NCBI GenBank assembly: GCA_036725345.1 | Contig: DAIMEJ010000004.1 | Coordinates: 63,735 to 127,734 of the forward strand | From: Syntrophales bacterium | GTDB taxonomy: Bacteria > Desulfobacterota > Syntrophia > Syntrophales > UBA2192 | DNA length: 64,000 nt | Direction: 5' to 3' | Shown: positions 1 through 64,000 of the stretch, piece by piece | How positions within the stretch are numbered: position 1 is the stretch's first letter | Layout of the letters: the number at the start of each line of letters is the position of its first letter | Translations under genes and position numbers: made by a program | Notes under the pieces: generated by a model | Database searches by the model: none | Told to the model about the DNA's origin: nothing | Seen by the model: the letters and a program-made list of their open reading frames with translations, nothing else

Positions 1-177
1 AATCTTCACGCCGTCGGCCGTTTTGAAAGAGACGGACTCGTAGGAAAGGCCGATCGTCTCGGGCGTGGCATCGTATTCGCGTTCCGGGAAATAGAGAAGC
101 TTGGGCTGCAGAACCCAGACAGCTGCCGTGAAGGCCAGGTAGACTGAGAGGGGAACGATGATGAAGGACCAGAGCAT
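1..177 (-). CDS. alpha/beta-fold hydrolase, N-terminal fragment (gene runs off window start)
   Basis: Hand translation of the minus strand from ATG at 177: MLWSFIIVPLSVYLAFTAAVWVLQPKLLYFPEREYDATPETIGLSYESVSFKTADGVKI. This is a TM anchor followed by an FP..Y....G..YE.V.F.T.DG pattern common at N-termini of alpha/beta hydrolases. Absent from the ORF track because it is truncated. Confidence 0.5.
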   Translation of the reverse strand, partial: MLWSFIIVPLSVYLAFTAAVWVLQPKLLYFPEREYDATPETIGLSYESVSFKTADGVKI

Positions 178-288
178 GTGCTTTGGTCTCCTCCGCGGCG
201 GGCTTATGGTCATGAACTTCACCCCACGATGAAAAAGGGCAGGAGGCACCGCGGGGTATGGGACATACACGGCGATTGCGGGTGCGGG

Positions 289-1776
<1,488 letters not shown>

Positions 1777-2093
1777 TTTATCTCTCCAGAACCCAACCCT
1801 TTTTCAGCCCCCCGGCCCGGGAAGGACCCTGATTTCACCGGATCCCCATGTCACCTCTCTCGGCCACCGGCTATTCACAACGCACATTTATTTATCGACA
1901 GAAGGGGTGAATGCCTTGAAAAATTTCCAAAAAGCCGGTCGTTTCAACAGATTATATTTCAAGGACAACCTGAGCAAGAATTGAGCCTAAAAAGAAAACC
2001 GGCGGATATTTTTTCAAGGCTGATTCACAAGATATTTCGGTATCCTATAGCCTGTTCTGCCATCATTTTGCAAGCGAAATCGATGACGCCGCC

Positions 2094-3764
2094 TCAGGCG
2101 ATTGGTTCATGCCCCGACGAACCCGTTGCAGCAGACGCAACAGGCAATGTAAAAAAGGGGGCGTGATTGGAGGTGAAAATAGGGGGGTCGCGGCGAAGGA
2201 TGGCCGCTATCGCCGGATGCTTCCTGAATTCCCTGTCTAGAAACGCGCGAACGGCCTTACGATCCCATCCGGCGGGATGAACGAAATCTTTGTAGAGGGA
2301 AAGATCTCCCTCGTAAAATGGTGAAGTTCTGTAGTCTTCCGTTTCCGGCCCCCGGGCCGGCATATTGAAGATCGCGACATTGAGAAAGCTGATGCATTCA
2401 CTCATCTCCACGGTGAACCGGAGTGTCTTTACGGCCCCCGTAGGCGTTTCCGGCGGCGTCCCGAAGAGGAGATAGACATAGGCGGCAATGCCGGCCTTCT
2501 TCAGGCACCGGAGGACCTTTCGTGCCACTGAGAGATCCACGCCCTTTTGAAGAGCATTTAAAACCCCCTGGTCCCCTGACTCGAGACCGATCTGAAGCAA
2601 CACGCAGCCCGATTGCTTGAGCCTCATGCAGAAATCCTCATCGGCCAGATGTTCCGTCACCCTGGCAAATCCGTACCACGGAACAGGGAGAGGCCCGCCG
2701 GCGAGTGCCTGGAGGAGCGCCGGGCTCAACGCATTGTCGAGAAAATGGACAAGCGCCGGCCGGTGCCTGGCGACCAGAATTCCGATTTCACGCAAGACCT
2801 GTCCCGGAGAGGCGGGTACGTAAGGGTTTCCTTCGGCCCTTTCGGGACAGAAAAGGCAGCGGCCCCAGTAGCAGCCGCTCGAGGCGCTGTAGGGAAGGAT
2901 CCCGCCCGGTGAAAGGTAGGCATCGAGAGGCATGGCGTTGTAATCGGGCGGGCAGACAACCTCCCCCTCCCCCCGTTGAATCTTCGCACCCAGGATGGCG
3001 GAGAGCTTTTGTTCCCCAGGCCCTTCGACCATGTGATCGACAAGGCCGTCGAAGGGATTCCCCCAACCGGGCCGCCGCATCCAGGAAGTGACCAGTCCCC
3101 CGCCGAGGATCACCCGGATATGGGGATGACGCCTCTTCACCATGCCGACCATGGCAAAGGTGCAGAGGGCCTGGCTGAGGTAATTGAGCGAGAACCCCAC
3201 GTGGGAGGGGTGATGCCGGTCGATTGCATCGTCGAGGAGATCCTGGAGGGGAGCGTGAAAAAGGTTCTCTTCGGGTCTACCCGCCATCCGGAGGAGATCG
3301 GCACTCCGCAGGGGGGAAAATTTCCGGTGAGCGAAGTTGGCAAGGCTCAAGGCCTGCTCACCCGACGGATCGGACACCGAGAGAAGCCGGTTGAGATCAT
3401 AAACAGCATGTTTGTAACGGGCAAAGCGGCTGCGCGTCCGGAAGTCCCGGAGCGTGTCAAGGTGGGCGGAAAGGCTGCGTTTCGCCCTCTCAGTCCAGGT
3501 ATCCGATGCCGGACTGTCCCGCCGGAGGAAGTGTGTGAGTCCCGCCAGGTTCGCGTCGAGGAGGGAACACCGGATTCGGGCACGATTCCGCAGAAAACCG
3601 GCAATCTTTGCAATGCCGGCGGGCGGTTCACAGGGTTTGGAGACGGGCGGATGGACGAGCAGTATCACCCAGGGACCCCCGATGCGAAGTCTTAAAACCC
3701 CTGTTTCTCTCCTGGAGAAACCTGAGCATTCCGTAGACGACATCCACCGGCAAGGTGATTCCAT
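2094..3764 (-). CDS. B12-binding-domain radical SAM protein (start codon uncertain)
   Basis: 556 aa. N-terminal Rossmann-like stretch (VILLVHPP...) and a cysteine cluster SSGCYWGRCLFCPE, with overall similarity to class B radical SAM enzymes. The first ~30 codons look non-native, so the true start may be internal. Confidence 0.75.
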   Translation of the reverse strand: MESPCRWMSSTECSGFSRRETGVLRLRIGGPWVILLVHPPVSKPCEPPAGIAKIAGFLRNRARIRCSLLDANLAGLTHFLRRDSPASDTWTERAKRSLSAHLDTLRDFRTRSRFARYKHAVYDLNRLLSVSDPSGEQALSLANFAHRKFSPLRSADLLRMAGRPEENLFHAPLQDLLDDAIDRHHPSHVGFSLNYLSQALCTFAMVGMVKRRHPHIRVILGGGLVTSWMRRPGWGNPFDGLVDHMVEGPGEQKLSAILGAKIQRGEGEVVCPPDYNAMPLDAYLSPGGILPYSASSGCYWGRCLFCPERAEGNPYVPASPGQVLREIGILVARHRPALVHFLDNALSPALLQALAGGPLPVPWYGFARVTEHLADEDFCMRLKQSGCVLLQIGLESGDQGVLNALQKGVDLSVARKVLRCLKKAGIAAYVYLLFGTPPETPTGAVKTLRFTVEMSECISFLNVAIFNMPARGPETEDYRTSPFYEGDLSLYKDFVHPAGWDRKAVRAFLDREFRKHPAIAAILRRDPPIFTSNHAPFFTLPVASAATGSSGHEPIA

Positions 3765-4038
3765 GTCCCAGCCGGGGCGAACGGCGGCCCTCCCGGGCCG
3801 AGGGCTTCTTAGCCTTTATTTATAATAATGATTTCAATGGGTTGCCCTATTGGAGGCGGTGAACATGGCAAGCCACAGGCCGAAATTTCTTCGTATATCA
3901 GGCAATGCATTTTCTTCCAACACCCGCCGCCCCACAGGCCGGTCACATTCAGAAACAGCTTTTTTATCCTAACAAATTGACGTTGACAAGGTATAATTAA
4001 TGTGTACCTTAATGATACCAATTCATCAGGAGGCTCGA

Positions 4039-4371
4039 ATGTTCGAAGTTACGGCAAAGGCGGAAGAGAAGTTCAACGAATTCTTCAAGTCGCGAACGGA
4101 AAAACCGTTTATCCGCATTTTTCTCCAGCAGGGGGGGTGATCCGGTCCCGCGCTCGGCATGGCTCTGGACGAGTCAAACGAAAGCGACGAGACCTTCAAG
4201 GTCAATGGCCTGACCTTCATGATCGAAAAGGAACTCTTTGAGATGGTGAAACCCCTCAAGATCGATTTCATGGAAACACCCCGGGGCGCCGGCTACATCA
4301 TCGAATCCAACCTGAAGGCGGCCGACGGCTGCGGCGGGTGCGCGGGGTCCTGCGGTTCATCCGAAGGGTGA
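4039..4371 (+). CDS. IscA/HesB-like Fe-S cluster protein, candidate selenoprotein (in-frame UGA at 4138-4140 read as Sec)
   Basis: The track gives only 4159..4371. An ATG at 4039 with SD AGGAGG 6-11 nt upstream opens the same frame: MFEVTAKAEEKFNEFFKSRTEKPFIRIFLQQGG-TGA-SGPALGMALDE... The TGA sits where IscA/HesB proteins have the Cys of the GGCSG motif. The C-terminal Cys cluster GCGGCAGSCG is retained. selB lies in the same window. Confidence 0.75.
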
Positions 4372-4404
4372 GGCGGCATTTCCGGCAGAAAACGTGAACA
4401 GCGC

Positions 4405-4434
4405 AAAAAAGGGGAACAGACGTTCCCCTTTTTT
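4405..4434. terminator. bidirectional rho-independent terminator between convergent genes
   Basis: AAAAAA-GGGGAAC-agac-GTTCCCC-TTTTTT. A perfect 7-bp stem flanked by an A-run and a T-run, between the HesB-like gene (+) and the ABC-F gene (-). Confidence 0.75.
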
Positions 4435-4474
4435 ATGTTTTCATTGCGGGCGATCCGCAACGGACATTCGCCCT

Positions 4475-6454
4475 TCATCCTTCTGTTTCAACCGCATCGA
4501 TCCGGTTTTGGATCTCCTCCCATTCGACGTAAAGGGTGTCGAGGCGGGCCGTCAGCTCCCGGTACTCGACAGCGGCCGCCCGTGTCTTTTTCTCGTCCTG
4601 GTAGATCTTCCCGTCAGCGAAAAGAGCCTCCATCTCTTTTTTCTTTGCCTCTCCTGCCCCGATTTCACGCTGGAGTCCCTCAAGTTCGTCCTTCAGGGGC
4701 TTCAGACGGTCGAAGCGCTCCTGCCTCTTCTTTGCCTCGTCTCGTTTGCGCATTCTTTCGAGGTGAAGGGGGGAGTGACCCTTAATCGCCTTGATCGCCC
4801 TGCCCGCCGTGTCCCGCCGTACGGTCTTATCGTCATCGGCGAGTCGGCTTTTTTCGAGATATTCGTCCACGGAACCGTAGGCAACCCGCAGCACGCCCTC
4901 TTCCATCTCCCAGACCATGCCCACCAGGCCGTCCAGAAAGTCCCGATCATGAGATACGATGATGTAGGCGCCGGGAAAGCTCTCCAGGGCCCTCTTGAGC
5001 ACCTCCTTGGACCGCAGATCCAGATGGTTGGTCGGCTCGTCGAAAAGAAGAAGATTGGCAGGCACCAGGAGCATCTTGGCCAGGGCAAGCCGGCTCTTCT
5101 CGCCGCCGGAAAGAACGGAAACGGGTTTGAAGACATCCTCGTCCCGGAAGAGAAAGGATCCGAGGAGGGTTCTCAGGCGGGTGTTCGTCTCCTTTGTCGC
5201 CACCTCTTCCAGGGTCTGGAGAACCGTCTTCGACGGGTCGAGCGCCTCCGCCTGGTTCTGCGCGTAGTAGGAAACCACGGCTTTGTATCCGGGCTCGCAC
5301 CGGCCCTCCTGGAAATCCTCCAGTCCTGCCATGATCCGGACGAGTGTGGATTTCCCCGACCCGTTCACCCCGAGCAGGGCGATCCGGTCGCTCCGCTGGA
5401 CGGAGATGGACAGATCACTGAAAACAGGCTGGCTCCCGTAATATTTGCCAAGCTCCCGGATTTCCATGACGACCCGGCTCGCCTGCGGCGGCTCCGGCAA
5501 ATCGAATGAGATGACGGCCTCTTCATTTTCCGGCTCGATCAATTCCATTTTCTCGAGCCGCCGGAGTCGGCTCTGGGCCTGCCGGGCCCTTGTTTTTTCG
5601 GCTCGATATCGCTCGACGAAACGCAGGGTCTGCCGGATTTCCTGCTGCTGGTTACGGTAGGCCGCTTCCCGGAGCGTCTTGCGCCGGCTCGCCTGTCCGA
5701 GATAGTCGGAGTAATTGCCGACATATTCCGAAACCGCACCCGCCGAGATTTCGAAGACACGGCCGACGAGATTATCGAGGAACCGCCTGTCATGGGACAC
5801 GAGGATAACCGCCCCGTCGTAAGACTGAAGATACGATTCAAGCCACTGGAGCGATTGGATATCCAGATGGTTGGTGGGTTCGTCGAGAAGAAGACAGGTG
5901 GGTTCTCTCAGGAGGAGTTTCGACAGCTCGATCCTCATCTGCCAGCCGCCGCTGAACTCCTCCGTCATCCGGCCGAACTCCGGTCCCCGGAAGCCCAGCC
6001 CGGACAGGACCTGCTTGATCTTCACATCGATGTCATATCCCTCCAGGTGCTCCACGTGATGCTGAATCTTCCCCAGTTCGGAGAGCAGTTCCTTCAACCC
6101 CGCGGGATCCGGATCACCCGCAACGGTCCGATCGGCGATTTCAACGCTCAGCCCCTCCATCTGCGCGTGGAGAGAAAGAATCTCGTCGAAGGCAAGCCTT
6201 ACTTCATCCAGGAGGGTGCGGCCCGTGTAACGGACCGCCTCCTGGGGAAGATAGCCCGTCGTGGCAGAGCGCGGCCGGTTGACCCGTCCGGTGTCGGCCT
6301 CGACGATCCCGGCGATGATCTTCATGAGTGTTGTCTTGCCCGCTCCGTTCGGACCCACGACGGCCACCTTTTCCCCTTCGTTGATGCGGATCGTGAGATC
6401 CCTGAACAGATACCGGCCGCCGTACTGCTTTGATATGCCCTGTAATGAAATCAT
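4475..6454 (-). CDS. ABC-F family ATPase (two NBDs, C-terminal coiled coil; Uup/YheS-like)
   Basis: 659 aa. Two Walker A motifs (GPNGAGKTT, GVNGSGKST), two LSGG signatures (FSGGWQMR, LSGGEKSR), Walker B LLLDEPTNHLD and LLFDEPTNHLD, no TM domain, charged C-terminal tail. Confidence 0.9.
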   Translation of the reverse strand: MISLQGISKQYGGRYLFRDLTIRINEGEKVAVVGPNGAGKTTLMKIIAGIVEADTGRVNRPRSATTGYLPQEAVRYTGRTLLDEVRLAFDEILSLHAQMEGLSVEIADRTVAGDPDPAGLKELLSELGKIQHHVEHLEGYDIDVKIKQVLSGLGFRGPEFGRMTEEFSGGWQMRIELSKLLLREPTCLLLDEPTNHLDIQSLQWLESYLQSYDGAVILVSHDRRFLDNLVGRVFEISAGAVSEYVGNYSDYLGQASRRKTLREAAYRNQQQEIRQTLRFVERYRAEKTRARQAQSRLRRLEKMELIEPENEEAVISFDLPEPPQASRVVMEIRELGKYYGSQPVFSDLSISVQRSDRIALLGVNGSGKSTLVRIMAGLEDFQEGRCEPGYKAVVSYYAQNQAEALDPSKTVLQTLEEVATKETNTRLRTLLGSFLFRDEDVFKPVSVLSGGEKSRLALAKMLLVPANLLLFDEPTNHLDLRSKEVLKRALESFPGAYIIVSHDRDFLDGLVGMVWEMEEGVLRVAYGSVDEYLEKSRLADDDKTVRRDTAGRAIKAIKGHSPLHLERMRKRDEAKKRQERFDRLKPLKDELEGLQREIGAGEAKKKEMEALFADGKIYQDEKKTRAAAVEYRELTARLDTLYVEWEEIQNRIDAVETEG

Positions 6455-6558
6455 GATTCTTGCGTGTCGGGTGAAAGGACCGAAGGTTCAACCTCAAAAA
6501 ACCGGGTTGGCCCGGCATGGGCAGGCCCTGCGTCTTTTGCCTTTTGAACAAAGAGAAA

Positions 6559-6578
6559 GCGAGGACGGGAATCCTCGC
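6559..6578 (-). terminator. candidate intrinsic terminator after the cNMP-binding gene
   Basis: Hairpin GCGAGGA-n6-TCCTCGC. On the minus strand it is followed by UUUCUCUUUGUU. Confidence 0.45.
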
Positions 6579-6615
6579 CTTCTGTCATGCGCGACTTAAC
6601 TTTTACGAACAGTAA

Positions 6616-7113
6616 TCAGGCGTACTCCGTATGGGAGGTCAGAAGACCCAGGGCCCTCTCGCTGACCAGCAGGATCCTCGTGTGGCTGAGGCGGGAGGCC
6701 AGAAGCTTGTTGACCCCCTTCAGCATCTGATATCCGATGGCCGCGTCCTTCTCCATGATTTCCCGGAGTCTGGCGGCTTCGAAGGAAATGAGTTTCGTGG
6801 CGTCCATGCAGACGGCGCTCAGGGTATAGATGTGGGGTTCCACGAAGGCCGACCAGCCCATGCCTTCCCCCCTGGTGATTACATCGGTGGTCACCTGAAG
6901 GGGTGGACGCGCGGGGCCCATATCCGCCTTCATCTCCAGAAAGACCTTCCCCTCCTCGACGAGATAAAAATGGCTGGCCGGATCGCCCTGCTTGTAGAGG
7001 AGTGTCCCGGCGGGGTGACTCTCACTGATGGCGATGGATGCCAGCTTCTCCAGTTGGGCGTCATTGAGGTTTTTCAACAAGTTCGATTCCCGCATGATTT
7101 TCAGCTGAGCCAT
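6616..7113 (-). CDS. cyclic nucleotide-binding domain protein (stand-alone CAP-effector domain)
   Basis: 165 aa. Pattern LYKQGDPASHFYLVEEGKV...GEGMGWSA is typical of cNMP-binding beta-barrels. No HTH domain follows. Confidence 0.75.
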   Translation of the reverse strand: MAQLKIMRESNLLKNLNDAQLEKLASIAISESHPAGTLLYKQGDPASHFYLVEEGKVFLEMKADMGPARPPLQVTTDVITRGEGMGWSAFVEPHIYTLSAVCMDATKLISFEAARLREIMEKDAAIGYQMLKGVNKLLASRLSHTRILLVSERALGLLTSHTEYA

Positions 7114-7306
7114 TGTCTTCGCTCCTCCCTTTTTTATTCCGGCCTCATACCGATTACTTATTATTTATACCAATCTTTTTTTCGAATTTCTATCGTAAAT
7201 TTTTGAGTCGGTAAAAGTTTCCTCCCCTCGCCCCCCCCGGGAATGCCGGAGCGAAACGGGAAATGTTCGTTGAAGAGGGCCCTTCCCGTGTGTCATACTT
7301 CCAACT

Positions 7307-8311
7307 ATGAATCCCGAAATCCTGCAGATGACAGAGAAGGGCCTCTATTGTGAGGTTGGGAATTTTTACATCGACCCGCTGCAGCCCGTCGACCGCGCCG
7401 TTATCACTCACGCCCACGGCGATCACGCAAGGCGGGAATGCCGGCGGTACCTGGCCGCTAGAGAAGGCCTTCAGATCCTGCGCCTCCGTTTGGGCAATGA
7501 GGCGTCCATCCAGACCGTTCCCTACGGTGAACACACTTACCTGGACGGCATCCGGGTTTCCCTCCACCCCGCCGGCCACATCCTCGGCTCGTCACAGGTC
7601 CGCATCGAATACCGGGGGCGCATCACCGTTGTCTCCGGGGACTACAAGGTTCAGACCGACCCGACCTGCGGACCCCTCGAGGTCCTGCGCTGCCACACCT
7701 TTACAACGGAGTCGACCTTCGGCCTGCCCGTTTACCGATGGCCCGAGCCGAAAGAGATCCTCGGGGACATCAATGCCTGGTGGTCGGCCAATCGGGCGGC
7801 GGGGCGGCCAAGCCTGCTTTACGCTTACGCGGCGGGCAAGGCGCAGCGGATCATCATGGGACTCGACATTTCTCTCGGGCCCGTCTTCACCCACCGATCC
7901 GTGGAGGAACTGAACCGCCGCTACCGGGCAAGCGGTGTCGCCCTGCCCGATACCATCTCTCTCGATTTCGCCGGTAAAAAACCGGACTTCAGCAGCGCGC
8001 TCATCGTCGCTCCGCCGCTCGTGCACGGAACGGAGTGGACCAAACCCTTCAGGGACTGTTCAACGGGCTTTGCCTCGGGGTGGATGCGGATACGCGGCTT
8101 GCGCCGTCGCCGGTCTGTTGATCGGGGATTCGTCCTCTCCGATCATGTCGACTGGCCGGGCCTGCTGTCGGTTATCTCGTCAACGGGGGCCGAAGAGATA
8201 CTCGTCTGCCACGGTTACACCGCCGTTGTTGTCCGGACGCTCAGGGAAATGGGGCTCGACGCGAAATCTCTCGACACGCCCTTTGCGGCCGACGAAAAGA
8301 GCGAGAACTGA
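7307..8311 (+). CDS. ligase-associated DNA damage response exonuclease (metallo-beta-lactamase fold)
   Basis: 334 aa. GLYCEVGNFYIDPLQPVDRAVITHAHGDHAR matches the N-terminal signature I recall for this family (HxHxDH). Sits directly upstream of an ATP-dependent DNA ligase. Confidence 0.8.
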   Translation: MNPEILQMTEKGLYCEVGNFYIDPLQPVDRAVITHAHGDHARRECRRYLAAREGLQILRLRLGNEASIQTVPYGEHTYLDGIRVSLHPAGHILGSSQVRIEYRGRITVVSGDYKVQTDPTCGPLEVLRCHTFTTESTFGLPVYRWPEPKEILGDINAWWSANRAAGRPSLLYAYAAGKAQRIIMGLDISLGPVFTHRSVEELNRRYRASGVALPDTISLDFAGKKPDFSSALIVAPPLVHGTEWTKPFRDCSTGFASGWMRIRGLRRRRSVDRGFVLSDHVDWPGLLSVISSTGAEEILVCHGYTAVVVRTLREMGLDAKSLDTPFAADEKSEN

Positions 8312-8486
8312 ATAAGACCAGAGGTTGAGAAGTTAAGAAGTTCAGAAGTTGAGAAGCAGAGAGAAACCTTTATGTTGGACCCCGCCTCTCGGCCCCGGGC
8401 CTTTAGCCTTTTGCCTTGAGCCTTATGCCCGACAGGCGGGATTCTATGACATAGCATATTCGACATATTTCCATATTTGCGTACCA

Positions 8487-10085
8487 ATGAAACTTTTCTC
8501 TAATTTATGCGAAGAACTCGACAGGACGACGAAGACGACCGAAAAGGTCGCGGCGCTCAGGCGGTATTTCGAGAGGACGACACCGGCTGATGCGGCATGG
8601 GCCGTCTATTTCTTGAGCGGGCAAAAGATCAAGGGGCTGATGCGGCCGCGGAAGCTATGTACCTGGGCCTGCGAAGCGGCAGGGATTCCCGAGTGGCTCT
8701 TCAATGAATCCTATGAAGCGGTGGGTGATCTCGCGGAGACTATCGCCCTTATTCTTCCGCCCTCTGCCGGTAAGGACAACACCCCCCTCCACGCCTGGGT
8801 TGAAGAGAGGCTTCTCCCCCTCCGGAAGGCGACCGAGGAGGTGAAGCACAGGGCCGTCCTGCAGGCCTGGGGCACACTGGACGAGGCAGGGCGTTTTGTC
8901 TTCAACAAAGTCATCACCGGGACCTTTCGCCTGGGCGTTTCGACGATGACGCTCATCCGGACCCTCGCGGAGTCAAGCGGAAACGACGCAACCGTCATCG
9001 CCGGGAGACTCGCCGGATCGTGGGTCCCGACGGCCGATTCCTATAAAAACCTGCTGGCCCCGCCGCGCGACTCCGAAGACTCCGGCCGGCCCTTCCCCTT
9101 CTTCCTTGCCTATCCCCTGGAGGGAGATCCCGAATCCCTGGGCCCCGTATCCGCCTGGCAGGCCGAGTGGCAATGGGACGGGGTCCGTGCCCAGCTGCTG
9201 CGACGCGACGGAAAGACCTTCCTCTGGTCGCGGGGCGGAGAACTGATCACCGGCACATTTCCGGAAATAGGAGATGCGGCGGGGAGGCTTCCCGAAGGCA
9301 CCGTGCTCGACGGAGAGATACTGTCCTGCAGGAAGGGGTCGATTCTCCCGTTCAGCAACCTGCAAAGGAGGATAGGCCGAAAGAGACCCGGGGAGAAAAT
9401 CGTTGCCGAATTCCCCGCCGCGTTCATGGCCTTCGATCTTCTCGAAGATGACGGCAAGGATCTACGCGGCGAACTACTCTCGGAACGACGGCGGAAGCTC
9501 GAGGTTCGGGCGGCACTCTGGCCCCGCGGAGGGGCCCTTCTCCTCTCGCCGGTCCTCGAAGCCCGCTCATGGGGAGACCTGACAGGGGCGCGGGGTAAAA
9601 GCAGGGACCGGAACGCAGAGGGCCTCATGCTCAAAGGACTGGGTTCCCCTTACCGGGCGGGCCGGCACTGCGGAGACTGGTGGAAATGGAAGGTCAACCC
9701 CTTTACCCTCGATGCGGTCCTGATCTACGCTGAACCCGGACACGGCAAGCGGGCCGGTCTTTTCACGGATTACACCTTCGGTGTCTGGCATGAAGGAACG
9801 CTTGTTCCTGTGGCGAAGGCCTATTCCGGTCTGACCGACGCCGAAATCCTGAAGGTCGATTCTTTCATCCGTCGGCATACTCTCGAGAAATTCGGGCCCG
9901 TGCGGTCGGTGACGCCTGCCCTCGTCTTCGAGATCGCCTTCGAGGGGATTCAGCGGTCATCGCGCCACAAATCGGGCGTGTCGGTGCGCTTCCCGCGCAT
10001 CCTCCGTATCCGGGAAAAGCGGCCGGAAGAGGCTGACACCCTGGAGGCGGTACTGTCTTTCCTGCCCGACAAGACAAAAGTGTGA
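8487..10085 (+). CDS. ATP-dependent DNA ligase (ligase-associated damage response type); motif I lysine replaced by Gln
   Basis: The track ORF starts at 8349, but the family-like N-terminus MKLFSNLCEELDRTTKTTEKV begins at ATG 8487. Ligase motifs are present: III VLDGEIL, IIIa FMAFDLL, IV EGLMLK, V WWKWK. Motif I reads EWQWDGVR (CAA at 9171-9173) instead of KxDG. Confidence 0.85.
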   Translation: MKLFSNLCEELDRTTKTTEKVAALRRYFERTTPADAAWAVYFLSGQKIKGLMRPRKLCTWACEAAGIPEWLFNESYEAVGDLAETIALILPPSAGKDNTPLHAWVEERLLPLRKATEEVKHRAVLQAWGTLDEAGRFVFNKVITGTFRLGVSTMTLIRTLAESSGNDATVIAGRLAGSWVPTADSYKNLLAPPRDSEDSGRPFPFFLAYPLEGDPESLGPVSAWQAEWQWDGVRAQLLRRDGKTFLWSRGGELITGTFPEIGDAAGRLPEGTVLDGEILSCRKGSILPFSNLQRRIGRKRPGEKIVAEFPAAFMAFDLLEDDGKDLRGELLSERRRKLEVRAALWPRGGALLLSPVLEARSWGDLTGARGKSRDRNAEGLMLKGLGSPYRAGRHCGDWWKWKVNPFTLDAVLIYAEPGHGKRAGLFTDYTFGVWHEGTLVPVAKAYSGLTDAEILKVDSFIRRHTLEKFGPVRSVTPALVFEIAFEGIQRSSRHKSGVSVRFPRILRIREKRPEEADTLEAVLSFLPDKTKV

Positions 10086-10099
10086 CGGACTCCATTCTT

Positions 10100-10960
10100 T
10101 CAGAAGCACAGAATCATCCGGTCCTCGATGCCCCGCTCCCTGGCGATCCGCCTGGCCCTCGATGCCAAGCACCGGGTGTAAGCCTCGCGTTCGGGGGCGT
10201 TGAAAAGAACCCTCCGGCAGCCGTCCAGCAGTTGCGGGTAATGTCTTTCGAACAGGGTTCTGACTGCCGGCCAGACGCCGTAACGCAGATTCAGGCGGTC
10301 GACATAGAAGTGCGACACGCTGATTTCCTTCATTTCTTTCATAAGTTCCGACAGGTTTTCCTCGGTATCCGAAAGGCCCGGCAACAGCGGCCCGACGAAA
10401 GCATAGGTCTCGATCCCCTTCCGGCGCGCCTCTTCAAGGACATGAAGACGATCCTTCGCCGTTGAGGCCCCGGGTTCGATGAGCTTCCGTACGCTCTCGT
10501 TCAGCGCTGTCACCGTCACGCCTATTTCGACGTCGGCCTTTCCCTCGAGGATGCGAAGATCACGAAGGACAAGGGCGTTCTTCGTCAGGATGGTGACGTG
10601 GAATCCGTGGCGGAGAAGTAATTCCAGGCACTGGCCGGTGAGGCCGTACCTTGACTCGGCGGGCTGCCAGCCGTCGCAGACGGAACTCATGAAGACGCGT
10701 CCCGTGCGTTTTCGCTTCACTTCCCTCTCGAGGACGACCCGGGCGTTCATCTTCACGTCGACAAAGCCACCCCAGTTCTCGGCGGGGTGCGAGAAACGGG
10801 TAGCGAAGCGCGCGTAGCAATATCGGCACCCATGCCCGCATCCCGCGTAACAGTTGACGGCATAGTCGGCCAAGCCCGATTTGTTCAGAAGGGAACGGCA
10901 CTCCACCTCGCGGATGCGAACGGTCTCCGGGGAAAAATCTTTCTCACTTTCGGACATCAC
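10100..10960 (-). CDS. radical SAM protein, SplB/DNA-photolyase-like family
   Basis: 286 aa. CYAGCGHGCRYCYARF contains the CxxxCxxC cluster. Overall resemblance to COG1533-type proteins. Confidence 0.7.
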   Translation of the reverse strand: MMSESEKDFSPETVRIREVECRSLLNKSGLADYAVNCYAGCGHGCRYCYARFATRFSHPAENWGGFVDVKMNARVVLEREVKRKRTGRVFMSSVCDGWQPAESRYGLTGQCLELLLRHGFHVTILTKNALVLRDLRILEGKADVEIGVTVTALNESVRKLIEPGASTAKDRLHVLEEARRKGIETYAFVGPLLPGLSDTEENLSELMKEMKEISVSHFYVDRLNLRYGVWPAVRTLFERHYPQLLDGCRRVLFNAPEREAYTRCLASRARRIARERGIEDRMILCF

Positions 10961-11055
10961 GGCTATTTTCGTCTGCCTGATTAAATGTTATGCTGATAAT
11001 AGGATAATCACGTTCCACCCTGCTGACAAGGAAGAAAAAAACCGGACGGGGTGCG

Positions 11056-11760
11056 ATGGCGGGAGAAAGAGTGGCCGGCAACGTTATTGAACTTCCTGAA
11101 TTGCGCGATCGCGTTCGCGTTTTTCGTGACCGGGCTCATGCCGGTGAGATCCTCGCCGGCATGCTCGACGGGTTCCGCTCTTCCCGGACGCTGGTCATGG
11201 CGATACCCGCCGGAGGCATCCCCGTCGCGGCTGCCCTGGCCCTGAGGCTCTCTTTTCCGCTCGACGTGGCCGTTGTCAGCAAGATCACCCTGCCCTGGAA
11301 CACTGAAGCGGGCTACGGCGCTATTGCCTTCGACGGCACGGTCCGGCTGAACCGCGATCTGCTGCCCCGGTTCGGCCTCTCGGAGAAAGAGATCGAGGCG
11401 GGGAAGACCGCCACGGCCGGGAAGGTGAAACGCCGCGTCGAGAAATTTCGAGGGAACCGGCCCTACCCGGATTTCATCAAAGAGCGGGTGATCCTCGTCG
11501 ATGACGGCCTTGCCTCGGGGTTCACGCTCCTGGTGGGTGTGGAGGCCCTGAAGAAAATCGGGACAGGAGAGATCGTCGTTGCCGTGCCGACGGGAAGCGC
11601 AGGCGCCGTCCGGCGCGTGGCCGCCGAAGTGGATCGTCTGTATTGCGCCAACATCCGGGGCGGATGGAGCTTTGCTGTTGCCGATGCCTACGAACGCTGG
11701 AGCGATGTGAGCGAGGAAGAGGCCCTCCGGATCTTTGATGCGGCTTTGAGCACAGGTTAA
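11056..11760 (+). CDS. phosphoribosyltransferase family protein
   Basis: 234 aa. PRPP-binding loop VILVDDGLASGFTL and N-terminal FRDRAHAGEILA, typical of type I PRTase-like proteins. Confidence 0.7.
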   Translation: MAGERVAGNVIELPELRDRVRVFRDRAHAGEILAGMLDGFRSSRTLVMAIPAGGIPVAAALALRLSFPLDVAVVSKITLPWNTEAGYGAIAFDGTVRLNRDLLPRFGLSEKEIEAGKTATAGKVKRRVEKFRGNRPYPDFIKERVILVDDGLASGFTLLVGVEALKKIGTGEIVVAVPTGSAGAVRRVAAEVDRLYCANIRGGWSFAVADAYERWSDVSEEEALRIFDAALSTG

Positions 11761-11998
11761 AGGGATCTGGTTTGCGGCGATGTCTGTCTCGCCGTCCAAA
11801 ATAAATCCGGGTCTACAGGCACTGCCACAAAACGCTTTTGACGGTCATGCAGGCCGCGAACAAGCCCGAAACAGCGGTCACCGACAGGATAAACGTTGCA
11901 CTCACGGGTATTTTATTGTGCCTGTTGATTTGAACGGCTTTCATCGTCATTTGTCCGGTTCGTCTCACCACTCGCCACTGCCCACTCACCACTGTCTC

Positions 11999-13012
11999 CT
12001 ACAGTCTTACGCCATCCTGGACCGTCCCGCACTTCGGGCACCTGTCGCCTTCCGTCTGATGCTTACTCACGGAGAAACCGGCACGCTCGATGAGAAGATT
12101 GCCGCAGTGATAGCAGTACGTGTGGTTATGCTTCCCGGCAACATTGCCCAGGTAGACATAGCGAAGGCCTGCTTCCCTGCCGATCTCGTAGGCACGATTC
12201 AGGATCTTCATGGGGGTGGGTTCCAGGTGGTCCATCCGGTACTGCGGGTGAAAGCGGCTGATGTGCCAGGGTATGGAGACATCGACGGAGGCGAGATAGG
12301 CCGCGATGCCCTTCAGTTCCGTTTCAGAGTCGTTCTGCCCGGGGACGACGAGGGTCGTGACCTCGATCCAGATTCCCATTTCTTTCATCGTCCGGATGTT
12401 CTCCAGGACGGGCTGGAGGCGGGCCTTGCACAACCGCTTGTAGAAGTCATCGCTGTAGGCTTTCAGGTCCACATTCGCGGCATCGAGACAGGGACGGATC
12501 ATCTCGAGCATTTCTCTGGTCATGTAGCCGTTGGTGACGAAGACATTGTAAAGACCCTCCTGCTTCGCGGCCTTCGCACAGTCGTAGGCAAACTCGAAAT
12601 AGATGGTGGGCTCCGTGTAGGTGTAGGAAATGCTCGCGGAACCCGTGGCTTTCGCCTGCCGGACGACGTCCTCGGGTTTTACCTGCCGGGCCCGCATGCC
12701 GAGACGCTCGACCTCCGCGACCTGGGAGATCTGCCAGTTCTGGCAGAAGTCACACTTGAAATTGCAACCCACGGTGGCAATGGAGTAAGAGGTGGAACCC
12801 GGAAGGAAATGGTAGAGGGGTTTCTTCTCAATGGGGTCGACATTCTGCGCGATCAGTCCGCCGTAGACATGGGTGTAAAGTGTGCCTCCCCTGTTTTCCC
12901 GGACGCTGCACACCCCGAATCTCCCGGCGCCGATCCGGCAGCGGTGACTGCAAAGGTGGCAGGAGACCCGGTTTTCTTCGAGCTTCTCGTACAGAAGGGC
13001 TTCCTTCAACAT
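11999..13012 (-). CDS. amrS: AmmeMemoRadiSam-system-type radical SAM enzyme (PflA-like activase fold)
   Basis: 337 aa. N-terminal Cys-rich region CHLCSHRCRIGAGRFGVC, DPIEKKPLYHF, and radical SAM cluster GCNFKCDFCQNW. Confidence 0.75.
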   Translation of the reverse strand: MLKEALLYEKLEENRVSCHLCSHRCRIGAGRFGVCSVRENRGGTLYTHVYGGLIAQNVDPIEKKPLYHFLPGSTSYSIATVGCNFKCDFCQNWQISQVAEVERLGMRARQVKPEDVVRQAKATGSASISYTYTEPTIYFEFAYDCAKAAKQEGLYNVFVTNGYMTREMLEMIRPCLDAANVDLKAYSDDFYKRLCKARLQPVLENIRTMKEMGIWIEVTTLVVPGQNDSETELKGIAAYLASVDVSIPWHISRFHPQYRMDHLEPTPMKILNRAYEIGREAGLRYVYLGNVAGKHNHTYCYHCGNLLIERAGFSVSKHQTEGDRCPKCGTVQDGVRL

Positions 13013-13042
13013 GGGTTTCGTCTCCCCTGCGCCGCCGAGGTC

Positions 13043-13291
13043 TTATTTATCCTTCCGGATATTCCGGATCGCAAAAAAAAAGGCAACCGTCAGAAGGACG
13101 ATGAATCCCGTTAACCTCACCGTAAGGGCGAACTGCGCGTCCTCGGTGATCCCGCTCAAACCCTTTTGCAGGGATTCGGGCGGAAGCGACGCCCACAGGT
13201 AGGCGACAAGGGCCGATGCCCCGAGAATCAAAAATACCTGCAGATATCTGTGCACGTAAACCTCCATCCATTTTGAAAAAATATACCACAA
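13043..13291 (-). CDS. small hypothetical membrane protein (two predicted TM helices)
   Basis: 82-aa ORF with two hydrophobic stretches (LQVFLILGASALVAYLW, FIVLLTVAFFFAI). No recognisable family. The start could be the internal MEVYV. Confidence 0.4.
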   Translation of the reverse strand: MWYIFSKWMEVYVHRYLQVFLILGASALVAYLWASLPPESLQKGLSGITEDAQFALTVRLTGFIVLLTVAFFFAIRNIRKDK

Positions 13292-13347
13292 AGGGAGACG
13301 TGCCAGAAGACATTTATAACGGGCTGCCTTGTCTTTTCAGAGCGTTT

Positions 13348-13815
13348 TCAGGTTGCTTCTTCGATCATGAGTTCATCCTTGATCTCGATGCAGTTCATGA
13401 CACTCTGCGCCGCAGGGCAGCGGGTGATGTAGTTCGCGAAGGATTCCCGCGCGTCGGCAACCTTGTCCCCGGGCACCTTCAGGTGATATTTCACCCGGAT
13501 CCTGGTGATCTTGAGGACGTTGTTGACGGCCTCGATGTCCCCTTCCACGTCCGCCCAGTAGCGGTCTTCCGGCGTTGCGATCTTTTTTCCGGCCATCACC
13601 GCGGCCAGTGTACCCATCATTCAGCCGGCTGTTGCGGCGACGATGTGGTCCAGCGTCGCGGCGTGTTCCTCTTCGGGTTCCACCTTGTAGAACTTCTTGA
13701 TCCCGCCATAGACACCATAACGGACGGGTTCGCCGAAACCTTCGATGACGGCCCTTCTCGTTGGGCCTTTCTCCCTCACGATCCTGATCCGTGATGTGTG
13801 GACAACTTCTCCCAT
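13348..13815 (-). CDS. OsmC/Ohr-family peroxiredoxin-like protein, candidate selenoprotein (in-frame UGA at 13623-13621)
   Basis: The track splits it into 13621..13815 and 13348..13620, which are contiguous in one frame and separated only by TGA: ...LDHIVAATAG-TGA-MMGTLAAVMAG... The TGA falls at the first conserved Cys position of OsmC proteins. The second conserved Cys is present (ITRCPAAQSV). SD GGGAGGAG precedes ATG 13815. A hairpin lies 12 nt after the UGA. Confidence 0.75.
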
Positions 13816-13909
13816 AGACTCCTCCCTTCTTCTTTTAACGTCCTTGGGTGATCTAAACGGACATCTTCACGAAACACGAACAGATGCCGCTCCCGGCGTC
13901 ATTGATAGG

Positions 13910-14803
13910 TCAGGCCAAACCCCGCTCCCGAAGTTCTGCAAGGGGTGGGATGCCGGCCCTCCCGCCCAGCCGCGTGCTCACGGCGGCCGCCGCCCAGTTG
14001 GCGAGGCTAAGCGTCTTCTTCGAGTCCCAACCCTTCAAGAGACCGTACGTGACGCCGGCATGAAAAACATCCCCGCAGCCCGTCGTATCGAGGACGGTGA
14101 CGGGATGAGCCGGCTCTCGAATGATTGCTCCCTCGCAGAGGGCGACATAACCCCGAGGTCCCAGCGTGACACCGGCGATTGAAGGGCCCAGCGCCGCAAG
14201 TTTGAGGCAGGCTTCGGCGGGGTTGTCGTCGCCGACAAGTGCCCGGGCGAAACCCTCCGAGGCAACAAAGGCGTCGGCAAGCGCCGCCAGTTCGAGCATC
14301 CCGTCGCGGAGCGTCCCGGCGTCCACAACGACACGGACACCCTCGCGGCGGGCGATCGTGGCAGCATGCAGTGCGGCTTCAATGAAGAGCCCGTCGGTTT
14401 GGAGGGTTTTCGACCGCGTCAATCTCCCGGTATCGATTTCCCTTGGACCGGGAGGTCTGCCCGTCGATCTCCGCCAGAAAACGGTCCTCCGGTTCGTGGA
14501 CGGTTCCGCGACAATGAAGGCAAACTGGGAGCTTTCACCCTTCCTGACAAGGAGCCCGCCTGCGTCCACACCTTCCTGAACCAGGGAAGAGTGGATGGAG
14601 CGCCCGAAGGCGTCATCACCGATGACGCCGGAGAAATAGCAGCGAAGACCCCAGCGTGACAGGGCCACGAGGGCCGTGGCCACGGGTCCGCCGCCCTCGA
14701 TCACCATCTCGCGATATTCGTGTTTCGTGTCAGGCAGGGGATAGGCATCGAATACCCCGACATAATCGAGAGAGCACTGGCCCAGACCGAAGACATCAAT
14801 CAT
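13910..14803 (-). CDS. PfkB-family carbohydrate kinase (ribokinase-like)
   Basis: Family-like N-terminus MIDVFGLGQCSLDY begins at ATG 14803. The track start at 14866 lies inside the repeat. C-terminal DTTGCGDVFHAG anion-hole/catalytic motif. Confidence 0.8.
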   Translation of the reverse strand: MIDVFGLGQCSLDYVGVFDAYPLPDTKHEYREMVIEGGGPVATALVALSRWGLRCYFSGVIGDDAFGRSIHSSLVQEGVDAGGLLVRKGESSQFAFIVAEPSTNRRTVFWRRSTGRPPGPREIDTGRLTRSKTLQTDGLFIEAALHAATIARREGVRVVVDAGTLRDGMLELAALADAFVASEGFARALVGDDNPAEACLKLAALGPSIAGVTLGPRGYVALCEGAIIREPAHPVTVLDTTGCGDVFHAGVTYGLLKGWDSKKTLSLANWAAAAVSTRLGGRAGIPPLAELRERGLA

Positions 14804-14818
14804 AAAAAAGTGACGAGT

Positions 14819-14914
14819 GGTTAGTGAAGAGTGGTGAGAAAGATTAATTAACTCAAAACTCAACACTCAAAATTCAAAACTGCCTTCCCGGAAGGCCTAG
14901 TCGCAGAGGCCCTC
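14819..14914. repeat. direct repeat copy 1 (96 bp)
   Basis: Matches 15024-15119 with 2 mismatches by hand alignment. Looser similarity extends ~10-17 bp further left. Confidence 0.9.
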
Positions 14915-15023
14915 ATCTTTCCAGGGCGTTCTGTCATGCCGCAGGCCGTTCTTCACAGGTGGGCCGTTCCCCCAGGCTGCCTAGAAATGCCCAGATGCAA
15001 GGCCCCCGTAACGAGTGAGTAGT

Positions 15024-15119
15024 GGTTAGTGAAGAGTGGTGAGAAAGATTAATTAATTCAAAACTCAACACTCAAAATTCAAAACTGCCTTCCCGGAAGG
15101 CCTAATCGCAGAGGCCCTC
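15024..15119. repeat. direct repeat copy 2 (96 bp), overlapping the 3' end and terminator of the TPR lipoprotein gene
   Basis: Same 96-bp unit as 14819-14914. Includes the last 5 codons plus stop (EGLCD*) of the 15102..16034 gene. Confidence 0.9.
15070..15101 (-). terminator. candidate intrinsic terminator of the TPR lipoprotein gene
   Basis: Minus strand GCCUUCCGGGAAGGC palindrome immediately after the stop codon, followed by AGUUUUGAAUUUUGAG. An identical copy lies at about 14865-14896. Confidence 0.55.
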
Positions 15120-16034
15120 CGTCATCCTCCCCTCCAACCAGTGATTGACGAAAAACTCCGTCAGTTCGATGTTGACGGAGGCCCTGTCCGCGGCCTCGCG
15201 GAGCTTTTCCACCATCTCGTCCACCTCGTCCTCCAAACCGAGAAGGGCGTAGATCTTGATGCTTTCCTGCCAGCTTTCAACCGCTTCGCGGTCCTCGTGG
15301 AGTCTTTCATAGGCCTCACCGATATATCGGAGATCATCAGCGATACCCTTGTGGAACCCCGCCTTCCGATCCGCATCGAGGGCCCTCGCGAAAAAGTCGA
15401 TCGCCTGCCGGTTGTCTCCCTTCTCACCCAGGAGGTGCCCAAGGGCTGAATTCACGACGGCGATGTCCGAAAGATTTTCGGGATTCGAGGCGGACAGAGC
15501 GTTTTTTAGAATCTCCTCCGCTTTCGCGTATTCCTTCTTCTTCGTGAGGAGGATCCCCTGATTGCTCATCAGGGGAATGAATTTTTCTCCCCCGACCCCG
15601 ACGTTGATCTTCGAAGCCTCTTCCAGGGCTTTTTCTGCGCCCGAAAGATCATTCAGATCGATAAGGGCGGCCGCCCGGTTGCATAGGGCCTGCCGTGCCC
15701 CCTCGAAATTTCCGACGCCGGAGTAAATCTTGTACGCTTCCTGGAAGAGAATGAGCGCGCTTTCGGGCTCATCGATTCCTCGATAGGCAGCCCCCATGTT
15801 ATTGAGGCTCATGGCGACACCCTCCCGCTGGTCATAGGAGGTGAAAATCTCGTGGGCCTTCAGAAAATACTCCAGCGATCTTTTATAGCAACCTTTCTGG
15901 TAATAGGGCATCCCCTTGGCGATCTGCTCCTGGCCGGCCGTCAGATGGGGAGGTCCCGTCCTGAGGACACCGCCTCCGCAGGCAACCAGTCCCGGAAAGA
16001 TCAGGAGAAAAATAACGAGAGCCTTTTTTTTCAT
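15102..16034 (-). CDS. TPR-repeat lipoprotein
   Basis: 310 aa. Signal peptide with lipobox (FPGLVACGG) and repeated A/Y/L-rich 34-residue-like units (ALxxFxxAYxIY...). Confidence 0.75.
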   Translation of the reverse strand: MKKKALVIFLLIFPGLVACGGGVLRTGPPHLTAGQEQIAKGMPYYQKGCYKRSLEYFLKAHEIFTSYDQREGVAMSLNNMGAAYRGIDEPESALILFQEAYKIYSGVGNFEGARQALCNRAAALIDLNDLSGAEKALEEASKINVGVGGEKFIPLMSNQGILLTKKKEYAKAEEILKNALSASNPENLSDIAVVNSALGHLLGEKGDNRQAIDFFARALDADRKAGFHKGIADDLRYIGEAYERLHEDREAVESWQESIKIYALLGLEDEVDEMVEKLREAADRASVNIELTEFFVNHWLEGRMTEGLCD

Positions 16035-16042
16035 CGGCCGTT

Positions 16043-16918
16043 CTACCTCCTTAACCCCGCGTCCATGTTTTTCCCCTCCAGGGCAGGCGGAATGTCCCTC
16101 CGGATGAGGGCGTTTTTCTGTGCCGCCTTCACGAGACGGTCGATCTCCTTCACGGTATCCCGCGTCTCCTGGAGGCCGCGCTTTGTGGATTTCGTAATCG
16201 CGGGGACATCCTCACTCCCCCTCTCCACGTTGGCGAGAATCTGATCGATCTGGTCCATGGCGTCGTTGATCTTCACAAGGAGCTCGTCGGATTTCAAGAG
16301 GCCGCCGACGGTGCCCTCGCCGGCCTGCACGTCGGCGACGATCGCCCGAACGTCCTTGAGTGTTTTTTCGACACTCCTCAGGGATGAAAAGAGCGGTCCC
16401 CCGGGGTCCTGCAGTTCTTCCACCATGTCCGAGAGATTCTGGATCGCACCGATGAGCATTTTGGCCGTTTTCTCCAGCTCGAATTCCTGCATGATGTCAT
16501 CCAGGGATTTCCTGTCCATGGACTTGATTACACCACGCTCGGGGATTGCCGGTTCCGTGACGGGGCCCGGGCGGATCGAGACATACTCGGAACCGATGAT
16601 TGTCGGACTTTCCACGGTGGCCAACGTGTCCTTCCGGATGCGTGAGGCGTACTCTTCTAGAATGGCGAGTTCCACGCGGACCTTGTCCTCGACGAGGGTG
16701 ATCTTTTTCACTTTGCCGATGTCCGTCTTGAAGAGCTTTACCGGCGCACCGACCTGCAGGTTGTATCCTTCCTTGAACGTCGTGTAGTAGGTCACGTAAT
16801 CCCTGAACCAGTCCTGGCCCCGTCCGATGAGAACAACGGTGACCAGTACCAGCAGGACGACCATCGTCATGAAAAGCCCGACGCTTTTTTCAACTCGACT
16901 GAATTTCAGATCCATCAT
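16043..16918 (-). CDS. mlaD: MlaD/MCE-domain protein
   Basis: 291 aa. N-terminal TM anchor followed by an MCE-like beta-barrel region (YYTTFKEGYNLQVGAPVKLFKTDIGKVKKITL). Adjacent to an MlaE-like permease. Confidence 0.75.
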   Translation of the reverse strand: MMDLKFSRVEKSVGLFMTMVVLLVLVTVVLIGRGQDWFRDYVTYYTTFKEGYNLQVGAPVKLFKTDIGKVKKITLVEDKVRVELAILEEYASRIRKDTLATVESPTIIGSEYVSIRPGPVTEPAIPERGVIKSMDRKSLDDIMQEFELEKTAKMLIGAIQNLSDMVEELQDPGGPLFSSLRSVEKTLKDVRAIVADVQAGEGTVGGLLKSDELLVKINDAMDQIDQILANVERGSEDVPAITKSTKRGLQETRDTVKEIDRLVKAAQKNALIRRDIPPALEGKNMDAGLRR

Positions 16919-16966
16919 TTTCCCCCACAGTTCAAGCCCCGTTCCGGCGGGTCGATGCGTGCCCGC

Positions 16967-17647
16967 CTACTTCAGGGCTATGATTTCCAGTTCTCCCTCA
17001 ATGATCCTCACCTTTTTGGTTGCCGCCTCCCGTATAAAGGCTTCGTCGCCGAAGGAAAAAACAGCGGTGATCTTCCTGGACAGGCATTCTTTCATCAACT
17101 GAACGGCACTCTCGTAATGAATACGCGACAGGGTATCCCTCGCCTGCTCCATGAGAAGGATCTCCGCCCCTTTGGTCAACTCGCGGATGATGATGGCCGC
17201 CCTCACCTCGTCACGAAAAACCTGTGAAGGCCTGAGGTCCAGTTTGTCTTCAATGCCTAAAACGCGGCAGAAGTCCATAATGTCGTCGGGCACCTCCAGG
17301 GATTTGCGGCCTTCCATATAGTATCTCTGCCACATGATATTTTCCCCGATCGTCCGATTCGAAAGGAGCGTCGAATCCGCCGATATGAAGCCGACCTTCC
17401 TCCTGTAGGGAAGAAGCTTCCGGTAATCTGAGAAGTCGAGGACCTGACCGCGATAGTAAAAGACGCCCTCAATGGGCTTTTCAAGGACCGCCAGGGCCCG
17501 GATAAATAGATGGACGTCATCGAAGCGGTCCCCCTCGATGTAGAGTACATCCCCCTCAAAAATGGTACAGGAGAAATTTCTCAACCCCTTTCCCCGCCCG
17601 ATGGGCGCCAGACTGTAGTTTGTCATCTCTATCAGTTTCAAAGCCAT
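16967..17647 (-). CDS. ABC ATPase-like (MlaF position) protein with degenerate catalytic motifs
   Basis: Start at ATG 17647 (MALKLIEM), 3 nt after the permease stop. Length and spacing are ABC-NBD-like, but Walker A is GDRFDDVH, the signature is VFRDEV, Walker B is ILLMEQ, and the H-loop is FGDEAF. Confidence 0.55.
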   Translation of the reverse strand: MALKLIEMTNYSLAPIGRGKGLRNFSCTIFEGDVLYIEGDRFDDVHLFIRALAVLEKPIEGVFYYRGQVLDFSDYRKLLPYRRKVGFISADSTLLSNRTIGENIMWQRYYMEGRKSLEVPDDIMDFCRVLGIEDKLDLRPSQVFRDEVRAAIIIRELTKGAEILLMEQARDTLSRIHYESAVQLMKECLSRKITAVFSFGDEAFIREAATKKVRIIEGELEIIALK

Positions 17648-17649
17648 AC

Positions 17650-18471
17650 TCACATATAAAACAGAACGGACAAAAACCCGCTGATGACCATGCAGTAGAT
17701 GAGGCACTCGACGGCACCCTTGGAGGCAGCAACGGGGACTTCCGTGATGGACCTGCCCACGGAAAGCCCGCGGAACAGAGACACCACGGCGATGGTCAGA
17801 CCTAAGAAAAACGCCTTCAACGCAGAAACAATATAGTCCTCCGGCGTGAGAGCCCTGGCCACCTGCTGCAGAAAATTCTGCATCGGGATATTCGTACCTG
17901 CCCAGACGATGACGTAACCGCCGAAAACCGCGACGGTCATGAAGATGAACACAAGGCACATCATGGCCGTAACCACCCCGATCAACCTCGGGAGGGCATG
18001 GATCCGGACGGGATCGATGCCCCCCATCTCCAGGGTCTCCATCTCGCGCAGCACGTTCATGTAACCTGTTTCGATCGTGATGGCCGTGGCGGATCTGAGG
18101 ATCACGATGAATGCCGTCACAATCGGCCCCAGTTCCCGGACCAGGATGACGACGATGATCTTGCCCAGATCGACCTGACCCGCTACGAGGTTGAACTGCA
18201 CGATTAGAGAGATCCCGAAGAGAAGGGCCACGGGGATGACGATCCAGAGAGCCTGAACAGCCGTGAAATAGATCTGCTCCAGGGTGACCCGGTAAAGAAG
18301 GGCTCTCCCTTCCTTCGGCCAGCGGAACATCTCACGGAACATTCTCCAGGCGAAGGCGCTGATATCGAGATAGTGACTGATTCCCTCAAGGGTGCGGCGT
18401 CCCACCCGGCCCATAAAATCGGACAGGACGACCAGTGGATTGCGGATCGGCATCAGGAGTTCCTGCTTCAC
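17650..18471 (-). CDS. mlaE: MlaE-family ABC transporter permease
   Basis: 273 aa, multi-TM. QIYFTAVQALWIVIPVALLFG...ELGP...A(I/M)...EM(E/D) patterns typical of MlaE/Ttg2B. Confidence 0.85.
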   Translation of the reverse strand: MKQELLMPIRNPLVVLSDFMGRVGRRTLEGISHYLDISAFAWRMFREMFRWPKEGRALLYRVTLEQIYFTAVQALWIVIPVALLFGISLIVQFNLVAGQVDLGKIIVVILVRELGPIVTAFIVILRSATAITIETGYMNVLREMETLEMGGIDPVRIHALPRLIGVVTAMMCLVFIFMTVAVFGGYVIVWAGTNIPMQNFLQQVARALTPEDYIVSALKAFFLGLTIAVVSLFRGLSVGRSITEVPVAASKGAVECLIYCMVISGFLSVLFYM

Positions 18472-18578
18472 TCTATTTTCCCTGCCGGGTCGTCTACCCT
18501 GTTGGCAGAATGCACTATTATTAGCCCAAGGCTGCGACTTTCGTCAATTTTTTTCCCGGAAAAGAGGGCGATCCATGC

Positions 18579-18611
18579 AAAAAAAAGGGGCGAAAAGGGG
18601 TGTTTCACCCC
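18579..18611 (-). terminator. intrinsic terminator after leuB
   Basis: Minus strand GGGGUG-aaa-CACCCC followed by UUUUCGCCCCUUUUUUUU, about 40 nt after the leuB stop. Confidence 0.7.
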
Positions 18612-18648
18612 TCTTGCCCTTGAGGCGTGCCCTTCAGCCCGCGGCGGA

Positions 18649-19722
18649 TCAGGTCGTCATGGGCTCCACGATGTACCTGACGACCAGGTCGCCGACCTCG
18701 CGGGTGCCGTATCCCATCTTCCCGGCATCCATGCTTTTCACGTCGTTTTTCACGACGGCCTTGACGGCCTCGAGAAGCATGCCGGCCGCCGGTGCTTCTC
18801 CGAGATGTTCCAGCATCATCTGGGCGGCGCAGATGGCCGCCAGCGGGTTGATCTTGTTCAGCCCGGCATATTTCGGGGCCGATCCGCTGATGGGTTCAAA
18901 CATGGAAACGGATTTCGGGTTGACATTTCCGCCCGCGGCGATTCCCATCCCGCCCTGGATCATGGCGCCGAGATCCGTTATGATGTCGCCGAACATGTTG
19001 TCCGTCACGATGACATCGAAGAACTCCGGATTTTTGACCATCCACATGCAGATGGCATCAACGTGGGCATAATCGAGTTCGATGTCCGGGTAGTCTGTGC
19101 CCACCTCCCGGAAGACGCGCTCCCACAGGTCGAAGGCATAGGTGAGGACGTTCGTCTTCCCGCAGAGGGTGAGTTTCTTTCTCCTGTTTCTCTTCCGGCA
19201 GTATTCGAAGGCAAAACGGATGCAGCGCTCGACGCCGCGCCTTGTGTTGACGGATTCCTGGATGGCGACTTCTTCGGGTGTGCCCTTCCTGAGAAACCCG
19301 CCGCTTCCGGCGTAGAGACCTTCCGTGTTTTCGCGGACAACGACAAAGTCGATGTCGCCGGGACCCTTGTCCTTGACGGGGGTGTAGACACCGGGGAAGA
19401 GCACCACGGGTCTCAAATTGATGTAGAGGTCGAGTTCAAACCGGAGCTTCAGCAGGACCTCCCGTTCCAGGATGCCCGGCTTGACCTCGGGGTGACCGAG
19501 GGCGCCCAGCAGGATGGCGTCCATTTGTCTCAACTCCCGGAGTACCGAGTCGGGCAGAAGCTCCCCCTTTCGGAGGTAGCGATCACCGCCCAGGTCGTGG
19601 TAGACCAGGTTGAAATCAGGTCCCCCCGCGTCGGTAACTGCCCTGAGGGCCTTCACGGCCTCCGAGATGACTTCGGGACCGGTCCCGTCCCCGGGGATGA
19701 CGCAGATATCGTACGCCTTCAT
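18649..19722 (-). CDS. leuB: 3-isopropylmalate dehydrogenase
   Basis: 357 aa. ICVIPGDGTGPEV..., NLRP, MFEPISGSAPKYAG and other typical isocitrate/isopropylmalate dehydrogenase motifs. Overlaps the leuD stop by 4 nt. Confidence 0.9.
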   Translation of the reverse strand: MKAYDICVIPGDGTGPEVISEAVKALRAVTDAGGPDFNLVYHDLGGDRYLRKGELLPDSVLRELRQMDAILLGALGHPEVKPGILEREVLLKLRFELDLYINLRPVVLFPGVYTPVKDKGPGDIDFVVVRENTEGLYAGSGGFLRKGTPEEVAIQESVNTRRGVERCIRFAFEYCRKRNRRKKLTLCGKTNVLTYAFDLWERVFREVGTDYPDIELDYAHVDAICMWMVKNPEFFDVIVTDNMFGDIITDLGAMIQGGMGIAAGGNVNPKSVSMFEPISGSAPKYAGLNKINPLAAICAAQMMLEHLGEAPAAGMLLEAVKAVVKNDVKSMDAGKMGYGTREVGDLVVRYIVEPMTT

Positions 19723-20237
19723 CGCTGTCTCTTCTCCGTTTTTTTCTTCAGTTTGTTCCGCCTCACGTGCTCGACGAGCCCCCCCGACCTTATGAGCCTC
19801 CTCATGAAATCGGGAATCGGCTGCGCCGAAGCGGTCCCATGGCTCACCACATTCTCGATCTTTCCCGTCGAAAGATCCACCGAGATCTTCTCCCCCTCCC
19901 GGAACCGTTCCGCGGCCTCACCGGACTCCACGAGCGGCAGCCCGATATTGAAGGCACTGCGGTAGAATATTCTGGCAAAACTCCGGGCGATGACGGCGCG
20001 GATACCCGCCTCTCTCAGCGCAAGGGGGGCGTGCTCGCGCGAGGATCCGCAGCCGAAGTTTCTTCCCGCTACGATAATGTCGCCCACCGCGACGGCCCCC
20101 GCAAAATCAGGCCTTATATCGGCAAAGACATGCTTCGCCAGCTCCGCGCCGTCCGAGGTGTTGCAATAGCGTGCGGGGATGATGAGATCCGTATCCACAT
20201 CATCTCCGAACTTCCACACCCTGCCTCTAATAAGCAT
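19719..20237 (-). CDS. leuD: 3-isopropylmalate (or citramalate) dehydratase small subunit
   Basis: Family-like start MLIRGRVWKFGDDVDTDLIIPARY at ATG 20237, with GGGGA 5 nt upstream. GRNFGCGSSREHAP motif. Confidence 0.85.
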   Translation of the reverse strand: MLIRGRVWKFGDDVDTDLIIPARYCNTSDGAELAKHVFADIRPDFAGAVAVGDIIVAGRNFGCGSSREHAPLALREAGIRAVIARSFARIFYRSAFNIGLPLVESGEAAERFREGEKISVDLSTGKIENVVSHGTASAQPIPDFMRRLIRSGGLVEHVRRNKLKKKTEKRQR

Positions 20238-20290
20238 CTTCGTCCCCACTTTCATTACATTCACGACTGTCCGGCACGCCCGCCATGCCG

Positions 20291-20368
20291 AAAAAAACTG
20301 GAATGTTGGAATAATGGGTTCTTTTAACCCCTTCCTTCCATCGCTCCACTATTCCATTATTCCATTCC
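20291..20368 (-). promoter_or_regulatory. structured RNA / terminator-like element between leuC and leuD
   Basis: Minus strand, directly after the leuC stop: GGAAUGGAAUAAUGG ...33 nt... CCAUUAUUCCAACAUUCC (15 bp with a 3-nt bulge), then AG + U7. Confidence 0.5.
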
Positions 20369-21625
20369 TCACAGATCGTCCGGCCCCGCAATACGTCCCA
20401 GGATGGCCGAAGCCGCCGCCACGTAAGGGTTGCAGAGATAAACCTCGCTCTTCGGGTGCCCCATGCGCCCGACGAAATTGCGGTTCGTCGTCGCAAGCGC
20501 CCGTTCACCTTCTGCGAGGATTCCCATGTGACCGCCCAGGCAGGGGCCGCAACAGGGCGGGCCGATGACGGCCCCGGCCTTCAGGAAGGTTTCGATGACG
20601 CCTTCCTTCACGGCCTCTTTGAGGATCCAGGGCGATCCCGGTATCACGATGAGACGAAGCCCCTTGGCCGCTCTCTTCCCCTTGAGAACGCGAGCCGCGT
20701 CCCGCAGGTCCTCGAGCCAGCCGTTCGTGCAGGACCCGATGAAGACCTGGTCCAGGGTCACCTTCCCCACCTTCGACAGGGGGCGCTCATTGGCCGGCGA
20801 GGGCGGAAAGGCCACCTGGGGCTCGATTTGAGCCACATCGATCCGGATGACTTTTGCGTAGACGGCATCCGGATCGCTTTTGAAGACCCTCGGTTTGAGG
20901 CTCGATCGGTCTTTCACGTAGGACAGCGTTTTTTCATCGGGCTCCATGATGCCGTTCTTCGCCCCGGCCTCCACGGCCATGTTCGCCATGGCAAACCGCT
21001 GGTTCATGGGGAGATCCACGATGGCGGGCCCGGTGAATTCCATCGCGCTGTAGAGAGCGCCCTCGACGCCGATCCGGCCGATCGTGTAGAGGATGAGATC
21101 CTTGCCGACAACCCAGCGGCGCCTCTTCCCCGTGTACTCGAGCCGGATGGTCGGCGGGACCTTCAACCAGATTTCCCCCGTGGCCATAACGGCTCCGAGA
21201 TCGGTGCTGCCGACACCCGTGGAAAAAGCCCCGAGGGCCCCGTAGGCGCAGGTGTGACTGTCGGCCCCGATGACGACCATCCCCGGGACGACAAGCCCTT
21301 TCTCCGGCAGGATCACGTGACCGATGCCTGACTCGCCCACCTCGAAGTAGTGCTTGATGCGGTGCTTTCTCGCAAAGTCCCGCATCCGCTTGGCCTGCTG
21401 GGCCGAGGGGATGTCCTTGTTGGGCACGAAGTGATCCGCCACGAGGGCTATCTTGTTGCGGTTGAACACCCGGGTGGCGCCGATCTCCTCGAAGACCCCT
21501 ATGGCCAGCGGTGCGGTGAAATCATGGGCGAAGGCAAGGTCTACCTTCACCTCAATGAGATCGCCCGGCAAAACCGACCTCAACCCGGCATGGGCGGCCA
21601 GTATCTTTTCAGTAATGGTCATCAC
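20369..21625 (-). CDS. leuC: 3-isopropylmalate (or citramalate) dehydratase large subunit
   Basis: 418 aa. Aconitase-family motifs (GADSHT, GSCTNG, CGPCLG). Confidence 0.9.
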   Translation of the reverse strand: MMTITEKILAAHAGLRSVLPGDLIEVKVDLAFAHDFTAPLAIGVFEEIGATRVFNRNKIALVADHFVPNKDIPSAQQAKRMRDFARKHRIKHYFEVGESGIGHVILPEKGLVVPGMVVIGADSHTCAYGALGAFSTGVGSTDLGAVMATGEIWLKVPPTIRLEYTGKRRRWVVGKDLILYTIGRIGVEGALYSAMEFTGPAIVDLPMNQRFAMANMAVEAGAKNGIMEPDEKTLSYVKDRSSLKPRVFKSDPDAVYAKVIRIDVAQIEPQVAFPPSPANERPLSKVGKVTLDQVFIGSCTNGWLEDLRDAARVLKGKRAAKGLRLIVIPGSPWILKEAVKEGVIETFLKAGAVIGPPCCGPCLGGHMGILAEGERALATTNRNFVGRMGHPKSEVYLCNPYVAAASAILGRIAGPDDL

Positions 21626-21641
21626 GATCTGCGCCCCCCCC

Positions 21642-23237
21642 TCACGCCTTACGATGATTGTGGTTCAGGCGGTCCTTGCTCAGCTTGTACTGGAAACTGT
21701 CCACCAGGGCCTGCCAGCTCGCCTCGATGACGCTTTCCGACACACCGACGGTGCTCCAGATTTCATTGGGGTCCTGAGACTCGATGAGAACCCTCACCTT
21801 GGCGGCTGTGCCTTCGCTGCCGTCGAGGATGTTGACCTTGAAATCGACAAGGTGCATCTCGTCGATTTCTGGGTAGAAGGTTCGCAGCGCCTTCCGGAGG
21901 GCGTTGTCGAGCGCGTTGATGGGGCCGTTGCCTTCGGCCGCCGTGATCTCCACCTCGTCCCCCACCCAGATCTTGATCATGGCCTGGGCGTGAGAGGGGT
22001 TCTCCTCGTCCTTTTCGTTGATCACGCGGAACAGTTCGAGTTCAAAGGGTTCCTCGAACTGGCCCGTGGCCTTCTTGATGAGAAGAGCGAGCGATCCGTC
22101 GGCTGCATCGAAGGTATAACCCTGGTCCTCCATCTGCTTGATGACCTGGACGATCTTCCTGCTGGCCGTTCTGTCCCGGCCCAGTGAAAGGCCCAACTCC
22201 CTGGCCTTGTACTCGATGGTACTTTTCCCCGAAAGGTCCGAGGCCAGGACCCTCCTCTGGTTCCCCACGCGGGCCGGGTCGATATGCTCATAAGCGGCGG
22301 GGTTTTTCCGAACGGCGTCCACGTGGACACCCCCCTTGTGGGCAAAAGCGCTCCTACCCACGAAGGGTCTCGAGTTCAGTGGCGGGATATTGGCGATGTC
22401 ACCGACGAAACGGGAGAGATTCGTCAGCTGCCGGATCGACGCCTCTGCCAGGCACTTTTTCTGCATTTTCAACTGGAGATTGGCGATGATGGTAACCAGG
22501 TCGGCGTTGCCGCAGCGTTCCCCGAAACCGTTGATGGTCCCCTGCACCATTCTGGCACCGGCCGACACGGCAGCCAGCGTGTTGGCCACGGCAAGGCCGC
22601 CGTCATTATGGGTATGAATGCCGAGCAGCCCCCGTGGGACGATATCGGACATTTCCAGGGTGACCCGGTGGACCTCCTCGGGGAGGGACCCTCCGTTGGT
22701 GTCGCAAAGAACGATCATGTCCGCGCCCGCCGAAAGGGCTGATCGGATGGTTTCTTTTGCGTAAGCGGGGTTTGCCCTGTAGCCATCGAAGAAATGCTCC
22801 GCATCGTAAATGAGCTCCTTGCCCCGGTCCTTGAGAAAACGGACGGTGTCCCCGATCATGGCCAGGTTCTCCTTGAGGGGCACTTTGAGGATTTCGTGGA
22901 CGTGGAGGTCCCAGGTTTTTCCGAAGATCGTCACCACGGGTGTGGCGGCATCGAGAAGGGCCAGCAGGTTCGGGCACTCCCGCGGCTTGATGCCTGCTTT
23001 CCTCGTGCTCCCGAAGGCCGACAGCTTCCCGTTCTTGAATGTATTCTCCCGGGCAAGCTCGAAGAAGCGCATGTCCTTCGGGTTCGAGCCCGGCCATCCC
23101 CCCTCGATGTAGTGGAACCCGGCGTCATCCAGCCGCTGGGCGATCCGCAGCTTCTCCTCTGCGGAAAAATTGACCTGCTCGCCCTGGGTCCCGTCTCTCA
23201 AGGTGGTGTCATAGATGAGTACGTCCCATTTCTTCAT
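21642..23237 (-). CDS. cimA: citramalate synthase (LeuA-related, CimA type)
   Basis: IYDTTLRDGTQGEQVNFS...YIEGGWPGSNPKD, ~530 aa with a C-terminal LeuA-dimer-like domain. The second ATG (23237) is preferred because GGGGGA lies 9 nt upstream. The distinction between CimA and LeuA is family-level inference. Confidence 0.75.
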   Translation of the reverse strand: MKKWDVLIYDTTLRDGTQGEQVNFSAEEKLRIAQRLDDAGFHYIEGGWPGSNPKDMRFFELARENTFKNGKLSAFGSTRKAGIKPRECPNLLALLDAATPVVTIFGKTWDLHVHEILKVPLKENLAMIGDTVRFLKDRGKELIYDAEHFFDGYRANPAYAKETIRSALSAGADMIVLCDTNGGSLPEEVHRVTLEMSDIVPRGLLGIHTHNDGGLAVANTLAAVSAGARMVQGTINGFGERCGNADLVTIIANLQLKMQKKCLAEASIRQLTNLSRFVGDIANIPPLNSRPFVGRSAFAHKGGVHVDAVRKNPAAYEHIDPARVGNQRRVLASDLSGKSTIEYKARELGLSLGRDRTASRKIVQVIKQMEDQGYTFDAADGSLALLIKKATGQFEEPFELELFRVINEKDEENPSHAQAMIKIWVGDEVEITAAEGNGPINALDNALRKALRTFYPEIDEMHLVDFKVNILDGSEGTAAKVRVLIESQDPNEIWSTVGVSESVIEASWQALVDSFQYKLSKDRLNHNHRKA

Positions 23238-23260
23238 GATGTTCATTCCCCCATAAATTG

Positions 23261-23294
23261 AAAATCCGTTACCGGGTGACCGGATAACGGATTT
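23261..23294 (-). terminator. attenuator terminator in the cimA leader
   Basis: Minus strand AAAUCCGUUAUCCGG-ucac-CCGGUAACGGAUUU (14 bp, one bulged U) followed by UCAAUUU, ending about 10 nt before the cimA RBS. Confidence 0.7.
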
Positions 23295-23342
23295 CTCAGC
23301 AGGTTTATGTCCTCTCCATTATTCCATCATCGGTCCCCTACG

Positions 23343-23411
23343 TCATCCAGACGTATCCTGTATGACGATAATAATGATGGGCCGAATGATGAGAATAATG
23401 TCCCGATACAT
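23343..23411 (-). CDS. Ile-rich leader peptide (22 aa) of the cimA-leuCDB operon
   Basis: Hand translation: ATG TAT CGG GAC ATT ATT CTC ATC ATT CGG CCC ATC ATT ATT ATC GTC ATA CAG GAT ACG TCT GGA TGA = MYRDIILIIRPIIIIVIQDTSG (9 Ile). Too short for the ORF track. Confidence 0.6.
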   Translation of the reverse strand: MYRDIILIIRPIIIIVIQDTSG

Positions 23412-23449
23412 GGATTTTATAGTGTATTTCCCCGTTTTCGGTGATATGT

Positions 23450-23478
23450 ATGCTAGTGATCCCGCCGGGTTTTGTCAA
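23450..23478 (-). promoter_or_regulatory. candidate sigma70-type promoter for the cimA leader
   Basis: Minus strand TTGACA (23478-23473), 17 nt spacer, TAGCAT (23455-23450). Confidence 0.5.
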
Positions 23479-23587
23479 CTAAAAAATGGGGTCCCCCGTA
23501 TTGATACCCGTAAAACGGCTCAACCTAAAGATCCTCTGAAGGGCACCGATAAAAAGTTTGTACATAACATGAGCGAAAGGTGAGGTT

Positions 23588-23953
23588 ATGACATCGATGA
23601 ATAAAATCAGTATCGCTTTGACCGTTTTATCCGTCTTCCTTCTCTCGACGGCACTCCCCGCCCCCTCCGACGCGGAAGATGTGTCATTCCGTTGTGGTAA
23701 CGAAACCGTCTCCGTCGGCGACTCCTCGTACGTGGTCCTTAAGGCCTGCGGTGAGCCGGCTCGAAAGGACAAAACAGGCAAGGCCGGTGTGGCAAAGAGT
23801 GGTACGACCGCCACCGGTGAGAAGGCCGTCAAGGGTGCATCAGGCCGCGTTGAGAAATGGTACTACGACGAAGGCTACGGGGGCTACGTCTACATCCTTA
23901 CCTTCCAGGGCAGCACCCTCAGGAAAATCGAAAAGGGCGGACGGGGCAGATAG
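23588..23953 (+). CDS. DUF2845-like secreted protein
   Basis: 121 aa. Signal peptide, two Cys (FRCGNETVSVGDSSYVVLKACGEP) and a C-terminal WYYDEGYGGYVYILTFQG pattern resembling DUF2845. SD AAGGTGAGG upstream. Confidence 0.55.
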   Translation: MTSMNKISIALTVLSVFLLSTALPAPSDAEDVSFRCGNETVSVGDSSYVVLKACGEPARKDKTGKAGVAKSGTTATGEKAVKGASGRVEKWYYDEGYGGYVYILTFQGSTLRKIEKGGRGR

Positions 23954-23972
23954 AGGGGGGACGCCTCCCCGC

Positions 23973-25625
23973 TCAAGTCCCGATACGGCCTGCATGCTCC
24001 CGCATACGCCGGCTCCGCGCGCGGCCCACGGCCAGAGAGACGACACCGAAAAACCCCAGCGCCATGGATAATTCCACGCCCAGGTGAAGCGCCACGAAAG
24101 CGAAGCCTATCAGGGGCAGCAGAGAAAGCCTGACAGCCGCCTTCAAGGCTTCTTGACCGGAAATGAAACGGGCAACGGGAGGCGAGAGATCTTCGTAGAG
24201 TCGCACCATGAAGTTCCCCGCTGCATGACCGCGAAGATACTCGTCCCTGAAATCCCTCAGGATCTGCACGTGTGGCTCCATCGGTGAGCCGAAGGCCGCC
24301 GTTGCGATGAAGCACCCGCCGCCTCCGCCGCCGCTGCTGCCTGGCTTAGACACGGGCGGGGTTTCAGCGCTTTGCGTGATGGTATAATCTGACCCCGCTA
24401 TGGCAAGAGAGCCTATCCTTGTCGACGCAGTTGTATTTGCTGATACACTGTAGCTTATCTGTCCGTTCCCAGTGCCACTCGATCCGGAGGTCAGTGTAAT
24501 CCAGTCGTCATTGCTGGTGGCGGTCCATTTGCAGTCAGCGCCGCAATTCAAAATGGCTGATCCTTCTGAGGCATTTGCCGAAACGGAAGCACCCGTGGAC
24601 TGCAGGGCATATGAGCATGTGCCAGCGAAAGACACCCCGAGCGTCTGGAATTTTCTTGCGGTCGTGATTGGCAGCATGGAGCAACCATAGTTCATCCGCA
24701 TCTTCATTCGAAATAACCCATTCGGACGATCTCCCCCCGACGTTCCCCAACTGTTCAAAACGATCCAGTAATGGTTGGCAGGATCGGCATCATCGTCGTT
24801 ATAACCGATAATGATGACCGCGTGACCCCCTCCCTCCGAAACATCATAACTCGTTCCGCAATAGGTATCGGGATTCCAGGTTGCTGTTTCCGTCTGATGG
24901 TCCCAGAAATCGTAGAATTCATTCCACGCAGCCTGATTGGGGAGATAATACGAAAACCAAACCCCCTTACCCTGGTTGAGAATTGATTTGATGTTGAGAA
25001 TCGCGTCGTCCTGGCCGACGCCAGTCGTCTCTATCGTCTGAACCACCAGGTCCGAAGAAAAGGGGTAATTCGTGGGGTACCAGGAGACGGAGCCACAGGC
25101 GCTGTCGCACGTCCCTTCGCCGTCGACGTACGCTGCCCCCGGATTGGTCCAGGGCACCGCGAAACCCCGGCTGTTATAGAAATCGACAAACATTGTGAGG
25201 TTACCGCCCTCGCATGCGCAGTCACCCGTCTTACAGGCATCGAGGAACTGGACGGAAAGGCGATCCTTGATCGCAAGCTGTGACTGGAGTGCGAGTTCCA
25301 GAACACCCGTCCCCGCCCAGGCCCAGCAGTTACCGCATTGCCCCTGGTTTCTCTGGGCAGGAACATATTGAATATTATCCAGGAGACTGAGAGACGAACC
25401 GACCTGCTGGTCTGCCGCTATCACAAGCCCGGACCGCACCCAGATGTCGATTTGCGCCCTCACAGCATTCTCGTAGTCTCTCTCCCAACGGTTCAGGGTC
25501 AGCGCATCCGGGCGCATCAAGGCGGGCCGGGATTTAGGCATCTCCTGGGAGAACGCGCCGGACGGAGAGCCTGCGATCAAGACAAAGGCGAGAAGGAGGG
25601 CGGCGGCAATCCTCGTTTTCTTCAT
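23973..25625 (-). CDS. secreted papain-family (C1) cysteine peptidase with Ig/BACON-like domain and C-terminal membrane-anchor region
   Basis: 550 aa. Signal peptide. Catalytic Cys in [10 protein letters not shown], His in [11 protein letters not shown], Asn/Trp in LNSWG. Then a beta-rich domain ([13 protein letters not shown]...[12 protein letters not shown]), a Gly run, a [11 protein letters not shown] motif and a hydrophobic tail. Confidence 0.8.
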
Positions 25626-25720
25626 GGGGTTTTTTCCCTGTTCGTTTTATTGTGGCGGCGGTAAAGCCGCGGTGCTTCCTGTCGCTGCTGCAATCAGGAA
25701 GCGGTGTTGAAAGGGTCTTC

Positions 25721-26185
25721 TCAGCGGGGAGACGCCGCGCCTCCCGTCAGAGAGGGAAAATCAAAAATAAGCGGCGTGCAGGTTCCTTTCTTGATCACCT
25801 GCAGGATGCAGTCATAGCGTTTGCCCGGCCGGATGTCAAATTTCTCGATGAAGGCCCTGCCGGGGGGATTCACCCGGTCGGGAAGCAGGCTGAAGGATCT
25901 TTCTTCCACCCGGGCGAAAGGCTCCTCGATCGGCCCGTCGGGGATGAATCGGAACTTGACGTCGTACCGCTCGACGGCAGAAACAGGAACCGACTCCGAT
26001 TTCGAGACGGAGATGATTTCCGCCTGTCCCGGGTAGCTCCGGTACTGGCAGGGCCCGCCGACCAGGGGCGTCTTTCCCGTACCCGATTCGGCCAAAGTAC
26101 AGCCCAGAAGCAAACCCGGGATCACACTATACAGTATCGACAAAATCTTTGATTTCTTTATCAAAACCATGTTCTCACCCCGCAT
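25721..26185 (-). CDS. hypothetical lipoprotein
   Basis: 154 aa with lipobox LLLGC. No family recognised. The start may be the internal MVLIKK. Confidence 0.45.
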   Translation of the reverse strand: MRGENMVLIKKSKILSILYSVIPGLLLGCTLAESGTGKTPLVGGPCQYRSYPGQAEIISVSKSESVPVSAVERYDVKFRFIPDGPIEEPFARVEERSFSLLPDRVNPPGRAFIEKFDIRPGKRYDCILQVIKKGTCTPLIFDFPSLTGGAASPR

Positions 26186-26276
26186 TTTTAAATGTGACTG
26201 AATTCCTTGAGATAATTTCCTGATGACAGAAATTGTCCATGCAAACCCCGGGCCCCCAAACCGTCCATGAAAGCAA

Positions 26277-27398
26277 TCAGTCGAGCCGTTTTCTGAACCG
26301 GCTCAGGGAGCCGGCGAAGACCGCCACGCCGAGGAGGGCGAGCCCCAGGAACTGCGGCCAGAGGATCTCGAGACCAACGCCTTTCAGGAAGATCCCCCGG
26401 ATGACAACGAGCATGTACCTCAGGGGGATGAAGTAGGTCAGATACTGGACCGCGTCGGGCATGTTGGCGATGGGGAAGACAAACCCGGAGAGCATGAAGA
26501 AGGGGACGATGAAAAAAAAGGTTGTCATCATGGCCTGCTGCCTCGTCGATGAAATGGTGGATATGAAAAGACCGATGCCCAGTAAACTCAGGAGGAAGAG
26601 GCAGACGGCAAAAAAGAGCAGCGGGATGCTCCCCATCAGGGGAATCCCGAACCAGAAAACGGCAAAGGCCGTCACGACCATCATCTGGGCGAAGGCGATG
26701 AGGATGTAGGGAATCGTTTTCCCCGCGATGAATTCGGCGGGCTTGAGGGGGGTAACGATGAGTTGCTCCATGGTCCCGGCCTCTTTTTCCTTGATGATCG
26801 CCATGGAGGTGAGAAGGAGCGTCAGGATCATGACCAGCACGGCGACGATCCCGGGCACGAAGAAATACTGGCTTTCGAGGTTGGGGTTGTACCAGGTCCG
26901 GACGCGCCCGTCGATCTGTCCGTATTCGATCTTCCGGGGATAGAGTTCCTTCATGAATTTTTGATTCAGCCGGTCCAGCACGAGCTGCGTGTAGGCGATC
27001 CGCACGGCGGCGATATTGCTCATGCTGCCGTCCACGAGGATCTGGACTGCCGCCGTCTCCCCCTTTCGGATCCGCTCGCTGAAATCCGGCCCAATCTTGA
27101 TGGCGAGATCCACCTTTCTCTCGAGGAGGAGACCCTCGAGGTCCCTGGAATTCGCGGGGTAGCGGGTGACCCGGAACACCGGGCTCCCCTCCAGGGCGTC
27201 TCTCAGCTCCCTGCTCTCCTTCGTGTGGGACTGGTCGAGCAACGCCACCTGGATGTCTCGGACGTCGGTGGAAACGACGTACCCGAAGACGAGGATCATG
27301 ATGAACGGGGCGATAACGAGTATGGGCCGGTTCTTCGGATCCCTGAAGAGCTGGATGAATTCCTTTCTCACGAGTTCCCGGATCCTCAGCCACGACAT
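26277..27398 (-). CDS. ABC-2 type transporter permease
   Basis: 373 aa. Large periplasmic loop after TM1, then 5 TM helices. YbhS/YbhR-like. Confidence 0.85.
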   Translation of the reverse strand: MSWLRIRELVRKEFIQLFRDPKNRPILVIAPFIMILVFGYVVSTDVRDIQVALLDQSHTKESRELRDALEGSPVFRVTRYPANSRDLEGLLLERKVDLAIKIGPDFSERIRKGETAAVQILVDGSMSNIAAVRIAYTQLVLDRLNQKFMKELYPRKIEYGQIDGRVRTWYNPNLESQYFFVPGIVAVLVMILTLLLTSMAIIKEKEAGTMEQLIVTPLKPAEFIAGKTIPYILIAFAQMMVVTAFAVFWFGIPLMGSIPLLFFAVCLFLLSLLGIGLFISTISSTRQQAMMTTFFFIVPFFMLSGFVFPIANMPDAVQYLTYFIPLRYMLVVIRGIFLKGVGLEILWPQFLGLALLGVAVFAGSLSRFRKRLD

Positions 27399-27399
27399 T

Positions 27400-28533
27400 T
27401 CACATGCCCTCCCGTCTGAACGCGATGAGGGTCAGGGCGGCCAGCACGGCGTACATGGCGAATAAAACGGCGTAACTCGGCCACAGCGCCGCGAGCCCCA
27501 GACCTCGCAGATAGAGCCCGTTCAGGATATCGATATAGTAGGTCGCCGGGACCACGTAGGTCACCCCCTGGATGACTTTCGGCATGTTGGCAACGGGAAA
27601 GACAAAGTCGGAAAGAAGGAGCGAGGGCAGGTAGGTGACGAGGAGTGCGACCTGGTTCGCCACCAGCTGGGATTTCGCCACCACGGAAATGAGAAGGCCC
27701 AGTCCCAGGGCCACGCAGAGATAGAGGGTCGTGGCCAGCACCATGAGCCAGAAGCTCGATTTCATGACCACGCCGAAGAGAAACTGACCCATCAGCATGG
27801 CCACGAAGACATCGGTCATGGCGATGAAGAAATAGGGGATGGCTTTCCCCGTCAGGAATTCCTCGGCCCGGATGGGGAGCGACTTGATCGTCTCCATCGT
27901 CCCGTTTTCGTATTCCCGCGCAATCACGAGGGACGTCAGCATGGCGCCCACGATCATGATGATGACGGCGATGATCCCCGGGATGATGAACTTCCGGCTC
28001 TCCAGATCCTCGTTGAACCAGACCCTGACGCGCCCCTCCACGGGAGGTTTCATCTTCTCCGTCCCCTGCCGGTTGAGGAAATCGACCAGGAGCCGGTTGT
28101 TGTAGCGCTCGATGAAGGCGGTGATGTAGCCGCGGGACAGGCTCGCAAAATTCGGGTCGCTCCCGTCGAGAAGGACCTGGAGCTGCGCCTTGCGGTCCGC
28201 CCGGATGTCGGCGGTCCAGCCCGGCGGGATGACGAGGACGATCGTCGTGCTCCCACGGTCCAGCTCCCTGACGGCGGCGTCTTCGTCGGGAAGGTGGGTG
28301 ATCACGTCGAAGTAGGGAGAGGCGTCGACCTGGCGGATGAAATCCCGGCTCTCACTTGTCCGATCATGGTCGACGACCATGACGCCCACGTTTTCCACGT
28401 CGAGGCTCAGGGCGTACCCGAAGAGCAGGATCAGCACGAGCGGCAGGACAAAGGCAAGATAGAGACTCCTGAAGTCCCGGACCAGATGATAGTATTCCTT
28501 TCGGGCGGTGGCCCGGATGTTGGTGATCCTCAC
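27400..28533 (-). CDS. ABC-2 type transporter permease (paralog)
   Basis: 377 aa. Same architecture as the 26277..27398 gene. Confidence 0.85.
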   Translation of the reverse strand: MRITNIRATARKEYYHLVRDFRSLYLAFVLPLVLILLFGYALSLDVENVGVMVVDHDRTSESRDFIRQVDASPYFDVITHLPDEDAAVRELDRGSTTIVLVIPPGWTADIRADRKAQLQVLLDGSDPNFASLSRGYITAFIERYNNRLLVDFLNRQGTEKMKPPVEGRVRVWFNEDLESRKFIIPGIIAVIIMIVGAMLTSLVIAREYENGTMETIKSLPIRAEEFLTGKAIPYFFIAMTDVFVAMLMGQFLFGVVMKSSFWLMVLATTLYLCVALGLGLLISVVAKSQLVANQVALLVTYLPSLLLSDFVFPVANMPKVIQGVTYVVPATYYIDILNGLYLRGLGLAALWPSYAVLFAMYAVLAALTLIAFRREGM

Positions 28534-29288
28534 GCGCCTCCGCTCCTGGACATCAGCTTGATGAAGACATCGTTCAGGGTCGCGCCGGGGCGGTCGGGGA
28601 AGGCCTCCCGAATGATTTCGCGGGGACTCCCGATGGCCGCAATTTTCCCTTCGTTGATCATGACGATGCGCTCACAGTTCAGCGCCTCGTCCATGTAATG
28701 GGTGGTCACGAAGACCGTGACCCCCTCGCGGGCAAGGTTTCCGATGAAATCCCAGAAGTGACGTCGCGCAATGGGATCCACCCCCGAGGTGGGTTCATCG
28801 AGGAACAGGATATCCGGGCGGTGAAGGAGCGCGCAACCCAGCGCCAGCCTCTGCCGCCATCCCGGGGGGAGCTCGCGGGTGAGTCTCGAGCTCACGTCCT
28901 GGAGCCGGGTCAGCTTGAGGGCCCACTCGATCCGCTCGGGCCACTGCCGCTCAGGCACTTCGTAGACGCCCAGGTAAAAGCGGATGTTTTCAAAAGGCGT
29001 CAGCTCCTCGTAGAGTGAAAACTTCTGGGACATGTAGCCGATCGTTCTCTTGATCTCCTCGGACTGGGTGATGACATCGTAGCCGGCCACCCGGCCGGAA
29101 CCCGCCGTGGGGGTGATGATGCCGCAGAGCATGCGAATCGTTGTGGATTTTCCCGCCCCGTTCGGGCCCAGGAAACCGAAAATCTCCCCCTTCCGGATCG
29201 AGAAGGAGACCCTGTCCACGGCCACGAAATCGCCGAACCGTTTCTCCAGGTCTTGCACCTGGACGATGTCAGGGTCTGAAGCGGTCAT
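28530..29288 (-). CDS. ABC transporter ATP-binding protein
   Basis: 252 aa. GPNGAGKST, LPPGWRQRL signature variant, LFLDEPTSGVD. Confidence 0.9.
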   Translation of the reverse strand: MTASDPDIVQVQDLEKRFGDFVAVDRVSFSIRKGEIFGFLGPNGAGKSTTIRMLCGIITPTAGSGRVAGYDVITQSEEIKRTIGYMSQKFSLYEELTPFENIRFYLGVYEVPERQWPERIEWALKLTRLQDVSSRLTRELPPGWRQRLALGCALLHRPDILFLDEPTSGVDPIARRHFWDFIGNLAREGVTVFVTTHYMDEALNCERIVMINEGKIAAIGSPREIIREAFPDRPGATLNDVFIKLMSRSGGA

Positions 29289-30030
29289 TCGCCACCTCCT
29301 GGTCCACCGCCTGGATGCGACGGATCAGGGCTTCCTCCAGGTTCGCAAAGGAGGCCCGGATCTCATTCGGATCGGCCGCCTGCAGGAGCCGGGCACGATG
29401 CATCAGGGCGAGCCGATCGCATTTCTCCCCCTCGTCGAGATAGGCCGTTGAAACAACGATGGTCATCCCCTCCCGTTTCATTTCCAGGAGAATCTCCCAG
29501 AACTCCTGCCGGGAGACGGGGTCCACCCCGTTGGTCGGCTCGTCGAGGATCAGGAGGGAAGGCTGGTGCACGAGCACGCAGGCGAGACCGAGTTTCTGCT
29601 TCATGCCGCCCGAGAGGTTCCCCGCGAGCCGGTCCAGGAAGGGTAAAAGATTGGAAAAGCCGAGATAGCGCTCCCGTCGCTTCTCCCTTTCCGCTCCGCG
29701 GATGCCGAAAATATCCATGAAGAAAGCGAGGTTTTCCGCGACGGTGAGATCCTGGTAGAGCCCGAAGCGCTGGGGCATGTAACCGATGAGATCCTTGACC
29801 GCTCCTTTATCAGAGACCGCATCGAGGCCGTTCACAAGGATGCGCCCCGAGGTGGGTGGTATCATGGTGGCGATCATTCTCAGGAGGGTCGACTTCCCCG
29901 CGCCGTCCGAACCCACAAGCCCGAAAAGGGCCCCGCGATCGACGTCGAGGGACAGATGCTCGACGGCCGTGATGTCACCGAAGCGCTTCGCGACGTTTTC
30001 GACCTTGATAATAGGGCTGGCAGCTGTCAC
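29269..30030 (-). CDS. ABC transporter ATP-binding protein
   Basis: 253 aa. GSDGAGKST, LSGGMKQKL, LILDEPTNGVD. Confidence 0.9.
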   Translation of the reverse strand: MTAASPIIKVENVAKRFGDITAVEHLSLDVDRGALFGLVGSDGAGKSTLLRMIATMIPPTSGRILVNGLDAVSDKGAVKDLIGYMPQRFGLYQDLTVAENLAFFMDIFGIRGAEREKRRERYLGFSNLLPFLDRLAGNLSGGMKQKLGLACVLVHQPSLLILDEPTNGVDPVSRQEFWEILLEMKREGMTIVVSTAYLDEGEKCDRLALMHRARLLQAADPNEIRASFANLEEALIRRIQAVDQEVANDRFRP

Positions 30031-30063
30031 GGCGTTTTCCTGCCCGGCCTTCAGCCTTGCGCC

Positions 30064-31140
30064 TTATTTCAGCCAGGCATCGGCGGGCATACCGGATTTG
30101 AGTTCGAGGTCAGGATTCGGCAGGATGATCTGAACGAGATAAACGAGCTTGACCCTCTCCTTCTGGGTCTGGATGATCTTGGGGGTGAATTCGCCCTCCG
30201 GGGAGATGTAGGACACGGTGCCGTGATACACCTTGCCGGGGAAGGTATCCACCTTGACTTCCGCTTTCTGGCCCGGCTTCACTTTGCCGATCTCCGTCTC
30301 CCCGACGAAGATTTTCAGCTTCACCTCGGAGAGGTCGGAGATTGTAAAAACCTGGCGGCCGGGAGACACAACGACACCGGGCTCCACGTTTCGGCTCGTG
30401 ATGATCCCGCTGTAGGGCGCCTTGAGCTGGGTATGGTTGAGTTGAATTTCAGCCAGATCCGCCGCCGCCTTCGAGGCCTTGACCTGTGCCGCAGCCGCTT
30501 CGATCTGTTTTCCGATCGATTCGAGATTCTGGAGGTTGCCCGTGGCCTGGCGGAGGACCGCCTCGGCTTCGGTGAGACGGGCGCGTGCCGTGTCGTGCGC
30601 CAGCGTCACCGCCTCCCATTCCTTTTTCGAAACGACCGCCCGCTCGTAAAGCCGATCGTAACGTTCCTTGTTGCTCCGGGCCTCGGCAAGGACGTCCTTC
30701 GCACTGGCCACACCGGCCTCCGCGCGCGTCACATCGGCCGGAAGCGTCTTGCGGTTGATCTCCAGGACCGTCCTGAGCTGTTTAAGGCTCTCCTCGGCTT
30801 TTTTCAGGTTGGCCCTGGCCTGTTCAAGGGCCGCCACATACTCCTGACGGTCCAGTTCTGCAAGCACCTGTTCCTTCGTCACCGACTGTCCTTCCTTCAC
30901 ATGAACCGTTGTCACACGGCCGTTCACCTGGAAGGCCAGTTCCGACTGGGTGGATTCGATGGTCCCCGAGTAATAGGTCTCCTGCAGCCTCGCCTTCCGC
31001 TGCCCGAGGTACACAAGAACGGCAACGGCCACGAACAGGGTGAGAAACACCGCCAGGATGATCTTTCTTCTCAAGGTGCATCCTCCCTGATGGAAAGACA
31101 AGGTCGTGAAAGGGGTGATGAATCGCCGCCAGACTACCAT
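30064..31140 (-). CDS. HlyD-family membrane fusion protein (start uncertain)
   Basis: 358 aa. N-terminal TM, long coiled-coil region, C-terminal beta-barrel (GMPADAWLK). YbhG-like, directly upstream of the ABC genes. Confidence 0.8.
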   Translation of the reverse strand: MVVWRRFITPFTTLSFHQGGCTLRRKIILAVFLTLFVAVAVLVYLGQRKARLQETYYSGTIESTQSELAFQVNGRVTTVHVKEGQSVTKEQVLAELDRQEYVAALEQARANLKKAEESLKQLRTVLEINRKTLPADVTRAEAGVASAKDVLAEARSNKERYDRLYERAVVSKKEWEAVTLAHDTARARLTEAEAVLRQATGNLQNLESIGKQIEAAAAQVKASKAAADLAEIQLNHTQLKAPYSGIITSRNVEPGVVVSPGRQVFTISDLSEVKLKIFVGETEIGKVKPGQKAEVKVDTFPGKVYHGTVSYISPEGEFTPKIIQTQKERVKLVYLVQIILPNPDLELKSGMPADAWLK

Positions 31141-31202
31141 CGGCGCGTTAAATTCTCAAGGGAATTGATGCAAAAAGGATGTCTGGGAGAGGATCTTGGC
31201 GG

Positions 31203-31511
31203 TCAGGCCGGCATCTTCACTTCGAAATGCTGATTCAGCCGCTGGGCCGAGAAAAGCGAGAAAAGATCACTGCAGGCATTGACGACACAGAGCCTTCCGC
31301 CCTTCCTCTTCAGGGCGTTATGCGTGGCGATCAGAACACCGAGCCCGATGGAGTCGATCATGCGAACACCGGTGAGATCAACGACGATCCGCTGAATCCC
31401 TTCTTCCATGAGCGACCAGAGGCTTCGCCGGAGCTCCTGCGCGTTAGAGGCAATGATATCCCGGCCCGGCACGACGACATTGCACTGTTCCTTTTGATCG
31501 TTCTCTTTCAT
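31203..31511 (-). CDS. STAS-domain anti-sigma-factor antagonist
   Basis: 102 aa. VVDLTGVRMIDSIGLGVL contains the conserved phosphorylatable Ser in DSxG. Confidence 0.8.
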   Translation of the reverse strand: MKENDQKEQCNVVVPGRDIIASNAQELRRSLWSLMEEGIQRIVVDLTGVRMIDSIGLGVLIATHNALKRKGGRLCVVNACSDLFSLFSAQRLNQHFEVKMPA

Positions 31512-31610
31512 TTGAAGAAATTCTCCTCCATGGACTTTCAGGTCCCCTTCGAGCCGAACATGCGAAGCGGACAGCCGGGAACCGGGTCCGTTTCGATCCC
31601 CCCGCCGGCA

Positions 31611-31928
31611 TCAGGGCGCTTTCCCGATTTCGAAGTGCCGGTCCAGCTGCATGGCCGCGAAGAGATCATAGATCTCCCTTGAAACATTGGCGACGGCAAG
31701 TTTCACCCCTTTCTTACGAAAGGCGTTATGGGCGGCGATCAGGACGCCGAGGCCGACAGAGTCCACCATCCGGACATGGCTCAAGTCCAGAACAAGAGAC
31801 ACGGGGCTCTTCCTCAGCACGGAACGAACCTGCTTTCTGAAGTCTTCTATCGTCGACGCCACAAGGTCGCCGTTAGGTTGCAACACGCTCGGCGCGCCCT
31901 TTGTCCTTACCCTGCTTTTGGTCCCCAT
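31611..31928 (-). CDS. STAS-domain anti-sigma-factor antagonist (paralog)
   Basis: 105 aa. VLDLSHVRMVDSVGLGVL. Confidence 0.8.
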   Translation of the reverse strand: MGTKSRVRTKGAPSVLQPNGDLVASTIEDFRKQVRSVLRKSPVSLVLDLSHVRMVDSVGLGVLIAAHNAFRKKGVKLAVANVSREIYDLFAAMQLDRHFEIGKAP

Positions 31929-32027
31929 GATACCCCCTGGCGATCGGCATCGCCGTATGATGTGTCTTTCGTTTTCCCGCAGCGGCCTCCCCGGAAGAGG
32001 CCTGCCAAATGTTTGTGCGCCGCCGTC

Positions 32028-32444
32028 CTATCTAAACCGCAGCACCAGGCGATTCCCCTTGTCATTGAACCGGACTTCCGAGGCGTACTGCCGCATGATG
32101 AAAAGACCACGGCCGGATTCAGACCGAACCCTGGGTTTGCCTTTCATATGCTGTTTCCAGTCAAATCCCGCCCCCTCATCTTCGATCTCCATCACCAGAT
32201 CACCCTCGTCCACGTGAATCCCGTAGCGGATCAGCTTTCGCGGATTTTTTTTGTTGCCGTGCAGGATCGCGTTGGTAAGCGCCTCCCTCATCGACAGCAG
32301 GATCCGGAAGGTTTTCTCCTGGACACCCAGCCGCGACAGGAAATTCTCCGTCTCCCGGCTGACCGCATCGACCTGTTCCAGCGCGGAAGAGAACAGGATG
32401 GTCAGATGTTCGGACAATGTGCGGACTTCAAACGTCGTGTTCAT
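32028..32444 (-). CDS. anti-sigma regulatory factor / Ser-protein kinase (RsbW/SpoIIAB-like HATPase)
   Basis: 138 aa. EALTNAILHGN (N-box) and DEGAGFD (G1-box). Confidence 0.75.
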   Translation of the reverse strand: MNTTFEVRTLSEHLTILFSSALEQVDAVSRETENFLSRLGVQEKTFRILLSMREALTNAILHGNKKNPRKLIRYGIHVDEGDLVMEIEDEGAGFDWKQHMKGKPRVRSESGRGLFIMRQYASEVRFNDKGNRLVLRFR

Positions 32445-32512
32445 ATCCTCGAATTCACGATGGGTAATCCATCCTCCCGGAACGTACGTCCTCTGCGCCG
32501 GAAAGGCCCCGG

Positions 32513-33775
32513 CTAGAGGTCCACCCCCAGAAGCAGCACGTCGTCCTGGAGGGCTTTTTCATCAGGGCAGATGGCGGCCACAACCTCACGCACGGCGGGC
32601 CCGATGGGCAGGTTGCGCGTCTCGACACAGGCCTCGATGAGTTCAACCATGCCGTCCTCCCTCCGCCGCCGGTTCTCCCCGTATCGCTCGATCAGGCCGT
32701 CCGTGTAGAAAAACAGCCTTCCGCCCCCGGAGAACGTCAGGGAAAGCGGCTCAAAGGACACGGTTTCGAAGGCACCGAGGATGTCCCCCTTCGCTTCCAG
32801 TGTTTGAACGTCTCCGCGGGCATCGATATAGACGGGGGGACAGTGGCCGGCGTTGATGAGGGTCAATTCCCCTGCCCTGCGATCGAGCCGGGCGTAACAG
32901 GCCGTCAGATACTCACCGTCCCGCAGGAGCCGAATGAAAACCTGATTGATGATCTGCATAGTCTCCCCGGGTGTCCTGCCGTTGCCCGTGTTCTGGCTGA
33001 TGAGGGCCTTCAGGGCAAAGGTATTATAGGACGTCCGGATATCATGCCCGCTGATGTCGGCGACGAAGAAACCGAATACATCGGACCCCGAAGAGAAGAC
33101 ATCATAGAAATCCCCGCCGGCTTCGAGGATCGGAACATATCGGACGGCAAAATTCGCCTCGGGGAGGTCCTCCGGGCGCACGAGGATGGCCTGCTGGGCT
33201 TCCCGGACCTGCCTCAATCTTTCCGCCTGGGCCTCGATGATGTACCGGTAGGTATCCCGCGTCTCCAGGTGGCGCTGCACACGGGCAATGACTTCGAATT
33301 TGTCGAAAGGTTTGGTGATGTAATCCACGGCGCCCAGCGCGAGTCCCTTGATTTTGCTCCCCACGTCTTCGACGGCCGTGACAAATATGACGGGGATGTC
33401 CGCCGTCAGCGGGTCTGACTTGAGCATGCGGCACGCATCGAACCCGCTCTCGCCGGGCATCATGATGTCCAGCAGGATCAGGGCCGGGCGCCTGCGCCGC
33501 GCGAGTTCCCTGCCTTCCCGCCCGTCCAGCGCCGCAAGCGGGACGTAACCTTCCGTCCTGAGGATGGCTTCCAGCAACCTGATGTTTGAGGGGTTATCGT
33601 CGATGATGAGAACGGCCGGTGTTTCCCCGTCGTCGGATTTCTCCCGCAGGGTCCGTACTTGGATTCCAGCGTTGTCGCGCATGTTTTTATCCTTTTGATC
33701 GTCCACTCGCGTGCATCCTTTTCCCTCCGTCCTTGCCGGCGTTTCCCGGGCTCCTTCCCGCGCGGCCTGATCCAC
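32513..33775 (-). CDS. response regulator with PP2C/SpoIIE phosphatase output (RsbU-like); start uncertain
   Basis: 420 aa. REC (VLIIDDNPSN...LLDIMMPGESG...KP) followed by a PP2C region (GGDFYDVF...ADISGHD...YTDGL). Confidence 0.85.
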   Translation of the reverse strand: MDQAAREGARETPARTEGKGCTRVDDQKDKNMRDNAGIQVRTLREKSDDGETPAVLIIDDNPSNIRLLEAILRTEGYVPLAALDGREGRELARRRRPALILLDIMMPGESGFDACRMLKSDPLTADIPVIFVTAVEDVGSKIKGLALGAVDYITKPFDKFEVIARVQRHLETRDTYRYIIEAQAERLRQVREAQQAILVRPEDLPEANFAVRYVPILEAGGDFYDVFSSGSDVFGFFVADISGHDIRTSYNTFALKALISQNTGNGRTPGETMQIINQVFIRLLRDGEYLTACYARLDRRAGELTLINAGHCPPVYIDARGDVQTLEAKGDILGAFETVSFEPLSLTFSGGGRLFFYTDGLIERYGENRRRREDGMVELIEACVETRNLPIGPAVREVVAAICPDEKALQDDVLLLGVDL

Positions 33776-33787
33776 CTCCCCGCAGAT

Positions 33788-35737
33788 TCAATGCGCTGCG
33801 ACCTTTTCTCCCAGGATGGCTTCGATGCTTCTGGAAAGTTCTTCCATGTTGAAGGGTTTCTGAATAAACCCGCTGCATCCCCGGTCGAGAATCTTGGCCG
33901 CCTCGCCGTCGATGCTGTAACCGCTCAGAAGAAGGACCTTGACGGCGGGATTTATCTTCTTCATGTGGTCGAAGGCCTCGCCGCCACCCATGTTGGGCAT
34001 GATCATATCAAGAAGCACGATGTCGATCTCTCCTCCGCTCCGGCCATAAATTTCGAGCGCCTCAATCCCGTCCCGGGCCGTGTAGACCCGGTAGCCCATT
34101 GTCTTCAGCAGAGCCCCGCCTACCTCCAGCATCGATTCCTCATCGTCCACCAGGAGCACCGTTTCTTTGCCCTTCTTGACGGGCTCGGCAGCCTCTTCGG
34201 CGATTTTGACCACTTTTTTCACCGATGCCGGCAGGTATATTTTGAACGTGGTTCCCCTCCCCATTTCGGACTCGACGTCGATGAAACCGCCGTGTCCCTT
34301 GACGATACCGTAAGCTGAGGCCAACCCCAGGCCCGTCCCCCGGCCCATCTCCTTCGTCGTGAAGAAGGGCTCGAAGATGCGTTCCAGGGTGTTTTTATCC
34401 ATGCCGCTCCCGGTGTCCGTGATCGAGAAAAGCACGTAATAGCCGGGTTTCGGGTTATAAAGCTTGTCCTGCATGGCCTCGTGGTCGGTGTTCTCCGTTT
34501 TCAGGGTCATATCACCGCCTCCGATCATGGCGTCGGCCGCGTTGACAAAGAGGTTCATGAGGACCTGCTCGATCTGCCCCGCATCGGCTTCGATGGGTCG
34601 TAAATTCGAATCGAGATCGTAATGGATGACAAGGTCTTTTCTCGTCCTGCTGAACGTTTCTGCGGTTTCCTGAATCATCTGATTCAGCTCCAGGGGCCGG
34701 ACCTCGTATCGCCCTTTTCTCGCGTATCCCAGGAGCTGGCCCGTCAGGCGCGATCCGCTCTGGACCTGTTTCTCCATACCCTTCAACCGCTCATAATAGG
34801 GGTGGGTCGGTTCGAGATCGAAGAGCATCAGGGAGATGTTTCCCTGGATGACCATCAGGAGGTTGTTGAAATCGTGGGCGATGCCGCCCGCGAGTGTTCC
34901 GATGGCCTCCATCTTCTGCGCGTGTTGAAGCTGCGCCTCCATCCTCTGCCGGTCGGTCACGTCATCGAAAACCACGATGATTGTTTTTTTCACGTCCTCC
35001 ACCATCGGGAGGATCTTGACCAGGACCTGTCTCGATTGAAGCTTCACGGGCGAATCATCAAACACCGTCTGTGAGAGCGAGAGCACCTTGGAAACCATCT
35101 CCTCCATCCGGACCCGGTCCTCGTCCTGGAAGAGGTCTCGAAAGTGGGAGGCCAGAAGACGCTCCTCCGGAATGCCGCTGAGCCGGACTGCCGTCGGGTT
35201 GGCATAGACAACCCGTCCGTCCGGCGTGATCTCCAGTATGCCCTCCGCGAGGGTGTTCAGGATGGTTTCGTAATGCCTCTTGATCGTCAGCAGCTCCCGC
35301 GTGATCTGCCGGGCGTGGAGACCTTCCGTGCCGAGGATCCGATCGGACAATTTCCGGCTGCCCTTCAAATTGAATTCGTGCAGGGCTTCCTGAATGGTCT
35401 TGGACATCGTGCCCAGGGGACCCTTCGCGATGCAAAGATCCGCCCCGTACTCCCGGTAGTTGAACCCCTCCTCTTCGGCGGCGATGGCCGAGAGAATGAC
35501 CAGGAAGGCGTCTTTCAGTCTCGGCATGCCCCGGATAATCTGACAGAGTTTTCTCCCGTCGATATTGGGCATGATGAGATCGATGAATATGATGTCCGGG
35601 GTGTAGGTCTGGATGATATCCAGGGCCATGAGGCCGTCTTCGGCGGTCATGACCTGATACCCCTGCCTGTTGAGAAACCTCGTCATGAACTCCAGCATGA
35701 CGGGATGGTTATCGACGACCAGTGATTTCTTGTTCAT
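33788..35737 (-). CDS. hybrid histidine kinase REC-PAS-HisKA-HATPase-REC
   Basis: 649 aa. N-terminal REC (FIDLIMPNIDG), PAS region, GGIAHDFNNLL H-box, HATPase boxes, C-terminal REC (VLLVDDE...LLDMIMPNMGG). Confidence 0.9.
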   Translation of the reverse strand: MNKKSLVVDNHPVMLEFMTRFLNRQGYQVMTAEDGLMALDIIQTYTPDIIFIDLIMPNIDGRKLCQIIRGMPRLKDAFLVILSAIAAEEEGFNYREYGADLCIAKGPLGTMSKTIQEALHEFNLKGSRKLSDRILGTEGLHARQITRELLTIKRHYETILNTLAEGILEITPDGRVVYANPTAVRLSGIPEERLLASHFRDLFQDEDRVRMEEMVSKVLSLSQTVFDDSPVKLQSRQVLVKILPMVEDVKKTIIVVFDDVTDRQRMEAQLQHAQKMEAIGTLAGGIAHDFNNLLMVIQGNISLMLFDLEPTHPYYERLKGMEKQVQSGSRLTGQLLGYARKGRYEVRPLELNQMIQETAETFSRTRKDLVIHYDLDSNLRPIEADAGQIEQVLMNLFVNAADAMIGGGDMTLKTENTDHEAMQDKLYNPKPGYYVLFSITDTGSGMDKNTLERIFEPFFTTKEMGRGTGLGLASAYGIVKGHGGFIDVESEMGRGTTFKIYLPASVKKVVKIAEEAAEPVKKGKETVLLVDDEESMLEVGGALLKTMGYRVYTARDGIEALEIYGRSGGEIDIVLLDMIMPNMGGGEAFDHMKKINPAVKVLLLSGYSIDGEAAKILDRGCSGFIQKPFNMEELSRSIEAILGEKVAAH

Positions 35738-36701
35738 GGGATTCGCCCTTCACTTCGAATGATTTTTCTTTGACATTTTGTCCCTGGACCCTGTTCCGCC
35801 CCGCGCGCTTCGCCTCGTAGAGAAATTCGTCGGCTTCTTCCATCAGGGCATCGAAGGTGGTTCTCTCACCCCTCGCCGGACTGAAACTGGAAACCCCGAA
35901 ACTGGAGGTGATCCGGATGTCTTTTCCCTTCAGACGGAACGCCTTCTCCGAAACGACGCACCTCAACCGTTCGGCCACCAGGCAGGCCGGCTGAAGATCC
36001 GTTTCCGGAAGCACGATGAGAAACTCTTCCCCCCCGTAACGGGCGATCCAGTCGATGTCCTGCCGGATCGAGGTTTCCAGGCAGCGGACAAACTCTTTCA
36101 AAATCAGGTCTCCCGCCTTGTGTCCGAATTCGTCGTTGACCTCCTTGAAGTGATCGATGTCGCACATGATGATCGACAGCGGGTGGCCGTATCGGTGCGA
36201 CCTTTTGATTTCCTGCGGAAGCCGCTCCATGAGGTGAATGCGATTGAAGATCCCCGTCAGGGGGTCCTTGATGGACATGGACCGGATCTCTTCGTTCGTC
36301 GTCTTGAGCGACTTTTCGAGCCCGAGGATGCGCTGCGCCGTCTTCAGTCGCACCAGAAGCTCCGACGGGTTGATGGGCTTGACGAGATATTCATCGGCGC
36401 CGGCTTCCAGCCCCCGCACGATGTCGGACTTGCCATCCTTCACGGTGAGAACGATGATATAGATGTAACCGGGCAGGTCCTCGTGCCGGATCGCCTGACA
36501 GAGCTGCAAACCGTCCATCTCCGGCATGACCCAGTCCGTGATGACGATGGGATAAAAAGTGTGTTTTAAAATCTCGAGGGCGTCCCGCCCGTTCACGGCG
36601 ACACGGACCTCGCTGCAGCCGGCCTCCGCGAGGATCTTCTCCAGAAGCCTCCGGGTCACCGGATCATCTTCGACCACAAGGATGGGATAGGCGTTTTTCA
36701 T
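35709..36701 (-). CDS. response regulator diguanylate cyclase (REC-GGDEF)
   Basis: Family-like start MKNAYPILVVEDD at ATG 36701. GGDEF domain with RYGGEEFLIV. The RxxD I-site was not checked. Confidence 0.85.
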   Translation of the reverse strand: MKNAYPILVVEDDPVTRRLLEKILAEAGCSEVRVAVNGRDALEILKHTFYPIVITDWVMPEMDGLQLCQAIRHEDLPGYIYIIVLTVKDGKSDIVRGLEAGADEYLVKPINPSELLVRLKTAQRILGLEKSLKTTNEEIRSMSIKDPLTGIFNRIHLMERLPQEIKRSHRYGHPLSIIMCDIDHFKEVNDEFGHKAGDLILKEFVRCLETSIRQDIDWIARYGGEEFLIVLPETDLQPACLVAERLRCVVSEKAFRLKGKDIRITSSFGVSSFSPARGERTTFDALMEEADEFLYEAKRAGRNRVQGQNVKEKSFEVKGESHEQEITGRR

Positions 36702-36735
36702 GTCCTCAATTCCGGGACCGTCCCCGGCCCGGCAA

Positions 36736-37065
36736 TCAATGTCTGCCCGACAGGACCATGGTCCCGACGATCTGCTCAAGGTTGTCTTTGATTTTTTCCG
36801 CCGCCTCGATCGTCCCGTTCAACTCATTTGCCCGGGCGTTCCCCTCGATGGCCTTTGCAAGTGCGTGAATCTCCTCGAACCCGAGGTTGATGGCCGCGCC
36901 CCGGATGGAGTGGGCGCACATGGCCATCCTGCTGAAATCCATTTCCTTTGCGGCGGCGTTGATGTGATCGAGTTCTGCGAGGCTGCTCTCCAGGAAGAGC
37001 TCCACCAGTTCCATGAACTCCTCCTCGCTGAACCCTATTCGGTCGGCCATTTGCCTGAAGTTCAT
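36736..37065 (-). CDS. Hpt (histidine phosphotransfer) domain protein
   Basis: 109 aa from ATG 37065 (SD GAGGGGA upstream). MCAHSIRGAAINLG carries the phosphoaccepting His. Confidence 0.7.
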   Translation of the reverse strand: MNFRQMADRIGFSEEEFMELVELFLESSLAELDHINAAAKEMDFSRMAMCAHSIRGAAINLGFEEIHALAKAIEGNARANELNGTIEAAEKIKDNLEQIVGTMVLSGRH

Positions 37066-37105
37066 ACGGTCCCCTCTGTGATTTAAAACGGATGAAAAAG
37101 AGCCG

Positions 37106-38965
<1,860 letters not shown>

Positions 38966-39190
38966 CCTTTTTCATAAAATACTGATATAATGGAAAAGAA
39001 TCCTCAGACGACCCCTAAAAAGGGACTCCACGTCACAGCCCCGCCTGTTAATACCTTCATGCCCGGCGGGTCTGCCGCGGGGCGGACAAGATTCCGCCGA
39101 AGGGTTGTAGATGCAATAAGCAGACCACAGCCACTTAAAATAATACCTTGATTTTTAAACCATTTTACGGCACCGGATGTTCAGCGAGAC

Positions 39191-39811
39191 GTGCCCATGC
39201 AGCTAGCTCAATTGATCCTGGCCTCGGCCTCCCCCCGCAGAGAGGAACTCCTGTCCCTTGCCGGGATTACCTTTCAGGTTATTCCCAGTGAAGTGGTCGA
39301 GGGGATGGTCGGAGATGAGTCGCCGGAGGCGCACGTTCTGCGCCTCGCCGAAGCGAAGGCCGCTTCTGTTGCCGGGCTCTACCCCGATGCCTGGGTCCTG
39401 GGAGCCGATACCGTTGTGGTCATAGACGGTGAGGTCCTGGGAAAGCCCGCCCGGAGAGAAGAGGCCAGGGTGATGATGCACAAATTGAGCGGAAGGACCC
39501 ACCGGGTTATCACGGGGTTCACCCTTCTCAAGTCGGCGGAGAAGGCCAGAGTCCGAAAAGCCGTCACCTCGACCGTCACCTTTAGGGAGATGACGGCGGA
39601 AGAGGTGGAGTGGTACATCGACACGGAAGAGCCCTACGACAAGGCAGGGGGCTATGCCGTCCAGGGACGGGCAGCCCTCTTCATCCGTCAAATCAGTGGT
39701 TCATACACGAATGTCATCGGACTGCCGATCTGTGAAGTCGTCGAGGCCCTTCGTGACGTCGGGGCTGTTGATTTCGCTGCGGGGGAGCGCTATGTCGGAC
39801 GTTCGGAATAA
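39191..39811 (+). CDS. maf: Maf-family nucleoside triphosphate pyrophosphatase
   Basis: 206 aa. LILASASPRR...GADTVV...KAGGYAVQG. Confidence 0.85.
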   Translation: MPMQLAQLILASASPRREELLSLAGITFQVIPSEVVEGMVGDESPEAHVLRLAEAKAASVAGLYPDAWVLGADTVVVIDGEVLGKPARREEARVMMHKLSGRTHRVITGFTLLKSAEKARVRKAVTSTVTFREMTAEEVEWYIDTEEPYDKAGGYAVQGRAALFIRQISGSYTNVIGLPICEVVEALRDVGAVDFAAGERYVGRSE

Positions 39812-40481
39812 CATCCGGATCGTGAGAGAATCCATCGCGGAAGCGGCCCTTCGCGCCGGTCGCAAGCCCTCGGATGTCCGTCTGATGGCCGTGACCAAGA
39901 CCGTCGATGACGACCGTATAGTCGAGGTTGTCGAGTGCGGGGTGGACATCATCGGCGAGAATTACGTCCAGGAGGCCAAGAGAAAAATCGATAAGTTGGG
40001 CAAGCGGGTCGAGTGGCACATGATCGGTTACCTCCAGTCCAACAAGGCAAAATACGCCGTCCGCATCTTCGACATGATCCACTCCGTCGACCGGATGAGC
40101 CTGGCGGCGGAACTCAACCGCAGGGCCCAGGCGGCGGGCCGCCCCCTGAAGATCCTCATCGAAGTGAACACCGGCGGCGAGGCCACCAAGAGCGGGGCGC
40201 CGACGGCGGATGTCCGCGGCCTGATTCGGAGCCTCTCTCCCCTGGAGTATCTCTCCGTCCAGGGCCTCATGACCATGGCGCCCTGGTTCGACAACCCCGA
40301 GGACGCCCGTCCTTACTTCCGGATGCTGCGGGAGCTCCGGGACGAAATCAATCACGCGAACATCCCGCACATCGAGATGAAAGAGCTATCCATGGGGATG
40401 ACGGCCGATTACGAGGTGGCCGTCGAGGAGGGTGCCACCATCGTGCGGATCGGAAGGAAGATCTTCGGGGAGAGAATTTGA
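39792..40481 (+). CDS. yggS: YggS-family pyridoxal-phosphate homeostasis protein
   Basis: Start at ATG 39792 (MSDVRNNIRIV), overlapping the maf end. LMAVTKT (PLP Lys), HMIGYLQSNK, LSMGMTADYEVA. Confidence 0.85.
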   Translation: MSDVRNNIRIVRESIAEAALRAGRKPSDVRLMAVTKTVDDDRIVEVVECGVDIIGENYVQEAKRKIDKLGKRVEWHMIGYLQSNKAKYAVRIFDMIHSVDRMSLAAELNRRAQAAGRPLKILIEVNTGGEATKSGAPTADVRGLIRSLSPLEYLSVQGLMTMAPWFDNPEDARPYFRMLRELRDEINHANIPHIEMKELSMGMTADYEVAVEEGATIVRIGRKIFGERI

Positions 40482-40520
40482 GGAATAATGGGGTACTGGG
40501 ATTATGTCATCATTCCCGCG

Positions 40521-41495
40521 TTATGCACCTGTCTTTCCCTTATACAGGAACCGCTCGAAGAACCGGTGGAAGGCCGTCCAGTCCGAGTCGGTATCAGCGG
40601 AACTTTCAATGAACTCATGAAAGGCATTGATCTTGGCGTCCAGGTCGTCCATCATGTGGATGACGAGGGCCTCCACGGTCTTGGGCCTCTTGGGGGAACC
40701 GAACTCCGTCTCGCCGTGATGGCTGACGAGGATGTGCTTGAGCTCCATGGCGAGTGCGGGGGGGAAGCCCTCGATGCCTGCTATCTTGGCATCCAGCATC
40801 TCCACGCTCATGACGATGTGCCCGACGAGCCGCCCCTCGGTGCTGTAATCAATCATGCCGTCAAAATTAAACTCGGCGATCTTGCCGATGTCGTGAAGGA
40901 TCCCGCCGGTGATCAGGAGGTCTCTCCGAATCGTCGGGTAGTGACGCGCCACCATGTCCAGGAGTTTCACCGTTGAGAGCGTGTGCTCCAGGAGGCCGCC
41001 GATGTAAGCGTGGTGAAACCCCTTCGCCGCGGGGGCCTTCTTGAAGCGGCCCACGAAGGCCTCGTCGGCAAAAAAGGCCTCCAGAAGGGTCCTGAGCCAG
41101 GGGTCTTCAATGGTGTCCACGTATCCGGTAAAGGCCTCGAACATCCCCTCGATGTCCTCCCTGGAGACCGGCGAGTAATCCCCGGGATGGATGTCGGCAC
41201 CGTCAACCCTTGAAATTTCCGATACGTTGATCTGAAGCGTGTTCCGGTAACTGACGGCCCGACCCGCGACGTACACCACCTCCCCCCGTTTGAAGAGTTT
41301 CTCAAAGGCGGCGGCATTGTCCCAGATCTTGCCGTCGATGTCGCCCGTCCGGTCGCGAAGACGCAGATTGATGTAAGGCGTTCCCTTCTGCGTGAAGGCC
41401 GTGTTTTTTTCCGTCACCAGGAAGGTGCCCTTAACGATCTCCCCCGCCCTGATGTCCTTCACAAAAAGGTTTTTCGTTTCCGATTTGTCGCGCAT
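40521..41495 (-). CDS. OB-fold plus HD-domain protein (YhaM-like 3'-5' exoribonuclease family)
   Basis: 324 aa. N-terminal OB-fold-like (FLVTEKNTAFTQKGTPYINLRLRDRTGDIDGKIWD) and an HD domain (GGLLEHT...LHDIGK). Confidence 0.65.
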   Translation of the reverse strand: MRDKSETKNLFVKDIRAGEIVKGTFLVTEKNTAFTQKGTPYINLRLRDRTGDIDGKIWDNAAAFEKLFKRGEVVYVAGRAVSYRNTLQINVSEISRVDGADIHPGDYSPVSREDIEGMFEAFTGYVDTIEDPWLRTLLEAFFADEAFVGRFKKAPAAKGFHHAYIGGLLEHTLSTVKLLDMVARHYPTIRRDLLITGGILHDIGKIAEFNFDGMIDYSTEGRLVGHIVMSVEMLDAKIAGIEGFPPALAMELKHILVSHHGETEFGSPKRPKTVEALVIHMMDDLDAKINAFHEFIESSADTDSDWTAFHRFFERFLYKGKTGA

Positions 41496-41570
41496 TTGAT
41501 CCTGTCTCTCCGTTCCTGCCGTCCGGCAGGCCTCAATGAACGGGTCCCCGGGATTCTTCGCCGCGAACCG

Positions 41571-42371
41571 TCAGAACCTGATCCGTTCCGGGTGGGCATA
41601 TATCCTCATTTTACCGTTTCTCACGTAACCGATCAGCGTGATGCCGAACTCTTCAGCCAGGGCGACCGCCCTCGAGGTGGGCGCCGAGTGAGATATGATC
41701 AGTGAAACGCACATGGTGCGAATCTTGTGGATGATCTCAGCGGACACGCGCCCCGTCGTCAGGATAACCTTGTCCTTCGGGGACAGCTCCTTCAGGAGGG
41801 CGTAGCCGCTCAGCATGTCGAGGGTATTGTGTCTCCCGATATCCTCGCGGGCGACGATGATCTTCTGTGGTGTCGCCAGGGCGGAGCAGTGTGTCCCCCG
41901 CGTGGCATCGTGCAGCTCCCCCGAGCGAAGAAGACCGTTCATCAGTCTCAAAACGTTCCGGGGCGTCAGGGCCGGACCGCCGTTTGCCTTCCTCTTCAGG
42001 CCCGTCCCCGCGTCGTCATAGGCGACCACGCCGCGGGCGCCGCTGGAGGCCAGTGTCCGGCCGGCCTTCTTTCCGAGAACCCTGCGACCCTTCCCCGCGG
42101 CGACGCGGACCTCGACCCGGCCGCCGTCTGCCGTAACATCGAGGGCGAGGATGTCTCTCCTGTCTTTCACGACCCCTTCCGAACGCAGGAACCCTGCGGC
42201 GAGTTCCTCCAGATGTTCGCCCGTGCAGGCGACACTGACCACGCGCCTGCCGTTGAGGACGATCTCCACCATGCGTTCCCGTATGACGGCGGCGGACGTT
42301 CTCGAAGCCTCCTTCGTGTCGCAGAGGACCATCCTCACCTTCTCGACGGGGCCGGATGGTTTCTTTTTCAT
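41571..42371 (-). CDS. fdhD: formate dehydrogenase accessory sulfurtransferase FdhD
   Basis: 266 aa. EDIGRHNTLD and GRVSAEI motifs. The start overlaps the selB stop (ATGA). Confidence 0.85.
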   Translation of the reverse strand: MKKKPSGPVEKVRMVLCDTKEASRTSAAVIRERMVEIVLNGRRVVSVACTGEHLEELAAGFLRSEGVVKDRRDILALDVTADGGRVEVRVAAGKGRRVLGKKAGRTLASSGARGVVAYDDAGTGLKRKANGGPALTPRNVLRLMNGLLRSGELHDATRGTHCSALATPQKIIVAREDIGRHNTLDMLSGYALLKELSPKDKVILTTGRVSAEIIHKIRTMCVSLIISHSAPTSRAVALAEEFGITLIGYVRNGKMRIYAHPERIRF

Positions 42372-44287
42372 TTCTCCTTGCGCTCCCTGAGCATACGGTG
42401 ATCACCCACCCGCATGGTGAGCTTGGTCGCGTCAAAATATTCCATGAGCGGTATGATGAACTTGCGGGTAAGCCCCGTGAGATCCTTGAAGGTCGCCGGC
42501 GTCGCCTTGCCGTCTTTCGTGAGAAGCTTCACGTAATCGTTCCTCAGCTGATCCATGGGGTTCCTGTGGAAGTACAGTTCTTCCGTCACCTTCAGGAGAA
42601 TGCCCTCCTTGAGGAGAACGCCGAGGACGCTCTGGACCTCCTCCGGCCTCGAATCGAAGCCCTCCAGGACCTCTTTCACGAGGGGTGGGGTGAGCTTTGC
42701 CTTGAGATAAGTCTGCGCGATCTTCGCCTTCAGTCCTTCCAGTTCACCCTTCAGACTCACCCGGTGACCCGTAAGACGGACGCTTTCTTTCTCGACGGCA
42801 ATACGGCCTTCTTTTTCCAGTTCCTTTGCGGCCATGTTGAAAAGTTTCGCATCAACCTCCCCGGGGAGGATCATGCGGAGCTCCTCTTTCGGCATTCCTT
42901 CCTTCAGGGGGTGTTTGCGGTGATAACCCTCGATCTCGGCGAGGAGCCTTTCTTGAAGGGCCTGGTAGGCGGGATAGGCAACGATCCTCGATCCATCCTT
43001 CTCCGGCAGGATAACCTTCTTTTTCTGGGTGAAGTCCTTGATGATTTTCTGGAGATCCGCCATGGGCATGCCGCTACGAACGGCGAGATCCCGGGCGGAC
43101 AGGCCGGCAGGCCCCGTTCGCGCAATGATGGTTTCGGCCCTCTCGGCGTCACCGCCCGAATGAAGAACCTCCAGTTCCGCCAGAAATTTGTTGATGCCCC
43201 GCTTTTGCTTCCGACCCCGGGGATCGAGGATTTCGCCGCCGCCGATGGTCCTCACCGGGGAATAGCTTCGAATGACGAAGCGGTCCCCCCCCATGACGAC
43301 GACCGGGGACTCCGGAAGCACCTGGGCAAAGGCATTCTCGCCGGGCTCAAGCTCCTCCCGGGTGAAAAGAAGAACCCTCGCGACGATCTCGCTGGTTCCC
43401 GAGTGAAATCTAACCAGGTTTCTCGTCTTGAGCTTCCGCTCGCCCCCGCGCAAATAGTGGAGGTAAACGTCAAGCCGTTGAGAGGGTTCGAAGATCCCCG
43501 GGTGCGTCAGCACCTCCCCCCGCGCGACCGTCTCCTTTTCCACGCCCTGGAGGTTGATGGCCGTCCGCTGCCCCGACTGGGCGGCATCCCGGCTTTCGTT
43601 GTGCACCTGGATCCCCCTGATCTTGGCCTGGATCTGCGAAGGCATGACCTCCACCGTATCCCCGACCTCCACCTTTCCGGAGATGAGGGTTCCCGTGACC
43701 ACGGTGCCGAAACCTTTCATCGTGAAAACCCGATCGATGGGAAGCCGGAAAAGACCCGATTCGCGCCGTTCCTCGAGGAGAGCGGCGGCATCCTCTATCG
43801 CCCGGCGAAGTTCCGGTATACCTCTGCCCGTTACGGCGGAACAGGAGATCAGGGGCGCATCGGCCAGGAAGGTCCCCTTCAGATATTCCCGGATGTCGTC
43901 CGTCACGAGGGACAGCCACTCTTCTTCCACCAAATCGACCTTGGTGATCGCCACGACACCGTGCCGGATGCCGAGAAGCGCGCAGATGTCGAGGTGTTCT
44001 CTCGTCTGCGGCATGATGCCCTCGTCGGCCGCGATGACCATGACGACAAGATCGATCCCCGAGGCCCCCGCGACCATGTTCTTCACGAATTTTTCATGCC
44101 CCGGAACATCGACGACGCTGATCCGCTCGTCGCCGTCCAGGTCAAGGGGCGCAAAACCCAGCTCAATCGTGATCCCCCGCTCCTTTTCCTCCTTGAGACG
44201 ATCGGTGTCCACGCCGGTCAACGCCCTGACCAGGGCCGTTTTCCCATGATCCACATGTCCGGCCGTGCCGAGAACGATATGTTTCAT
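42368..44287 (-). CDS. selB: selenocysteine-specific translation elongation factor SelB
   Basis: Family-like start MKHIVLGTAGHVDHGKT at ATG 44287. G-domain motifs DVPGHEKF and TKVD, EF-Tu-like domains II/III, and a long C-terminal winged-helix extension (~270 aa). Confidence 0.9.
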   Translation of the reverse strand: MKHIVLGTAGHVDHGKTALVRALTGVDTDRLKEEKERGITIELGFAPLDLDGDERISVVDVPGHEKFVKNMVAGASGIDLVVMVIAADEGIMPQTREHLDICALLGIRHGVVAITKVDLVEEEWLSLVTDDIREYLKGTFLADAPLISCSAVTGRGIPELRRAIEDAAALLEERRESGLFRLPIDRVFTMKGFGTVVTGTLISGKVEVGDTVEVMPSQIQAKIRGIQVHNESRDAAQSGQRTAINLQGVEKETVARGEVLTHPGIFEPSQRLDVYLHYLRGGERKLKTRNLVRFHSGTSEIVARVLLFTREELEPGENAFAQVLPESPVVVMGGDRFVIRSYSPVRTIGGGEILDPRGRKQKRGINKFLAELEVLHSGGDAERAETIIARTGPAGLSARDLAVRSGMPMADLQKIIKDFTQKKKVILPEKDGSRIVAYPAYQALQERLLAEIEGYHRKHPLKEGMPKEELRMILPGEVDAKLFNMAAKELEKEGRIAVEKESVRLTGHRVSLKGELEGLKAKIAQTYLKAKLTPPLVKEVLEGFDSRPEEVQSVLGVLLKEGILLKVTEELYFHRNPMDQLRNDYVKLLTKDGKATPATFKDLTGLTRKFIIPLMEYFDATKLTMRVGDHRMLRERKEK

Positions 44288-44504
44288 CCTGCGGTTCTTC
44301 CCGTCCTGAAAGATCACCCGGCCCCCGGCGGACAAGGGGGCTGCCTCCCGCCCTGTTCCACCGCGGTAAACCGGTGTTTCAGAAAAATAACAAAATGGCG
44401 GCATTTAAACAACCATTAAAAAACGAGGAACCCCTGGACAGCCGCCAGAAAGGGGTTGTCAGAAGCGCAGGTCCGTGTTAACAGACCCCCCAACGGTGCA
44501 GGAC

Positions 44505-44939
44505 ATGCGCATTCTTGGTTTGGACTACGGAGAAAAAAAAGTCGGCCTCGCCGTCTCCGACGAGATGGGGATCACCGCCCAGGGTCTTCCCACCCTCGTG
44601 CGAAAGGGCCTGGAGAAAGATCTGGCGGCTCTCGAAAAGGTGATACGGCAGTTCGCCGTTGAAAAGATCGTGATCGGGTACCCGCTGCGACTCGACGGGA
44701 CCGAGGGCATCCAGTGCGGTAAGGTCAACCGCTTCGCCGGCATCCTCGAAAAACGGTTTGCCCTGCCCGTGATCAAGCGGGATGAGACCCTCACGACCAG
44801 CCAGGCCGAGGAGATCCTCTCGGAAGCGAGGGCCAGCCGGAAAAAACGAAAGGCCGCCGTGGACAAGCTCGCCGCCATGATCATCCTGCAGGGTTACCTG
44901 GACCAGGCGAAGACAAAAAGGACCGAGGGCGACGTATGA
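44505..44939 (+). CDS. ruvX: Holliday junction resolvase-like / pre-16S rRNA nuclease RuvX (YqgF)
   Basis: MRILGLDYGEKKVGLAVSD at ATG 44505. 144 aa. Confidence 0.85.
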   Translation: MRILGLDYGEKKVGLAVSDEMGITAQGLPTLVRKGLEKDLAALEKVIRQFAVEKIVIGYPLRLDGTEGIQCGKVNRFAGILEKRFALPVIKRDETLTTSQAEEILSEARASRKKRKAAVDKLAAMIILQGYLDQAKTKRTEGDV

Positions 44940-45949
44940 GATTTCCCGGTAAGAAGATTTTTCCCCGCATCGCGGCGGCGGCTGTTCTTGCCCTCATTCC
45001 AGTATTGATCCTGGTTGGGTACGCCCGGAGCCCCGTCGGGAGGGACATCCCCCTCCGCACGGTTGACATCCCCAGAGGGGCTTCCTTCAGCCACGCGATG
45101 GACATCCTGGAGGCCGAAGGCCTTCTGCGACAGCGGGAACTTTTTCATCTTCTCGCCCTGTTGAGAAACGGAACAAGGCAGATCCGGACGGGGGAATACG
45201 AGTTTTCCGGCGCGATGTCTCCCTCGGAGATTCTGGGAAAACTCATCCGGGGGGAAATCAAGGGCTACCGCATCACGGTGCCTGAGGGTTTCACGGTCCG
45301 GCAGGTCCTCGAACGCCTGCTGGCTTCAAGGCTCGTGGATGAAAAAGAATTTCTGCGTCTCAGCACGGACAGGCAATTTCTCTCGACACTGGGCATCGGG
45401 GGGCGAAGCCTGGAGGGATACCTCTTCCCCGAGACCTATATCCTGGATCGCTCCATGGACACGAGGCACATCATCAAGCTCATGGTGGACCAATTCTGGC
45501 ACCACGTCACACCCTCGATGACAAAGCGATCGGCGGACCTGGGCCTGACGATCGACCAGTTTGTGACCCTCGCCTCCATCATTGAAAAGGAAACCGGTCG
45601 CAAGGAAGAGCTGCCCCTCATCGCGGCCGTTTTCCACAACCGCCTCAAACGGCGCATGCCGCTGCAGAGCGACCCGACGGTGATCTACGGGCTTCCCGAT
45701 TTCGACGGAAACCTCCGGAAGCAGGATCTCCTGACAAAGACACCCTACAACACCTACCTCTTCGTCGGCCTGCCGCCGGGACCCATTGCCAACCCGGGTC
45801 TGGACGCCCTGCAGGCCGCCCTCTACCCCACCGAAGTCGACTACCTCTATTTTGTGTCAAAAAATGACGGTTCCCACCAGTTTTCCGACAACCTCAGTCA
45901 GCACACGAGCGCCGTCAGGACGTATCAGCTCCAGAGGCGAAAACCCTGA
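44936..45949 (+). CDS. mltG: endolytic murein transglycosylase MltG (YceG family)
   Basis: 337 aa. N-terminal TM. EGYLFPETY and ASIIEKE motifs. Confidence 0.85.
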   Translation: MRFPGKKIFPRIAAAAVLALIPVLILVGYARSPVGRDIPLRTVDIPRGASFSHAMDILEAEGLLRQRELFHLLALLRNGTRQIRTGEYEFSGAMSPSEILGKLIRGEIKGYRITVPEGFTVRQVLERLLASRLVDEKEFLRLSTDRQFLSTLGIGGRSLEGYLFPETYILDRSMDTRHIIKLMVDQFWHHVTPSMTKRSADLGLTIDQFVTLASIIEKETGRKEELPLIAAVFHNRLKRRMPLQSDPTVIYGLPDFDGNLRKQDLLTKTPYNTYLFVGLPPGPIANPGLDALQAALYPTEVDYLYFVSKNDGSHQFSDNLSQHTSAVRTYQLQRRKP

Positions 45950-45965
45950 AAAGCTAAAATTTTCC

Positions 45966-45994
45966 TTGACATTGACGGTGGCCGACCCTATAGT
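45966..45994 (+). promoter_or_regulatory. near-consensus sigma70-type promoter of the dcw cluster (Pmra)
   Basis: TTGACA (45966-45971), 17 nt spacer, TATAGT (45989-45994), about 70 nt upstream of mraZ. Confidence 0.6.
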
Positions 45995-46002
45995 CCGGTT
46001 AA

Positions 46003-46027
46003 GTGGAGGAAAGTGGATGGTTGTGGA
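46003..46027 (+). promoter_or_regulatory. candidate MraZ operator: three GTGGA direct repeats at 10-bp spacing
   Basis: GTGGAggaaaGTGGAtggttGTGGA, starting about 9 nt after the -10 box. Architecture (5-nt repeat, 5-nt spacer, three copies) matches the MraZ operator described for E. coli. Confidence 0.55.
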
Positions 46028-46066
46028 GTGCTTATTGCATATTCTTGATATCAGAGGATTTTAGGT

Positions 46067-46513
46067 ATGTCCGTTTTCAGGGGAAGATACTACCACACCA
46101 TCGATGACAAGGGAAGGATTATCTTCCCGGCAAAACTCCGGGAAGTCTTCGCGGAAAAGTATGACAACCGCATGGTCATCACCAACTGGGACGGCTACCT
46201 GATGGTGTTCCCCTATGACGAATGGAGAATCCTGGAAGAGAAGGTCAGCCTGCAATCCCTCCTCAAAAAAGAGGTGCGCGCCTTCCAGCGCTTCTTCATG
46301 TCCGGCGCCGTGGACTGCACTTTCGACAGCCAGGGCAGAATTCTCATTCCGCCGGCGCTTCGGGAATACGCCAAACTGGAAAAAGACATCATCCTTGCGG
46401 GGATGGTGAAGGTCATAGAGATCTGGGGCAAGGAACGCTTCGAGGAGGAAATCGTAAAGTCCGGCGCGAATATAGAGGGTTTCAGCGATTACATGGCCGA
46501 CCTCGGAATCTGA
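46067..46513 (+). CDS. mraZ: transcriptional regulator MraZ
   Basis: 148 aa. [22 protein letters not shown] and a second SpoVT-AbrB repeat, [13 protein letters not shown]. Confidence 0.95.
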
Positions 46514-46547
46514 TCCCGCGGGATGCGACCTTTTAATAAAAAGGAAA

Positions 46548-46588
46548 CGCCGGGAAGAAGGGGGAACTCTTCTTTTCATCCCCCGGCG
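46548..46588 (+). other. stem-loop between mraZ and rsmH
   Basis: CGCCGGG-AAGAAG-ggggaact-CTTCTT-ttcatc-CCCGGCG. No U-tract follows. Confidence 0.4.
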
Positions 46589-46601
46589 GCGTTGTGAGGC
46601 G

Positions 46602-47549
46602 ATGAAGACCGCAGGTTCCTTTTTTCACAGGCCGGTCATGGTGCGGGAGGTCCTCGAAGCGCTTCGCTGCCGACCCGGCGGGATTTACGTGGACGGCACG
46701 GTGGGGGGCGGGGGTCACGCCCTGGCGATCCTGAGGGCCTCCTCTCCCGACGGCATCCTCGTGGGGATCGATGAGGATGATGACGCTCTTTCTGAATCCG
46801 AGAAGTCCCTGCAGGCCTTCGGTGAACGAAAGATCCTCGTGAAGGGTAATTTCGCCGAGGTGGATCGAATCCTGGCCGGTCTTCGCATCGGGCCGGTGGA
46901 CGGCCTGCTCCTGGACCTGGGGGTGTCGTCCCATCAGCTCGACACCGTCGAGCGGGGTTTCAGCTTTTCATCCGAGGCTCCCCTCGACATGAGAATGAAC
47001 CGGGACCGCAAAGTCCGCGCTTCCGACCTCGTCAACGGGCTCGCGGAGAAGGAACTCGCGGGGATCATCCGCGAATACGGCGAGGAAATCAAGGCGGCGA
47101 AAATCGCAAGGGCCATTGCGGAAAGGCGAAAGACGGCGCCGCTCGAGACAACGTCTGAACTGGCGTCACTGGTCGCGAAGACCCTCGGGGGCGCCGGCAG
47201 ACGGGGGGGAATCCACCCGGCCACACGGACCTTTCAGGCCCTGCGGATCGCGGTGAATGAAGAACTCAAGAACCTTCACGGGGCGGTTTTCAAAAGCGTC
47301 CCCTGCCTGAAAAAAGGAGGAAGGTTTTCCATCATCTCTTTTCATTCACTCGAAGACCGGATTGTGAAAAACGCCTTCCGCTCACTGGAAAAGGGATGCA
47401 TCTGCCTTTCGGACTTTCCCGTGTGCAGCTGCGGGAGAAATCCGCAGTTGAAGGTTTTGACGAAAAAGCCGGTGAGACCCGCTCCAGAGGAGATAGCAGA
47501 AAACCCGAGATCGCGAAGCGCGAAGCTCAGAACGGCGGAGAGGATTTGA
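46602..47549 (+). CDS. rsmH: 16S rRNA (cytosine1402-N4)-methyltransferase RsmH
   Basis: 315 aa. HRPVMVREVLEAL, DGTVGGGGHA, LLDLGVSSHQLD, SFHSLEDRIVK. Confidence 0.95.
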   Translation: MKTAGSFFHRPVMVREVLEALRCRPGGIYVDGTVGGGGHALAILRASSPDGILVGIDEDDDALSESEKSLQAFGERKILVKGNFAEVDRILAGLRIGPVDGLLLDLGVSSHQLDTVERGFSFSSEAPLDMRMNRDRKVRASDLVNGLAEKELAGIIREYGEEIKAAKIARAIAERRKTAPLETTSELASLVAKTLGGAGRRGGIHPATRTFQALRIAVNEELKNLHGAVFKSVPCLKKGGRFSIISFHSLEDRIVKNAFRSLEKGCICLSDFPVCSCGRNPQLKVLTKKPVRPAPEEIAENPRSRSAKLRTAERI

Positions 47550-47552
47550 GAC

Positions 47553-47873
47553 ATGCCAGTCGTGAAGACGGCCAGGAGCCGCACACACCTGGACACCCGG
47601 GAGGGGGCGGGGTTGAAGGTTTCCAGTTTCATCCTCGCCGTTTGCGTCCTCGTGGCCGCCGCCCTTCTGTACGTCTGGTCTCACCTGAAGAACACGCAGC
47701 TCAAGTACCAGATGGCGGAGGAGATCAGCGTCCGGGACAGCCTCCAGGAAGAGAGTCGGAAGCTGAAGGTCGAAATCGCGACCCTGAAGTCACCGAAACG
47801 CATCGAGGCCATCGCCAGGGATAAACTCAGCATGTCCTATCCGGAAAGGGAGCAGGTTATACAGATAAAATGA
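47553..47873 (+). CDS. ftsL: cell division protein FtsL
   Basis: 106 aa. Single TM followed by a coiled coil. Canonical position between rsmH and ftsI. Confidence 0.75.
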   Translation: MPVVKTARSRTHLDTREGAGLKVSSFILAVCVLVAAALLYVWSHLKNTQLKYQMAEEISVRDSLQEESRKLKVEIATLKSPKRIEAIARDKLSMSYPEREQVIQIK

Positions 47874-49858
47874 GCGGGGCATCCAAAAAATGGTACAAGT
47901 TCCGGCTGCTGACCGTTCTTTTGTTTTTCGCAGCCCTTTTCGTCGTCCTCATGACCCGGGCTTTCCATCTCCAGATCATGTCCGGCAGCACCTACAAGGT
48001 CATGGCGGAGAGGCAGCACAAAAAAAGTTTGCCCCTGCCTCCCGAGCGGGGTCTGATCTTTGATCGAAACGGTGAAAAGCTGGCGGCGAGCCTGCTCGTG
48101 GACTCCGTCTTCGTGGACCCTTCCAGGGTCATTGACGCCGATTCAACGGCGTCCCGTCTTTCAACGGTGCTCCACCTGAAAAAGAAACAGATCCTTCAGC
48201 AGATCTCGAAGTCTAAAAACTTCTGCTGGATCGCCAGGATGATATCCCCCGCCCAGGCCGGCCAGATCCGGGCCCTGGAGCTTGACGGTGTCTACCTTGT
48301 TCAGGAACCCAAGCGCTTTTACCCCAACAAGGAGCTCGCGGGACAGCTCATCGGATCCGTGGGGCTTGACTCCAACGGCCTGGAAGGGTTAGAACTCAAA
48401 TATGAACATTATCTAAAGGGCGAAACGGACAAGGTCCTCTGGGGACGAGACGCCAAAGGCAGAAAGCTCTATCTTGCCGATGGACCGGCAGAGGAGAAAA
48501 AGGACGCTATCCACAACCTCATTCTCACCATCGACAACCGCATCCAGTATCTCGTCGAATCCCACTTGAAAGAGGCTATACAGAAAACAGGCGCCCGCGG
48601 AGGCATGGCGATCGTCATGGACCCCAAGACAGGGCAGGTCCTCGCGATGGCCAACGAACCGGCATTTAACCCGAACAACTTTCATCAGGGCAACAAGGAA
48701 CTGAAGCGGAACAAGGCCATCACAGACGTCTTCGATCCGGGATCCACCTTCAAACCGTTCCTGGCCGCGGCGGCCCTCGAAGAAGGCGTGGTGAAAGAGA
48801 CGGACCGGTTCTACTGCGAAAACGGCGCCTACCGCGTGGCGAACGTGACCATTCACGAGGCCAACAGGAAGAAACACGGAAGCCTCACTTTCCGCGAGGT
48901 CCTCAAGTATTCGAGCAACATCGGCTCCGTGAAGGTTTCCCATAAGGTGGGAAAACAGAAATTCCACCAGTATATCAAGAGTTTCGGGTTCGGCCAGAAG
49001 ACGGGCGTCGATCTCCCCGGTGAATCCGGGGGCCTGGTCCGGCCCTCTGAAAACTGGACGACGGTGGACACGGCCACCATCGCCTTCGGCCAGGGTATTT
49101 CCGTGACGGCCCTTCAGCTCATCAGCGCCTTCTCCGCCATCGCAAACCAGGGGATGCTCATGCAGCCTTATATCGTTCAGAAAGTCGTCAACCAGCGCGG
49201 CGAGGTGGTCAAGGAATTCACGCCGACGGTTGTCCGCCAGGTGATCTCGCCGCGAACGGCGGAAAGGCTCACGGCCATCCTCACCGACGTCGTCGGCGAA
49301 GAGGGAGGGACCGGCAAGAAGGCCCGGATTCAGAACCTGGGCGTGGCGGGAAAGACGGGGACCTCCCAGAAATTCGACTTCGCGGCCAAACGATACTCGC
49401 GGGAAAAGGTGCGGACCTCCTTCATGGGGTTCTTCCCGTCGGGAAGCCCGAGGCTGGCCATCCTGGTCACCATTGACGAGCCTCAGCGGTTCAAGTGGGG
49501 CGGTGAGGCCGCGGCACCCGTGTTCAAGGAGATTTCCCAGCAGATCATCCGATGCTTCGACAGCAGTATCGGCGAGGTCCCGACGATTGACAGGGAGGAC
49601 ATCTCAAAGCCCGTGAAGGTTCAACTGGCCTCGTCGGCCGCAGAGGCCGTCGCCGCAAACGGTGAAACCCCGGAGACGGAAGATCTCCTGCCGGACTTCA
49701 GGGGGATGACGTTGAAGAACGCCCTCAAGGTAGCCCAGGAGCGCGAGATCGACATCAAGGTCGTCGGCAGCGGCTGGGCCGTGAGCCAGATTCCCACGGC
49801 GGGCAGTGCCATCAGGAAAAACCGCGCCTGTACCGTTTATTTCACGGCAGGCCACTGA
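47870..49858 (+). CDS. ftsI: peptidoglycan D,D-transpeptidase FtsI (PBP3 class)
   Basis: 662 aa. PBP dimerisation domain, transpeptidase motifs STFK, SSN, KTGT. C-terminal PASTA-like tail. Confidence 0.9.
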   Translation: MSGASKKWYKFRLLTVLLFFAALFVVLMTRAFHLQIMSGSTYKVMAERQHKKSLPLPPERGLIFDRNGEKLAASLLVDSVFVDPSRVIDADSTASRLSTVLHLKKKQILQQISKSKNFCWIARMISPAQAGQIRALELDGVYLVQEPKRFYPNKELAGQLIGSVGLDSNGLEGLELKYEHYLKGETDKVLWGRDAKGRKLYLADGPAEEKKDAIHNLILTIDNRIQYLVESHLKEAIQKTGARGGMAIVMDPKTGQVLAMANEPAFNPNNFHQGNKELKRNKAITDVFDPGSTFKPFLAAAALEEGVVKETDRFYCENGAYRVANVTIHEANRKKHGSLTFREVLKYSSNIGSVKVSHKVGKQKFHQYIKSFGFGQKTGVDLPGESGGLVRPSENWTTVDTATIAFGQGISVTALQLISAFSAIANQGMLMQPYIVQKVVNQRGEVVKEFTPTVVRQVISPRTAERLTAILTDVVGEEGGTGKKARIQNLGVAGKTGTSQKFDFAAKRYSREKVRTSFMGFFPSGSPRLAILVTIDEPQRFKWGGEAAAPVFKEISQQIIRCFDSSIGEVPTIDREDISKPVKVQLASSAAEAVAANGETPETEDLLPDFRGMTLKNALKVAQEREIDIKVVGSGWAVSQIPTAGSAIRKNRACTVYFTAGH

Positions 49859-49867
49859 AGGAGATCA

Positions 49868-51430
49868 TTGAAGCTATCGGAGCTGATCCAGGGTGTTGAG
49901 GTCCTGCAATCGGAGGGTGCCCTCTCGCGAGAGGTCTCCTCCGTCTGCTACGACTCCCGATGGTGCGCGAAGGATTCGCTCTTTGTCGCCATCCCGGGGC
50001 TCAAGCTCGACGGACACCGCTTCGTCCCGCAGGCCTTGAAGCAGGGCAGCCGTTTCATCCTCTGTGAAAGGCCCGTCGATGCGCCTGCCGGCGTGACCGT
50101 CCTGCGGGTAAAGGACAGCCGCGCGGCCCTGGGCATTATCGGGAAAAATTTTTTCCGGAACCCCTCGTCCGCCCTCTGTCTGATCGGTGTGACGGGGACG
50201 AACGGGAAAACGACGATCACCTATCTGCTGGAGTCCGTCTTCAGGCAGGCGGGATACTCACCCGGTGTCATCGGGACGATCAATTACCGTTACGGTTCGA
50301 AGGTGCGTGAGGCGGCCCACACGACACCGGAATCCTTCGACCTCCAGGGAATGCTCCGGGAGATGCTGGACTCGGGGGTCAGCCATGTGGTCATGGAGGT
50401 ATCCTCGCACGCCCTGGACCAGAAAAGAGTGGATGACTGTGAGTTCGACGCGGGGATTTTCACGAATCTCTCGCAGGATCACCTCGATTATCACCAGACG
50501 CTGGAAGCCTATTTCCAGGCGAAGAGACGATTTTTCAGCGAGGTTCTCGGCCGGAAGGTCGGGGGGCGGAAACAGGCCATGATCATCAACGGAGACGACC
50601 CCTACGGCAGGCGCATCCTGCACGAGATGCCCCCTTCGCAGGCTCTTTCCTTCGGGCTGGAGGGCTCGTGCGACATCGGGGCGACGGGATTCTCTTTCTC
50701 CCTCGAGGGAATCGAAGCCCGGATCCGCACTCCGCGAGACACTTTCCCGGTGAAGGCCCCCCTTGTCGGGCGATATAACCTTTATAACATCCTTGCCGCC
50801 GCAGCGGCGGCCCATGCCCTGGCTATTGAATACAGGGCCGTCCAGGCAGGGCTCCTGAATCTCGGCACGATTCCGGGCCGTCTCGAAAAGGTCAGTGTCG
50901 CGGGAGAGCCGGCCGTCTTTGTGGACTACGCCCACACGGAGGACGCACTGAAAAAAGTCATCGAAAACCTGCTGCCTTTCAAAAAAGCGCGACTCATAAC
51001 GGTATTCGGCTGCGGGGGGGATCGCGACCGGGGAAAACGCCCCCTCATGGGAAGGGCAGTCGTCACGCGAAGCGATCTGTCGATCCTGACGTCCGACAAC
51101 CCGAGGACGGAGGACCCCCTGACCATCCTCAGGCAGATCGAGGAGGGCGTCGAAAAAGAAGGCCTGACGAAATACGCCATCCGGGATGTCCGGAAAGGTT
51201 TCAGCGCAAAAGGCTACGTCGTCATCCCCGATCGCCGGGAGGCCATTCGCGAAGCCATCGAACTTGCGGATCCCGAAGACATCGTGCTCGTCGCCGGGAA
51301 AGGTCATGAGACCTATCAGATCATCGGGACCGAGAAATTCCCTTTTGACGACAGGGATGAATGCCGGGAAGCGCTGAAAGCATCCGGATACGGGAAGGGC
51401 AGATGGAAAAAGAGTCTCTCCCGCAGTTGA
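49868..51430 (+). CDS. murE: UDP-N-acetylmuramoyl-L-alanyl-D-glutamate--2,6-diaminopimelate ligase
   Basis: 520 aa, TTG start per track. GVTGTNGKTT and the DNPR motif (SDNPRTEDP), typical of meso-DAP-adding MurE. Confidence 0.9.
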   Translation: MKLSELIQGVEVLQSEGALSREVSSVCYDSRWCAKDSLFVAIPGLKLDGHRFVPQALKQGSRFILCERPVDAPAGVTVLRVKDSRAALGIIGKNFFRNPSSALCLIGVTGTNGKTTITYLLESVFRQAGYSPGVIGTINYRYGSKVREAAHTTPESFDLQGMLREMLDSGVSHVVMEVSSHALDQKRVDDCEFDAGIFTNLSQDHLDYHQTLEAYFQAKRRFFSEVLGRKVGGRKQAMIINGDDPYGRRILHEMPPSQALSFGLEGSCDIGATGFSFSLEGIEARIRTPRDTFPVKAPLVGRYNLYNILAAAAAAHALAIEYRAVQAGLLNLGTIPGRLEKVSVAGEPAVFVDYAHTEDALKKVIENLLPFKKARLITVFGCGGDRDRGKRPLMGRAVVTRSDLSILTSDNPRTEDPLTILRQIEEGVEKEGLTKYAIRDVRKGFSAKGYVVIPDRREAIREAIELADPEDIVLVAGKGHETYQIIGTEKFPFDDRDECREALKASGYGKGRWKKSLSRS

Positions 51431-52827
51431 ATGTCGAAGATGTTCGCAAGGCCGCAGGTGCCGTCATGGCCCCCGGCCACCGGGAACGGAAATTCCTGGG
51501 GGTTTCCACGGATTCGAGACACATCGTGAAAGGGAACCTCTTTGTGGCCCTCGTCGGAGAACATTTCGACGGCCACGATTTTTTGAAAACGGCCGTCGAT
51601 GCGGGCGCGGCGGGCGTTGTTGTCCGGCGGGACCGGAAGGGGAAAACCGATTCGCTACCCGCCGACGCGACGGTTCTGTATGTCGAGGACACGCTGAAGG
51701 CCCTGGGGGACATCGCCCACCACTGGCGGATGAAATTCAAGGTCCCCGTCGTGGCGATCACGGGGAGTTCGGGAAAGACCACGACGAAAGAGATGGCGGC
51801 GACCGTGCTGGGGCAGACGAAGACCGTCCTCAGGAACGAGGGAAACCTCAACAACCTGATCGGGCTCCCCCTGACGCTTTTGAGGCTCCATGCCCGGCAC
51901 GAAGCCGCTGCGCTGGAGATGGGAACGAACCGGCGGGGTGAAATCCGAAGGCTCACGGAGATTGCCGAACCGGGCATCGGCATCATCACGAATGTGGGGA
52001 CCGCCCACCTCGAGGGGCTCAAGTCCCTGGAGATGATCAGGGAGGAGAAAGGGGACCTCTTTGAAACCATGGCCGGCCGGGGTGTTGCCGTCATCAACAT
52101 CGATGACCCGAACCTCTCTCCGTGGGAAAAGCGCTGGAAAGGGCAGAAGGTCACCTTCGGCATCCGGAGGTCCGCCGATGTTTATGCGGCGCATATCACC
52201 CACGAGGGGGAAAAAGGGACGATCTTCACGCTCGTAACGGGAAAGGCATCACGGGAAATAACGTTGACCACGGTCGGCAACCACAACGTCTACAATGCGC
52301 TGGCCGCCGCTGCCGCGGCCCAGGCCTGCGGCGTCCCCTTCGACAGGATCTGCCGGGGTCTCATGGCTTTCAAGCCCGTTCCGGGCCGGATGGAAGTGCA
52401 TCGGTTGAAAAACGGCTCCTTCATCATCGACGACGCCTACAATGCCAACCCGGCGTCCGTCAGTGAAGCATTGAAAACGCTCCGGGAACTGCGGGGGGAG
52501 AGCCGCAGTGTCGTCGTTCTCGGCGACATGCTGGAACTCGGTGAACAGTCGGAAAGACTTCACGAGGACATCGGCCGGATGATCGGAGAGACAGGCGTGC
52601 ACAAGGTTTTTCTGCGCGGGCAGTTCGCCCGGGCCGTGGCCCAGGGGGCCATGAAAAAGGGCCTCCGGGGGGATCAGATCCATTTCGATCTGTCCCCCCA
52701 AGAGATCGCGGAATCCCTGAAGCGCGGCCTCAGGGAAGGGGACTGGGTCCTCGTCAAGGGGTCCCGCAGGATGAAGATGGAGGAAGTGGTTCAGGAGGTT
52801 GTTCGCAAGATCGGTCTTGCCGGCTGA
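51403..52827 (+). CDS. murF: UDP-N-acetylmuramoyl-tripeptide--D-alanyl-D-alanine ligase
   Basis: Start at ATG 51403 (MEKESLPQL), overlapping the murE end. ITGSSGKTTTKE. Confidence 0.9.
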   Translation: MEKESLPQLNVEDVRKAAGAVMAPGHRERKFLGVSTDSRHIVKGNLFVALVGEHFDGHDFLKTAVDAGAAGVVVRRDRKGKTDSLPADATVLYVEDTLKALGDIAHHWRMKFKVPVVAITGSSGKTTTKEMAATVLGQTKTVLRNEGNLNNLIGLPLTLLRLHARHEAAALEMGTNRRGEIRRLTEIAEPGIGIITNVGTAHLEGLKSLEMIREEKGDLFETMAGRGVAVINIDDPNLSPWEKRWKGQKVTFGIRRSADVYAAHITHEGEKGTIFTLVTGKASREITLTTVGNHNVYNALAAAAAAQACGVPFDRICRGLMAFKPVPGRMEVHRLKNGSFIIDDAYNANPASVSEALKTLRELRGESRSVVVLGDMLELGEQSERLHEDIGRMIGETGVHKVFLRGQFARAVAQGAMKKGLRGDQIHFDLSPQEIAESLKRGLREGDWVLVKGSRRMKMEEVVQEVVRKIGLAG

Positions 52828-52882
52828 AAGGCCCCGTTTCGGTTCGGCGGCTCGCTCCTGAGTGCAAAGGAGGTCGGAAGCG

Positions 52883-53962
52883 TTGATTTTTCATCTGTTA
52901 TACCCTCTGCATGAAACCTATTCCTACTTCAACGTGTTCCGCTACATCACGTTCAGGACGATCTACGCGGCCATCACGGCTCTCTTCATCTGTTTCGTGC
53001 TGGGTCCGTGGCTGATCCGGAAACTGGAAGCCCTCAAGGTGGGGCAGCCCATCCGCGAGGACGGGCCGGACTCGCACATGTCCAAAAAGGGAACACCGAC
53101 GATGGGCGGCATTCTGATTATCTTTGCGAGCATCCTGTCGACCCTGTTCTGGGCGAACCTGACGAACCACCTCATCTGGCTCGTGGTGATGGCGACGGTG
53201 GGATTCGGCATCATCGGGTTCATGGACGACTATCAGAAACTCACCGCGGGAGACAGCAAGGGCATCTCGGCCAGGAAAAGGCTCAGTCTGGAGTTCCTGA
53301 TCGCCCTTTTCATCAGCATCGTCCTCTTTATCCGGCCCGATTTCAGCTCCGCCGTCACCATTCCGTTTTTCAAGACCATGCTCCCCAACCTGGGGCTTGC
53401 CTACATCCTTTTCTCGACCTTCGTGATCGTCGGGTCGGCCAACGCCGTCAACCTCACCGACGGGCTGGACGGGCTTGCCATCGGTCCCGCCACGATCTGT
53501 TTCCTGACCTATCTGCTTTTCGCCTACTTCGCCGGAAACGTCAAAATCGCAGGCTATCTGCAGATCCCCTACGTGCCCGGCACGGGCGAGCTGTCCGTCT
53601 TCTGCGGGGCCATGGCGGGGGCCTGCCTGGGCTTCCTCTGGTTCAACACTTACCCGGCCCAGGTGTTCATGGGGGATGTCGGGTCCCTCTCTCTGGGAAG
53701 CGCCCTGGGATCGCTGGCCATCATGACCAAACAGGAACTGCTCCTGGCGATTGTCGGGGGGATCTTCGTTCTCGAGGCGATCTCCGTCATCTTCCAGGTG
53801 GGATACTTTCGACTCTCCAACGGGCGGCGCATCTTCCGGATGGCGCCTATTCACCATCACTTTGAACTCAAGGGCTGGGCGGAGCCCAAGGTGATCGTGC
53901 GATTCTGGATCATCTCCATATTGCTCGCGCTCCTCGCTATCAGCACCTTGAAGTTGAGGTAG
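52883..53962 (+). CDS. mraY: phospho-N-acetylmuramoyl-pentapeptide transferase
   Basis: TTG 52883 is preferred (SD AAGGAGG 9 nt upstream; N-terminus LIFHLLYPL). [20 protein letters not shown]. Confidence 0.9.
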
Positions 53963-53972
53963 AAAGGAGGGC

Positions 53973-55343
53973 ATGGAACTCGCCGGCAAGAGGGTTCTGG
54001 TCATCGGGCTCGGCAAGACGGGTCAGTCCACGGTTCGTTTTATCGCGGGGAGAGGCGCCTCGGTGACGGCGACGGACGACAAACCCTTCTCCGAGTTGAG
54101 GGACGCCGCCCGGGCGTTTTCGGGCCTCGACGTGAAACTCGCTTTCGGCCCGCAGGACGCGGCCATCCTTTCGGGGGTGGACCTCATCATCCCCTCCCCG
54201 GGGGTGCCGCCGATGAATCCGCTCCTGGCGGAAGGCGTCAGACGGGGCGTTCCCATCCTCGCCGAGATCGAGGTGGCTTTCCGATTCCTGAGGCGGCCCG
54301 TCGTCGCCATTACGGGGACAAACGGGAAAACGACGGCGACGACCCTGGTCGGGGAGATCCTCCGGGCTTCCGGCAGGAAAGCGCACGTCGGCGGCAATAT
54401 CGGCGACCCGCTGATCGGGCATGTCGACAGCCCTCAGGAAGAGGATGTCGTCGTTGTGGAGGTGAGCAGCTTCCAGCTCGAGTGGATTGAGCAGTTCCGG
54501 CCGGCGGTGGCGATGCTCCTGAATGTGACCTGCGACCACATCGACTATCACGGCACCTTCGAGGCCTACCGGAGGGCAAAGGAAAGAATCTTCGAGAATC
54601 AGGGTCCCGGAGACCTCGCAATCCTCAATGCCGACGAGCCCTGGGCCGGCCCCCTGGCCCGGCGGCTCAGGTCGAAAGTGAGTTTCTTCAGTTCGAAAGC
54701 GGAGATCCACAACGGCATGTTTCTTCGCGGCGATGAGTTGATCCTCCGTGAGAACGGAAAGGATCGGGAAATTTACCCCGTCGGGATGATCCGGCTCCCG
54801 GGGACCCACAACGTGGAAAACGTGATGGCCTCCATCCTGGCCTGCCGGGCCTGCGGTTGTTCGCGGGAAGGGATCATCGAAGCGGTCCGCGCCTTCCGGG
54901 GGGTTGCCCACCGGATCGAGTTCGCCGGGGAGAAAGGCGGAATCTCCTTTTACGATGATTCGAAGGGAACGAACGTGGGCGCCGTCACCCGCGCCCTCGA
55001 GACCTTCTCGCGGCCCGTGATCCTCCTGCTCGGCGGCCGCGACAAGGGGGGGGACTTCGACACCCTCACGCCGCCCATCCGCAGGGGCGTGAAGGAGGTC
55101 ATCCTCTTCGGCGAAGCCGGGGAGGCCATCGGGCGGGTCCTGGGCGGTATCGTGAAGACAAGCCTGGCGCCGACCCTGGGGAAGGCTGTTGAAAAAGCGT
55201 ACGCCGATGCCGCGCCCGGCGACGTGGTTCTTCTTTCGCCGGGCTGTGCGAGCTTCGACGAATTCAAGGACTACAGGGAACGCGGAGATTTTTTCAAGGG
55301 CATGGTCCGGAAGATCATCGCCGGCGAGGTGCCCGGTCAATAG
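53973..55343 (+). CDS. murD: UDP-N-acetylmuramoylalanine--D-glutamate ligase
   Basis: 456 aa. VLVIGLGKTG, ITGTNGKTT. Confidence 0.9.
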   Translation: MELAGKRVLVIGLGKTGQSTVRFIAGRGASVTATDDKPFSELRDAARAFSGLDVKLAFGPQDAAILSGVDLIIPSPGVPPMNPLLAEGVRRGVPILAEIEVAFRFLRRPVVAITGTNGKTTATTLVGEILRASGRKAHVGGNIGDPLIGHVDSPQEEDVVVVEVSSFQLEWIEQFRPAVAMLLNVTCDHIDYHGTFEAYRRAKERIFENQGPGDLAILNADEPWAGPLARRLRSKVSFFSSKAEIHNGMFLRGDELILRENGKDREIYPVGMIRLPGTHNVENVMASILACRACGCSREGIIEAVRAFRGVAHRIEFAGEKGGISFYDDSKGTNVGAVTRALETFSRPVILLLGGRDKGGDFDTLTPPIRRGVKEVILFGEAGEAIGRVLGGIVKTSLAPTLGKAVEKAYADAAPGDVVLLSPGCASFDEFKDYRERGDFFKGMVRKIIAGEVPGQ

Positions 55344-55356
55344 AAAGGAAGCGGGG

Positions 55357-56484
55357 ATGACGGAAGCAACACCGAGAGGGAGGCGGCAGGATTTCATCAT
55401 CATTGCCTGCACGCTCAGCCTCATCGCTTTCGGGACCGTGATGATTTACAGCTCGAGCTACATCATCGCCACGCAGAAATTCGGCGACGGCTACTATTTC
55501 CTGAAAAAACAGGTCTTCTTTCTGATCCTGGGACTGACGGCCATGATTTTTCTCTCGAAGCTTCCCTACCCCTACCTCCGGAAAGTGGCCTATGCGGGCC
55601 TTCTGGCGTCGGCCGTGCTCCTCGTCGCCCTTTTCATTCCCGGGCTGGGGGTCAAGGCGGGCGGCGCGAGGCGCTGGCTTCGGCTGGGGCTGCTTTCCTT
55701 TCAGGTGTCGGAGTTTGTGAAGATTTGCGTCGTCATATTCCTTGCCCATTTTCTGGCGAAGAAGTCCGACCGGGTGAAGGAATGGCGGATCTTCCTTCCG
55801 CCGCTTCTCATCGTGGGTGCCATGGCCGCCCTGGTCCTCAAGCAGCCGGACTTCGGAACGGCCGTGTTGCTGATGGGACTGATGATTTTTCTGCTCTATC
55901 TCACGGGGTGCAGGATCCTGCACCTGTCGATCCTCTGCGCGACGTTCATCCCCGTGGCGATTTTTCTTGTCTGGCAGAAAAGCTACCGCATGACCCGCTG
56001 GAAGACATTCCTCGACCCGTGGAAGGATCCCCAGGAGTCGGGTTTTCAGATCATTCAATCCTTCCTGTCTTTCGGCTCCGGGGGCGCCTTCGGGGTGGGT
56101 CTCGGGGACAGCATGCAGAAACTCTTTTACCTCCCCGAGCCGCACACGGATTTCATCCTCTCCATCATCGGCGAGGAAACAGGGCTCATCGGCATTGCCG
56201 TCGTGATCACGCTTTTCGCGGTCCTGATCTGCCGGGGATTCATGATTGCCCTGAGGGCCCCCGACCTCTTCGGAAGTCTGCTGGCCTCGGGGCTGACGAT
56301 CCTGATCGGCATGGAGGCCTTTATCAATATTGCCGGGGTGATGGGGCTTATTCCCACAAAGGGCATGGCCCTCCCCTTCGTTTCCTACGGCGGAACATCC
56401 CTGGTCATGAGCCTGGCGCTGATAGGCATACTCCTGAATTTGTCCACCTATCAGAAATCGAACATCCGAGAGGCGCCGAAGTGA
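55357..56484 (+). CDS. ftsW: peptidoglycan glycosyltransferase FtsW (SEDS family)
   Basis: Start at ATG 55357 (MTEATPRG). 10-TM SEDS protein. PEPHTDFI motif. Confidence 0.9.
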   Translation: MTEATPRGRRQDFIIIACTLSLIAFGTVMIYSSSYIIATQKFGDGYYFLKKQVFFLILGLTAMIFLSKLPYPYLRKVAYAGLLASAVLLVALFIPGLGVKAGGARRWLRLGLLSFQVSEFVKICVVIFLAHFLAKKSDRVKEWRIFLPPLLIVGAMAALVLKQPDFGTAVLLMGLMIFLLYLTGCRILHLSILCATFIPVAIFLVWQKSYRMTRWKTFLDPWKDPQESGFQIIQSFLSFGSGGAFGVGLGDSMQKLFYLPEPHTDFILSIIGEETGLIGIAVVITLFAVLICRGFMIALRAPDLFGSLLASGLTILIGMEAFINIAGVMGLIPTKGMALPFVSYGGTSLVMSLALIGILLNLSTYQKSNIREAPK

Positions 56485-57560
56485 AGGTGATCATCGCAGG
56501 GGGAGGCACCGGCGGCCATCTTTTCCCCGGTGTGGCCGTGGCCGAGGAGTTCATGAGGCGGGACGGTGCAAACAGGATCCTCTTTATCGGAACGAAAAGA
56601 GGGGTCGAGGCGGCAATCCTGCCGCAGCTGGGATTGGAACTGGCCACGCTGGACGTGGCGGGCATCAAGGGCAAAGGGTTCGGTGACATGGTGAAGGCTC
56701 TCTGTAAAATCCCTCAGAGCCTTGGTCGATCCTTCAGGATCATCCGGGACTTCGGGCCCGATATCCTGATAGGCGTGGGCGGTTACGCCTCGGGTCCGGC
56801 GGTCCTGGCGGCCTGCTGTATGGGGGTCAAGACCGCCGTCATGGAACAAAACGCCCTTCCGGGGGTCACGAACAAGATCCTGGGGCGCATCGTGGACCGG
56901 GCCTTTGTGTCCTTCGAAGAAACAAGAAAGGCTTTTCCCGGAAAGAAAGTCCTTTTAACGGGCAACCCCATCCGGGCGGACTTCATGAAGGATATGGGAA
57001 AAAACGAGGACAAGAGGGATCCATTCACGGTGCTCGTCTTCGGCGGGAGCCAGGGGGCTCACCGGATCAACATGATGTTTCTCGAAGCCCTGAAGTTCCT
57101 GAAAATGGACGGGGCAAAGCCCCGCATCATCCACCAGACGGGCAATGCCGACTTCGAGGCGGTGAGGCGTGCCTACGGGCAACTCGGCGTGGAGGCCGAC
57201 GTGAGACCCTTCATTCAGGACATGCCGCGGGTGTTCCGGTCCGCCGATCTCCTGGTCTGCCGCGCCGGCGCGACGTCCATCGCGGAAATCACGGCCAGCG
57301 GGAAGGCGGCCATCCTGATTCCCTTTCCCCACGCCGTGCACGATCACCAGACGAAAAACGCCGAGGTCCTCGCCCGGGCGGGCGCGGCGATCCTGGCCCC
57401 CGAGGGGGATCTGACCGCGGAAGGGCTCGCCCGAATCATTGATGACCTCCGCATGAACCCCCGGAGAATCCGGGAGATGTCGGAGAGATCCCGGGCCCTG
57501 GGCAACGCCCGCGCCGCAGCGGACATCGTGGACGAGTGCCTGAGGCTCGTGGCAGCCTGA
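56481..57560 (+). CDS. murG: UDP-N-acetylglucosamine--N-acetylmuramyl-(pentapeptide) pyrophosphoryl-undecaprenol GlcNAc transferase
   Basis: GTG 56481 overlaps the ftsW stop (GTGA). [17 protein letters not shown]. The track's 611-aa ORF is an upstream out-of-gene extension. Confidence 0.9.
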
Positions 57561-57579
57561 AAAAAAGAAAAGAGAAGAC

Positions 57580-58983
57580 ATGATGGACAATCACAGACAG
57601 CGCGACTTGATGCAGCGGAAGATCCAGCGCATCCATTTCGTCGGGATCGGCGGTATCGGCATGAGCGGCATCGCGGAGGTCCTCCTCAACCTGGGCTACC
57701 AGGTGAGCGGTTCGGACCTTCAGGAGACGGAACTGACGCAGCGGCTCGCCTCCATGGGCGCCCGTGTTTTTTACGGCCACCGCCAGTCCAACCTTCAGGA
57801 CGCGGACGTGGTGGTCACTTCCACGGCGGTGAAGGCCGAAAACCCCGAGGTCCTGGAGGCCCATTACCGGAGCATTCCGGTGATTCCGCGGGCGGAGATG
57901 CTGGCGGAGCTTCTCAAGATGAAGTTTTCCATCGCCGTTTCCGGCATGCACGGCAAGACGACGACCACCTCGATGATCGCCACTCTCCTCGCCCACGGCG
58001 GGCTCGACCCCACCGTGGTGATCGGCGGGAAACTGGGCAGCATCGGCAGCAACGCCCGCCTGGGAAACGGCGAAGTGATCGTGGCCGAGGCCGATGAGAG
58101 TGACGGCTCCTTTCTGAAACTGGGGCCTTCGATCGCGGTCATCACGAACATCGACCGTGAACACCTCGACTATTACCGGGACATCCAGGACATCAAGGAG
58201 GCTTTTCTGAAGTTTGCCAACCTCGTCCCCTTTTACGGCACCACCATCCTTTGCATGGACGACGAACATGTCCGCGACATTCTCCCGGGGATCAAGCGCA
58301 GGACCATCACCTACGGGATCAACCGGGCGGCGGATTACCAGGCCAGGAACATCAGCATCCAGGGCGCTTCCTCGCGCTACGAGGTCTATTACCGCGGCGA
58401 AAAGCTGGGGGACATCCAGCTGAACGTACCGGGTCTTTTCAATGTCTACAACTCCATGGCGGCCGTCGCCGTGGGCCGGGAACTCGACATGGACTGTCTC
58501 CGGATCCATGAAGGACTCAAGGCTTTCACGGGGGTCCATCGCAGACTCGAGGTGAAGGGACGGGTCAATGACATCACCGTCATCGACGATTACGGCCATC
58601 ACCCGACGGAGATCGTGGCGACCCTCGCGGCGGCGAAACAGGTCTGGAAGGACCGTCTCATCGTCGTCTTCCAGCCGCACCGCTACACGCGGACCCGGGC
58701 CCTCTTCAAGGAATTTCTGACGGCTTTCTACGACGCCGACGTCCTCGTCATCATGGACATCTATGCCGCCAGTGAAGCCCCCATCGAGGGCGTGAACAGC
58801 CGGAAGCTTTTCGAAGGCATTCAGAACAAGGGCCACAAGCAGGTGCTGTATCTGGGCGGGCCCGACCGGGTGGTGGATTACCTCCTGGAGACGGCCAGGC
58901 CGGGAGATGCCATCATCACCCAGGGGGCGGGGAACGTCTGGCGGGTGGGGGAGGAATTTCTGAAGAAGGCGAGAGGCAGGTAA
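57580..58983 (+). CDS. murC: UDP-N-acetylmuramate--L-alanine ligase
   Basis: 467 aa. [28 protein letters not shown]. The start could be the internal Met 10 codons downstream. Confidence 0.9.
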
Positions 58984-59007
58984 ACCTTTGACGAACCGGA
59001 TCGGAAC

Positions 59008-59928
59008 ATGACGGAACCCTGGAAAGACAGACTGAAGAGGATCCAGTGCATCAAGGTACTTTTCGATGAACCCATGGCGCACCACACCTCTATCGGCGTG
59101 GGCGGCAAGGCCGACGCCCTGATCTTCCCGGAACAGGCGGAGGCCCTCCGGAAGATCATCGCCTGCCTGAAGGAGTTCGGCATCCCCTTCCTGCCGGTGG
59201 GAAACGGCACCAACCTCATCGTGCGGGACGGAGGGTTCCGTGGCGCCATCATCGTGCTGAGGAACCTGAAGGCCCTGAAGGTTCTCTCCCGGCAGGGCAG
59301 GGAGGTGGACATCTGCGCGGAAGCGGGTGTGTCGCTCGCCGATGTCGTCTCGCTGACCCTCTCGGAGGGCCTGGAGGGGATGGAATTCTGCGCCGGCATC
59401 CCCGGCAGCGTCGGGGGAGCCGTCCGGATGAACGCCGGGGCCTATGGACGGGAGATGAAAGACATCCTCACATCGGTCTCGTTCATAAACGGCAGCGGAA
59501 CCGTCCGCTCGATCCCGAAAGAACAGCTTCGTTTCGAATACCGGAACCTCGAACTCCCCGGAGAAACGTTCATCGTCAGCGCCCTCTTCCGCCTGCACAG
59601 GGGAGACCGCAACCGGATCGAGGAAAAAGTCTCCGACATCCTGAAAACGCGCTGGTCAAAACACCCCCTGCAGTTCCGTAACGCCGGTTCCATCTTCAAA
59701 AATCCGGCAAGGATACCGGCGGGGAAGCTCATCGAGGAGGCGGGTCTCAAGGGTCTGCGGGTGGGAGACGCCGAGGTGTCTTCGATGCACGGCAACTTCA
59801 TCGTCAACCTGGGGCACGCGAAGGCCCGGGATATCCTGGCACTCATCGAAGAGGTGCAGAAGCGGGTCCTCGAAACAAAGGGGATTTCCCTCGAAACGGA
59901 AGTCAAAGTCATCGGGGAAGACGGATGA
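59008..59928 (+). CDS. murB: UDP-N-acetylenolpyruvoylglucosamine reductase
   Basis: 306 aa. FAD-binding domain (GVGGKA...GNGTNL), SIFKNP motif. Confidence 0.9.
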   Translation: MTEPWKDRLKRIQCIKVLFDEPMAHHTSIGVGGKADALIFPEQAEALRKIIACLKEFGIPFLPVGNGTNLIVRDGGFRGAIIVLRNLKALKVLSRQGREVDICAEAGVSLADVVSLTLSEGLEGMEFCAGIPGSVGGAVRMNAGAYGREMKDILTSVSFINGSGTVRSIPKEQLRFEYRNLELPGETFIVSALFRLHRGDRNRIEEKVSDILKTRWSKHPLQFRNAGSIFKNPARIPAGKLIEEAGLKGLRVGDAEVSSMHGNFIVNLGHAKARDILALIEEVQKRVLETKGISLETEVKVIGEDG

Positions 59929-60758
59929 GACGGTCCATCAAAGCCAGAATCGAAGTGCGCAAGAACCGGCTCAGACGGCGGTCACAGAAGATCCTCTACG
60001 AGATTTACAAGGTGACCCTGCTCATGGCGTGCGTGATCATCGTCAGCGCCCTGCTCATTTTCACGTACAACTTCATCGTCGTGTCCCCCTACTTCCAGCT
60101 GAGGGAAACGGTCGTGAAGGGGGCTGAGAGAATTCCCCGGGAAGAGATCCTCCATCTGGCCGAGATCAAACCCGACCAGAACATCCTGACGGTGAACCTG
60201 AAAGCCATGGCACGGAGGATTCAGGGCAATGTCTGGATCAAGGATGTGTCCATCAAGCGGGATCTGCCCAACAAGCTGATCGTCGAGGTGAGGGAGCGCA
60301 AACCCGTCGCCCTGCTCAAGAAGGACGATGCCTTCTACTACATCGAACGTGACGGCATCATCTTCACCCGGCTGGAAAAGGAACAGCGGACCGATCTACC
60401 CATCCTGACCGGGTTCTGCCGCAAAGGGGAAGACAACCGGGACCGGATCCGCAAATCCATTGACCTCCTGGAGTACCTCTCCGGCTATGAAGAGATCCCG
60501 GGGCTCAAGAATGTATCGGAGATCTACGACGACCGCGTCTTCGGCCTGTCCCTTTTCACCGAGAGCGGGTTGTGCCTGCTTCTGGGCTTCGACGATTTCG
60601 AAAGAAAGCTCCAGCGCCTGAAACCGATCCTGGCCGATCTGGGCAGGCGCGAGACCCGGGGGTTTTTGATCATCGATCTCAACAACCCCCACAAGGTCAC
60701 CGTACAGGGAAAGGAACTTCCGACGCCGGTGAAGAAGTCGAAAGGTCTGAGGGCTTAA
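59925..60758 (+). CDS. ftsQ: cell division protein FtsQ
   Basis: 277 aa. TM anchor plus POTRA-like domain. Canonical position before ftsA. Confidence 0.8.
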   Translation: MRRSIKARIEVRKNRLRRRSQKILYEIYKVTLLMACVIIVSALLIFTYNFIVVSPYFQLRETVVKGAERIPREEILHLAEIKPDQNILTVNLKAMARRIQGNVWIKDVSIKRDLPNKLIVEVRERKPVALLKKDDAFYYIERDGIIFTRLEKEQRTDLPILTGFCRKGEDNRDRIRKSIDLLEYLSGYEEIPGLKNVSEIYDDRVFGLSLFTESGLCLLLGFDDFERKLQRLKPILADLGRRETRGFLIIDLNNPHKVTVQGKELPTPVKKSKGLRA

Positions 60759-60816
60759 ACCGGAAACCACGGGGAACATGAGGGTTTCCCCGGAAACTAA
60801 AAGGCTGGAAAGACCC

Positions 60817-62043
60817 ATGGCAAAAAAAGGAAACATCATCGTCGGCCTCGACATCGGGACAAGCAAGATCTGCACGATTGTCGGTGAGATGGCCAACACG
60901 GGGATTCAGATCATCGGGATGGGCACGCACCCTTCCGAGGGACTGCGAAAAGGGGTCGTCGTCAACATCGAAAGCACCGTGGAATGCATCCGCAAATCCA
61001 TCGAAGAGGCGGAGTTCATGTCCGGATGCGAGATCAGTTCGGTCTTCACCGGGATCTCAGGCGGCCACATCAAGGGGTTCAACAGTCACGGGATCGTGGC
61101 GGTCCAGGGGCGCGAGGTGGATGCGTCGGACGTGAAGCGGGCCATCGAGGCCTCCAAGGCCGTGTCCATTCCCCTGGACCGGGAGATTCTGCACGTGCTC
61201 CCCCAGCATTACATCGTCGACGAGCAGGACGGCGTGAAGAACCCCGTGGGGATGTCGGGCGTGAGGCTCGAGGCAAAGGTGCACATCGTGACGACAGCCA
61301 TCGCGTCCATGCAGAACATCATCAAATCGGTGAACCGCGTCGGCCTCGACGTGAACGAAATTGTCCTGGTCCAGCTGGCCACCAGCGAATCGGTCCTCTC
61401 CCCCGACGAAAAGGAACTGGGGGTGGCCCTGGTGGACATCGGGGGGGGAACAACCGACATCGCCGTCTTCCACGAGGGGAGCATCAAGCACACGGCCATC
61501 CTCACCGTCGGCGGGAATTACCTGACCAACGACATCTCCATCGGGCTCCGCACCCCCGTCATCGAGGCGGAAAAAATGAAAATCAAATACGGGTGCGCCA
61601 ACACCTTCATGATTCCCCAGAATGAAACCATCGATGTTCCCAGCGTGGGCGGCCGGGAGGCGCGACGCGTTTCCCGCCAGATCCTGGGGGAGATCATCCA
61701 ACCCCGCATGGAGGAGATTCTCACCATGACCCAGAAGGAGATCGTCAAATCCGGCTATGAGGATCTCCTCGCGGCCGGCGTGGTTCTGACCGGTGGCGCG
61801 TCGATCATGGACGGCACCCTTGAGCTGGGAGAGCGCATCTTCAACATGCCCGTGCGACGGGGCTTTCCGCTGGGCATCGGCGGGCTCACCGATATCGTCA
61901 ACAGCCCCCTCTACGCCACGGGCGTGGGGCTCGTCAATTACGGCAGCAAATCGTTCGCCCACAAGGCGACGAGGAGGAAAGAAGGCGGTCCGGGAAATTA
62001 CATCTTAAAAAAAGCAAAAAAATGGTTTTCAGAATTTTTCTGA
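60817..62043 (+). CDS. ftsA: cell division protein FtsA
   Basis: Start at ATG 60817 (MAKKGNIIVGLDIGTSKI). Actin-like ATPase motifs (VDIGGGTTD). C-terminal amphipathic helix KKAKKWFSEFF. Confidence 0.9.
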   Translation: MAKKGNIIVGLDIGTSKICTIVGEMANTGIQIIGMGTHPSEGLRKGVVVNIESTVECIRKSIEEAEFMSGCEISSVFTGISGGHIKGFNSHGIVAVQGREVDASDVKRAIEASKAVSIPLDREILHVLPQHYIVDEQDGVKNPVGMSGVRLEAKVHIVTTAIASMQNIIKSVNRVGLDVNEIVLVQLATSESVLSPDEKELGVALVDIGGGTTDIAVFHEGSIKHTAILTVGGNYLTNDISIGLRTPVIEAEKMKIKYGCANTFMIPQNETIDVPSVGGREARRVSRQILGEIIQPRMEEILTMTQKEIVKSGYEDLLAAGVVLTGGASIMDGTLELGERIFNMPVRRGFPLGIGGLTDIVNSPLYATGVGLVNYGSKSFAHKATRRKEGGPGNYILKKAKKWFSEFF

Positions 62044-62057
62044 GGGAGGGATGACGA

Positions 62058-63224
62058 ATGTTTGAACTTTTAAACGGAGGAACCGATCACCCGCCGAACG
62101 GCGCAAAGATCAAGGTGGTCGGTGTCGGAGGCGGCGGGGGAAACGCCCTGAACACCATGATCCAGTTCAGTCTGCAGGGCGTCGAATTCATTTCGGCCAA
62201 CACGGACGCCCAGGCCCTGGGCGTGTCGCTGGCCCCCTTGAAGATCCAGCTCGGCGCAAACGTCACCAAGGGGCTGGGGGCGGGTTCCGATCCGGAAACC
62301 GGACGGAAGGCCGCCATGGAAACCAGGGATTTGCTGACGGCCTCCCTTGAAGGGGCGGACATGATCTTCATCACTGCGGGTCTCGGCGGGGGGACCGGGA
62401 CCGGCGGCGCGCCGATCATCGCGGAGATCGCCAAGGATATGGGTGCCCTGACCGTGGCGGTCGTCACGAAACCGTTCAACTTCGAGGGCAAAAAACGTGA
62501 GCGGCAGGCCGATGAGGGGCTTGCGGAATTGCGGAAGACCGTCGACACCCTCATCGTGATCCCCAACCAGAGGTTGCTCAGCATCGGCGGGAAAAACATG
62601 GTGCTCCTCGAGGCTTTCAAAAAGGCCGACGACATCCTCTACCAGGCCGTGAAGGGCATCTCGGATCTCATCATGGTCCCGGGGCTTATCAACCTGGATT
62701 TCGCCGACGTGAAGAGTATCATGTCGGAAATGGGACTCGCACTCATGGGCACGGGTATCGGCAGCGGTGAGAACCGGGCTGTTGAGGCCGCTCAACGGGC
62801 CATCTCCTCGCCCCTGCTCGAGGACAACTCCATCCAGGGCGCCCGGGGTGTCCTTCTCAACATCACGGCGGGGCCCGACATCACTCTGCACGAGATCAGC
62901 GAAGCCTCCACCCTCGTCCAGAACGAAGCCGACGAGGATGCCAATATCATCTTCGGGACGGTGATCGATGAAAATATGGCCAATGAAGTCCGCATCACCG
63001 TCATTGCCACCGGTTTCGATCACGGCGGCAAGAAGCGGCAGACGGCCCCCAACGTCTCTCACATGGGCAGCTTCAAGCAAAAGGAGGATTTCGCCACGCC
63101 GACCTTTATAAGAAAGGAAAAGACGCCGGCGACGGCCGGCCCCGTCATCAAGATGGGGTTAATCGAAGACGGAGTGGATCGCGACCTTGAGGTGCCGACC
63201 TTTTTGAGAAAACAGGCCGACTAG
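62058..63224 (+). CDS. ftsZ: cell division GTPase FtsZ
   Basis: 388 aa. [21 protein letters not shown] tubulin signature. C-terminal [13 protein letters not shown] peptide. Confidence 0.95.
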
Positions 63225-63225
63225 G

Positions 63226-64000
63226 ATGTCCCGGAGGTTGAAAGAGAAATACCGTGAACGTCTATCCGTCGAAAAAGGATATCACAGAAAGCTCTGGGGA
63301 GACAGGATACCCGTCTGCCTCGCGTACCCCCACACGTACCGGACGGCCATGTCCAACCTGGGCTTTCAGACCGTCTATGAGCTTTTAAATCGTCACCCCT
63401 CTTTCCTCTGTGAAAGAGCCTTCCTCCCCGATCCCGGGGATGAAAGAGCATTCTCCCCGGGATCGACCCTCCTGTTCAGCCTGGAGTCGGGACGACCCCT
63501 CCCCGATTTCGACATCGTCGCTTTCTCCGTCTCCTTCGAGAACGACTACATCCACATCCTGCGCATGCTGGCCATGGGACGGATCACCCTGGAGAGTCAG
63601 GAGAGAAAAACAGGGGAGCCCCTGATCCTCGGCGGCGGTATTGCGCCGACTTTGAACCCCGAGCCGCTGGCGCCCTTTTTTGATCTCTTCCTGCTGGGCG
63701 AAGGGGAGGAGGTGATCGGGGAGTTCCTCGACCTGTACGCCGCGCTCATGGGGTCGGGCGCATCCCGCGAAGAGATCCTGTCCCGAATCCAGCGTCAGAT
63801 CGAGGGGGCCTACGTCCCGCGCTTCTATGCCGTCCGGTACGACCGTGAGAACCGGGTCGAATCCTTCAAGCCCGTGGACCCCGTCTTTCCTGAAAAGATC
63901 AGGTCACGTCACATCCGGGACATCAACGCCTTCGAGACCTGTGAGACGATCCTGACGCCGCAGACGGAATTTGCCGACATGTTTCTCACCGAGGTCAGCC
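63226..64000 (+). CDS. B12-binding-domain radical SAM protein, N-terminal part (runs off window end)
   Basis: Hand translation from ATG 63226 has no stop to 64000: MSRRLKEKYRERLSVEKGYHRKLWGDRIPVCLAYPHTYRTAMSNLGFQTVYELLN...ILGGGIAPTLNPEPLAPFFDLFLLGEGEE. This resembles the N-terminal B12-like domain of uncharacterised radical SAM proteins. The radical SAM core itself lies beyond the window. Confidence 0.6.
   Translation, partial: MSRRLKEKYRERLSVEKGYHRKLWGDRIPVCLAYPHTYRTAMSNLGFQTVYELLNRHPSFLCERAFLPDPGDERAFSPGSTLLFSLESGRPLPDFDIVAFSVSFENDYIHILRMLAMGRITLESQERKTGEPLILGGGIAPTLNPEPLAPFFDLFLLGEGEEVIGEFLDLYAALMGSGASREEILSRIQRQIEGAYVPRFYAVRYDRENRVESFKPVDPVFPEKIRSRHIRDINAFETCETILTPQTEFADMFLTEVS

Follow-up and report, generated by a model that had tools for sequence, protein, structure and literature searches.

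The sequence analyzed here is a 64-kb stretch of DNA from a Syntrophales bacterium, hereafter called the window, which contains a short gene whose reading frame is interrupted by a TGA codon (Table 1). Translation of the frame opened by ATG 4039 confirmed, base for base, the arrangement given in a preliminary description of this DNA, in which a start codon preceded by AGGAGG leads to an in-frame TGA at positions 4138-4140 and from there into the ORF at 4159..4371. This TGA is the only one in the frame, which then remains open until the TGA stop codon at 4369-4371. The 33 codons upstream of the internal TGA encode MFEVTAKAEEKFNEFFKSRTEKPFIRIFLQQGG, and the frame that follows it reads SGPALGMALDES… up to the terminal stop. 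A mechanical list of ORFs contains only a 70-codon piece of this gene, beginning at ATG 4159 and corresponding to Met41 onward.

A single promoter-like site was found within positions 3700-4600, and the strong terminator downstream of the gene can also be read on the minus strand, where it serves the convergent ABC-F gene. Because both flanking genes lie on the opposite strand and the gene has a promoter-like site and a terminator of its own, it appears to be monocistronic. It is located outside any isc, suf, or nif operon.

Table 1. Positions of the genes, signals, and predicted RNA structures discussed in the text, numbered from the first nucleotide of the window.
Feature	Position	Strand	Remarks
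B12/radical-SAM protein gene	2094-3764	-	Flanks the predicted selenoprotein gene
Candidate sigma-70-like promoter, CTAACA-17 nt-TATAAT	3969..3997	+	10/12 consensus matches; consensus match only
Shine-Dalgarno sequence, AGGAGG	4028..4033	+	Spacer to ATG 4039, 5 nt
Predicted IscA/HesB-type selenoprotein CDS	4039..4371	+	110 codons plus stop; Sec at residue 34
UGA predicted to be read as selenocysteine	4138..4140	+	Residue 34; GG-U-SGP motif
Predicted extended lower stem enclosing the apical hairpin	4138..4198	+	Window sequence only
Predicted apical SECIS hairpin, UGGCUC-UGGAC-GAGUCA	4160..4176	+	Stem 4160-4165 with 4171-4176
C-terminal cysteine cluster, C98-G-G-C101-A-G-S-C105	4330..4353	+	Aligns with IscA-type C-terminal Cys ligands
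Intrinsic terminator	4405..4434	+	Stem of 13 pairs, then a T run; strong
ABC-F ATPase gene	4475-6454	-	Flanks the predicted selenoprotein gene
fdhD	41571-42371	-	Follows selB
selB	42368-44404	-	TIGR00475, 368.7 bits (cutoff 242.25)

TGA serves as the stop codon of 14 of the 16 well-supported genes in the window, and it is also the terminal stop in 43 of 108 of the Sec-type genes themselves (relatives among the matches listed), and therefore it is no general sense codon in these organisms. When the window was screened for other long frames interrupted by TGA, only noise typical of a genome with 59% GC was recovered. Likewise, when 36 ORFs of the window were scanned against Pfam and NCBIfam, the matches were to ordinary housekeeping functions, and no further candidate for a selenoprotein emerged.

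The joined reading frame encodes an IscA/HesB-like protein

Profile scans of the 110-aa conceptual product were conducted with Cys written at residue 34. The product matched NF038090 (IscA_HesB_Se) with 110.6 bits (cutoff 85; E 3.7e-32), with residues 1-101 aligned on profile positions 1-99 of 101. For the whole protein, the score on PF01521 (Fe-S_biosyn) was marginal at 27.0 bits versus a gathering score of 26.3, and that on TIGR00049 fell just short at 58.2 versus a cutoff of 58.8. TIGR01911 (HesB_rel_seleno) gave 45.0 bits, under its cutoff of 66.35, and the equivalog models for IscA (34.5, cutoff 150.6), SufA (43.7, cutoff 136.2), and ErpA (42.4, cutoff 117) all scored far under their cutoffs. 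No relevant family was matched when the 33-aa and 70-aa pieces were scanned singly. The upstream codons had been described as looking like a genuine IscA/HesB N-terminus, and in agreement with this the family match is reached only when they are joined to the downstream part.

The cutoff of NF038090 was also passed by all 10 relatives tested (seven Sec-type and three Cys-type), none of which passed that of TIGR01911. Alignment of the full-length product to family profiles and a search for orthologs carrying Cys or Sec, both proposed at the outset as checks, thus yielded a match over the length of NF038090 and representatives of both forms. On the basis of these scores, the window protein is assigned to the curated subfamily NF038090, a sister to TIGR01911; we found no mention of the name NF038090 in the literature.

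HesB-like proteins have been listed as a bacterial selenoprotein family since the mid-2000s, with members in Syntrophus aciditrophicus, Syntrophobacter fumaroxidans, and Desulfovibrio species (PMC1794560), including the HesB-like selenoproteins of S. aciditrophicus, S. fumaroxidans, and Desulfovibrio vulgaris reported by Zhang et al. (2006; PMC1794560). These three published proteins score 106.8, 114.1, and 113.9 bits, respectively, on NF038090, and those of S. aciditrophicus and S. fumaroxidans share 47% and 49% identity, respectively, with the window protein (PMC1794560, additional file 4). The preliminary description was correct in stating that HesB-like selenoproteins appear in selenoproteome surveys.

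Among solved structures, the closest by sequence is Aquifex AQ_1857 (1nwb; E 5e-10), whose GGCSG motif aligns with GG-U-SG of the window protein. The fold was modelled on a Cys-type homolog, P0008, which is about 54-55% identical to the window protein, rather than on the window protein itself. The resulting AlphaFold (AF2) model has a pLDDT of 81.7, with low confidence in the C-terminal tail, and its top Foldseek matches (E 1e-6 to 1e-5; TM about 0.7) are IscA with a [2Fe-2S] cluster (1x0g), Escherichia coli IscA (1r94/1s98), and SufA (2d2a). The model of this homolog argues for an IscA fold in the family to which the window protein belongs.

Relatives carry either TGA or a cysteine codon at the same position

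A protein search identified 46 relatives, most of which are entries of 63-68 aa that start at an internal Met and are cut in the same way as the window copy. Of the others, five represent the Cys form at full length, two show "W" where Sec is expected, and one is an N-terminal fragment ending …IFLQQGG. The DNA of the two "W" entries (P0011 and P0013) has TGA at this codon, and therefore these entries reflect the genetic code chosen by the gene caller. Orthologs that begin at the downstream Met had been named as a finding that would count against a selenoprotein. Those recovered are gene-calling artefacts, and their DNA carries both the conserved N-terminus and the TGA. For example, the DNA upstream of a Syntrophales relative (P0007) reads MFEVTAKAEVQL…NQGG-TGA-AGPQLGMALDE, yet this gene has been called as two pieces.

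In genome contigs, a scan with back-translated QGG[CW]SGP identified 31 Desulfobacterota loci in which this codon is TGC or TGT; such a scan can retrieve directly only Cys-type codons, so that TGA forms appear in it solely as tandem paralogs. At four of these 31 loci (L008, L019, L020, and L023), a further paralog that contains TGA follows at a distance of 0.4-0.5 kb downstream. Some Desulfobulbales are observed to carry Sec and Cys versions in tandem. A hand-written degenerate DNA pattern that includes TGA at this codon was applied to metagenome contigs and matched at least 120 loci, and the TGA-type loci among the matches listed encode 119 distinct proteins. A TGA position shared by at least 120 loci is far beyond chance. 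As had been noted from the window sequence, the TGA replaces the Cys of a GGCSG motif, and it aligns with the Cys of GGCSGP in the Cys-type homologs, which are continuous proteins of 104-113 aa.

The region upstream of the TGA evolves as coding sequence. Across codons 2-33 of 80 full-length relatives, entropy at codon positions 1, 2, and 3 is 0.92, 0.58, and 1.60 bits, respectively, a pattern that answers the question, raised with the original proposal, of whether this segment is conserved at the protein level. Between the window and one relative (L037), the codons upstream of the TGA differ by 10 synonymous and six nonsynonymous changes. An ATG is found exactly 33 codons upstream of the TGA in most relatives and 34-37 codons upstream in some (among the matches listed). 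A Shine-Dalgarno-like motif precedes this ATG in 78 of 80 relatives and precedes codon 41 in none of the 80; moreover, codon 41 encodes Leu (TTG, CTG, CTA, or TTA) in 54 of 119 distinct relatives among the matches listed.

Gene neighborhoods at the relatives' loci were also surveyed. No isc, suf, nif, or hydrogenase partner was present among the neighbors of 116 loci, and these neighbors, which have none in common with the window, provide no functional clue. Those seen across the 116 loci are lineage-specific housekeeping genes, named by eye as encoding RdgB-like pyrophosphatase, ClpB, YggS-like, and phosphofructokinase-like proteins.

A conserved hairpin downstream of the UGA distinguishes Sec-type genes

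Folding of positions 4138-4200 gave a minimum free energy of -22.9 kcal/mol (z = -1.96), and in the thermodynamic ensemble the apical hairpin at 4160-4176 forms with pair probabilities of 0.94-1.0. Its stem is composed of U-A, G-C, G·U, C-G, U-A, and C-G pairs and closes a UGGAC loop (4166-4170) that begins 25 nt after the UGA and carries GG at 4167-4168. The pairs of the predicted lower stem that encloses it lack conservation in relatives.

A bacterial SECIS hairpin had already been proposed for this region on the basis of a hand-drawn fold at 4152-4174, with a spacing of about 19 nt from the UGA. The proposal holds insofar as a stable and conserved SECIS-like hairpin is present, but the RNA folding check places it 8 nt downstream of the hand-drawn one and with the longer spacing given above. 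The arms of the earlier structure, GCUCG (4152-4156) and CGAGU (4170-4174), do occur and are complementary; however, they are outcompeted by the hairpin at 4160-4176, and the structure was rejected given its free energy of -5.2 kcal/mol, a pair probability of about 0, and a 5′ arm that is not conserved.

To describe conservation, hairpin positions are numbered from the U of the UGA, and 111 distinct Sec-type (TGA) sequences among the matches listed were compared with 34 distinct Cys-type (TGY) sequences. Positions +25 to +32 (GCUCUGGA) and +34 to +36 (GAG) are invariant in the 111 Sec-type sequences among the matches listed, 109 of which also have G at +24. At the synonymous sites +27 (Ala), +30 (Leu), and +36 (Glu), entropy is 0 bits in these 111 sequences (among the matches listed), compared with 1.76, 1.04, and 1.15 bits, respectively, in the 34 Cys-type homologs. 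This invariance is no ascertainment effect, because positions from +27 on lie outside the pattern with which the sequences were fetched. The codon that follows GAG specifies only Pro, Ser, or Leu in Sec forms and often Glu in Cys forms, a restriction that supplies the pyrimidines closing the hairpin stem.

The family form of the hairpin is GGCUC-UGGAU-GAG[C/U][C/U], with a mean free energy of -8.18 kcal/mol in Sec forms versus -1.98 kcal/mol in Cys forms. Among the Sec-type matches listed, the pair 24-38 is G-C in 102 cases, G-U in seven, and A-U in two, and for the pair 25-37 the counts are 84 for G-C and 28 for G-U. In one alignment (A3), 96.9% of helix cells are paired, versus 18-52% when the 3′ partner columns are slid by 1-3 positions. 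Three of the six pairs never vary, and so those pairs by themselves constitute no covariation evidence. Taken at the level of sequence comparison, a hairpin that is specific to Sec-type genes points to selection acting on the RNA rather than on the protein.

The published model of bacterial SECIS elements calls for 3-9 nt in the loop and 4-16 bp in the stem, with a G among the first two loop positions, a distance of 16-37 nt from the UGA, and a free energy of -7.5 kcal/mol or lower (PMC13188914). The window hairpin lies within the structural limits, with a 5-nt loop, a 6-bp stem, G at loop position 2, and a spacing of 25 nt. By itself, however, it has a free energy of -5.8 to -6.6 kcal/mol, weaker than the published -7.5 kcal/mol threshold, owing to its G·U pair and to a loop that ends in C rather than U; in the window that threshold is reached only when the non-conserved lower stem is counted (-22.9 kcal/mol). 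A search of the whole window against Rfam at gathering thresholds returned no match, a result that is silent on SECIS because the Rfam scan does not detect such an element.

Most relatives have a second hairpin directly 5′ of the SelB-type hairpin, spanning +9 to +21 (GGNCCC-UCNYU-GGGNN), in which two synonymous sites show compensatory replacement of C-G by A-U. This upstream hairpin is absent from the window sequence, where it has been lost through the replacement of Ser-Leu (UCN CUG) after Gly-Pro by Ala-Leu (GCG CUC).

Selenium-related genes in the window

As previously pointed out, selB is encoded in the same window; its product is the Sec-specific elongation factor, and its identity was established by a match well above the TIGR00475 cutoff (Table 1). 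The full-length match begins at residue 43 of the ORF, and the true start is likely a Met near 44278. Neither selA nor selD was found among the window ORFs scanned (64 kb), and a search of the 64-kb window with ARAGORN found neither tRNA-Sec nor any other tRNA, Rfam also being empty.

Alternative explanations for the interrupted frame

The gene callers used by JGI, ENA, and NCBI divide the locus into a peptide of 33 aa (4039-4140) and a protein of 70 aa (4159-4371), precisely as would be expected if each were a small gene in its own right, and ATG 4159 does open a 70-codon ORF in frame. We nevertheless regard this arrangement as extremely improbable, given that neither piece matches a relevant family when taken singly whereas the joined product scores 110.6 bits at full length, that codon 41 lacks a Shine-Dalgarno motif in all 80 relatives and is Leu in 54 of 119 (among the matches listed), and that the Cys-type homologs are continuous proteins. 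A different reading of the same fragments would be that an IscA-type gene has become a pseudogene through a nonsense mutation of its Cys codon, since TGA is one base substitution away from TGC and from TGT and public annotation consists of fragments only. Decay of this kind is difficult to reconcile with a TGA shared by at least 120 loci and by 119 distinct proteins among the matches listed, with an intact frame, start codon, and Shine-Dalgarno sequence, and with purifying selection on both halves. Furthermore, conservation of the Sec-specific RNA hairpin extends to synonymous sites, and identical contigs recur across many samples. The comparative sequence data thus effectively refute the pseudogene reading, to which we attach next to no probability.

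It is also conceivable that the UGA is read through with an amino acid other than selenocysteine, either by a near-cognate Trp or Cys tRNA or through SelB-dependent insertion of Cys from a mis-charged tRNA(Sec) when selenium is scarce. Insertion of Cys at Sec codons under selenium limitation is known from other systems and provides a precedent, and some public records do show W at this codon. The latter, however, have TGA in their DNA and so reflect only the code chosen by the gene caller, and TGA is the main stop codon here. In addition, the conserved hairpin agrees with the bSECIS model, which is one of SelB-dependent decoding, selB is present in the window, and published members of the HesB-like family are classed as selenoproteins. 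Recoding to another amino acid is therefore very unlikely. We conclude, with a probability of about 0.93, that positions 4039-4371 constitute a single selenoprotein gene for an A-type (IscA/HesB-like) Fe-S carrier of NF038090 in which UGA34 is decoded as selenocysteine. The candidate selenoprotein interpretation offered in the preliminary description is thereby supported, and every refutation test named there that was run came out in its favor.

Proposed mechanism and relation to known systems

By analogy with the established bacterial pathway, selenium is expected to be incorporated at the UGA at 4138-4140. When this codon is reached by the ribosome, SelB·GTP·Sec-tRNA(Sec) would bind the hairpin at 4160-4176, and SelB would deliver selenocysteine at codon 34 in competition with release factor 2. 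Of the three cysteines that ligate the cluster in IscA, the first would be replaced by Sec34, which, together with C98, C101, and C105 as its presumed partner ligands on alignment, would hold a transient Fe-S cluster to be passed on to apo-proteins. This putative carrier role for Sec34 is suggested by the structures of IscA.

The window protein exhibits no essential difference from other members of NF038090. It shares with them the motif GG-U-SGP-x-L-G-x-A-L-D-E with Sec at the position of the first Cys of IscA, a length of about 105-113 aa, a Cys-rich C-terminal tail, and a deltaproteobacterial/Syntrophales host, and it is distinguished by the Ala-Leu that follows Gly-Pro, by a C-terminus that reads CGGCAGSCGSSEG rather than ...CGSCSC, and by not being annotated as a selenoprotein in public records. 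A 2026 review places HesB-like selenoproteins under TIGR01911, with the motif UxGP (PMC13188914). The window protein has in common with TIGR01911 this motif, Sec at the conserved HesB cysteine, and a small, single-domain architecture; however, the archaeal members have their SECIS in the 3′-UTR, whereas that of the window gene would lie inside the coding region. An archaeal member of that family, the HesB-like selenoprotein of Methanococcus maripaludis, has been labelled with 75Se, and even there the function of HesB-like selenoproteins has been called unclear (PMC11097638).

When compared with IscA, SufA, and ErpA (1x0g, 1r94/1s98, 2d2a; 1nwb), the protein is predicted to have the same fold, as judged from the model of the Cys-type homolog, and putative ligands at the first Cys/Sec and at the C-terminal cysteines. 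It differs in having Sec at ligand 1 and C-terminal CGGCxxxC in place of the canonical CxC of IscA. The hairpin conforms to the bSECIS consensus (bSECISearch, Zhang & Gladyshev; PMC13188914) in that it is a stem-loop located within the ORF and immediately 3′ of the UGA, with a 5-nt apical loop in which G at position 2 is followed by another G, and with a 6-bp upper stem. It is short and has no sequence resemblance to the E. coli fdhF SECIS. An overlap with the conserved Ala-Leu-Asp-Glu codons accounts for the unusual invariance of the family hairpin core, GGCUCUGGAUGAG.

The kind of gene, its mechanism, and its host clade are already known, and misannotation is the sole real issue. Two further readings go beyond the known picture, and we consider both speculative and rather unlikely. 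One is that the recoding signal of the family is bipartite, in which case the upstream hairpin of most relatives may be an accessory element to the SelB-type hairpin that falls outside the published bSECIS model, and lineages without it, including that of the window, may compensate by means of a long lower stem. The other is that Sec34 serves as a selenolate ligand of the Fe-S cluster, such that the protein may be a selenium-ligated carrier with altered transfer kinetics and not a redox selenoprotein.

Implications for annotation and for the family

The practical value of these observations concerns annotation. Contigs identical to the window are called in JGI and ENA as two genes, one of 33 aa and one of 70 aa, and the GenBank entry for the 70-aa piece reads "hypothetical protein [Syntrophales bacterium]", so that the predicted misannotation as a 70-aa fragment is indeed found in GenBank, JGI, and ENA records. 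Dozens of close relatives are likewise filed as "hypothetical protein" entries of 33 aa or 63-70 aa, or as entries containing W. Because of such annotation, selenoproteomes are undercounted in MAGs of Syntrophales and Desulfobacterota. The pattern TGA-N20-TGGCTCTGGAYGAG[CT][CT] provides a cheap and specific DNA signature with which the family can be found in unannotated contigs; the at least 120 loci in metagenome contigs were obtained with a looser pattern than this. Beyond annotation, the family offers a clean case of Sec and Cys replacing each other in nature at a ligand position of a metal cluster, which could be used to ask what role selenium has in an Fe-S carrier, a question that is not itself new.

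RNA structure and coding choice downstream of the Sec codon

The residue following the ALDE motif is Pro, Ser or Leu in nearly all Sec-type genes (those carrying TGA at the Sec position), with codons that begin [C/U][C/U]; at the same position, Cys-type homologs often carry Glu, Lys or Ala. Judging from these sequences, the choice of amino acid after ALDE appears to be dictated by the SECIS stem.

Among the matches listed, most Sec-type relatives form an additional hairpin, GGNCCC-UCNYU-GGGNN, immediately 5′ of the SECIS hairpin (alignment A3), which is built from Gly-Pro-Ser-Leu-Gly codons. Two synonymous sites within this element co-vary in the Sec-type relatives listed: at +12/+18 (numbered from the U of UGA), 83 sequences have a C-G pair and 5 have A-U, while +9 and +21 are paired in 58% of sequences versus 37% expected. 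Relative to Cys-type homologs, the Sec-type sequences are also enriched in Pro CCC and Leu CUG in this region. The extra hairpin is missing from the window, where +18 is C and the energy is −1.6 kcal/mol; the predicted fold has a long lower stem instead.

Features of the selenoprotein gene, its relatives and its surroundings
Feature	Location	Remark
Codon following ALDE	window 4174-4176 (+37 to +39)	encodes Ser in the window
Extra hairpin, relatives	A3 columns 9-21 (+9 to +21 from UGA)	e.g. L041:656-668, L055:3396-3408
Equivalent window segment	4146-4158	
selB and fdhD	window 41571-44404	minus strand
Trp at Sec position	L161:348-662, L162:165-479, L163:271-585	proteins P0011, P0013
Tandem pair, locus L008	2992-3330 and 3511-3850	
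Tandem pair, locus L019	3001-3335 and 3425-3755	
Tandem pair, locus L020	1335-1670 and 1759-2090	
Tandem pair, locus L023	3001-3335 and 3427-3755	

Mis-annotated and aberrant relatives

In some public protein records of the IscA_HesB_Se family, the Sec residue is given as Trp although the DNA codon is TGA, so the gene caller applied a genetic code that treats TGA as a sense codon. Besides truncation, the family thus suffers from a second type of mis-annotation. One metagenomic relative (L062:163-530) diverges totally past residue ~70 and is 15 residues longer, most likely as a result of a frameshift or assembly error in the contig.

Genomic context

The mechanically called selB ORF starts at 44404, but its profile match begins only at residue 43 (MKHIVLGTAGHVDHGKT), and the true start is therefore probably the ATG near 44278. 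The 4-nt overlap between fdhD (41571-42371) and the selB stop suggests that the two form an operon. Neither selA nor selD turned up in the 64-kb window, nor did tRNA-Sec or a catalytic subunit of formate dehydrogenase. Downstream of the selenoprotein gene lies a terminator hairpin (4405-4434) with an A run on one side and a T run on the other. Since either strand gives a terminator score, transcription of the convergent ABC-F gene on the minus strand (4475-6454) probably stops here as well.

In this genome (58.9% GC), TGA is strongly favored as a stop, ending 14 of the 16 well-supported window genes checked, with TAA used by 2 and TAG by none. With TGA the dominant stop, SECIS-dependent discrimination of Sec-UGA from stop-UGA would be especially important here. 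Desulfobulbales and Desulfocapsaceae genomes carry one Cys-type and one Sec-type copy of the HesB-like gene in tandem on the same strand, separated by ~0.1 kb, an arrangement reminiscent of Sec/Cys isoenzyme pairs that serve selenium-replete and selenium-limited conditions.

Follow-up and report, generated by a model that had tools for sequence, protein, structure and literature searches.

The 64-kb window analyzed here, by which we mean the whole stretch from 63,735 to 127,734 of contig DAIMEJ010000004.1 (assembly GCA_036725345.1) from a Syntrophales bacterium of a sludge digester, encodes an exonuclease of the MBL/beta-CASP fold and, immediately downstream, a bona fide DNA ligase protein of the LigB type (TIGR04120/NF006701) with three domains (Table 1). 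LigB, also known as 'cisplatin damage response ATP-dependent DNA ligase', belongs to a repair cluster that consists of LigB, Lhr-Core, MPE (PdeM) and the exonuclease (PMC7470946, PMC7826289). The ligase reading frame runs from an ATG at 8487 to a stop at 10085, and its product is a full-length match to both curated models, NF006701 (663.5 bits against a cutoff of 543) and TIGR04120 (587.7 bits against a cutoff of 400). The Pfam domains DNA_ligase_A_N (PF04675), DNA_ligase_A_M (PF01068) and DNA_ligase_A_C (PF04679) correspond to the DB-NT-OB architecture, and the protein departs from its homologs at only 4 of the 163 columns with at least 97% conservation. The AF2 model is confident (pLDDT of 88.6); its top Foldseek matches in the PDB are archaeal ligases and LIG1, with E-values from 1e-39 to 1e-28, and the complex of Lig4 with the beta-CASP nuclease Artemis (3w1g) is also among the fold matches.

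Table 1. Features of the exonuclease-ligase locus, in positions of the window
Feature	Position	Strand	Basis or remark
Ligase-associated DNA damage response exonuclease (MBL/beta-CASP fold), 334 aa	7307..8311	+	TIGR04122
Spacer between exonuclease and ligase, 175 bp	8312..8486	+	Short AGAAGTT-like imperfect repeat
LigB-type ATP-dependent DNA ligase homolog, 532 aa	8487..10085	+	DNA-binding, nucleotidyltransferase and OB domains
Motif I, A-E-W-Q-W-D-G-V-R	9162..9188	+	Sequence, alignments
CAA, Gln229 in place of the adenylylation Lys	9171..9173	+	AAA in sister species
Population SNP A235V	9190	+	One contig (L001)
Motif III, VLDGEIL, intact	9303..9323	+	Sequence
Motif IIIa, FMAFDLL, intact	9423..9443	+	Sequence
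Population SNP, L330 (window) versus P330	9475	+	P330 is the majority allele and the family consensus
Motif IV, EGLMLK, intact	9618..9635	+	Sequence
Motif V, WWKWK, intact	9678..9692	+	Sequence
Ser499	9981..9983	+	Ala in all 119 nearest homologs; two residues before motif VI
Motif VI core, RFPR, intact	9987..9998	+	Sequence

The first-pass annotation of this DNA had singled out the CAA codon as a glutamine in place of the motif I lysine that accepts AMP, and this assignment is correct. The codon is in frame; in a phmmer comparison with the PDB, Q229 is aligned to the lysine of 'EIKYDG' in the Thermococcus gammatolerans ligase (9df9); and every one of the other 119 sequences in the set of 120 best homologs has lysine in the same column. 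Lysine is aligned to the Q229 column also in the 133 lysine-bearing members among the 150 nearest representatives of clusters at 50% identity. Thus, the KxDG motif with its nucleophilic lysine, a feature by which membership in the family is judged, is absent from the window ligase. The alignment check that the annotation had called for, namely whether a different lysine corresponds to motif I, brought up none: with Q229 itself on the lysine column of the PDB structure, another lysine at motif I is ruled out. A migrated lysine is ruled out as well because all lysines in the nucleotidyltransferase domain of the window protein are common to close relatives of the lysine type: K243, K324, K337 and K371 are shared by most of the 13 such relatives and K283 by 3 of the 13, and no window-specific lysine that could act as a substitute was detected against this set.

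The remaining ligase motifs are intact, as had been pointed out for motifs III, IIIa, IV and V, and to these the core of motif VI can be added. Besides K229Q, the sole fully invariant column that is broken in the comparison with the 120 best homologs is that of A499S. We considered an excess of such breaks as a sign of decay, and at best it is suggestive, given that the window protein has two singletons (K229Q and A499S) and that 5 others of the 120 have at least two.

The K-to-Q substitution is no artifact, and this Syntrophales species is fixed for it. Each of the 11 loci that were fetched independently reads CAA; they represent 27 contigs (from at least six JGI samples, three ENA assemblies, two Logan runs and five NCBI MAG protein accessions) and three near-identical protein alleles, and in none of the 11 is the ligase disrupted by a frameshift, stop or truncation. 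The possibility, raised in the first-pass annotation, of a sequencing, assembly or consensus error at 9171 in a genome that in truth reads AAA (Lys) is refuted for all practical purposes: notwithstanding that CAA is a single base apart from the AAA of the sister species and that singleton changes at invariant columns are known in metagenome proteins represented by a single contig, the codon is identical across several assemblers and sources, and the loci carry differing SNPs elsewhere, which they would not if all had been copied from a single assembly. The population is close to clonal, with 0 to 6 SNPs per 20 kb. Altogether, nine population SNPs are found in 20 kb, seven of them nonsynonymous and two synonymous; the ligase has two, both nonsynonymous. 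With nine SNPs only and nothing specific to the ligase, an analysis in the style of McDonald and Kreitman is uninformative.

How did the glutamine arise? In a neighbor-joining tree, the window ligase is nested within a clade in which the other 13 members all have lysine, and the two sister species in which the locus is syntenic (L058 and L059, 76% identity) have AAA at the codon in question, which supports a single A-to-C step, from AAA to CAA, as the likely origin of K229Q, in agreement with the guess made at the outset. Protein evolution on the lineage of the window ligase is no faster than elsewhere. The branch leading to the window ligase is 0.121 long, whereas those to the sister species measure 0.175 and 0.170, and the ratio of 0.70 falls inside the range of 0.51 to 1.81 that is defined by 10 flanking genes; in whole-branch values, dN/dS between the window ligase and those of the sisters is 0.16 to 0.22, and 0.18 between the two sisters, both of the lysine type. 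The absence of acceleration is, however, equally expected if the mutation is very recent. CAA is a locally rare glutamine codon (7 occurrences versus 54 of CAG), which fits a recent, unameliorated mutation.

The exonuclease directly upstream is recognized by TIGR04122 with 448 bits (cutoff of 325), its metal-binding motif HAHGDH (HxHxDH) is intact, and its branch to the window is not accelerated. The gap that separates it from the ligase is exactly 175 bp long, as originally reported, and low-complexity spacers of 83 and 232 bp occupy this place in the sister species, with neither length nor sequence conserved. Against Rfam, the spacer has no match at E of 1 or lower; it includes one weak promoter-like site (8349-8376), and both terminator-like matches of the scanned stretch lie outside it. 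Given the lack of an Rfam match, the single weak promoter-like match and the absence of anything conserved in the sister species, we rejected the spacer as a functional element. The original observation that no Lhr- or PdeM-like gene follows the ligase extends to the large open reading frames of the 64-kb window, among which none was detected: there are no frames of 800 aa or longer, and of the 10 largest, all of which were scanned, 7 belong to unrelated families and 3 have no match. The genes that flank the ligase are those for a radical SAM protein and a PRTase rather than Lhr (TIGR04121) or PdeM (TIGR04123). Where we depart from the earlier reading is in the weight given to this context, which had been thought to add to the oddity of the gene. 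Lysine-bearing relatives likewise have the exonuclease-ligase pair without adjacent Lhr or PdeM, so that neither the 175-bp spacer nor the missing genes are odd.

Lysine-less LigB homologs are common and recurrent. Among the 150 nearest representatives of 50%-identity clusters, 16 (about 11%) lack the lysine. Examples of such homologs are a clade of other Syntrophales (around L040 and P0244-P0294), the cultured Monaibacterium marinum C7 (P0124), and genes from alphaproteobacterial and Bacteroidia MAGs (L014, L021, L034, L036, L041 and L044). The first scan of genomes for motif I variants targeted glutamine only, by design, and 9 GTDB species were found to carry EWQWDG in a LigB homolog; a scan of metagenomes added Q, L, E and C variants in ligase homologs and an H variant in a fragment of 132 aa. 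Glutamine as a specifically favored replacement is unsupported, as M, L, I, C, H, S, T, W and E occur too. In the clade of positional orthologs from other Syntrophales, the motif I residue is K in 25 members, M in 17, Q in 5, L in 5 and I in 1, and the L040 clade sits at the same ABC-F/cNMP/exonuclease/ligase locus as the window gene. M. marinum does not belong to a monophyletic 'Q clade' of alphaproteobacteria: among the other sequences of its best 120, lysine stands at motif I in 118, and one was unread. The lysine-less ligases are full-length open reading frames, in most cases with the exonuclease gene directly upstream; this exonuclease retains HxHxDH wherever its N-terminus is covered (L052 is cut at the end of the locus). 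All complete lysine-less frames that were scored (L040, L015, L034 and L021) pass the TIGR04120 cutoff, with the truncated L036 reaching 358 versus 400, and at six lysine-less loci (L046, L053, L057, L049, L040 and L034) no Lhr or PdeM was found downstream of the ligase. Furthermore, the lysine-less members are under purifying selection after the loss of the lysine: dN/dS within the L040 subclade is 0.27 to 0.51, close to the 0.39 to 0.41 of the exonuclease partner. In the literature as far as it was covered, which was incompletely, we found no description of lysine-less LigB.

The window ligase resembles these homologs in its non-lysine motif I, full-length frame and upstream exonuclease. However, they are 31 to 55% identical to it and are not its closest relatives, and they have usually lost other parts of the active site as well, namely the motif IV glutamate and the first lysine of motif V, and the motif VI phenylalanine is kept by none of the 16-17 lysine-less cluster representatives, whereas the window ligase keeps RFPR, EGLMLK and WWKWK. 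Among the lysine-less genes found, that of the window is the only case in which the nucleophile alone has been lost. Compared to bacterial Lig B in general, it has everything that would be expected, scores above both curated cutoffs, the DB-NT-OB architecture, canonical motifs III to VI and a TIGR04122 exonuclease directly upstream, except for the motif I lysine, that is, the defining catalytic feature. It also stands apart from the LigB repair cluster in having no Lhr or PdeM nearby, although in this respect it does not differ from its lysine-type relatives.

What would such a protein be able to do? From ligase chemistry, a single A-to-C change that replaces the AMP-accepting lysine by glutamine would leave no lysyl-AMP intermediate, so that neither step 1 nor step 2 would take place and ATP-driven sealing of 5'-phosphate nicks would be lost; the first-pass annotation had named this consequence, the missing covalent AMP adduct, correctly. 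The closest precedents are engineered ligases in which the motif I lysine was changed to alanine (Chlorella virus K27A, Mth DNA ligase K251A, vaccinia K231A and MthRnl K97A) and which lose steps 1 and 2 and keep step 3 (PMC3514331). Like these, the window protein has no nucleophile in an otherwise intact active site, and the same phenotype is predicted; unlike these laboratory mutants, it is a natural, species-fixed allele, with glutamine instead of alanine. Sealing of pre-adenylylated (AppDNA) nicks may persist, given that the protein retains motifs III, IV and V.

One could go further and propose that the protein is still an active ligase, which would rely on a different nucleophile, on a lysine that has migrated, or, by step 3 only, on a substrate that another enzyme has pre-adenylylated. 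The complete set of motifs III, IIIa, IV, V and VI and the behavior of the alanine mutants on AppDNA speak in favor of this possibility, as does the occasional relocation of catalytic residues in pseudoenzymes, noted in PMC10211241. Still, we consider it improbable. There is no lysine unique to the window protein, and a dedicated cellular pathway that would consist of step 3 only is so far without description. To our knowledge, no ligase of the covalent nucleotidyltransferase superfamily uses anything other than the motif I lysine for step 1.

This leaves two leading explanations, both of them among the options first listed for this gene: that it was recently inactivated and that it is kept for a non-catalytic role. 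Under the first of these, the ligase would be dispensable in a strictly anaerobic digester organism, K229Q would have drifted or hitch-hiked to fixation, and the gene would be an intact-looking pseudogene at the start of its decay, without any retained role. Several observations are in line with this scenario: the single step from the sister AAA to a locally rare CAA; the near-clonal population, in which fixation by drift or hitch-hiking is easy; the nonsynonymous character of both population SNPs in the ligase; and the dispensability and patchy distribution of accessory ATP-dependent ligases (PMC7470946). Moreover, the change is probably evolutionarily young because the other catalytic motifs are canonical, whereas several of them are lost in every older lysine-less lineage. 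Against it, related Syntrophales, at the orthologous locus, and many other lineages have not let the gene decay but retain full-length lysine-less frames over the long term, under purifying selection and next to an intact exonuclease; not one of the 11 loci shows a disrupted ligase; and the rate on the window branch is normal. All these counterpoints are, nevertheless, compatible with a very recent event. Loss of function without a retained role is a serious contender, even if we lean somewhat against it. Should the allele be a fresh knockout of this kind, it would be an ordinary event, of limited interest.

The alternative that we put forward is that a LigB-type ligase, rendered adenylylation-dead by the fixed K-to-Q change, has probably been retained as a DNA-binding partner of the exonuclease. 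By analogy, the cell probably continues to make and to use the protein, which would act as a nick- or end-binding partner of the co-encoded, intact beta-CASP exonuclease. Persistence of such a non-catalytic, or step-3-only, role in this species seems probable because the same pair of an exonuclease and a ligase-like protein is kept under purifying selection elsewhere after the loss of the lysine. The analogy with the older lysine-less lineages is imperfect, and any role that they have need not be open to the window protein, because they have lost residues of motifs IV, V and VI that it keeps. On balance, we give this explanation as a whole an even chance of being correct. Precedents for its individual components can be found in eukaryotes. 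Lig4 continues to promote repair when its catalytic activity is lost (PMC9638927, PMC3549972), and in the complex of Lig4 with Artemis (3w1g), as at the locus described here, a three-domain ATP-dependent ligase is paired with an MBL/beta-CASP nuclease of the SNM1/Artemis family. That complex, however, is part of eukaryotic NHEJ, with XRCC4, Ku and DNA-PK, whereas the bacterial pair consists of adjacent genes whose products are putative partners.

A more general hypothesis, which we advance tentatively and with slightly less confidence than the explanation for the window gene itself, is that LigB-type ligases may work together with the co-encoded beta-CASP exonuclease in a function that needs no ligation, such as holding a nick or DNA end and guiding the nuclease to it, and that this function may be worth enough for many bacterial lineages to keep the protein after the loss of the lysine and, later, of motifs IV, V and VI. 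The window gene would then be the earliest natural snapshot of the transition from an enzyme to a pseudoenzyme. Material to put this hypothesis to the test is at hand: the Q229 protein, a Q229K revertant, the older, degenerate clades and a cultured carrier, Monaibacterium marinum C7. For annotation, it matters that lysine-less proteins above the TIGR04120 equivalog cutoff are named 'ATP-dependent DNA ligase' even though many of them cannot be ligases. The role of the widespread bacterial module of LigB and exonuclease, with or without Lhr and PdeM, continues to be described as unknown (PMC10140301, PMC7470946). A species-fixed allele in which only the nucleophile is lost, along with the roughly one-tenth of diverged clusters that are lysine-less, under purifying selection and accompanied by an intact nuclease, argues for a role of the ligase fold beyond nick sealing; that many related bacteria keep lysine-less ligase-like genes beside the same nuclease suggests that these proteins have a second, ligation-free job.

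Judging by sequence and fold, the ligase gene of the window encodes a member of the LigB/TIGR04120 family that lacks the defining catalytic feature, and we do not file it as an active member. The protein scores 663.5 bits against NCBIfam model NF006701 (cutoff 543) and, over its whole length, 587.7 bits against TIGR04120, 'cisplatin damage response ATP-dependent DNA ligase' (cutoff 400); it contains the N-terminal DNA-binding, adenylation and OB domains of Pfam, and the top PDB folds for its AlphaFold2 model (34-sequence input alignment, mean pLDDT 88.6) are archaeal replicative ligases and human LIG1. As the first-pass annotation had read, the AMP-accepting lysine of motif I is replaced by glutamine (Q229), and the other motifs, namely III (VLDGEIL), IIIa (FMAFDLL), IV (EGLMLK) and V (WWKWK), are present; motif VI (RFPR) is present too. 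A phmmer search of the PDB aligns Q229 itself with the lysine of EIKYDG in the Thermococcus gammatolerans ligase, which disposes of the idea that another lysine occupies motif I. Among the best 120 database homologues, this column holds lysine in 119, with glutamine in the window's own cluster only.

Features of the window and of homologous loci and proteins (L- and P-labels; window coordinates where no label is given)
Feature	Position	Strand	Remarks
IscA/HesB-like ORF	4039-4371	+	in-frame TGA at 4138-4140; split by gene callers into 33-aa and 70-aa pieces
Ligase-associated exonuclease	7307-8311	+	TIGR04122, 448 bits; HAHGDH motif intact
LigB-type ligase ORF	8487-10085	+	532 aa
Motif I codon CAA (Q229 in AEWQWDGVR)	9171-9173	+	sequence reading
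A235V SNP	9190	+	one contig
L330P SNP	9475	+	Pro is the majority allele and family consensus
550-aa ORF with CFI-box-CTERM domain	23973-25625	-	NF041770, 87.5 bits
selB	42368-44404	-	same window
Lysine-less LigB homologue P0124, Monaibacterium marinum C7	L015:5484-6992 (NZ_OCTN01000001.1)		full-length; cultured isolate
L040 clade members	L040:5534-7129; L043, L046, L053, L056		P0244-P0294, P0299, P0304

That the true codon is a lysine codon obscured by sequencing or assembly error, one of three options initially offered, can be discarded as vanishingly improbable: all 11 fetched loci carry CAA, and the alleles of the window's 90% cluster (three full-length, all EWQWDG, and one C-terminal fragment) are seen on 27 contigs from several assembly sources: JGI (at least six metagenomes), ENA (three assemblies), Logan (two run assemblies) and NCBI (five MAG protein accessions named 'Syntrophales bacterium'). 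With 0-6 SNPs per 12-20 kb between them and the window, the fetched loci represent a nearly clonal population, yet they are not copies of one assembly. The closest Lys-type relatives of the ligase are 74-79% identical to it, and in a neighbor-joining tree the window protein is nested inside the Lys-type clade. In both L058 and L059, the loci of two Lys-type sister species that are fully syntenic with the window (ABC-F, cNMP-binding protein, exonuclease, ligase, radical SAM, phosphoribosyltransferase and further genes), the codon is AAA; hence CAA is one A-to-C step away, as had been surmised.

The exonuclease gene lies directly upstream of the ligase across a gap of 175 bp, and this spacer, correctly measured in the first-pass annotation, was taken there, along with the lack of an adjacent Lhr or PdeM gene, as an oddity of context. 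This view does not hold: the corresponding spacers in L058 and L059 are 232 and 83 bp long, low in complexity and unalignable, and neither Lhr nor PdeM adjoins the exonuclease-ligase pair in L058, L059 or the Lys-type relative P0021. Because Lys-type relatives show both, spacer length and the missing genes are features of the clade unrelated to the glutamine. The window spacer has no Rfam match. At its start (8320-8375), AGAAGTT-like units form a short imperfect repeat (gaggttgagaagttaagaagttcagaagttgagaag) with no evident function, and the equivalent position in L058 is occupied by a different low-complexity run (GTGGTTAGTGA-like).

Elsewhere in the window, the IscA/HesB-like ORF is probably a selenoprotein of a known type, because its single frame, with Cys at the TGA, matches NF038090 IscA_HesB_Se (110.6 bits, cutoff 85). 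The TGA lies within the GG-x-SG motif, at a position that is Cys in the family, and L058, L059 and L061 all conserve the 33-aa piece. The 550-aa ORF has no NCBIfam match outside its CFI-box-CTERM domain.

So does the ligase gene show signs of decay? Of 163 columns with a conservation of at least 97%, the window protein departs from the consensus at four (V149L, A159T, K229Q and A499S) and close Lys-type relatives at 0-11. Two columns that never vary in the 119 homologues are broken in the window protein, by K229Q and by A499S, and residue 499 precedes motif VI by two residues; these two breaks are suggestive of decay at best, and breaks at two or more otherwise invariant columns also occur in 5 other sequences of the 120. 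Among close relatives of Lys type, P0013, P0008 and P0066 each differ at 3-5 columns where no other sequence does (R to G, R to P and W to L are examples in P0013); metagenome errors could account for this, or these could be further gene copies whose constraint is relaxed. In a three-taxon comparison, the ligase branch to the window is 0.121 substitutions per site versus 0.175 and 0.170 for the sisters. The resulting ratio, 0.70, lies between the extremes for ten neighbouring genes (0.51 and 1.81). Comparing the window with the sisters gives pairwise dN/dS values of 0.22 and 0.16, and comparing the sisters with each other gives 0.18. Within-species SNPs (9 in 20 kb, 7 nonsynonymous) are too few to be informative, the only two in the ligase, A235V and L330P, both being nonsynonymous. 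Among local glutamine codons, CAA is rare (7 vs 54 CAG).

Lysine-less LigB homologues are common, well beyond this species. For each GTDB species, one genome was scanned for sequence that encodes E-W-Q-W-D-G-x-R. Of the 34 matches, 9 fall precisely on motif I of a LigB homologue, and their carriers are two Syntrophales MAGs, a Bacteroidia MAG, five alphaproteobacterial MAGs and the isolate Monaibacterium marinum C7. A metagenome scan open to every motif I codon except those beginning with A yielded 12 matches, 11 in ligase homologues (Q in 4, L in 5, E and C in 1 each) and the remaining one, with H, in a 132-aa fragment. Five lysine-less ORFs were scanned against NCBIfam, and all 4 complete ones pass the TIGR04120 cutoff; the truncated ORF of locus L036 reaches 358 bits. 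In alignments, these lysine-less proteins keep the scaffold residues and full length. They have usually replaced the Glu of motif IV, EG..K (by R, T, C, G, L or S), the first Lys of motif V, WWKWK (by T, S, V, A or Q), and the Phe of motif VI, where RFPR has become R[RANQG][PA]R. Across the family, as sampled by the best 150 50%-identity cluster representatives (P0346-P0495) from an exhaustive HMMER search, the motif I lysine is missing in 16 (M 4, L 3, Q 3 and one each of H, I, S, C, T and W), and one further representative is gapped there. All 17 lack the motif VI Phe, which is also absent from 26 of the 133 Lys-bearing representatives, the motif IV Glu being absent from 15 of the 133. The window protein, by contrast, retains RFPR and is unique in this sample in having lost the nucleophile alone; since its other motifs are intact, the loss of the lysine is young relative to the erosion of those motifs. 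A compost metagenome contig (L055:1442-3031) encodes another such 'nucleophile only' homologue, with Glu at motif I (EWEWDG) and other motifs canonical; this is one contig at ~3x coverage, so error is possible.

Starting from the Syntrophaceae protein L040, a search recovered a monophyletic clade of 53 cluster representatives in which the motif I states (K 25, M 17, Q 5, L 5, I 1) are interleaved on the tree. The motif VI Phe is absent in all members, RFPR becoming R[S/R/G/Q/A/M/L]PR in nearly every one (a few change the first Arg or the Pro too), and loss of the motif IV Glu is frequent. The locus reads ABC-F, cNMP, exonuclease, ligase, as at the window gene, and this shared order identifies the clade as the positional orthologue in another Syntrophales lineage. 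The Monaibacterium marinum protein P0124 has Q at motif I, CGVMLK at IV, WHSWL at V and RRAS at VI. It stands alone among its nearest relatives, which, at 50% identity or less, are canonical lysine enzymes in 118 of 118 cases with readable motif I; this implies an independent loss. The 8-kb locus contains no exonuclease gene.

In the lysine-less Q/L subclade of the L040 clade, dN/dS is 0.27-0.44 for the more diverged pairs (dS 0.16-0.45) and 0.51 for one near-identical pair (dS 0.03); over the same pairs, the exonuclease partner gives 0.39-0.41. The exonuclease is immediately upstream in 14 lysine-less loci, and HxHxDH is kept in the 10 examined loci where its N-terminus is present. Thus, the dN/dS values and the kept neighbour indicate that lysine-less LigB-fold proteins are maintained genes rather than wreckage.

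What, then, could the window protein be? From the established chemistry of ligases, loss of the motif I lysine abolishes formation of ligase-AMP and transfer of AMP to the 5' phosphate. Phosphodiester formation can still take place where the nick is already adenylylated, as in the mutants Chlorella virus K27A, Mth DNA ligase K251A, vaccinia K231A and MthRnl K97A (PMC3514331). Both remaining options of the first-pass annotation, recent inactivation and a non-catalytic role, survive. We give an even chance to a continued role of the protein alongside the exonuclease, one that is independent of ligation or limited to step 3, as its lysine-less relatives evidently have. A fresh knockout fixed in the clonal population, with no retained role, is a serious alternative, if somewhat short of an even chance. 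Taken together, the conservation, branch-rate, dN/dS, lysine, SNP and codon results show no decay and fit both a very recent knockout and continued constraint. It is quite improbable that the enzyme is still active through another nucleophile or by relying on step 3 alone; no window-specific lysine able to serve as a relocated nucleophile was found. As for continued service with the exonuclease, catalysis-dead eukaryotic Lig4 keeps a structural role (PMC9638927, PMC3549972), and Lig4 bound to the beta-CASP nuclease Artemis (PDB 3w1g) is among the fold matches of the window ligase model; the likeness to the ligase-exonuclease pair is an analogy and does not speak for an interaction between the window proteins.

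We found no description of lysine-less LigB in the literature searched, an incomplete search; earlier notice elsewhere is possible. In practice, many of the proteins that the TIGR04120 equivalog model labels 'ATP-dependent DNA ligase' cannot be ligases. Taken singly, the Q229 allele is a modest curiosity. Monaibacterium marinum C7 could be an experimentally tractable carrier, and the recurrent, selected lysine-less LigB lineages offer a way to test what the LigB-exonuclease module does.

Follow-up and report, generated by a model that had tools for sequence, protein, structure and literature searches.

REP elements of enterobacteria are single stems of about 35 nt with a head of the GTAG type, and RAYT transposases are associated with them. 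Such elements stabilise the mRNA upstream of them (PMC12306157), and those located less than 16 nt from a stop codon lower the translation of the upstream gene via ribosome stalling (PMC12306157, citing Liang et al. 2015). Hairpins built of short tandem repeats have also been described in cyanobacteria, where the heptamers known as STRR are found between hupS and hupL, and a role in transcript stability or translational coupling was proposed for them (PMC2670836). Meanwhile the genome of Geobacter metallireducens harbours tens of sites that are paired across the two strands and consist of 3-5 tandem hepta- or octanucleotide repeats each, as is the case between proB and proA (PMC2700814, Aklujkar et al. 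2009). It was proposed, and never tested, that these sites (Gmet_I classes 1-3) are bound by a regulator of the IHF/HU type, and IS elements are found at a constant distance from these sites (PMC2700814). In G. bemidjiensis, multicopy sequences occur in 12% of the intergenic regions (PMC2996986).

The element described here lies between leuC and leuD of a Syntrophales bacterium, in a 64-kb stretch of DNA that was analysed as a whole and is referred to below as the window. It is a REP/STRR-like dispersed intercistronic palindrome, the architecture of which has precedent in Geobacter, in STRR and in REP. As in G. metallireducens, tandem units of 7-9 nt form opposite-strand pairs across a variable spacer, are situated in intergenic regions, including those between the genes of one pathway, and are lineage-specific. 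The units themselves differ (GTTGCTYN, TCTCCGTS and MTYCTGA in Geobacter versus WTGGAATR here), and so do the hosts (Geobacter versus Syntrophales and other Thermodesulfobacteriota); moreover, the proximity to stop codons that characterises the present family is not reported for the G. metallireducens sites. With STRR the element shares hairpins of short tandem repeats, a position between the genes for the two subunits of one enzyme and an occurrence in several species, whereas STRR have a period of 7 bp, other unit sequences and hosts from another phylum, and no homology is implied. Like REP/BIME, it is a short, imperfect, extragenic palindrome of a dispersed kind, frequently located between cistrons not far from the preceding stop codon, and transcribed with the flanking genes, as deduced from the operon layout only. 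Unlike in REP, each arm consists of octamers arrayed in tandem over about 32 nt, and a head of the GTAG/CGTC type is absent from the unit logo.

The leuC-leuD spacer, its relatives and the cimA leader

The gene calls for leuC (NCBIfam TIGR02083, 636 bits), leuD (TIGR02087/TIGR02084), leuB and cimA were upheld by NCBIfam. On the minus strand, leuC and leuD are separated by a spacer of 131 nt, the features of which are collected in Table 1. Direct reading of this strand bears out the earlier note, made from the sequence of the window, in that a hairpin directly follows the leuC stop codon and is itself followed by AG and seven U. The arms do pair over 15 bp with a 3-nt bulge (10 + 5 bp, bulge AAC), the interior between them being 36 nt long and not 33 nt as stated previously. 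The small inner GGGUU/AACCC hairpin is likewise present, but its last two C residues are also part of the 3' arm, so both pairings are never complete together. A second register is used by the minimum-free-energy fold, in which GGAAUAGUGG is paired with CCAUUAUUCC and UGGAAU with AUUCCA; the tandem repetition within the 5' arm is what permits this register. The folding energy calculation proposed in the earlier note gave -19.7 kcal/mol for the hairpin alone (z = -3.5), a value reached by none of 200 shuffled sequences. The second hairpin further downstream was also confirmed (-13.5 kcal/mol, z = -2.9), and the entire spacer folds with -36.9 kcal/mol (z = -2.7).

Table 1. Features of the leuC-leuD spacer and of the cimA leader, with their positions in the window
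Feature	Position	Strand	Remarks
leuC stop codon TGA	20371-20369	minus	hairpin element starts at the next base
Hairpin element between leuC and leuD	20298-20368	minus	sequence reading and folding
5' pairing arm GGAAUGGAAUAAUGG, as delimited in the earlier note	20368-20354	minus	read directly
3' pairing arm CCAUUAUUCCAACAUUCC, as delimited in the earlier note	20317-20300	minus	followed by AG, then U7
5' arm, decayed tandem array GGAAU/GGAAUAAU/GGAAUAGU/GGAGCGAU/GGAAGGAA	20332..20368	minus	8-nt units with (U)GGAAU core
Central core, small hairpin GGGGUU-AAAAG-AACCC	20316..20331	minus	GGG..loop..CCC centre typical of the repeat family
3' arm, two inverted units AUUAUUCC/AACAUUCC, then AG	20298..20315	minus	three units in L092
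U7 run 3' of the hairpin	20291-20297	minus	outside the repeat family; not conserved
Second hairpin CGGCAUG-gcggg-CGUGCCG	20290-20272	minus	in the spacer, outside the repeat; -13.5 kcal/mol
leuD 5' untranslated stretch	20235..20271	minus	Shine-Dalgarno-like GGGGA at 20247-20243; ATG at 20237-20235
cimA leader peptide MYRDIILIIRPIIIIVIQDTSG, Ile-rich	23411-23343	minus	sequence reading
AUGGAAUAAUGGA, cimA leader segment 2	23315..23327	minus	complement of Ile codons; judged to lie outside the hairpin element

Two units of the 5' arm of the window element are decayed, and about 23 nt of this arm are absent from the homologous element of locus L092 when the two spacers are compared. The alignment of the window element to the covariance model R1 described below spans positions 20365-20290, the 5' arm forming its 5' portion. 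As for open reading frames, the spacer contains just AUG-GAA-UAA, AUG-GAA-UAG and one ORF of five codons, and no leader ORF. No promoter-like site was found in a scan of the spacer, hence any termination within it would be felt by both leuD and leuB. A ribosome-mediated attenuator located in this spacer was considered and rejected, since a leader ORF with regulatory codons is missing there; the isoleucine leader is the one upstream of cimA.

A LeuC protein identical to that of the window was found on metagenome contigs from anaerobic digesters, and the nearest named relatives by LeuC are MAGs of Syntrophales/Syntrophaceae, the best LeuC match in the genome collection being 73%. In loci with LeuC of 72-78% identity (L007-L009, L094 and L096), the spacers are 30-70 nt long and devoid of a hairpin. 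In each of six lineages with LeuC of 88-92% identity, the spacer holds a long hairpin, and these hairpins belong to three unrelated sequences: the GGAAU element common to the window and to L092/L093 (LeuC 90% identical), where it occupies the identical position, a palindrome of about 125 nt common to L087/L088, L089 and L091, and a palindrome of about 190 nt in L090. All three types start 0-7 nt 3' of the leuC stop codon. Given these six hairpin-keeping relatives, a hairpin as such could be selected at the leuC-leuD junction and not merely tolerated there.

The element of L092/L093 retains GAAUGGAAUAAUGG, a small GGGUU..ACCC core (GGGUUU-AAAA-AGACCC in L092) and UAUUCCAACAUUCCAG, and has one additional CAUUCCAG unit in its 3' arm compared with the window. 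It is followed by GUUUUCCCG (UUUUCCC), that is, by four U rather than seven. In the second hairpin, the 3' half and the loop are conserved in L092, the 5' half having changed without compensation, and the sequence GAAAGUG(G/A)GG upstream of leuD is conserved as well. The spacers of the window and L092 are 85% identical, compared with 63% at the four-fold sites of leuC. Purifying selection on the spacer, for which these two figures might speak, was dropped, because shuffled spacers reach about 71% identity in gap-optimised alignments (maximum 83%) and the leuB-mlaE spacer is 79% identical. The value of 85% therefore demonstrates homology, not proven constraint. The element has been handed down at least from the time when the L092 lineage branched off.

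Upstream of cimA there is a classical attenuator with a leader peptide, an Ile-pairing segment and a terminator. The earlier note had pointed to a motif common to the spacer and to segment 2 of this leader, and had suggested that the two elements are related or co-regulated. The first part of this claim holds, in that an exact 13-mer, AUGGAAUAAUGGA, is shared (blastn-short E = 0.098 versus the whole window), but relatedness or co-regulation finds no support. The leader segment GAUGAUGGAAUAAUGGA pairs with the Ile codons GACAUUAUUCUCAUCAUU of the leader peptide, and the motif GGAAUAAUGG is complementary to these codons; hence its sequence is dictated by the pairing with AUU/AUC. In addition, (G/A)AUGGAAUAAUG(G/C)AGAGGAC is conserved in L087, L089, L090 and L093 regardless of the element in the spacer. 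Since the leader motif is kept whatever sits in the spacer, the 13-mer common to both is best read as a coincidence as far as the aligned loci tell, the more so because the 13-mer amounts to two consensus units of a widespread repeat. Recurrences within the window are confined to this 13-mer and an 11-mer at 40482, and the element as such has no second copy there.

A dispersed family of inverted octamer arrays

The earlier note had also allowed for a repeat that is common between genes and has no connection with leu/ilv, and this is what the search for the inverted pair of arms revealed. Metagenomes scanned for TGGAATAATGG followed, after a gap of 12-42 nt, by TATTCCAAC yielded at least 120 loci, and the genes neighbouring the elements among the matches listed are unrelated to branched-chain amino acids. 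The identical pattern, applied as a negative control to 2.9 million viral contigs, gave nine matches, all of them in AT-rich coding sequence without arrays. Beyond the positions forced by the pattern, the flanks of the matches listed are mostly arrays with a period of 8 nt, arranged as (..TGGAAT)n, a GGG..loop..CCC centre and (ATTCCA..)n; an array detector picked up 82 such elements among the matches listed. In this set the arms comprise about four 8-nt units (mode 4), W-TGGAAT-R in the 5' arm and the inverted Y-ATTCCA-W in the 3' arm, and the median length of the element is 82 nt. The unit logo reads W-T-G-G-A-A-T-R. Among the matches listed, which come from loci with a GC content of 33-64%, the hexamer is ~95-99% invariant, unlike the two spacer bases of the unit and the loop, which vary; the loops of copies on one and the same contig are entirely different. 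Unit numbers vary between orthologous loci as well (L125 versus L146, the window versus L092). The two variable unit positions could be paired between the arms in 81% of cases versus 83.5% after shuffling, a covariation test that is weak, being confounded by the search pattern, in which part of two units was already fixed.

For the covariance model R1, 16 metagenomic elements served as the sole input, with the window sequence left out. When the first 100 loci among the matches listed were compared with R1, 87 matched at E below 1e-3; some contigs carry two or three copies in 10-13 kb, and three is the maximum for a 13-kb locus (L175, L101). The element of the window matches R1 with 42.1 bits (E = 3.6e-9, both strands), and no further significant copy was found within the 64 kb, the next match having E = 0.24. 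This score lies at the low end of the family, typical members of which reach 50-90 bits, and fits a decayed copy; the element of L092/L093 scores 30 bits. R1 also matched a TGGAGU-variant element 3' of leuD in a Desulfatiglandales MAG (L012) and a GAAGUUU-heptamer variant 5' of leuC in a Desulfococcaceae genome (L043). All the features by which the family is recognised are found in the window element: a 5' arm that repeats an 8-nt unit in tandem, with TGGAAT as its core, a 3' arm of inverted ATTCCA units that keep the period, and co-directional neighbours with a start no more than about 15 nt from the stop codon, the distance being 0 nt here.

The family habitat is the intercistronic spacer of many unrelated operons in Thermodesulfobacteriota, usually a few bases past the upstream stop codon. 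Where both neighbours were called among the matches listed, 39 of the 47 elements lie between co-directional genes, two between convergent and six between divergent ones. For the 39 co-directional cases among the matches listed, the median gap to the upstream stop codon is 8 nt (15 nt or less in 24), and 29 elements are nearer to this stop than to the next start (P = 0.003); the median distance from the end of the element to the next ORF start is 31 nt among the matches listed. In locus L162, elements lie between the genes for ATP synthase alpha and gamma (atpA/atpG) and again between those for beta and epsilon (atpD/atpC). At other loci, an element follows a gene of the NuoF-like kind (Complex1_51K domain). 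What the earlier note regarded as unexpected, a hairpin separating the genes for two subunits, is the habit of the family. Further elements among the matches listed lie between the genes for EtfA and an acyl-CoA dehydrogenase, or beside genes for HdrA-like proteins, an aminotransferase and short-chain dehydrogenases. Named hosts were available through four protein clusters, three of which are assigned to Desulfobacterales, Syntrophaceae or Thermodesulfobacteriota, the fourth being a partial entry labelled 'Planctomycetaceae'.

On the sense strand, runs of T downstream of the elements are not in excess over runs of A upstream of them (10/38 versus 8/38 among the matches listed). The sense strand folds better than the antisense strand in 22 of 39 elements (22 versus 17, P = 0.43; among the matches listed), so the strands do not differ and the comparison is uninformative as to selection at the RNA level; it also counted 100 G-U pairs on the sense strand and 89 on the antisense strand.

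We found no published name for inverted-array repeats of TGGAAT octamers, and a literature search for the octamer strings returned only unrelated primer sequences. Rfam gave no match in the 64-kb window at the gathering threshold; a lax search of the spacer, the spacers of its relatives and 16 family loci produced just sub-threshold matches to eukaryotic miRNA-like hairpins, which are attributed to chance. No match to the consensus element was obtained by blastn against plasmids and phages, a result to which the low-complexity filter may contribute. Neither target-site duplications nor an associated transposase were seen at the examined elements. With respect to MITEs, the arms are inverted arrays, target duplications are not evident and the loops of copies on one contig differ completely.

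Short repeats of other sequence were also noted. The window contains elements of AGTGnnn heptamers at 14809-15119, and sampled leu-operon spacers of other Thermodesulfobacteriota display the same architecture with the units CGCTATG, CGCAAAG, CCTAGTG, GAAGTTT and GGAATTnn.

Interpretation and significance

The hairpin at 20298-20368 is probably a copy of a dispersed intercistronic palindromic repeat that was passed on vertically and has decayed, with generic effects at the mRNA level being likely. The repeat is REP-like or STRR-like, is seen in multiple copies in metagenomic loci and has one copy in the 64-kb window. As to the effects on RNA and the mode in which the family spreads, we infer the following. 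Unit numbers would drift by slippage, and since tandem units slip, the extra 5' units of the window, the extra 3' unit of L092 and the two pairing registers would all be accounted for. The element would be transcribed inside the cimA-leuC-leuD-leuB mRNA and would form a hairpin, long and imperfect, that abuts the stop codon of leuC. There, by analogy with REP/BIME and STRR, it may block 3'-to-5' exonucleases and stabilise the cimA-leuC part of the transcript, and it may stall ribosomes. The hairpin would exert at most a weak polarity on leuD-leuB, aided in this genome by a U7 run that presumably arose by chance, and the translation of leuD would start independently, with a Shine-Dalgarno sequence about 50 nt downstream. 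The hairpin would neither sense isoleucine or leucine nor work jointly with the cimA attenuator.

Like intrinsic (Rho-independent) terminators, the element has on the transcribed strand a hairpin with a run of U behind it, and the earlier note had accordingly described it as a terminator-like regulatory element. A terminator or attenuator inside the operon would stop some of the transcripts and thereby set the ratio of cimA-leuC to leuD-leuB. The hairpin (-19.7 kcal/mol) with AG and seven U behind it and the lack of a promoter-like site to restart transcription in the spacer agree with such a role, as does locus L162, where the elements follow the genes for the three-copy alpha and beta subunits and precede those for the one-copy gamma and epsilon subunits, which fits an expression of upstream above downstream genes. 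LeuC and LeuD, however, are needed in equal amounts, i.e. 1:1. Moreover, the minimum-free-energy fold contains a 28-nt loop or a large bulge and the base of the stem is AU-rich, in contrast to the compact, GC-rich terminators that the operon itself possesses, and the hairpin is missing from the list produced by the terminator scan. The U run is not conserved, being replaced by U4 and CCC in the homologous element of L092/L093, and the family lacks an excess of downstream T-runs, so that the terminator-like designation is not upheld and partial termination as the function of the hairpin is to be considered quite unlikely. A link to the cimA attenuator through the UGGAAUAAUGGA core, the spacer holding either a duplicated 1:2 stem or a long-range partner of the leader, could draw on the presence of an exact 13-mer twice in one operon (E = 0.098) and on the resemblance of the 3' arm in the spacer to the Ile-codon stretch of the leader. 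It is nevertheless highly improbable: the motif in the leader is set by the AUU/AUC codons and persists in L087, L089, L090 and L093 regardless of the spacer, the 13-mer equals two consensus units of a family present at no fewer than 120 unrelated loci, and a leader ORF is lacking in the spacer. Hardly credible at all is the view that the hairpin arose by chance as the spacer evolved fast, and that it belongs to no family. Sequences matching GGAATAATGG with at most one mismatch are indeed not over-represented in the window (5 found versus 3.3 expected), but the match to the covariance model (E = 4e-9 when rounded), the 200 shuffles of which none folds as well, and the homologous element of L092/L093 speak against it.

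The near-invariance of TGGAAT next to free, non-covarying spacer bases is set against the reading as a dispersed repeat with generic effects, and points to a sequence-specific factor. The proximity to stop codons and the turnover of three palindromes at one junction also leave room for such a factor, or for selection of a hairpin there. The TGGAAT units would then be sites for an RNA-binding protein acting at the junctions of cistrons, for a mobilising enzyme or for a ribbon-helix-helix or IHF/HU type of DNA-binding protein, and the hairpin would be a by-product of the inverted arrays. In line with this, the hexamer is kept at ~95-99% across hosts of 33-64% GC content when the two spacer bases and the loop vary, the spacer bases of one arm show no covariation with those of the other (81% versus 83.5% shuffled, in a test that is confounded, the pattern having fixed part of two units), the loops are unlike even between copies on one contig, and other lineages possess other units in the same architecture. 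The arrays of Geobacter, for their part, were proposed as sites of a global regulator, with IS elements at a fixed distance (PMC2700814). On the other hand, no candidate protein has been identified, sites right past stop codons inside operons are unusual for operators, and no strand asymmetry points to a reading at the RNA level. Such a factor is unlikely. A version in which the octamer arrays are recognition sites of a conserved sequence-specific factor of Thermodesulfobacteriota, placed right behind stop codons in core operons (atp, nuo-like, etf and leu), is rather unlikely too, yet has a small chance of being true. If the factor exists, an RNA-binding protein with contacts at an 8-nt period would set the expression ratios of neighbouring cistrons, or alternatively a mobilising enzyme would target sites proximal to stop codons, and the three unrelated palindromes between leuC and leuD would signify selection for a hairpin at this junction.

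With the spacer element read as a decayed member of a dispersed repeat family, the tempting idea that the cimA-leuCDB operon has a further point of control, responsive to amino acids and tied to the Ile attenuator, is removed as wrong, and the sole specific regulator seen at this operon is the Ile-rich leader upstream of cimA. At the level of the family, a widespread, sequence-defined repeat is documented in uncultured Thermodesulfobacteriota right behind the stop codons of housekeeping operons, with a hexamer that is almost invariant when everything else drifts. Comparable arrays were noted in Geobacter and, as STRR, in cyanobacteria, and have never been explained. The family provides annotators with a recognisable class of elements to mask, and its arrays may serve as RNA or DNA bait for the cognate factor, if one exists.

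Palindromes and a downstream block in the leuC-leuD spacer

Two further long palindromes, unrelated to the repeat of the window, are found in the leuC-leuD spacer of relatives whose LeuC is 88-92% identical. As determined by blastn, the one of ∼125 nt retains 94-95% identity across three lineages, compared with just 65-68% at the four-fold sites of leuC, and harbours one compensatory change (CGUCC/GGACG to CAUCC/GGAUG). The 19-nt block located 3' of the window repeat differs by one change from its counterpart in L092, a relative carrying a homologue of this repeat. Since the 5' half of hairpin 2 (CGGCAUG-gcggg-CGUGCCG) is altered between the two without compensation, it may be the sequence of this block, rather than the hairpin, that is kept.

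Coordinates of the features described
Feature	Locus	Position	Strand	Remarks
∼125-nt palindrome, leuC-leuD spacer	L087	4261-4390
	L089	4261-4389
	L091	2615-2742
Second unrelated long palindrome, leuC-leuD spacer	L090	4255-4445
19-nt block	window	20268-20286	-	AUGGCGGnCGUGCCGGACA
Nested hairpin, example locus	L107	1372-1572
106-nt copies	window	14809-14914, 15014-15119	+	96% identical
Partial inverted copy of 106-nt element	window	11963-11993		3 kb off
Inverted arrays of other units	L012	6255-6378, 6947-7025
	L043	1782-1865
	L017, L064, L068, L011			leuC-leuD spacers
Classical Ile attenuator, upstream of cimA	window	23255-23411	-
Leader peptide of attenuator	window	23411-23343	-	MYRDIILIIRPIIIIVIQDTSG
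550-aa ORF, upstream of cimA leader	window	23973-25625	-	CFI-box-CTERM domain (NF041770)
Family elements behind ATP synthase alpha and beta genes, ahead of gamma and epsilon	L162	5024-5101, 7467-7562

Elements of other sequence

The same genome contains another family of short-tandem-repeat elements, each 106-nt copy of which opens with four AGTGnnn heptamers followed by CTCAAAA-type heptamers. Inverted arrays of still other units, namely CGCTATG (four copies), GAAGTTT (five), CGCAAAG, CCTAGTG (four), CACGAA and GGAATTnn (six), occupy leu-operon spacers of other Thermodesulfobacteriota; they share the architecture, and the unit sequence is lineage-specific. Among the matches listed for the two-arm pattern, six metagenomic loci (L106, L107, L112, L170, L207 and L215) carry a conserved nested hairpin of another kind, GCUCGAAAACCCCCG..UUGGAAUAAUGGAGG..CUUCACUAUUCCAAC..CGGAGGCUUUCGAG, which is preceded by a TGATATAT box and followed by an ORF reading ..NKLRQRKRRILRRIENRP. 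Rfam gave no match for this hairpin, a possible 5' leader of a transposase encoded by an insertion sequence.

The cimA leader

Sequence comparison revealed that the cimA attenuator is kept in every close relative. Its Ile codons take part in the 1:2 stem, and its terminator is formed by AAAUCCGUUAUCCGG..CCGGUAACGGAUUUU. The relatives' versions of the 550-aa ORF contain peptidase C1 and BACON domains.

Family elements in an ATP synthase operon

Metagenomic locus L162 harbours two elements of the window repeat family within its ATP synthase operon. Alpha and beta are each present in three copies per complex, gamma and epsilon in one. As the elements follow genes for three-copy subunits and precede those for single-copy ones, this placement, seen in two cases only, would fit an effect whereby the upstream gene is expressed more strongly than the downstream one.

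Follow-up and report, generated by a model that had tools for sequence, protein, structure and literature searches.

In E. coli and Salmonella, the ilvGMEDA operon has an attenuator with the leader peptide IlvL (MTALLRVISLVVISVVVIIIPPCGAALGRGKA), and ilvBN one with the leader peptide IvbL. Both combine a short ORF carrying runs of Ile, Leu and Val codons with overlapping stems and a terminator 5′ of the branched-chain amino acid genes, and both are thought to be multivalent. The E. coli trp and leu attenuators are built from four segments, with the regulatory codons (two Trp or four Leu) in segment 1 and the position of the ribosome choosing between 2:3 and 3:4 pairing, while leaders that are not translated terminate by default; in trp, the leader ORF stops at the 3′ end of segment 2. 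E. coli is not known to have a citramalate route (cimA). In many Firmicutes the ilv-leu genes are controlled by T-boxes, which likewise place a terminator/antiterminator switch 5′ of amino acid genes and respond to tRNA charging, reading uncharged tRNA via a specifier loop and the T-box sequence. Leader-peptide attenuators have also been described for ilvBNC and leuA in Actinobacteria (PMC1262725), for Corynebacterium ilvBNC (PMC11857589, PMC10272879) and, with a Leu-rich attenuator peptide, for the Staphylococcus aureus ilv-leu operon (PMC5794164). These represent the same device on branched-chain operons outside Enterobacteria, mostly first found by comparative genomics, in other phyla, with unrelated sequences and with ilvB, leuA or ilvD as first genes; none is on cimA or from Desulfobacterota. 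Branched-chain amino acids were not treated by Rodionov et al. 2004 (PMC545781).

The locus described here lies in a 64,000-nt stretch of DNA (the window) from an uncultured Syntrophales bacterium, derived from anaerobic-digester metagenomes; the contig is represented in digester datasets JGI 3300010355 and 3300009669 and ENA ERZ795056. Its 5′ region very probably functions as a ribosome-mediated (leader-peptide) transcription attenuator which ties the cimA-leuCDB operon to the level of charged tRNA-Ile. As in E. coli trp and leu, there are four segments with the regulatory codons in segment 1, the ribosome is predicted to choose between 2:3 and 3:4, and an untranslated leader would terminate by default; the differences are the amino acid, with nine Ile codons in two runs, and the stop codon, which is placed as in trp in long-type relatives but not in the window. 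Those long-type Desulfobacterota leaders, with an Ile run, a Leu run and Val, are a functional analogue of the ilvGMEDA and ilvBN leaders. They differ from these in having no sequence similarity and no match to an Rfam leader family, in having cimA as first gene, with the window leader being Ile-only, and in that every segment repeats or complements a single Ile-codon string, with a terminator stem conserved across orders. All defining features of a classical leader-peptide attenuator that lend themselves to computation were present at this locus. The mechanism itself is well known and unsurprising, and the Desulfobacterota leaders appear to form a new sequence family. The full-text literature yielded no leader peptide for cimA or from Desulfobacterota, in agreement with the sequence-only reading of this stretch, which had known of no described leader-peptide attenuator for cimA in such organisms; the survey of Lopatovskaya et al. 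2010, said to cover attenuators across bacteria, lay outside the scope of this search and may hold a prior report.

The leader region and its operon

The features of the leader and of the genes around it are as follows.

23588-23953, plus strand: DUF2845 gene, divergent neighbour of the cimA leader
23587-23247: intergenic region between the divergent DUF2845 gene and cimA
23450..23478, minus strand: sigma-70-type promoter, TTGACA (23478-23473), 17-nt spacer, TAGCAT (23455-23450)
23343..23411, minus strand: leader ORF of 22 codons plus stop, MYRDIILIIRPIIIIVIQDTSG, ATG at 23411 and TGA at 23345-23343
23382..23400, minus strand: segment 1, the first Ile-codon run (codons 4-10), CAUUAUUCUCAUCAUUCGG, inverted repeats I2 and I5, pairs with segment 2
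23341..23367, minus strand: inner hairpin, CGUCAUACAGG-AUACG-UCUGGAUGACG, inverted repeat I3, comprising codons 16-22 and the UGA stop
23316..23338, minus strand: segment 2, putative antiterminator strand, with CCGAUGAUGGAAUAAUGG at 23333-23316
23262..23294, minus strand: terminator hairpin, inverted repeat I1, with segment 3 (23294-23280), loop UCAC (23279-23276) and segment 4 (23275-23262)
23253..23264, minus strand: U-rich tail UUUUCAAUUUAU, the first three U overlapping the stem
21642..23246, minus strand: cimA, citramalate synthase (TIGR00977)
21625-20369, minus strand: leuC (TIGR02083, 635.7 bits, cut-off 610.65)
20264-19719, minus strand: leuD (subfamily model TIGR02087, 210.1 bits)
19722-18649, minus strand: leuB (NF002898, 525.7 bits, cut-off 393)
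18649..21625, minus strand: leuC, leuD and leuB together, the remainder of the putatively regulated operon

The promoter, the ORF, the segment complementary to the Ile-codon stretch and the hairpin had all been proposed, with these coordinates, by the sequence-only reading, and each was recovered. The promoter was also listed by a consensus scan, matching at 10/12 positions. Its -35 element TTGACA was invariant across four aligned close variants (window included), and TTGACA with a 17-nt spacer was also present in loci L002, L006, L007 and L008. Transcription would start near 23443, about 30 nt 5′ of the leader ORF. The locus has its own promoter followed by a short ORF 5′ of the structural genes.

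The leader peptide contains 9 Ile, 1 Leu and 1 Val, exactly as had been read from the letters, with Ile at codons 5, 6, 8, 9, 12-15 and 17. Among 703 ORFs of 10-60 codons on both strands of the window, it was the only one to reach 9 Ile per 13 residues, the others having at most 4; codons for the end product are thus clustered in the leader ORF. The leader ATG is not preceded by a canonical Shine-Dalgarno sequence at 5-13 nt, with GGGGAA located about 18 nt 5′ of it (AGGGAA in L110).

The identity of the first structural gene as cimA, proposed on the translation alone, was borne out by a profile search, in which its product scored 703.9 bits to TIGR00977 (cut-off 450). The true start is likely to be ATG 23237, giving 531 aa, rather than ATG 23246, because a GGGGGA Shine-Dalgarno sequence (23252-23247) is located 10 nt 5′ of it and the 90% cluster has NCBI records with this length. 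For leuD, the equivalog model TIGR02084 gave 208.7 bits, under its cut-off of 245.85. The gene order cimA-leuC-leuD-leuB was also found in L110, L084, L120 and L136, and a scan of the whole window detected no leuA, ilvB, second such hairpin or other Ile-rich mini-ORF. Citramalate is an established route to Ile, reportedly also in Geobacter (Risso et al., 2008, J Bacteriol), and the cimA-leuCDB operon makes the amino acid which the leader is proposed to sense. An Ile-only signal would also govern leuCDB, which is required for leucine, and this is physiologically awkward unless there is basal read-through or a second copy.

Alternative folds and ribosome position

The terminator hairpin has 14 bp with one bulged U (-19.0 kcal/mol) and lies directly 5′ of the first structural gene, as expected of the predicted intrinsic terminator of an attenuator; the U tail ends about 10 nt 5′ of the cimA Shine-Dalgarno sequence. 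Compared with the 6-10 uninterrupted U of its relatives, the U tract in the window is short, interrupted and weaker. A simple terminator scan made no call at the hairpin, which we attribute to the bulged stem and the interrupted U tract and do not count as a refutation. Segment 2 has two possible partners, segment 1 and the terminator 5′ arm, the latter pairing comprising 11-13 bp with 2 G-U pairs and one bulged C, close to the approximately 11 bp counted by hand in the sequence-only reading. The inner hairpin may be a pause hairpin, and its 3′ arm likewise shows complementarity to the terminator 5′ arm. The predicted 1:2, 2:3 and 3:4 pairings are therefore mutually exclusive, with the Ile codons in or next to segment 1.

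The minimum free energy (MFE) fold of 23445-23240 consists of exactly the 1:2 helix, the inner hairpin and the terminator, at -67.6 kcal/mol (z = -4.7; none of 200 shuffles was as stable), and the energies of the individual duplexes are -20.1 (1:2), -18.4 (2:3) and -21.2 kcal/mol (3:4). In the single sequence, the 1:2 pairing was borderline, being equalled or beaten by 94 of 2000 shuffles, and the 2:3 pairing was not significant, as the best duplex of the 15-nt arm was equalled or beaten by 261 of 2000 dinucleotide shuffles. The window sequence alone thus gave moderate statistical support, and given the weakness of these single-sequence tests, the case rests on comparison with other sequences.

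The effect of the ribosome was modelled by folding the nascent transcript 23443-23276, which ends before segment 4, with a 29-nt ribosome footprint kept unpaired. With the A site at codons 6-16, the 5′ arm of the terminator was captured by segment 2 (23333-23323), and with the A site at codon 5 its partners were 23326-23315; release of the antiterminator was confined to codons 5-16. In the absence of a ribosome, and for positions from codon 17 up to and including the stop codon, the 1:2 helix re-formed and segment 3 was free for the terminator. In silico, the position of the ribosome on the leader would hence decide the fold, and the 1:2, 2:3 and 3:4 logic suggested from the sequence was reproduced. 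The full-length MFE fold retains the terminator even with a stalled ribosome, so antitermination would have to be kinetic, like in the classical systems.

From these features we infer translation of the ORF, ribosome stalling, termination at the hairpin and a response to isoleucine. When Ile-tRNA is plentiful, the ribosome would reach the UGA codon, and segment 2 would either be covered in part or, once the ribosome has left, return to segment 1; the 3:4 terminator would form and transcription would end just 5′ of the cimA ribosome-binding site, an outcome also predicted for an untranslated leader. Under a shortage of Ile-tRNA, stalling at Ile codons 5-17 would place the ribosome over segment 1, so that segment 2 could engage the terminator 5′ arm while segment 4 was still to be transcribed, and RNA polymerase would enter cimA. 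Long-form relatives have their stop codon at the 3′ end of segment 2, where a ribosome finishing the leader would mask that segment, whereas the stop codon of the window leader falls within the inner hairpin, 9 nt short of segment 2.

Conservation of the leader and its hairpin

Conservation of the mini-ORF and the hairpin, on which the sequence-only reading had made its proposal depend, was found in four close variants and in more than 100 distant loci. The close variants aligned were the window, L110 (CimA 91% identical to that of the window) and L204 and L205, the latter two found via members of the same 90% protein cluster. Their leader peptides are:

Window: MYRDIILIIRPIIIIVIQDTSG
L110: MIRNIISIIRPIIIIVIQDTSG
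L204: MIRNIVSIIRPIIIIIIQDTSG
L205: MIRNIISIIQAIIIIVIQDTSG

The start, frame, stop and all Ile positions are preserved in the four sequences, with Ile/Val swaps only, and positions 2, 4, 7, 10 and 11 of the leader vary. Base changes in segments 1 and 2 are A to G opposite U, so that a wobble pair arises in the sense strand and not in its complement; L205 differs in having a re-paired GGCC:GGCC between these segments.

Among the best 80 cimA loci of species-representative genomes, seven have the attenuator element. Their source MAGs are labelled Syntrophales, Desulfatiglandales, Desulfobacteraceae and related groups, with CimA 63-66% identical, and all seven have an Ile/Leu/Val-rich mini-ORF approximately 160-310 nt 5′ of cimA and, unexpectedly, share a near-identical terminator, AAAUCCGUUAUCAGG-loop-CCUGAUAACGGAUUUUUUU. 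The other 73 loci (Firmicutes, Nitrospirota, Omnitrophota, Geobacteraceae and others) are without the element. In these 73, cimA is often located 3′ of aspartokinase.

A search pattern consisting of the terminator hairpin alone, with segments 1 and 2 left out, matched at least 119 metagenome loci. The hairpin sequence CCGTTATC[A/C]GG...CC[T/G]G[A/G]TAACGG was kept in at least 127 loci; for the 127 listed, the gene directly 3′ of the hairpin was as follows.

cimA, same strand, start 7-154 nt downstream: 96/127
cimA, orientation ambiguous: 4/127
leuA: 14/127
ilvB: 1/127
acyl-CoA dehydrogenase and ETF genes: 3/127
citrate synthase: 1/127
other genes: 4/127
sequence too short to tell: 4/127

The tblastn offsets of 301 and 496 nt are matches beginning at CimA residue 109 or 152 and are not gene starts. 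In nearly all listed loci, an Ile/Leu/Val-rich ORF starting with ATG ends 19-50 nt 5′ of the hairpin, and its codons pair with a second segment, itself a partner of the terminator 5′ arm. The leaders come in two forms. Long-form leaders have 37-42 codons (for example MKNVVNNIIVIISATGILLPLLLLVVVTLERPGLIMT), in which segment 1 is the Ile run AUUAUCGUCAUUAUCAG, an inner covarying hairpin encodes the Leu run, and segment 2 consists of the last codons CCUGAUAAUGAC ('GLIMT'), complementary to segment 1 and to the terminator arm CCGUUAUCAGG. Short-form leaders, of which there are about 20, among them that of the window, have 19-31 codons and are dominated by Ile (for example MKNIIIRPIIIIEGIISPIKIGDLIMV and MKSSIGIIIPIIIDIIGIRPGGVGG), and keep the outer 1:2 helix and the terminator of the long form. 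The Ile-only leader appears to be a shortened variant of the longer Ile+Leu+Val leader.

In 64 long-form leaders, 89.5% of 1:2 positions and 92% of 2:3 positions were paired, compared with 13-55% and 17-46%, respectively, when the partner was slid. RNAalifold on the same 64 leaders returned the inner hairpin and the terminator only, with 1:2 absent, and the 1:2 and 2:3 pairings were counted explicitly. The inner hairpin of long-type leaders shows compensatory changes at the same position. Since the search pattern had fixed segment 3, covariation in the terminator and in 2:3 is uninformative, and the terminator stem, being invariant by ascertainment, provides no covariation evidence. One terminator pair is variable, U-A in 36 and U-G in 28 of the 64 sequences, consistent with pairing of the sense-strand RNA only. 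Compared with the family consensus, the window has concordant changes in all four segments, from CAG/CUG/CAGG/CCUG to CGG/CCG/CCGG/CCGG.

The codons of the leader vary with the genes that follow. Ile-only leaders precede cimA-leuC-leuD-leuB without leuA in the window, L110, L084, L120, L136 and L177, and cimA alone in L184, L192 and L099, while leaders with Ile, Leu and Val are followed by cimA-leuA-leuC-leuD-(ilvB or leuB) in at least 23 loci. Among the matches listed, leaders preceding leuA have 12% Ile, 21% Leu and 15% Val, and those preceding cimA 20% Ile, 18% Leu and 8% Val. Codon content tracking the operon is predicted by an amino-acid-sensing leader, and not by a protein operator or a micro-protein.

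On balance, we lean towards regarding the window leader as the Ile-only representative of a family of branched-chain amino acid attenuators that is conserved in sequence and has so far gone undescribed, present in Syntrophales, Desulfatiglandales and Desulfobacterales at least. In this family, each of the four segments would either repeat or complement a single Ile-codon string (AUUAUCAG / CUGAUAAU), with the terminator stem conserved for that reason, the mix of Ile, Leu and Val would be retuned to the operon, and non-biosynthetic genes may have acquired the module, namely those for an acyl-CoA dehydrogenase together with electron-transfer flavoprotein, and for a citrate synthase.

Other explanations and use of the hairpin

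The hairpin sequence is conserved although the CimA proteins are only 56-73% identical, a degree of conservation common among operators but rarely seen in a plain terminator, and it forms a near-perfect inverted repeat in DNA. Both features would suit a protein site, in which the hairpin and two upstream copies of the same 8-11-mer are bound by a dimeric DNA-binding factor or an RNA-binding regulator and the Ile-rich ORF is incidental. The conservation is however explained by the chain of complementarity to the Ile codons (AUUAUCAG / CUGAUAAU / GUUAUCAGG / CCUGAUAAC), and the variation is of the wobble type which has meaning only in sense-strand RNA, with U-A changed to U-G in 28/64 leaders and A-U to G-U in 1:2 and 2:3. 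Furthermore, the hairpin lies approximately 150-190 nt 3′ of the promoter with a U run after it in every case, and conservation extends to the ORF, to its frame and to its Ile/Leu/Val content, which is matched to the operon, making a protein site very unlikely. We give a shade less credence to the small ORF encoding a functional hydrophobic micro-protein, such as a membrane peptide, next to ordinary 5′ UTR and terminator structures without a sensing role. The long-type leaders of 37-40 aa do resemble single transmembrane helices and are conserved, but the window-type peptide has only 22 residues with Arg and Pro mid-peptide, and peptides range from 19 to 42 aa with variable sequence, while the Ile/Leu/Val codon runs and their pairing partners are preserved. 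It is the antiterminator sequence that imposes 'GLIMT' at the C terminus of long-type peptides; E. coli IlvL and other known leader peptides are just as hydrophobic, and a function in trans would be compatible with attenuation.

A terminator with an antiterminator is also the architecture of T-boxes and many riboswitches, and the leader could in principle sense uncharged tRNA or a metabolite directly, with its translation being irrelevant. A covariance-model hit of this kind had been named beforehand as a finding that would explain the leader differently, but Rfam 15, T-box included, had no match in the leader at E<=10 or in seven relatives at E<=0.05, and no family reached its gathering score in the whole window or the relatives. 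For the T-box model RF00230 specifically, there was no hit in 23150-23650 at E<=10, in the window at gathering score or in the seven relatives at E<=0.05. Sub-threshold matches were noise only (snoZ5, 20.1 bits against 60; P9, 16.7 bits against 43). The Rfam amino acid leader families (Leu, Thr, His, Trp, Phe and the like) were also considered, and none of these curated models matches the leader. No conserved aptamer-like region is apparent, as the stretch between the segments is variable or deleted and long and short types differ there by about 45 nt; where a T-box has its specifier loop and T-box sequence, neither of which was detected here, the conserved feature is a reading frame with codon runs. 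Direct sensing by the RNA is hence highly improbable, and we rate no higher the notion of a chance ORF beside a constitutive or leftover terminator without regulation. The latter would be in line with the weak single-sequence statistics for 2:3 and 1:2 and with the leader ATG lacking a Shine-Dalgarno sequence. Against this, the Ile-rich ORF is unique in the window and is conserved in close and distant relatives at a fixed position with respect to the hairpin and the branched-chain amino acid genes, and a terminator that always acts would be maladaptive where it separates an essential biosynthetic operon from a conserved promoter; the comparative data appear to refute it effectively.

With a leader-peptide attenuator as the preferred reading, the understanding of attenuation itself is unchanged. 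Regulation of the citramalate route in anaerobes is poorly documented, and the leader provides a concrete candidate cis-element in syntrophic and sulfate-reducing Desulfobacterota, which are genetically hard to work with. The series of Ile-only, Ile+Leu+Val and Leu/Val-heavy leaders matched to their operons makes a clean comparative example of attenuator retuning. The hairpin can also serve as an annotation handle, as a 30-nt pattern finds >100 cimA, leuA and ilvB operon starts in metagenomes together with unannotated small ORFs.

Pairing options in the cimA leader

Between segments 1 and 2 of the attenuator, the RNA of the 22-codon leader is predicted to form an inner hairpin (window 23341-23367, minus strand), whose 3′ arm UCUGGAUGACG (23341-23351) includes the leader stop codon UGA. 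The 5′ arm of the terminator is also complementary to this stretch over 10 bp, 2 of them G-U, and UCUGGAUGACG resembles segment 2 plus the stop codon of the long-form leaders (37–42 codons, rich in Ile, Leu and Val), CCUGAUAAUGACGUAG. The leader in the window could thus have arisen by contraction of a long form, in which case a further candidate antiterminator strand would be linked to its second run of Ile codons.

When the truncated transcript was folded without a ribosome, the terminator 5′ arm was paired with the 5′ UTR stretch ACCGAAAACGG (23431-23441); this could be one more alternative pairing, or an artefact of the minimum-free-energy method.

Variant attenuators and other downstream genes

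Three sets of comparison loci differ in the attenuator or in the gene downstream of it:

L008, L119 and L145: subgroup with CCGUUACCAGG or CCGUUGCCAGG as segment 3 (terminator 5′ arm).
L105:246-4756, L155 and L159: same attenuator (conserved hairpin, leader MRINGTYQNIAIIIRATGIILFPLLSLLIIRSKVPGLIM), directly 5′ of an acyl-CoA dehydrogenase gene.
L139:4333-5959: hairpin and degenerate leader MEYSHRNLINIIWPAGVFAPPCPCPPVQVIRPGPPGLIM, 5′ of a citrate synthase gene.

Within the first subgroup, segments 1 and 2 agree with the altered segment 3 (AUUACCAG / UUGGUAAU), but segment 4 is unchanged and retains GAUAAC, so that the terminator contains a C-A mismatch and is weak (−12 kcal/mol in L008). The balance appears to have moved towards read-through.

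At L105, L155 and L159 the acyl-CoA dehydrogenase gene, with the acryloyl-CoA reductase AcrC as top NCBIfam match (score under the cut-off), is followed by the electron-transfer-flavoprotein beta and then alpha genes. None of these genes is biosynthetic, which suggests that branched-chain amino acids control acyl-CoA metabolism here. The L139 leader is sparse in Ile, Leu and Val, and the product of its downstream gene is a genuine citrate synthase, matching NF004126 at 616.6 bits (cut-off 505).

Genomic context and start codon of cimA

Outside the lineages that carry the attenuator, the gene immediately 5′ of cimA is commonly one for an aspartokinase with a C-terminal ACT domain (...MISTSEIKISCVID...; L009-L080, e.g. 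L039-L078). In several Desulfobacterales the preceding gene product ends in ...EMWRAGAAVRSLRPENRK; no Ile/Leu/Val leader was found within 3 kb at these loci. The next gene upstream on the minus strand of the window is:

23973-25625, minus strand: gene for a protein of 550 aa that carries a CFI-box-CTERM domain (NF041770, 87.5 bits).

The precomputed Pfam marks add peptidase C1 and BACON-like regions to this protein, which is unrelated to the attenuator.

The window cimA has two in-frame ATG codons, at 23246 (534 aa; chosen in the ORF listing and JGI gene calls) and 23237 (531 aa; chosen in the NCBI records), of which the SD spacing favours 23237.
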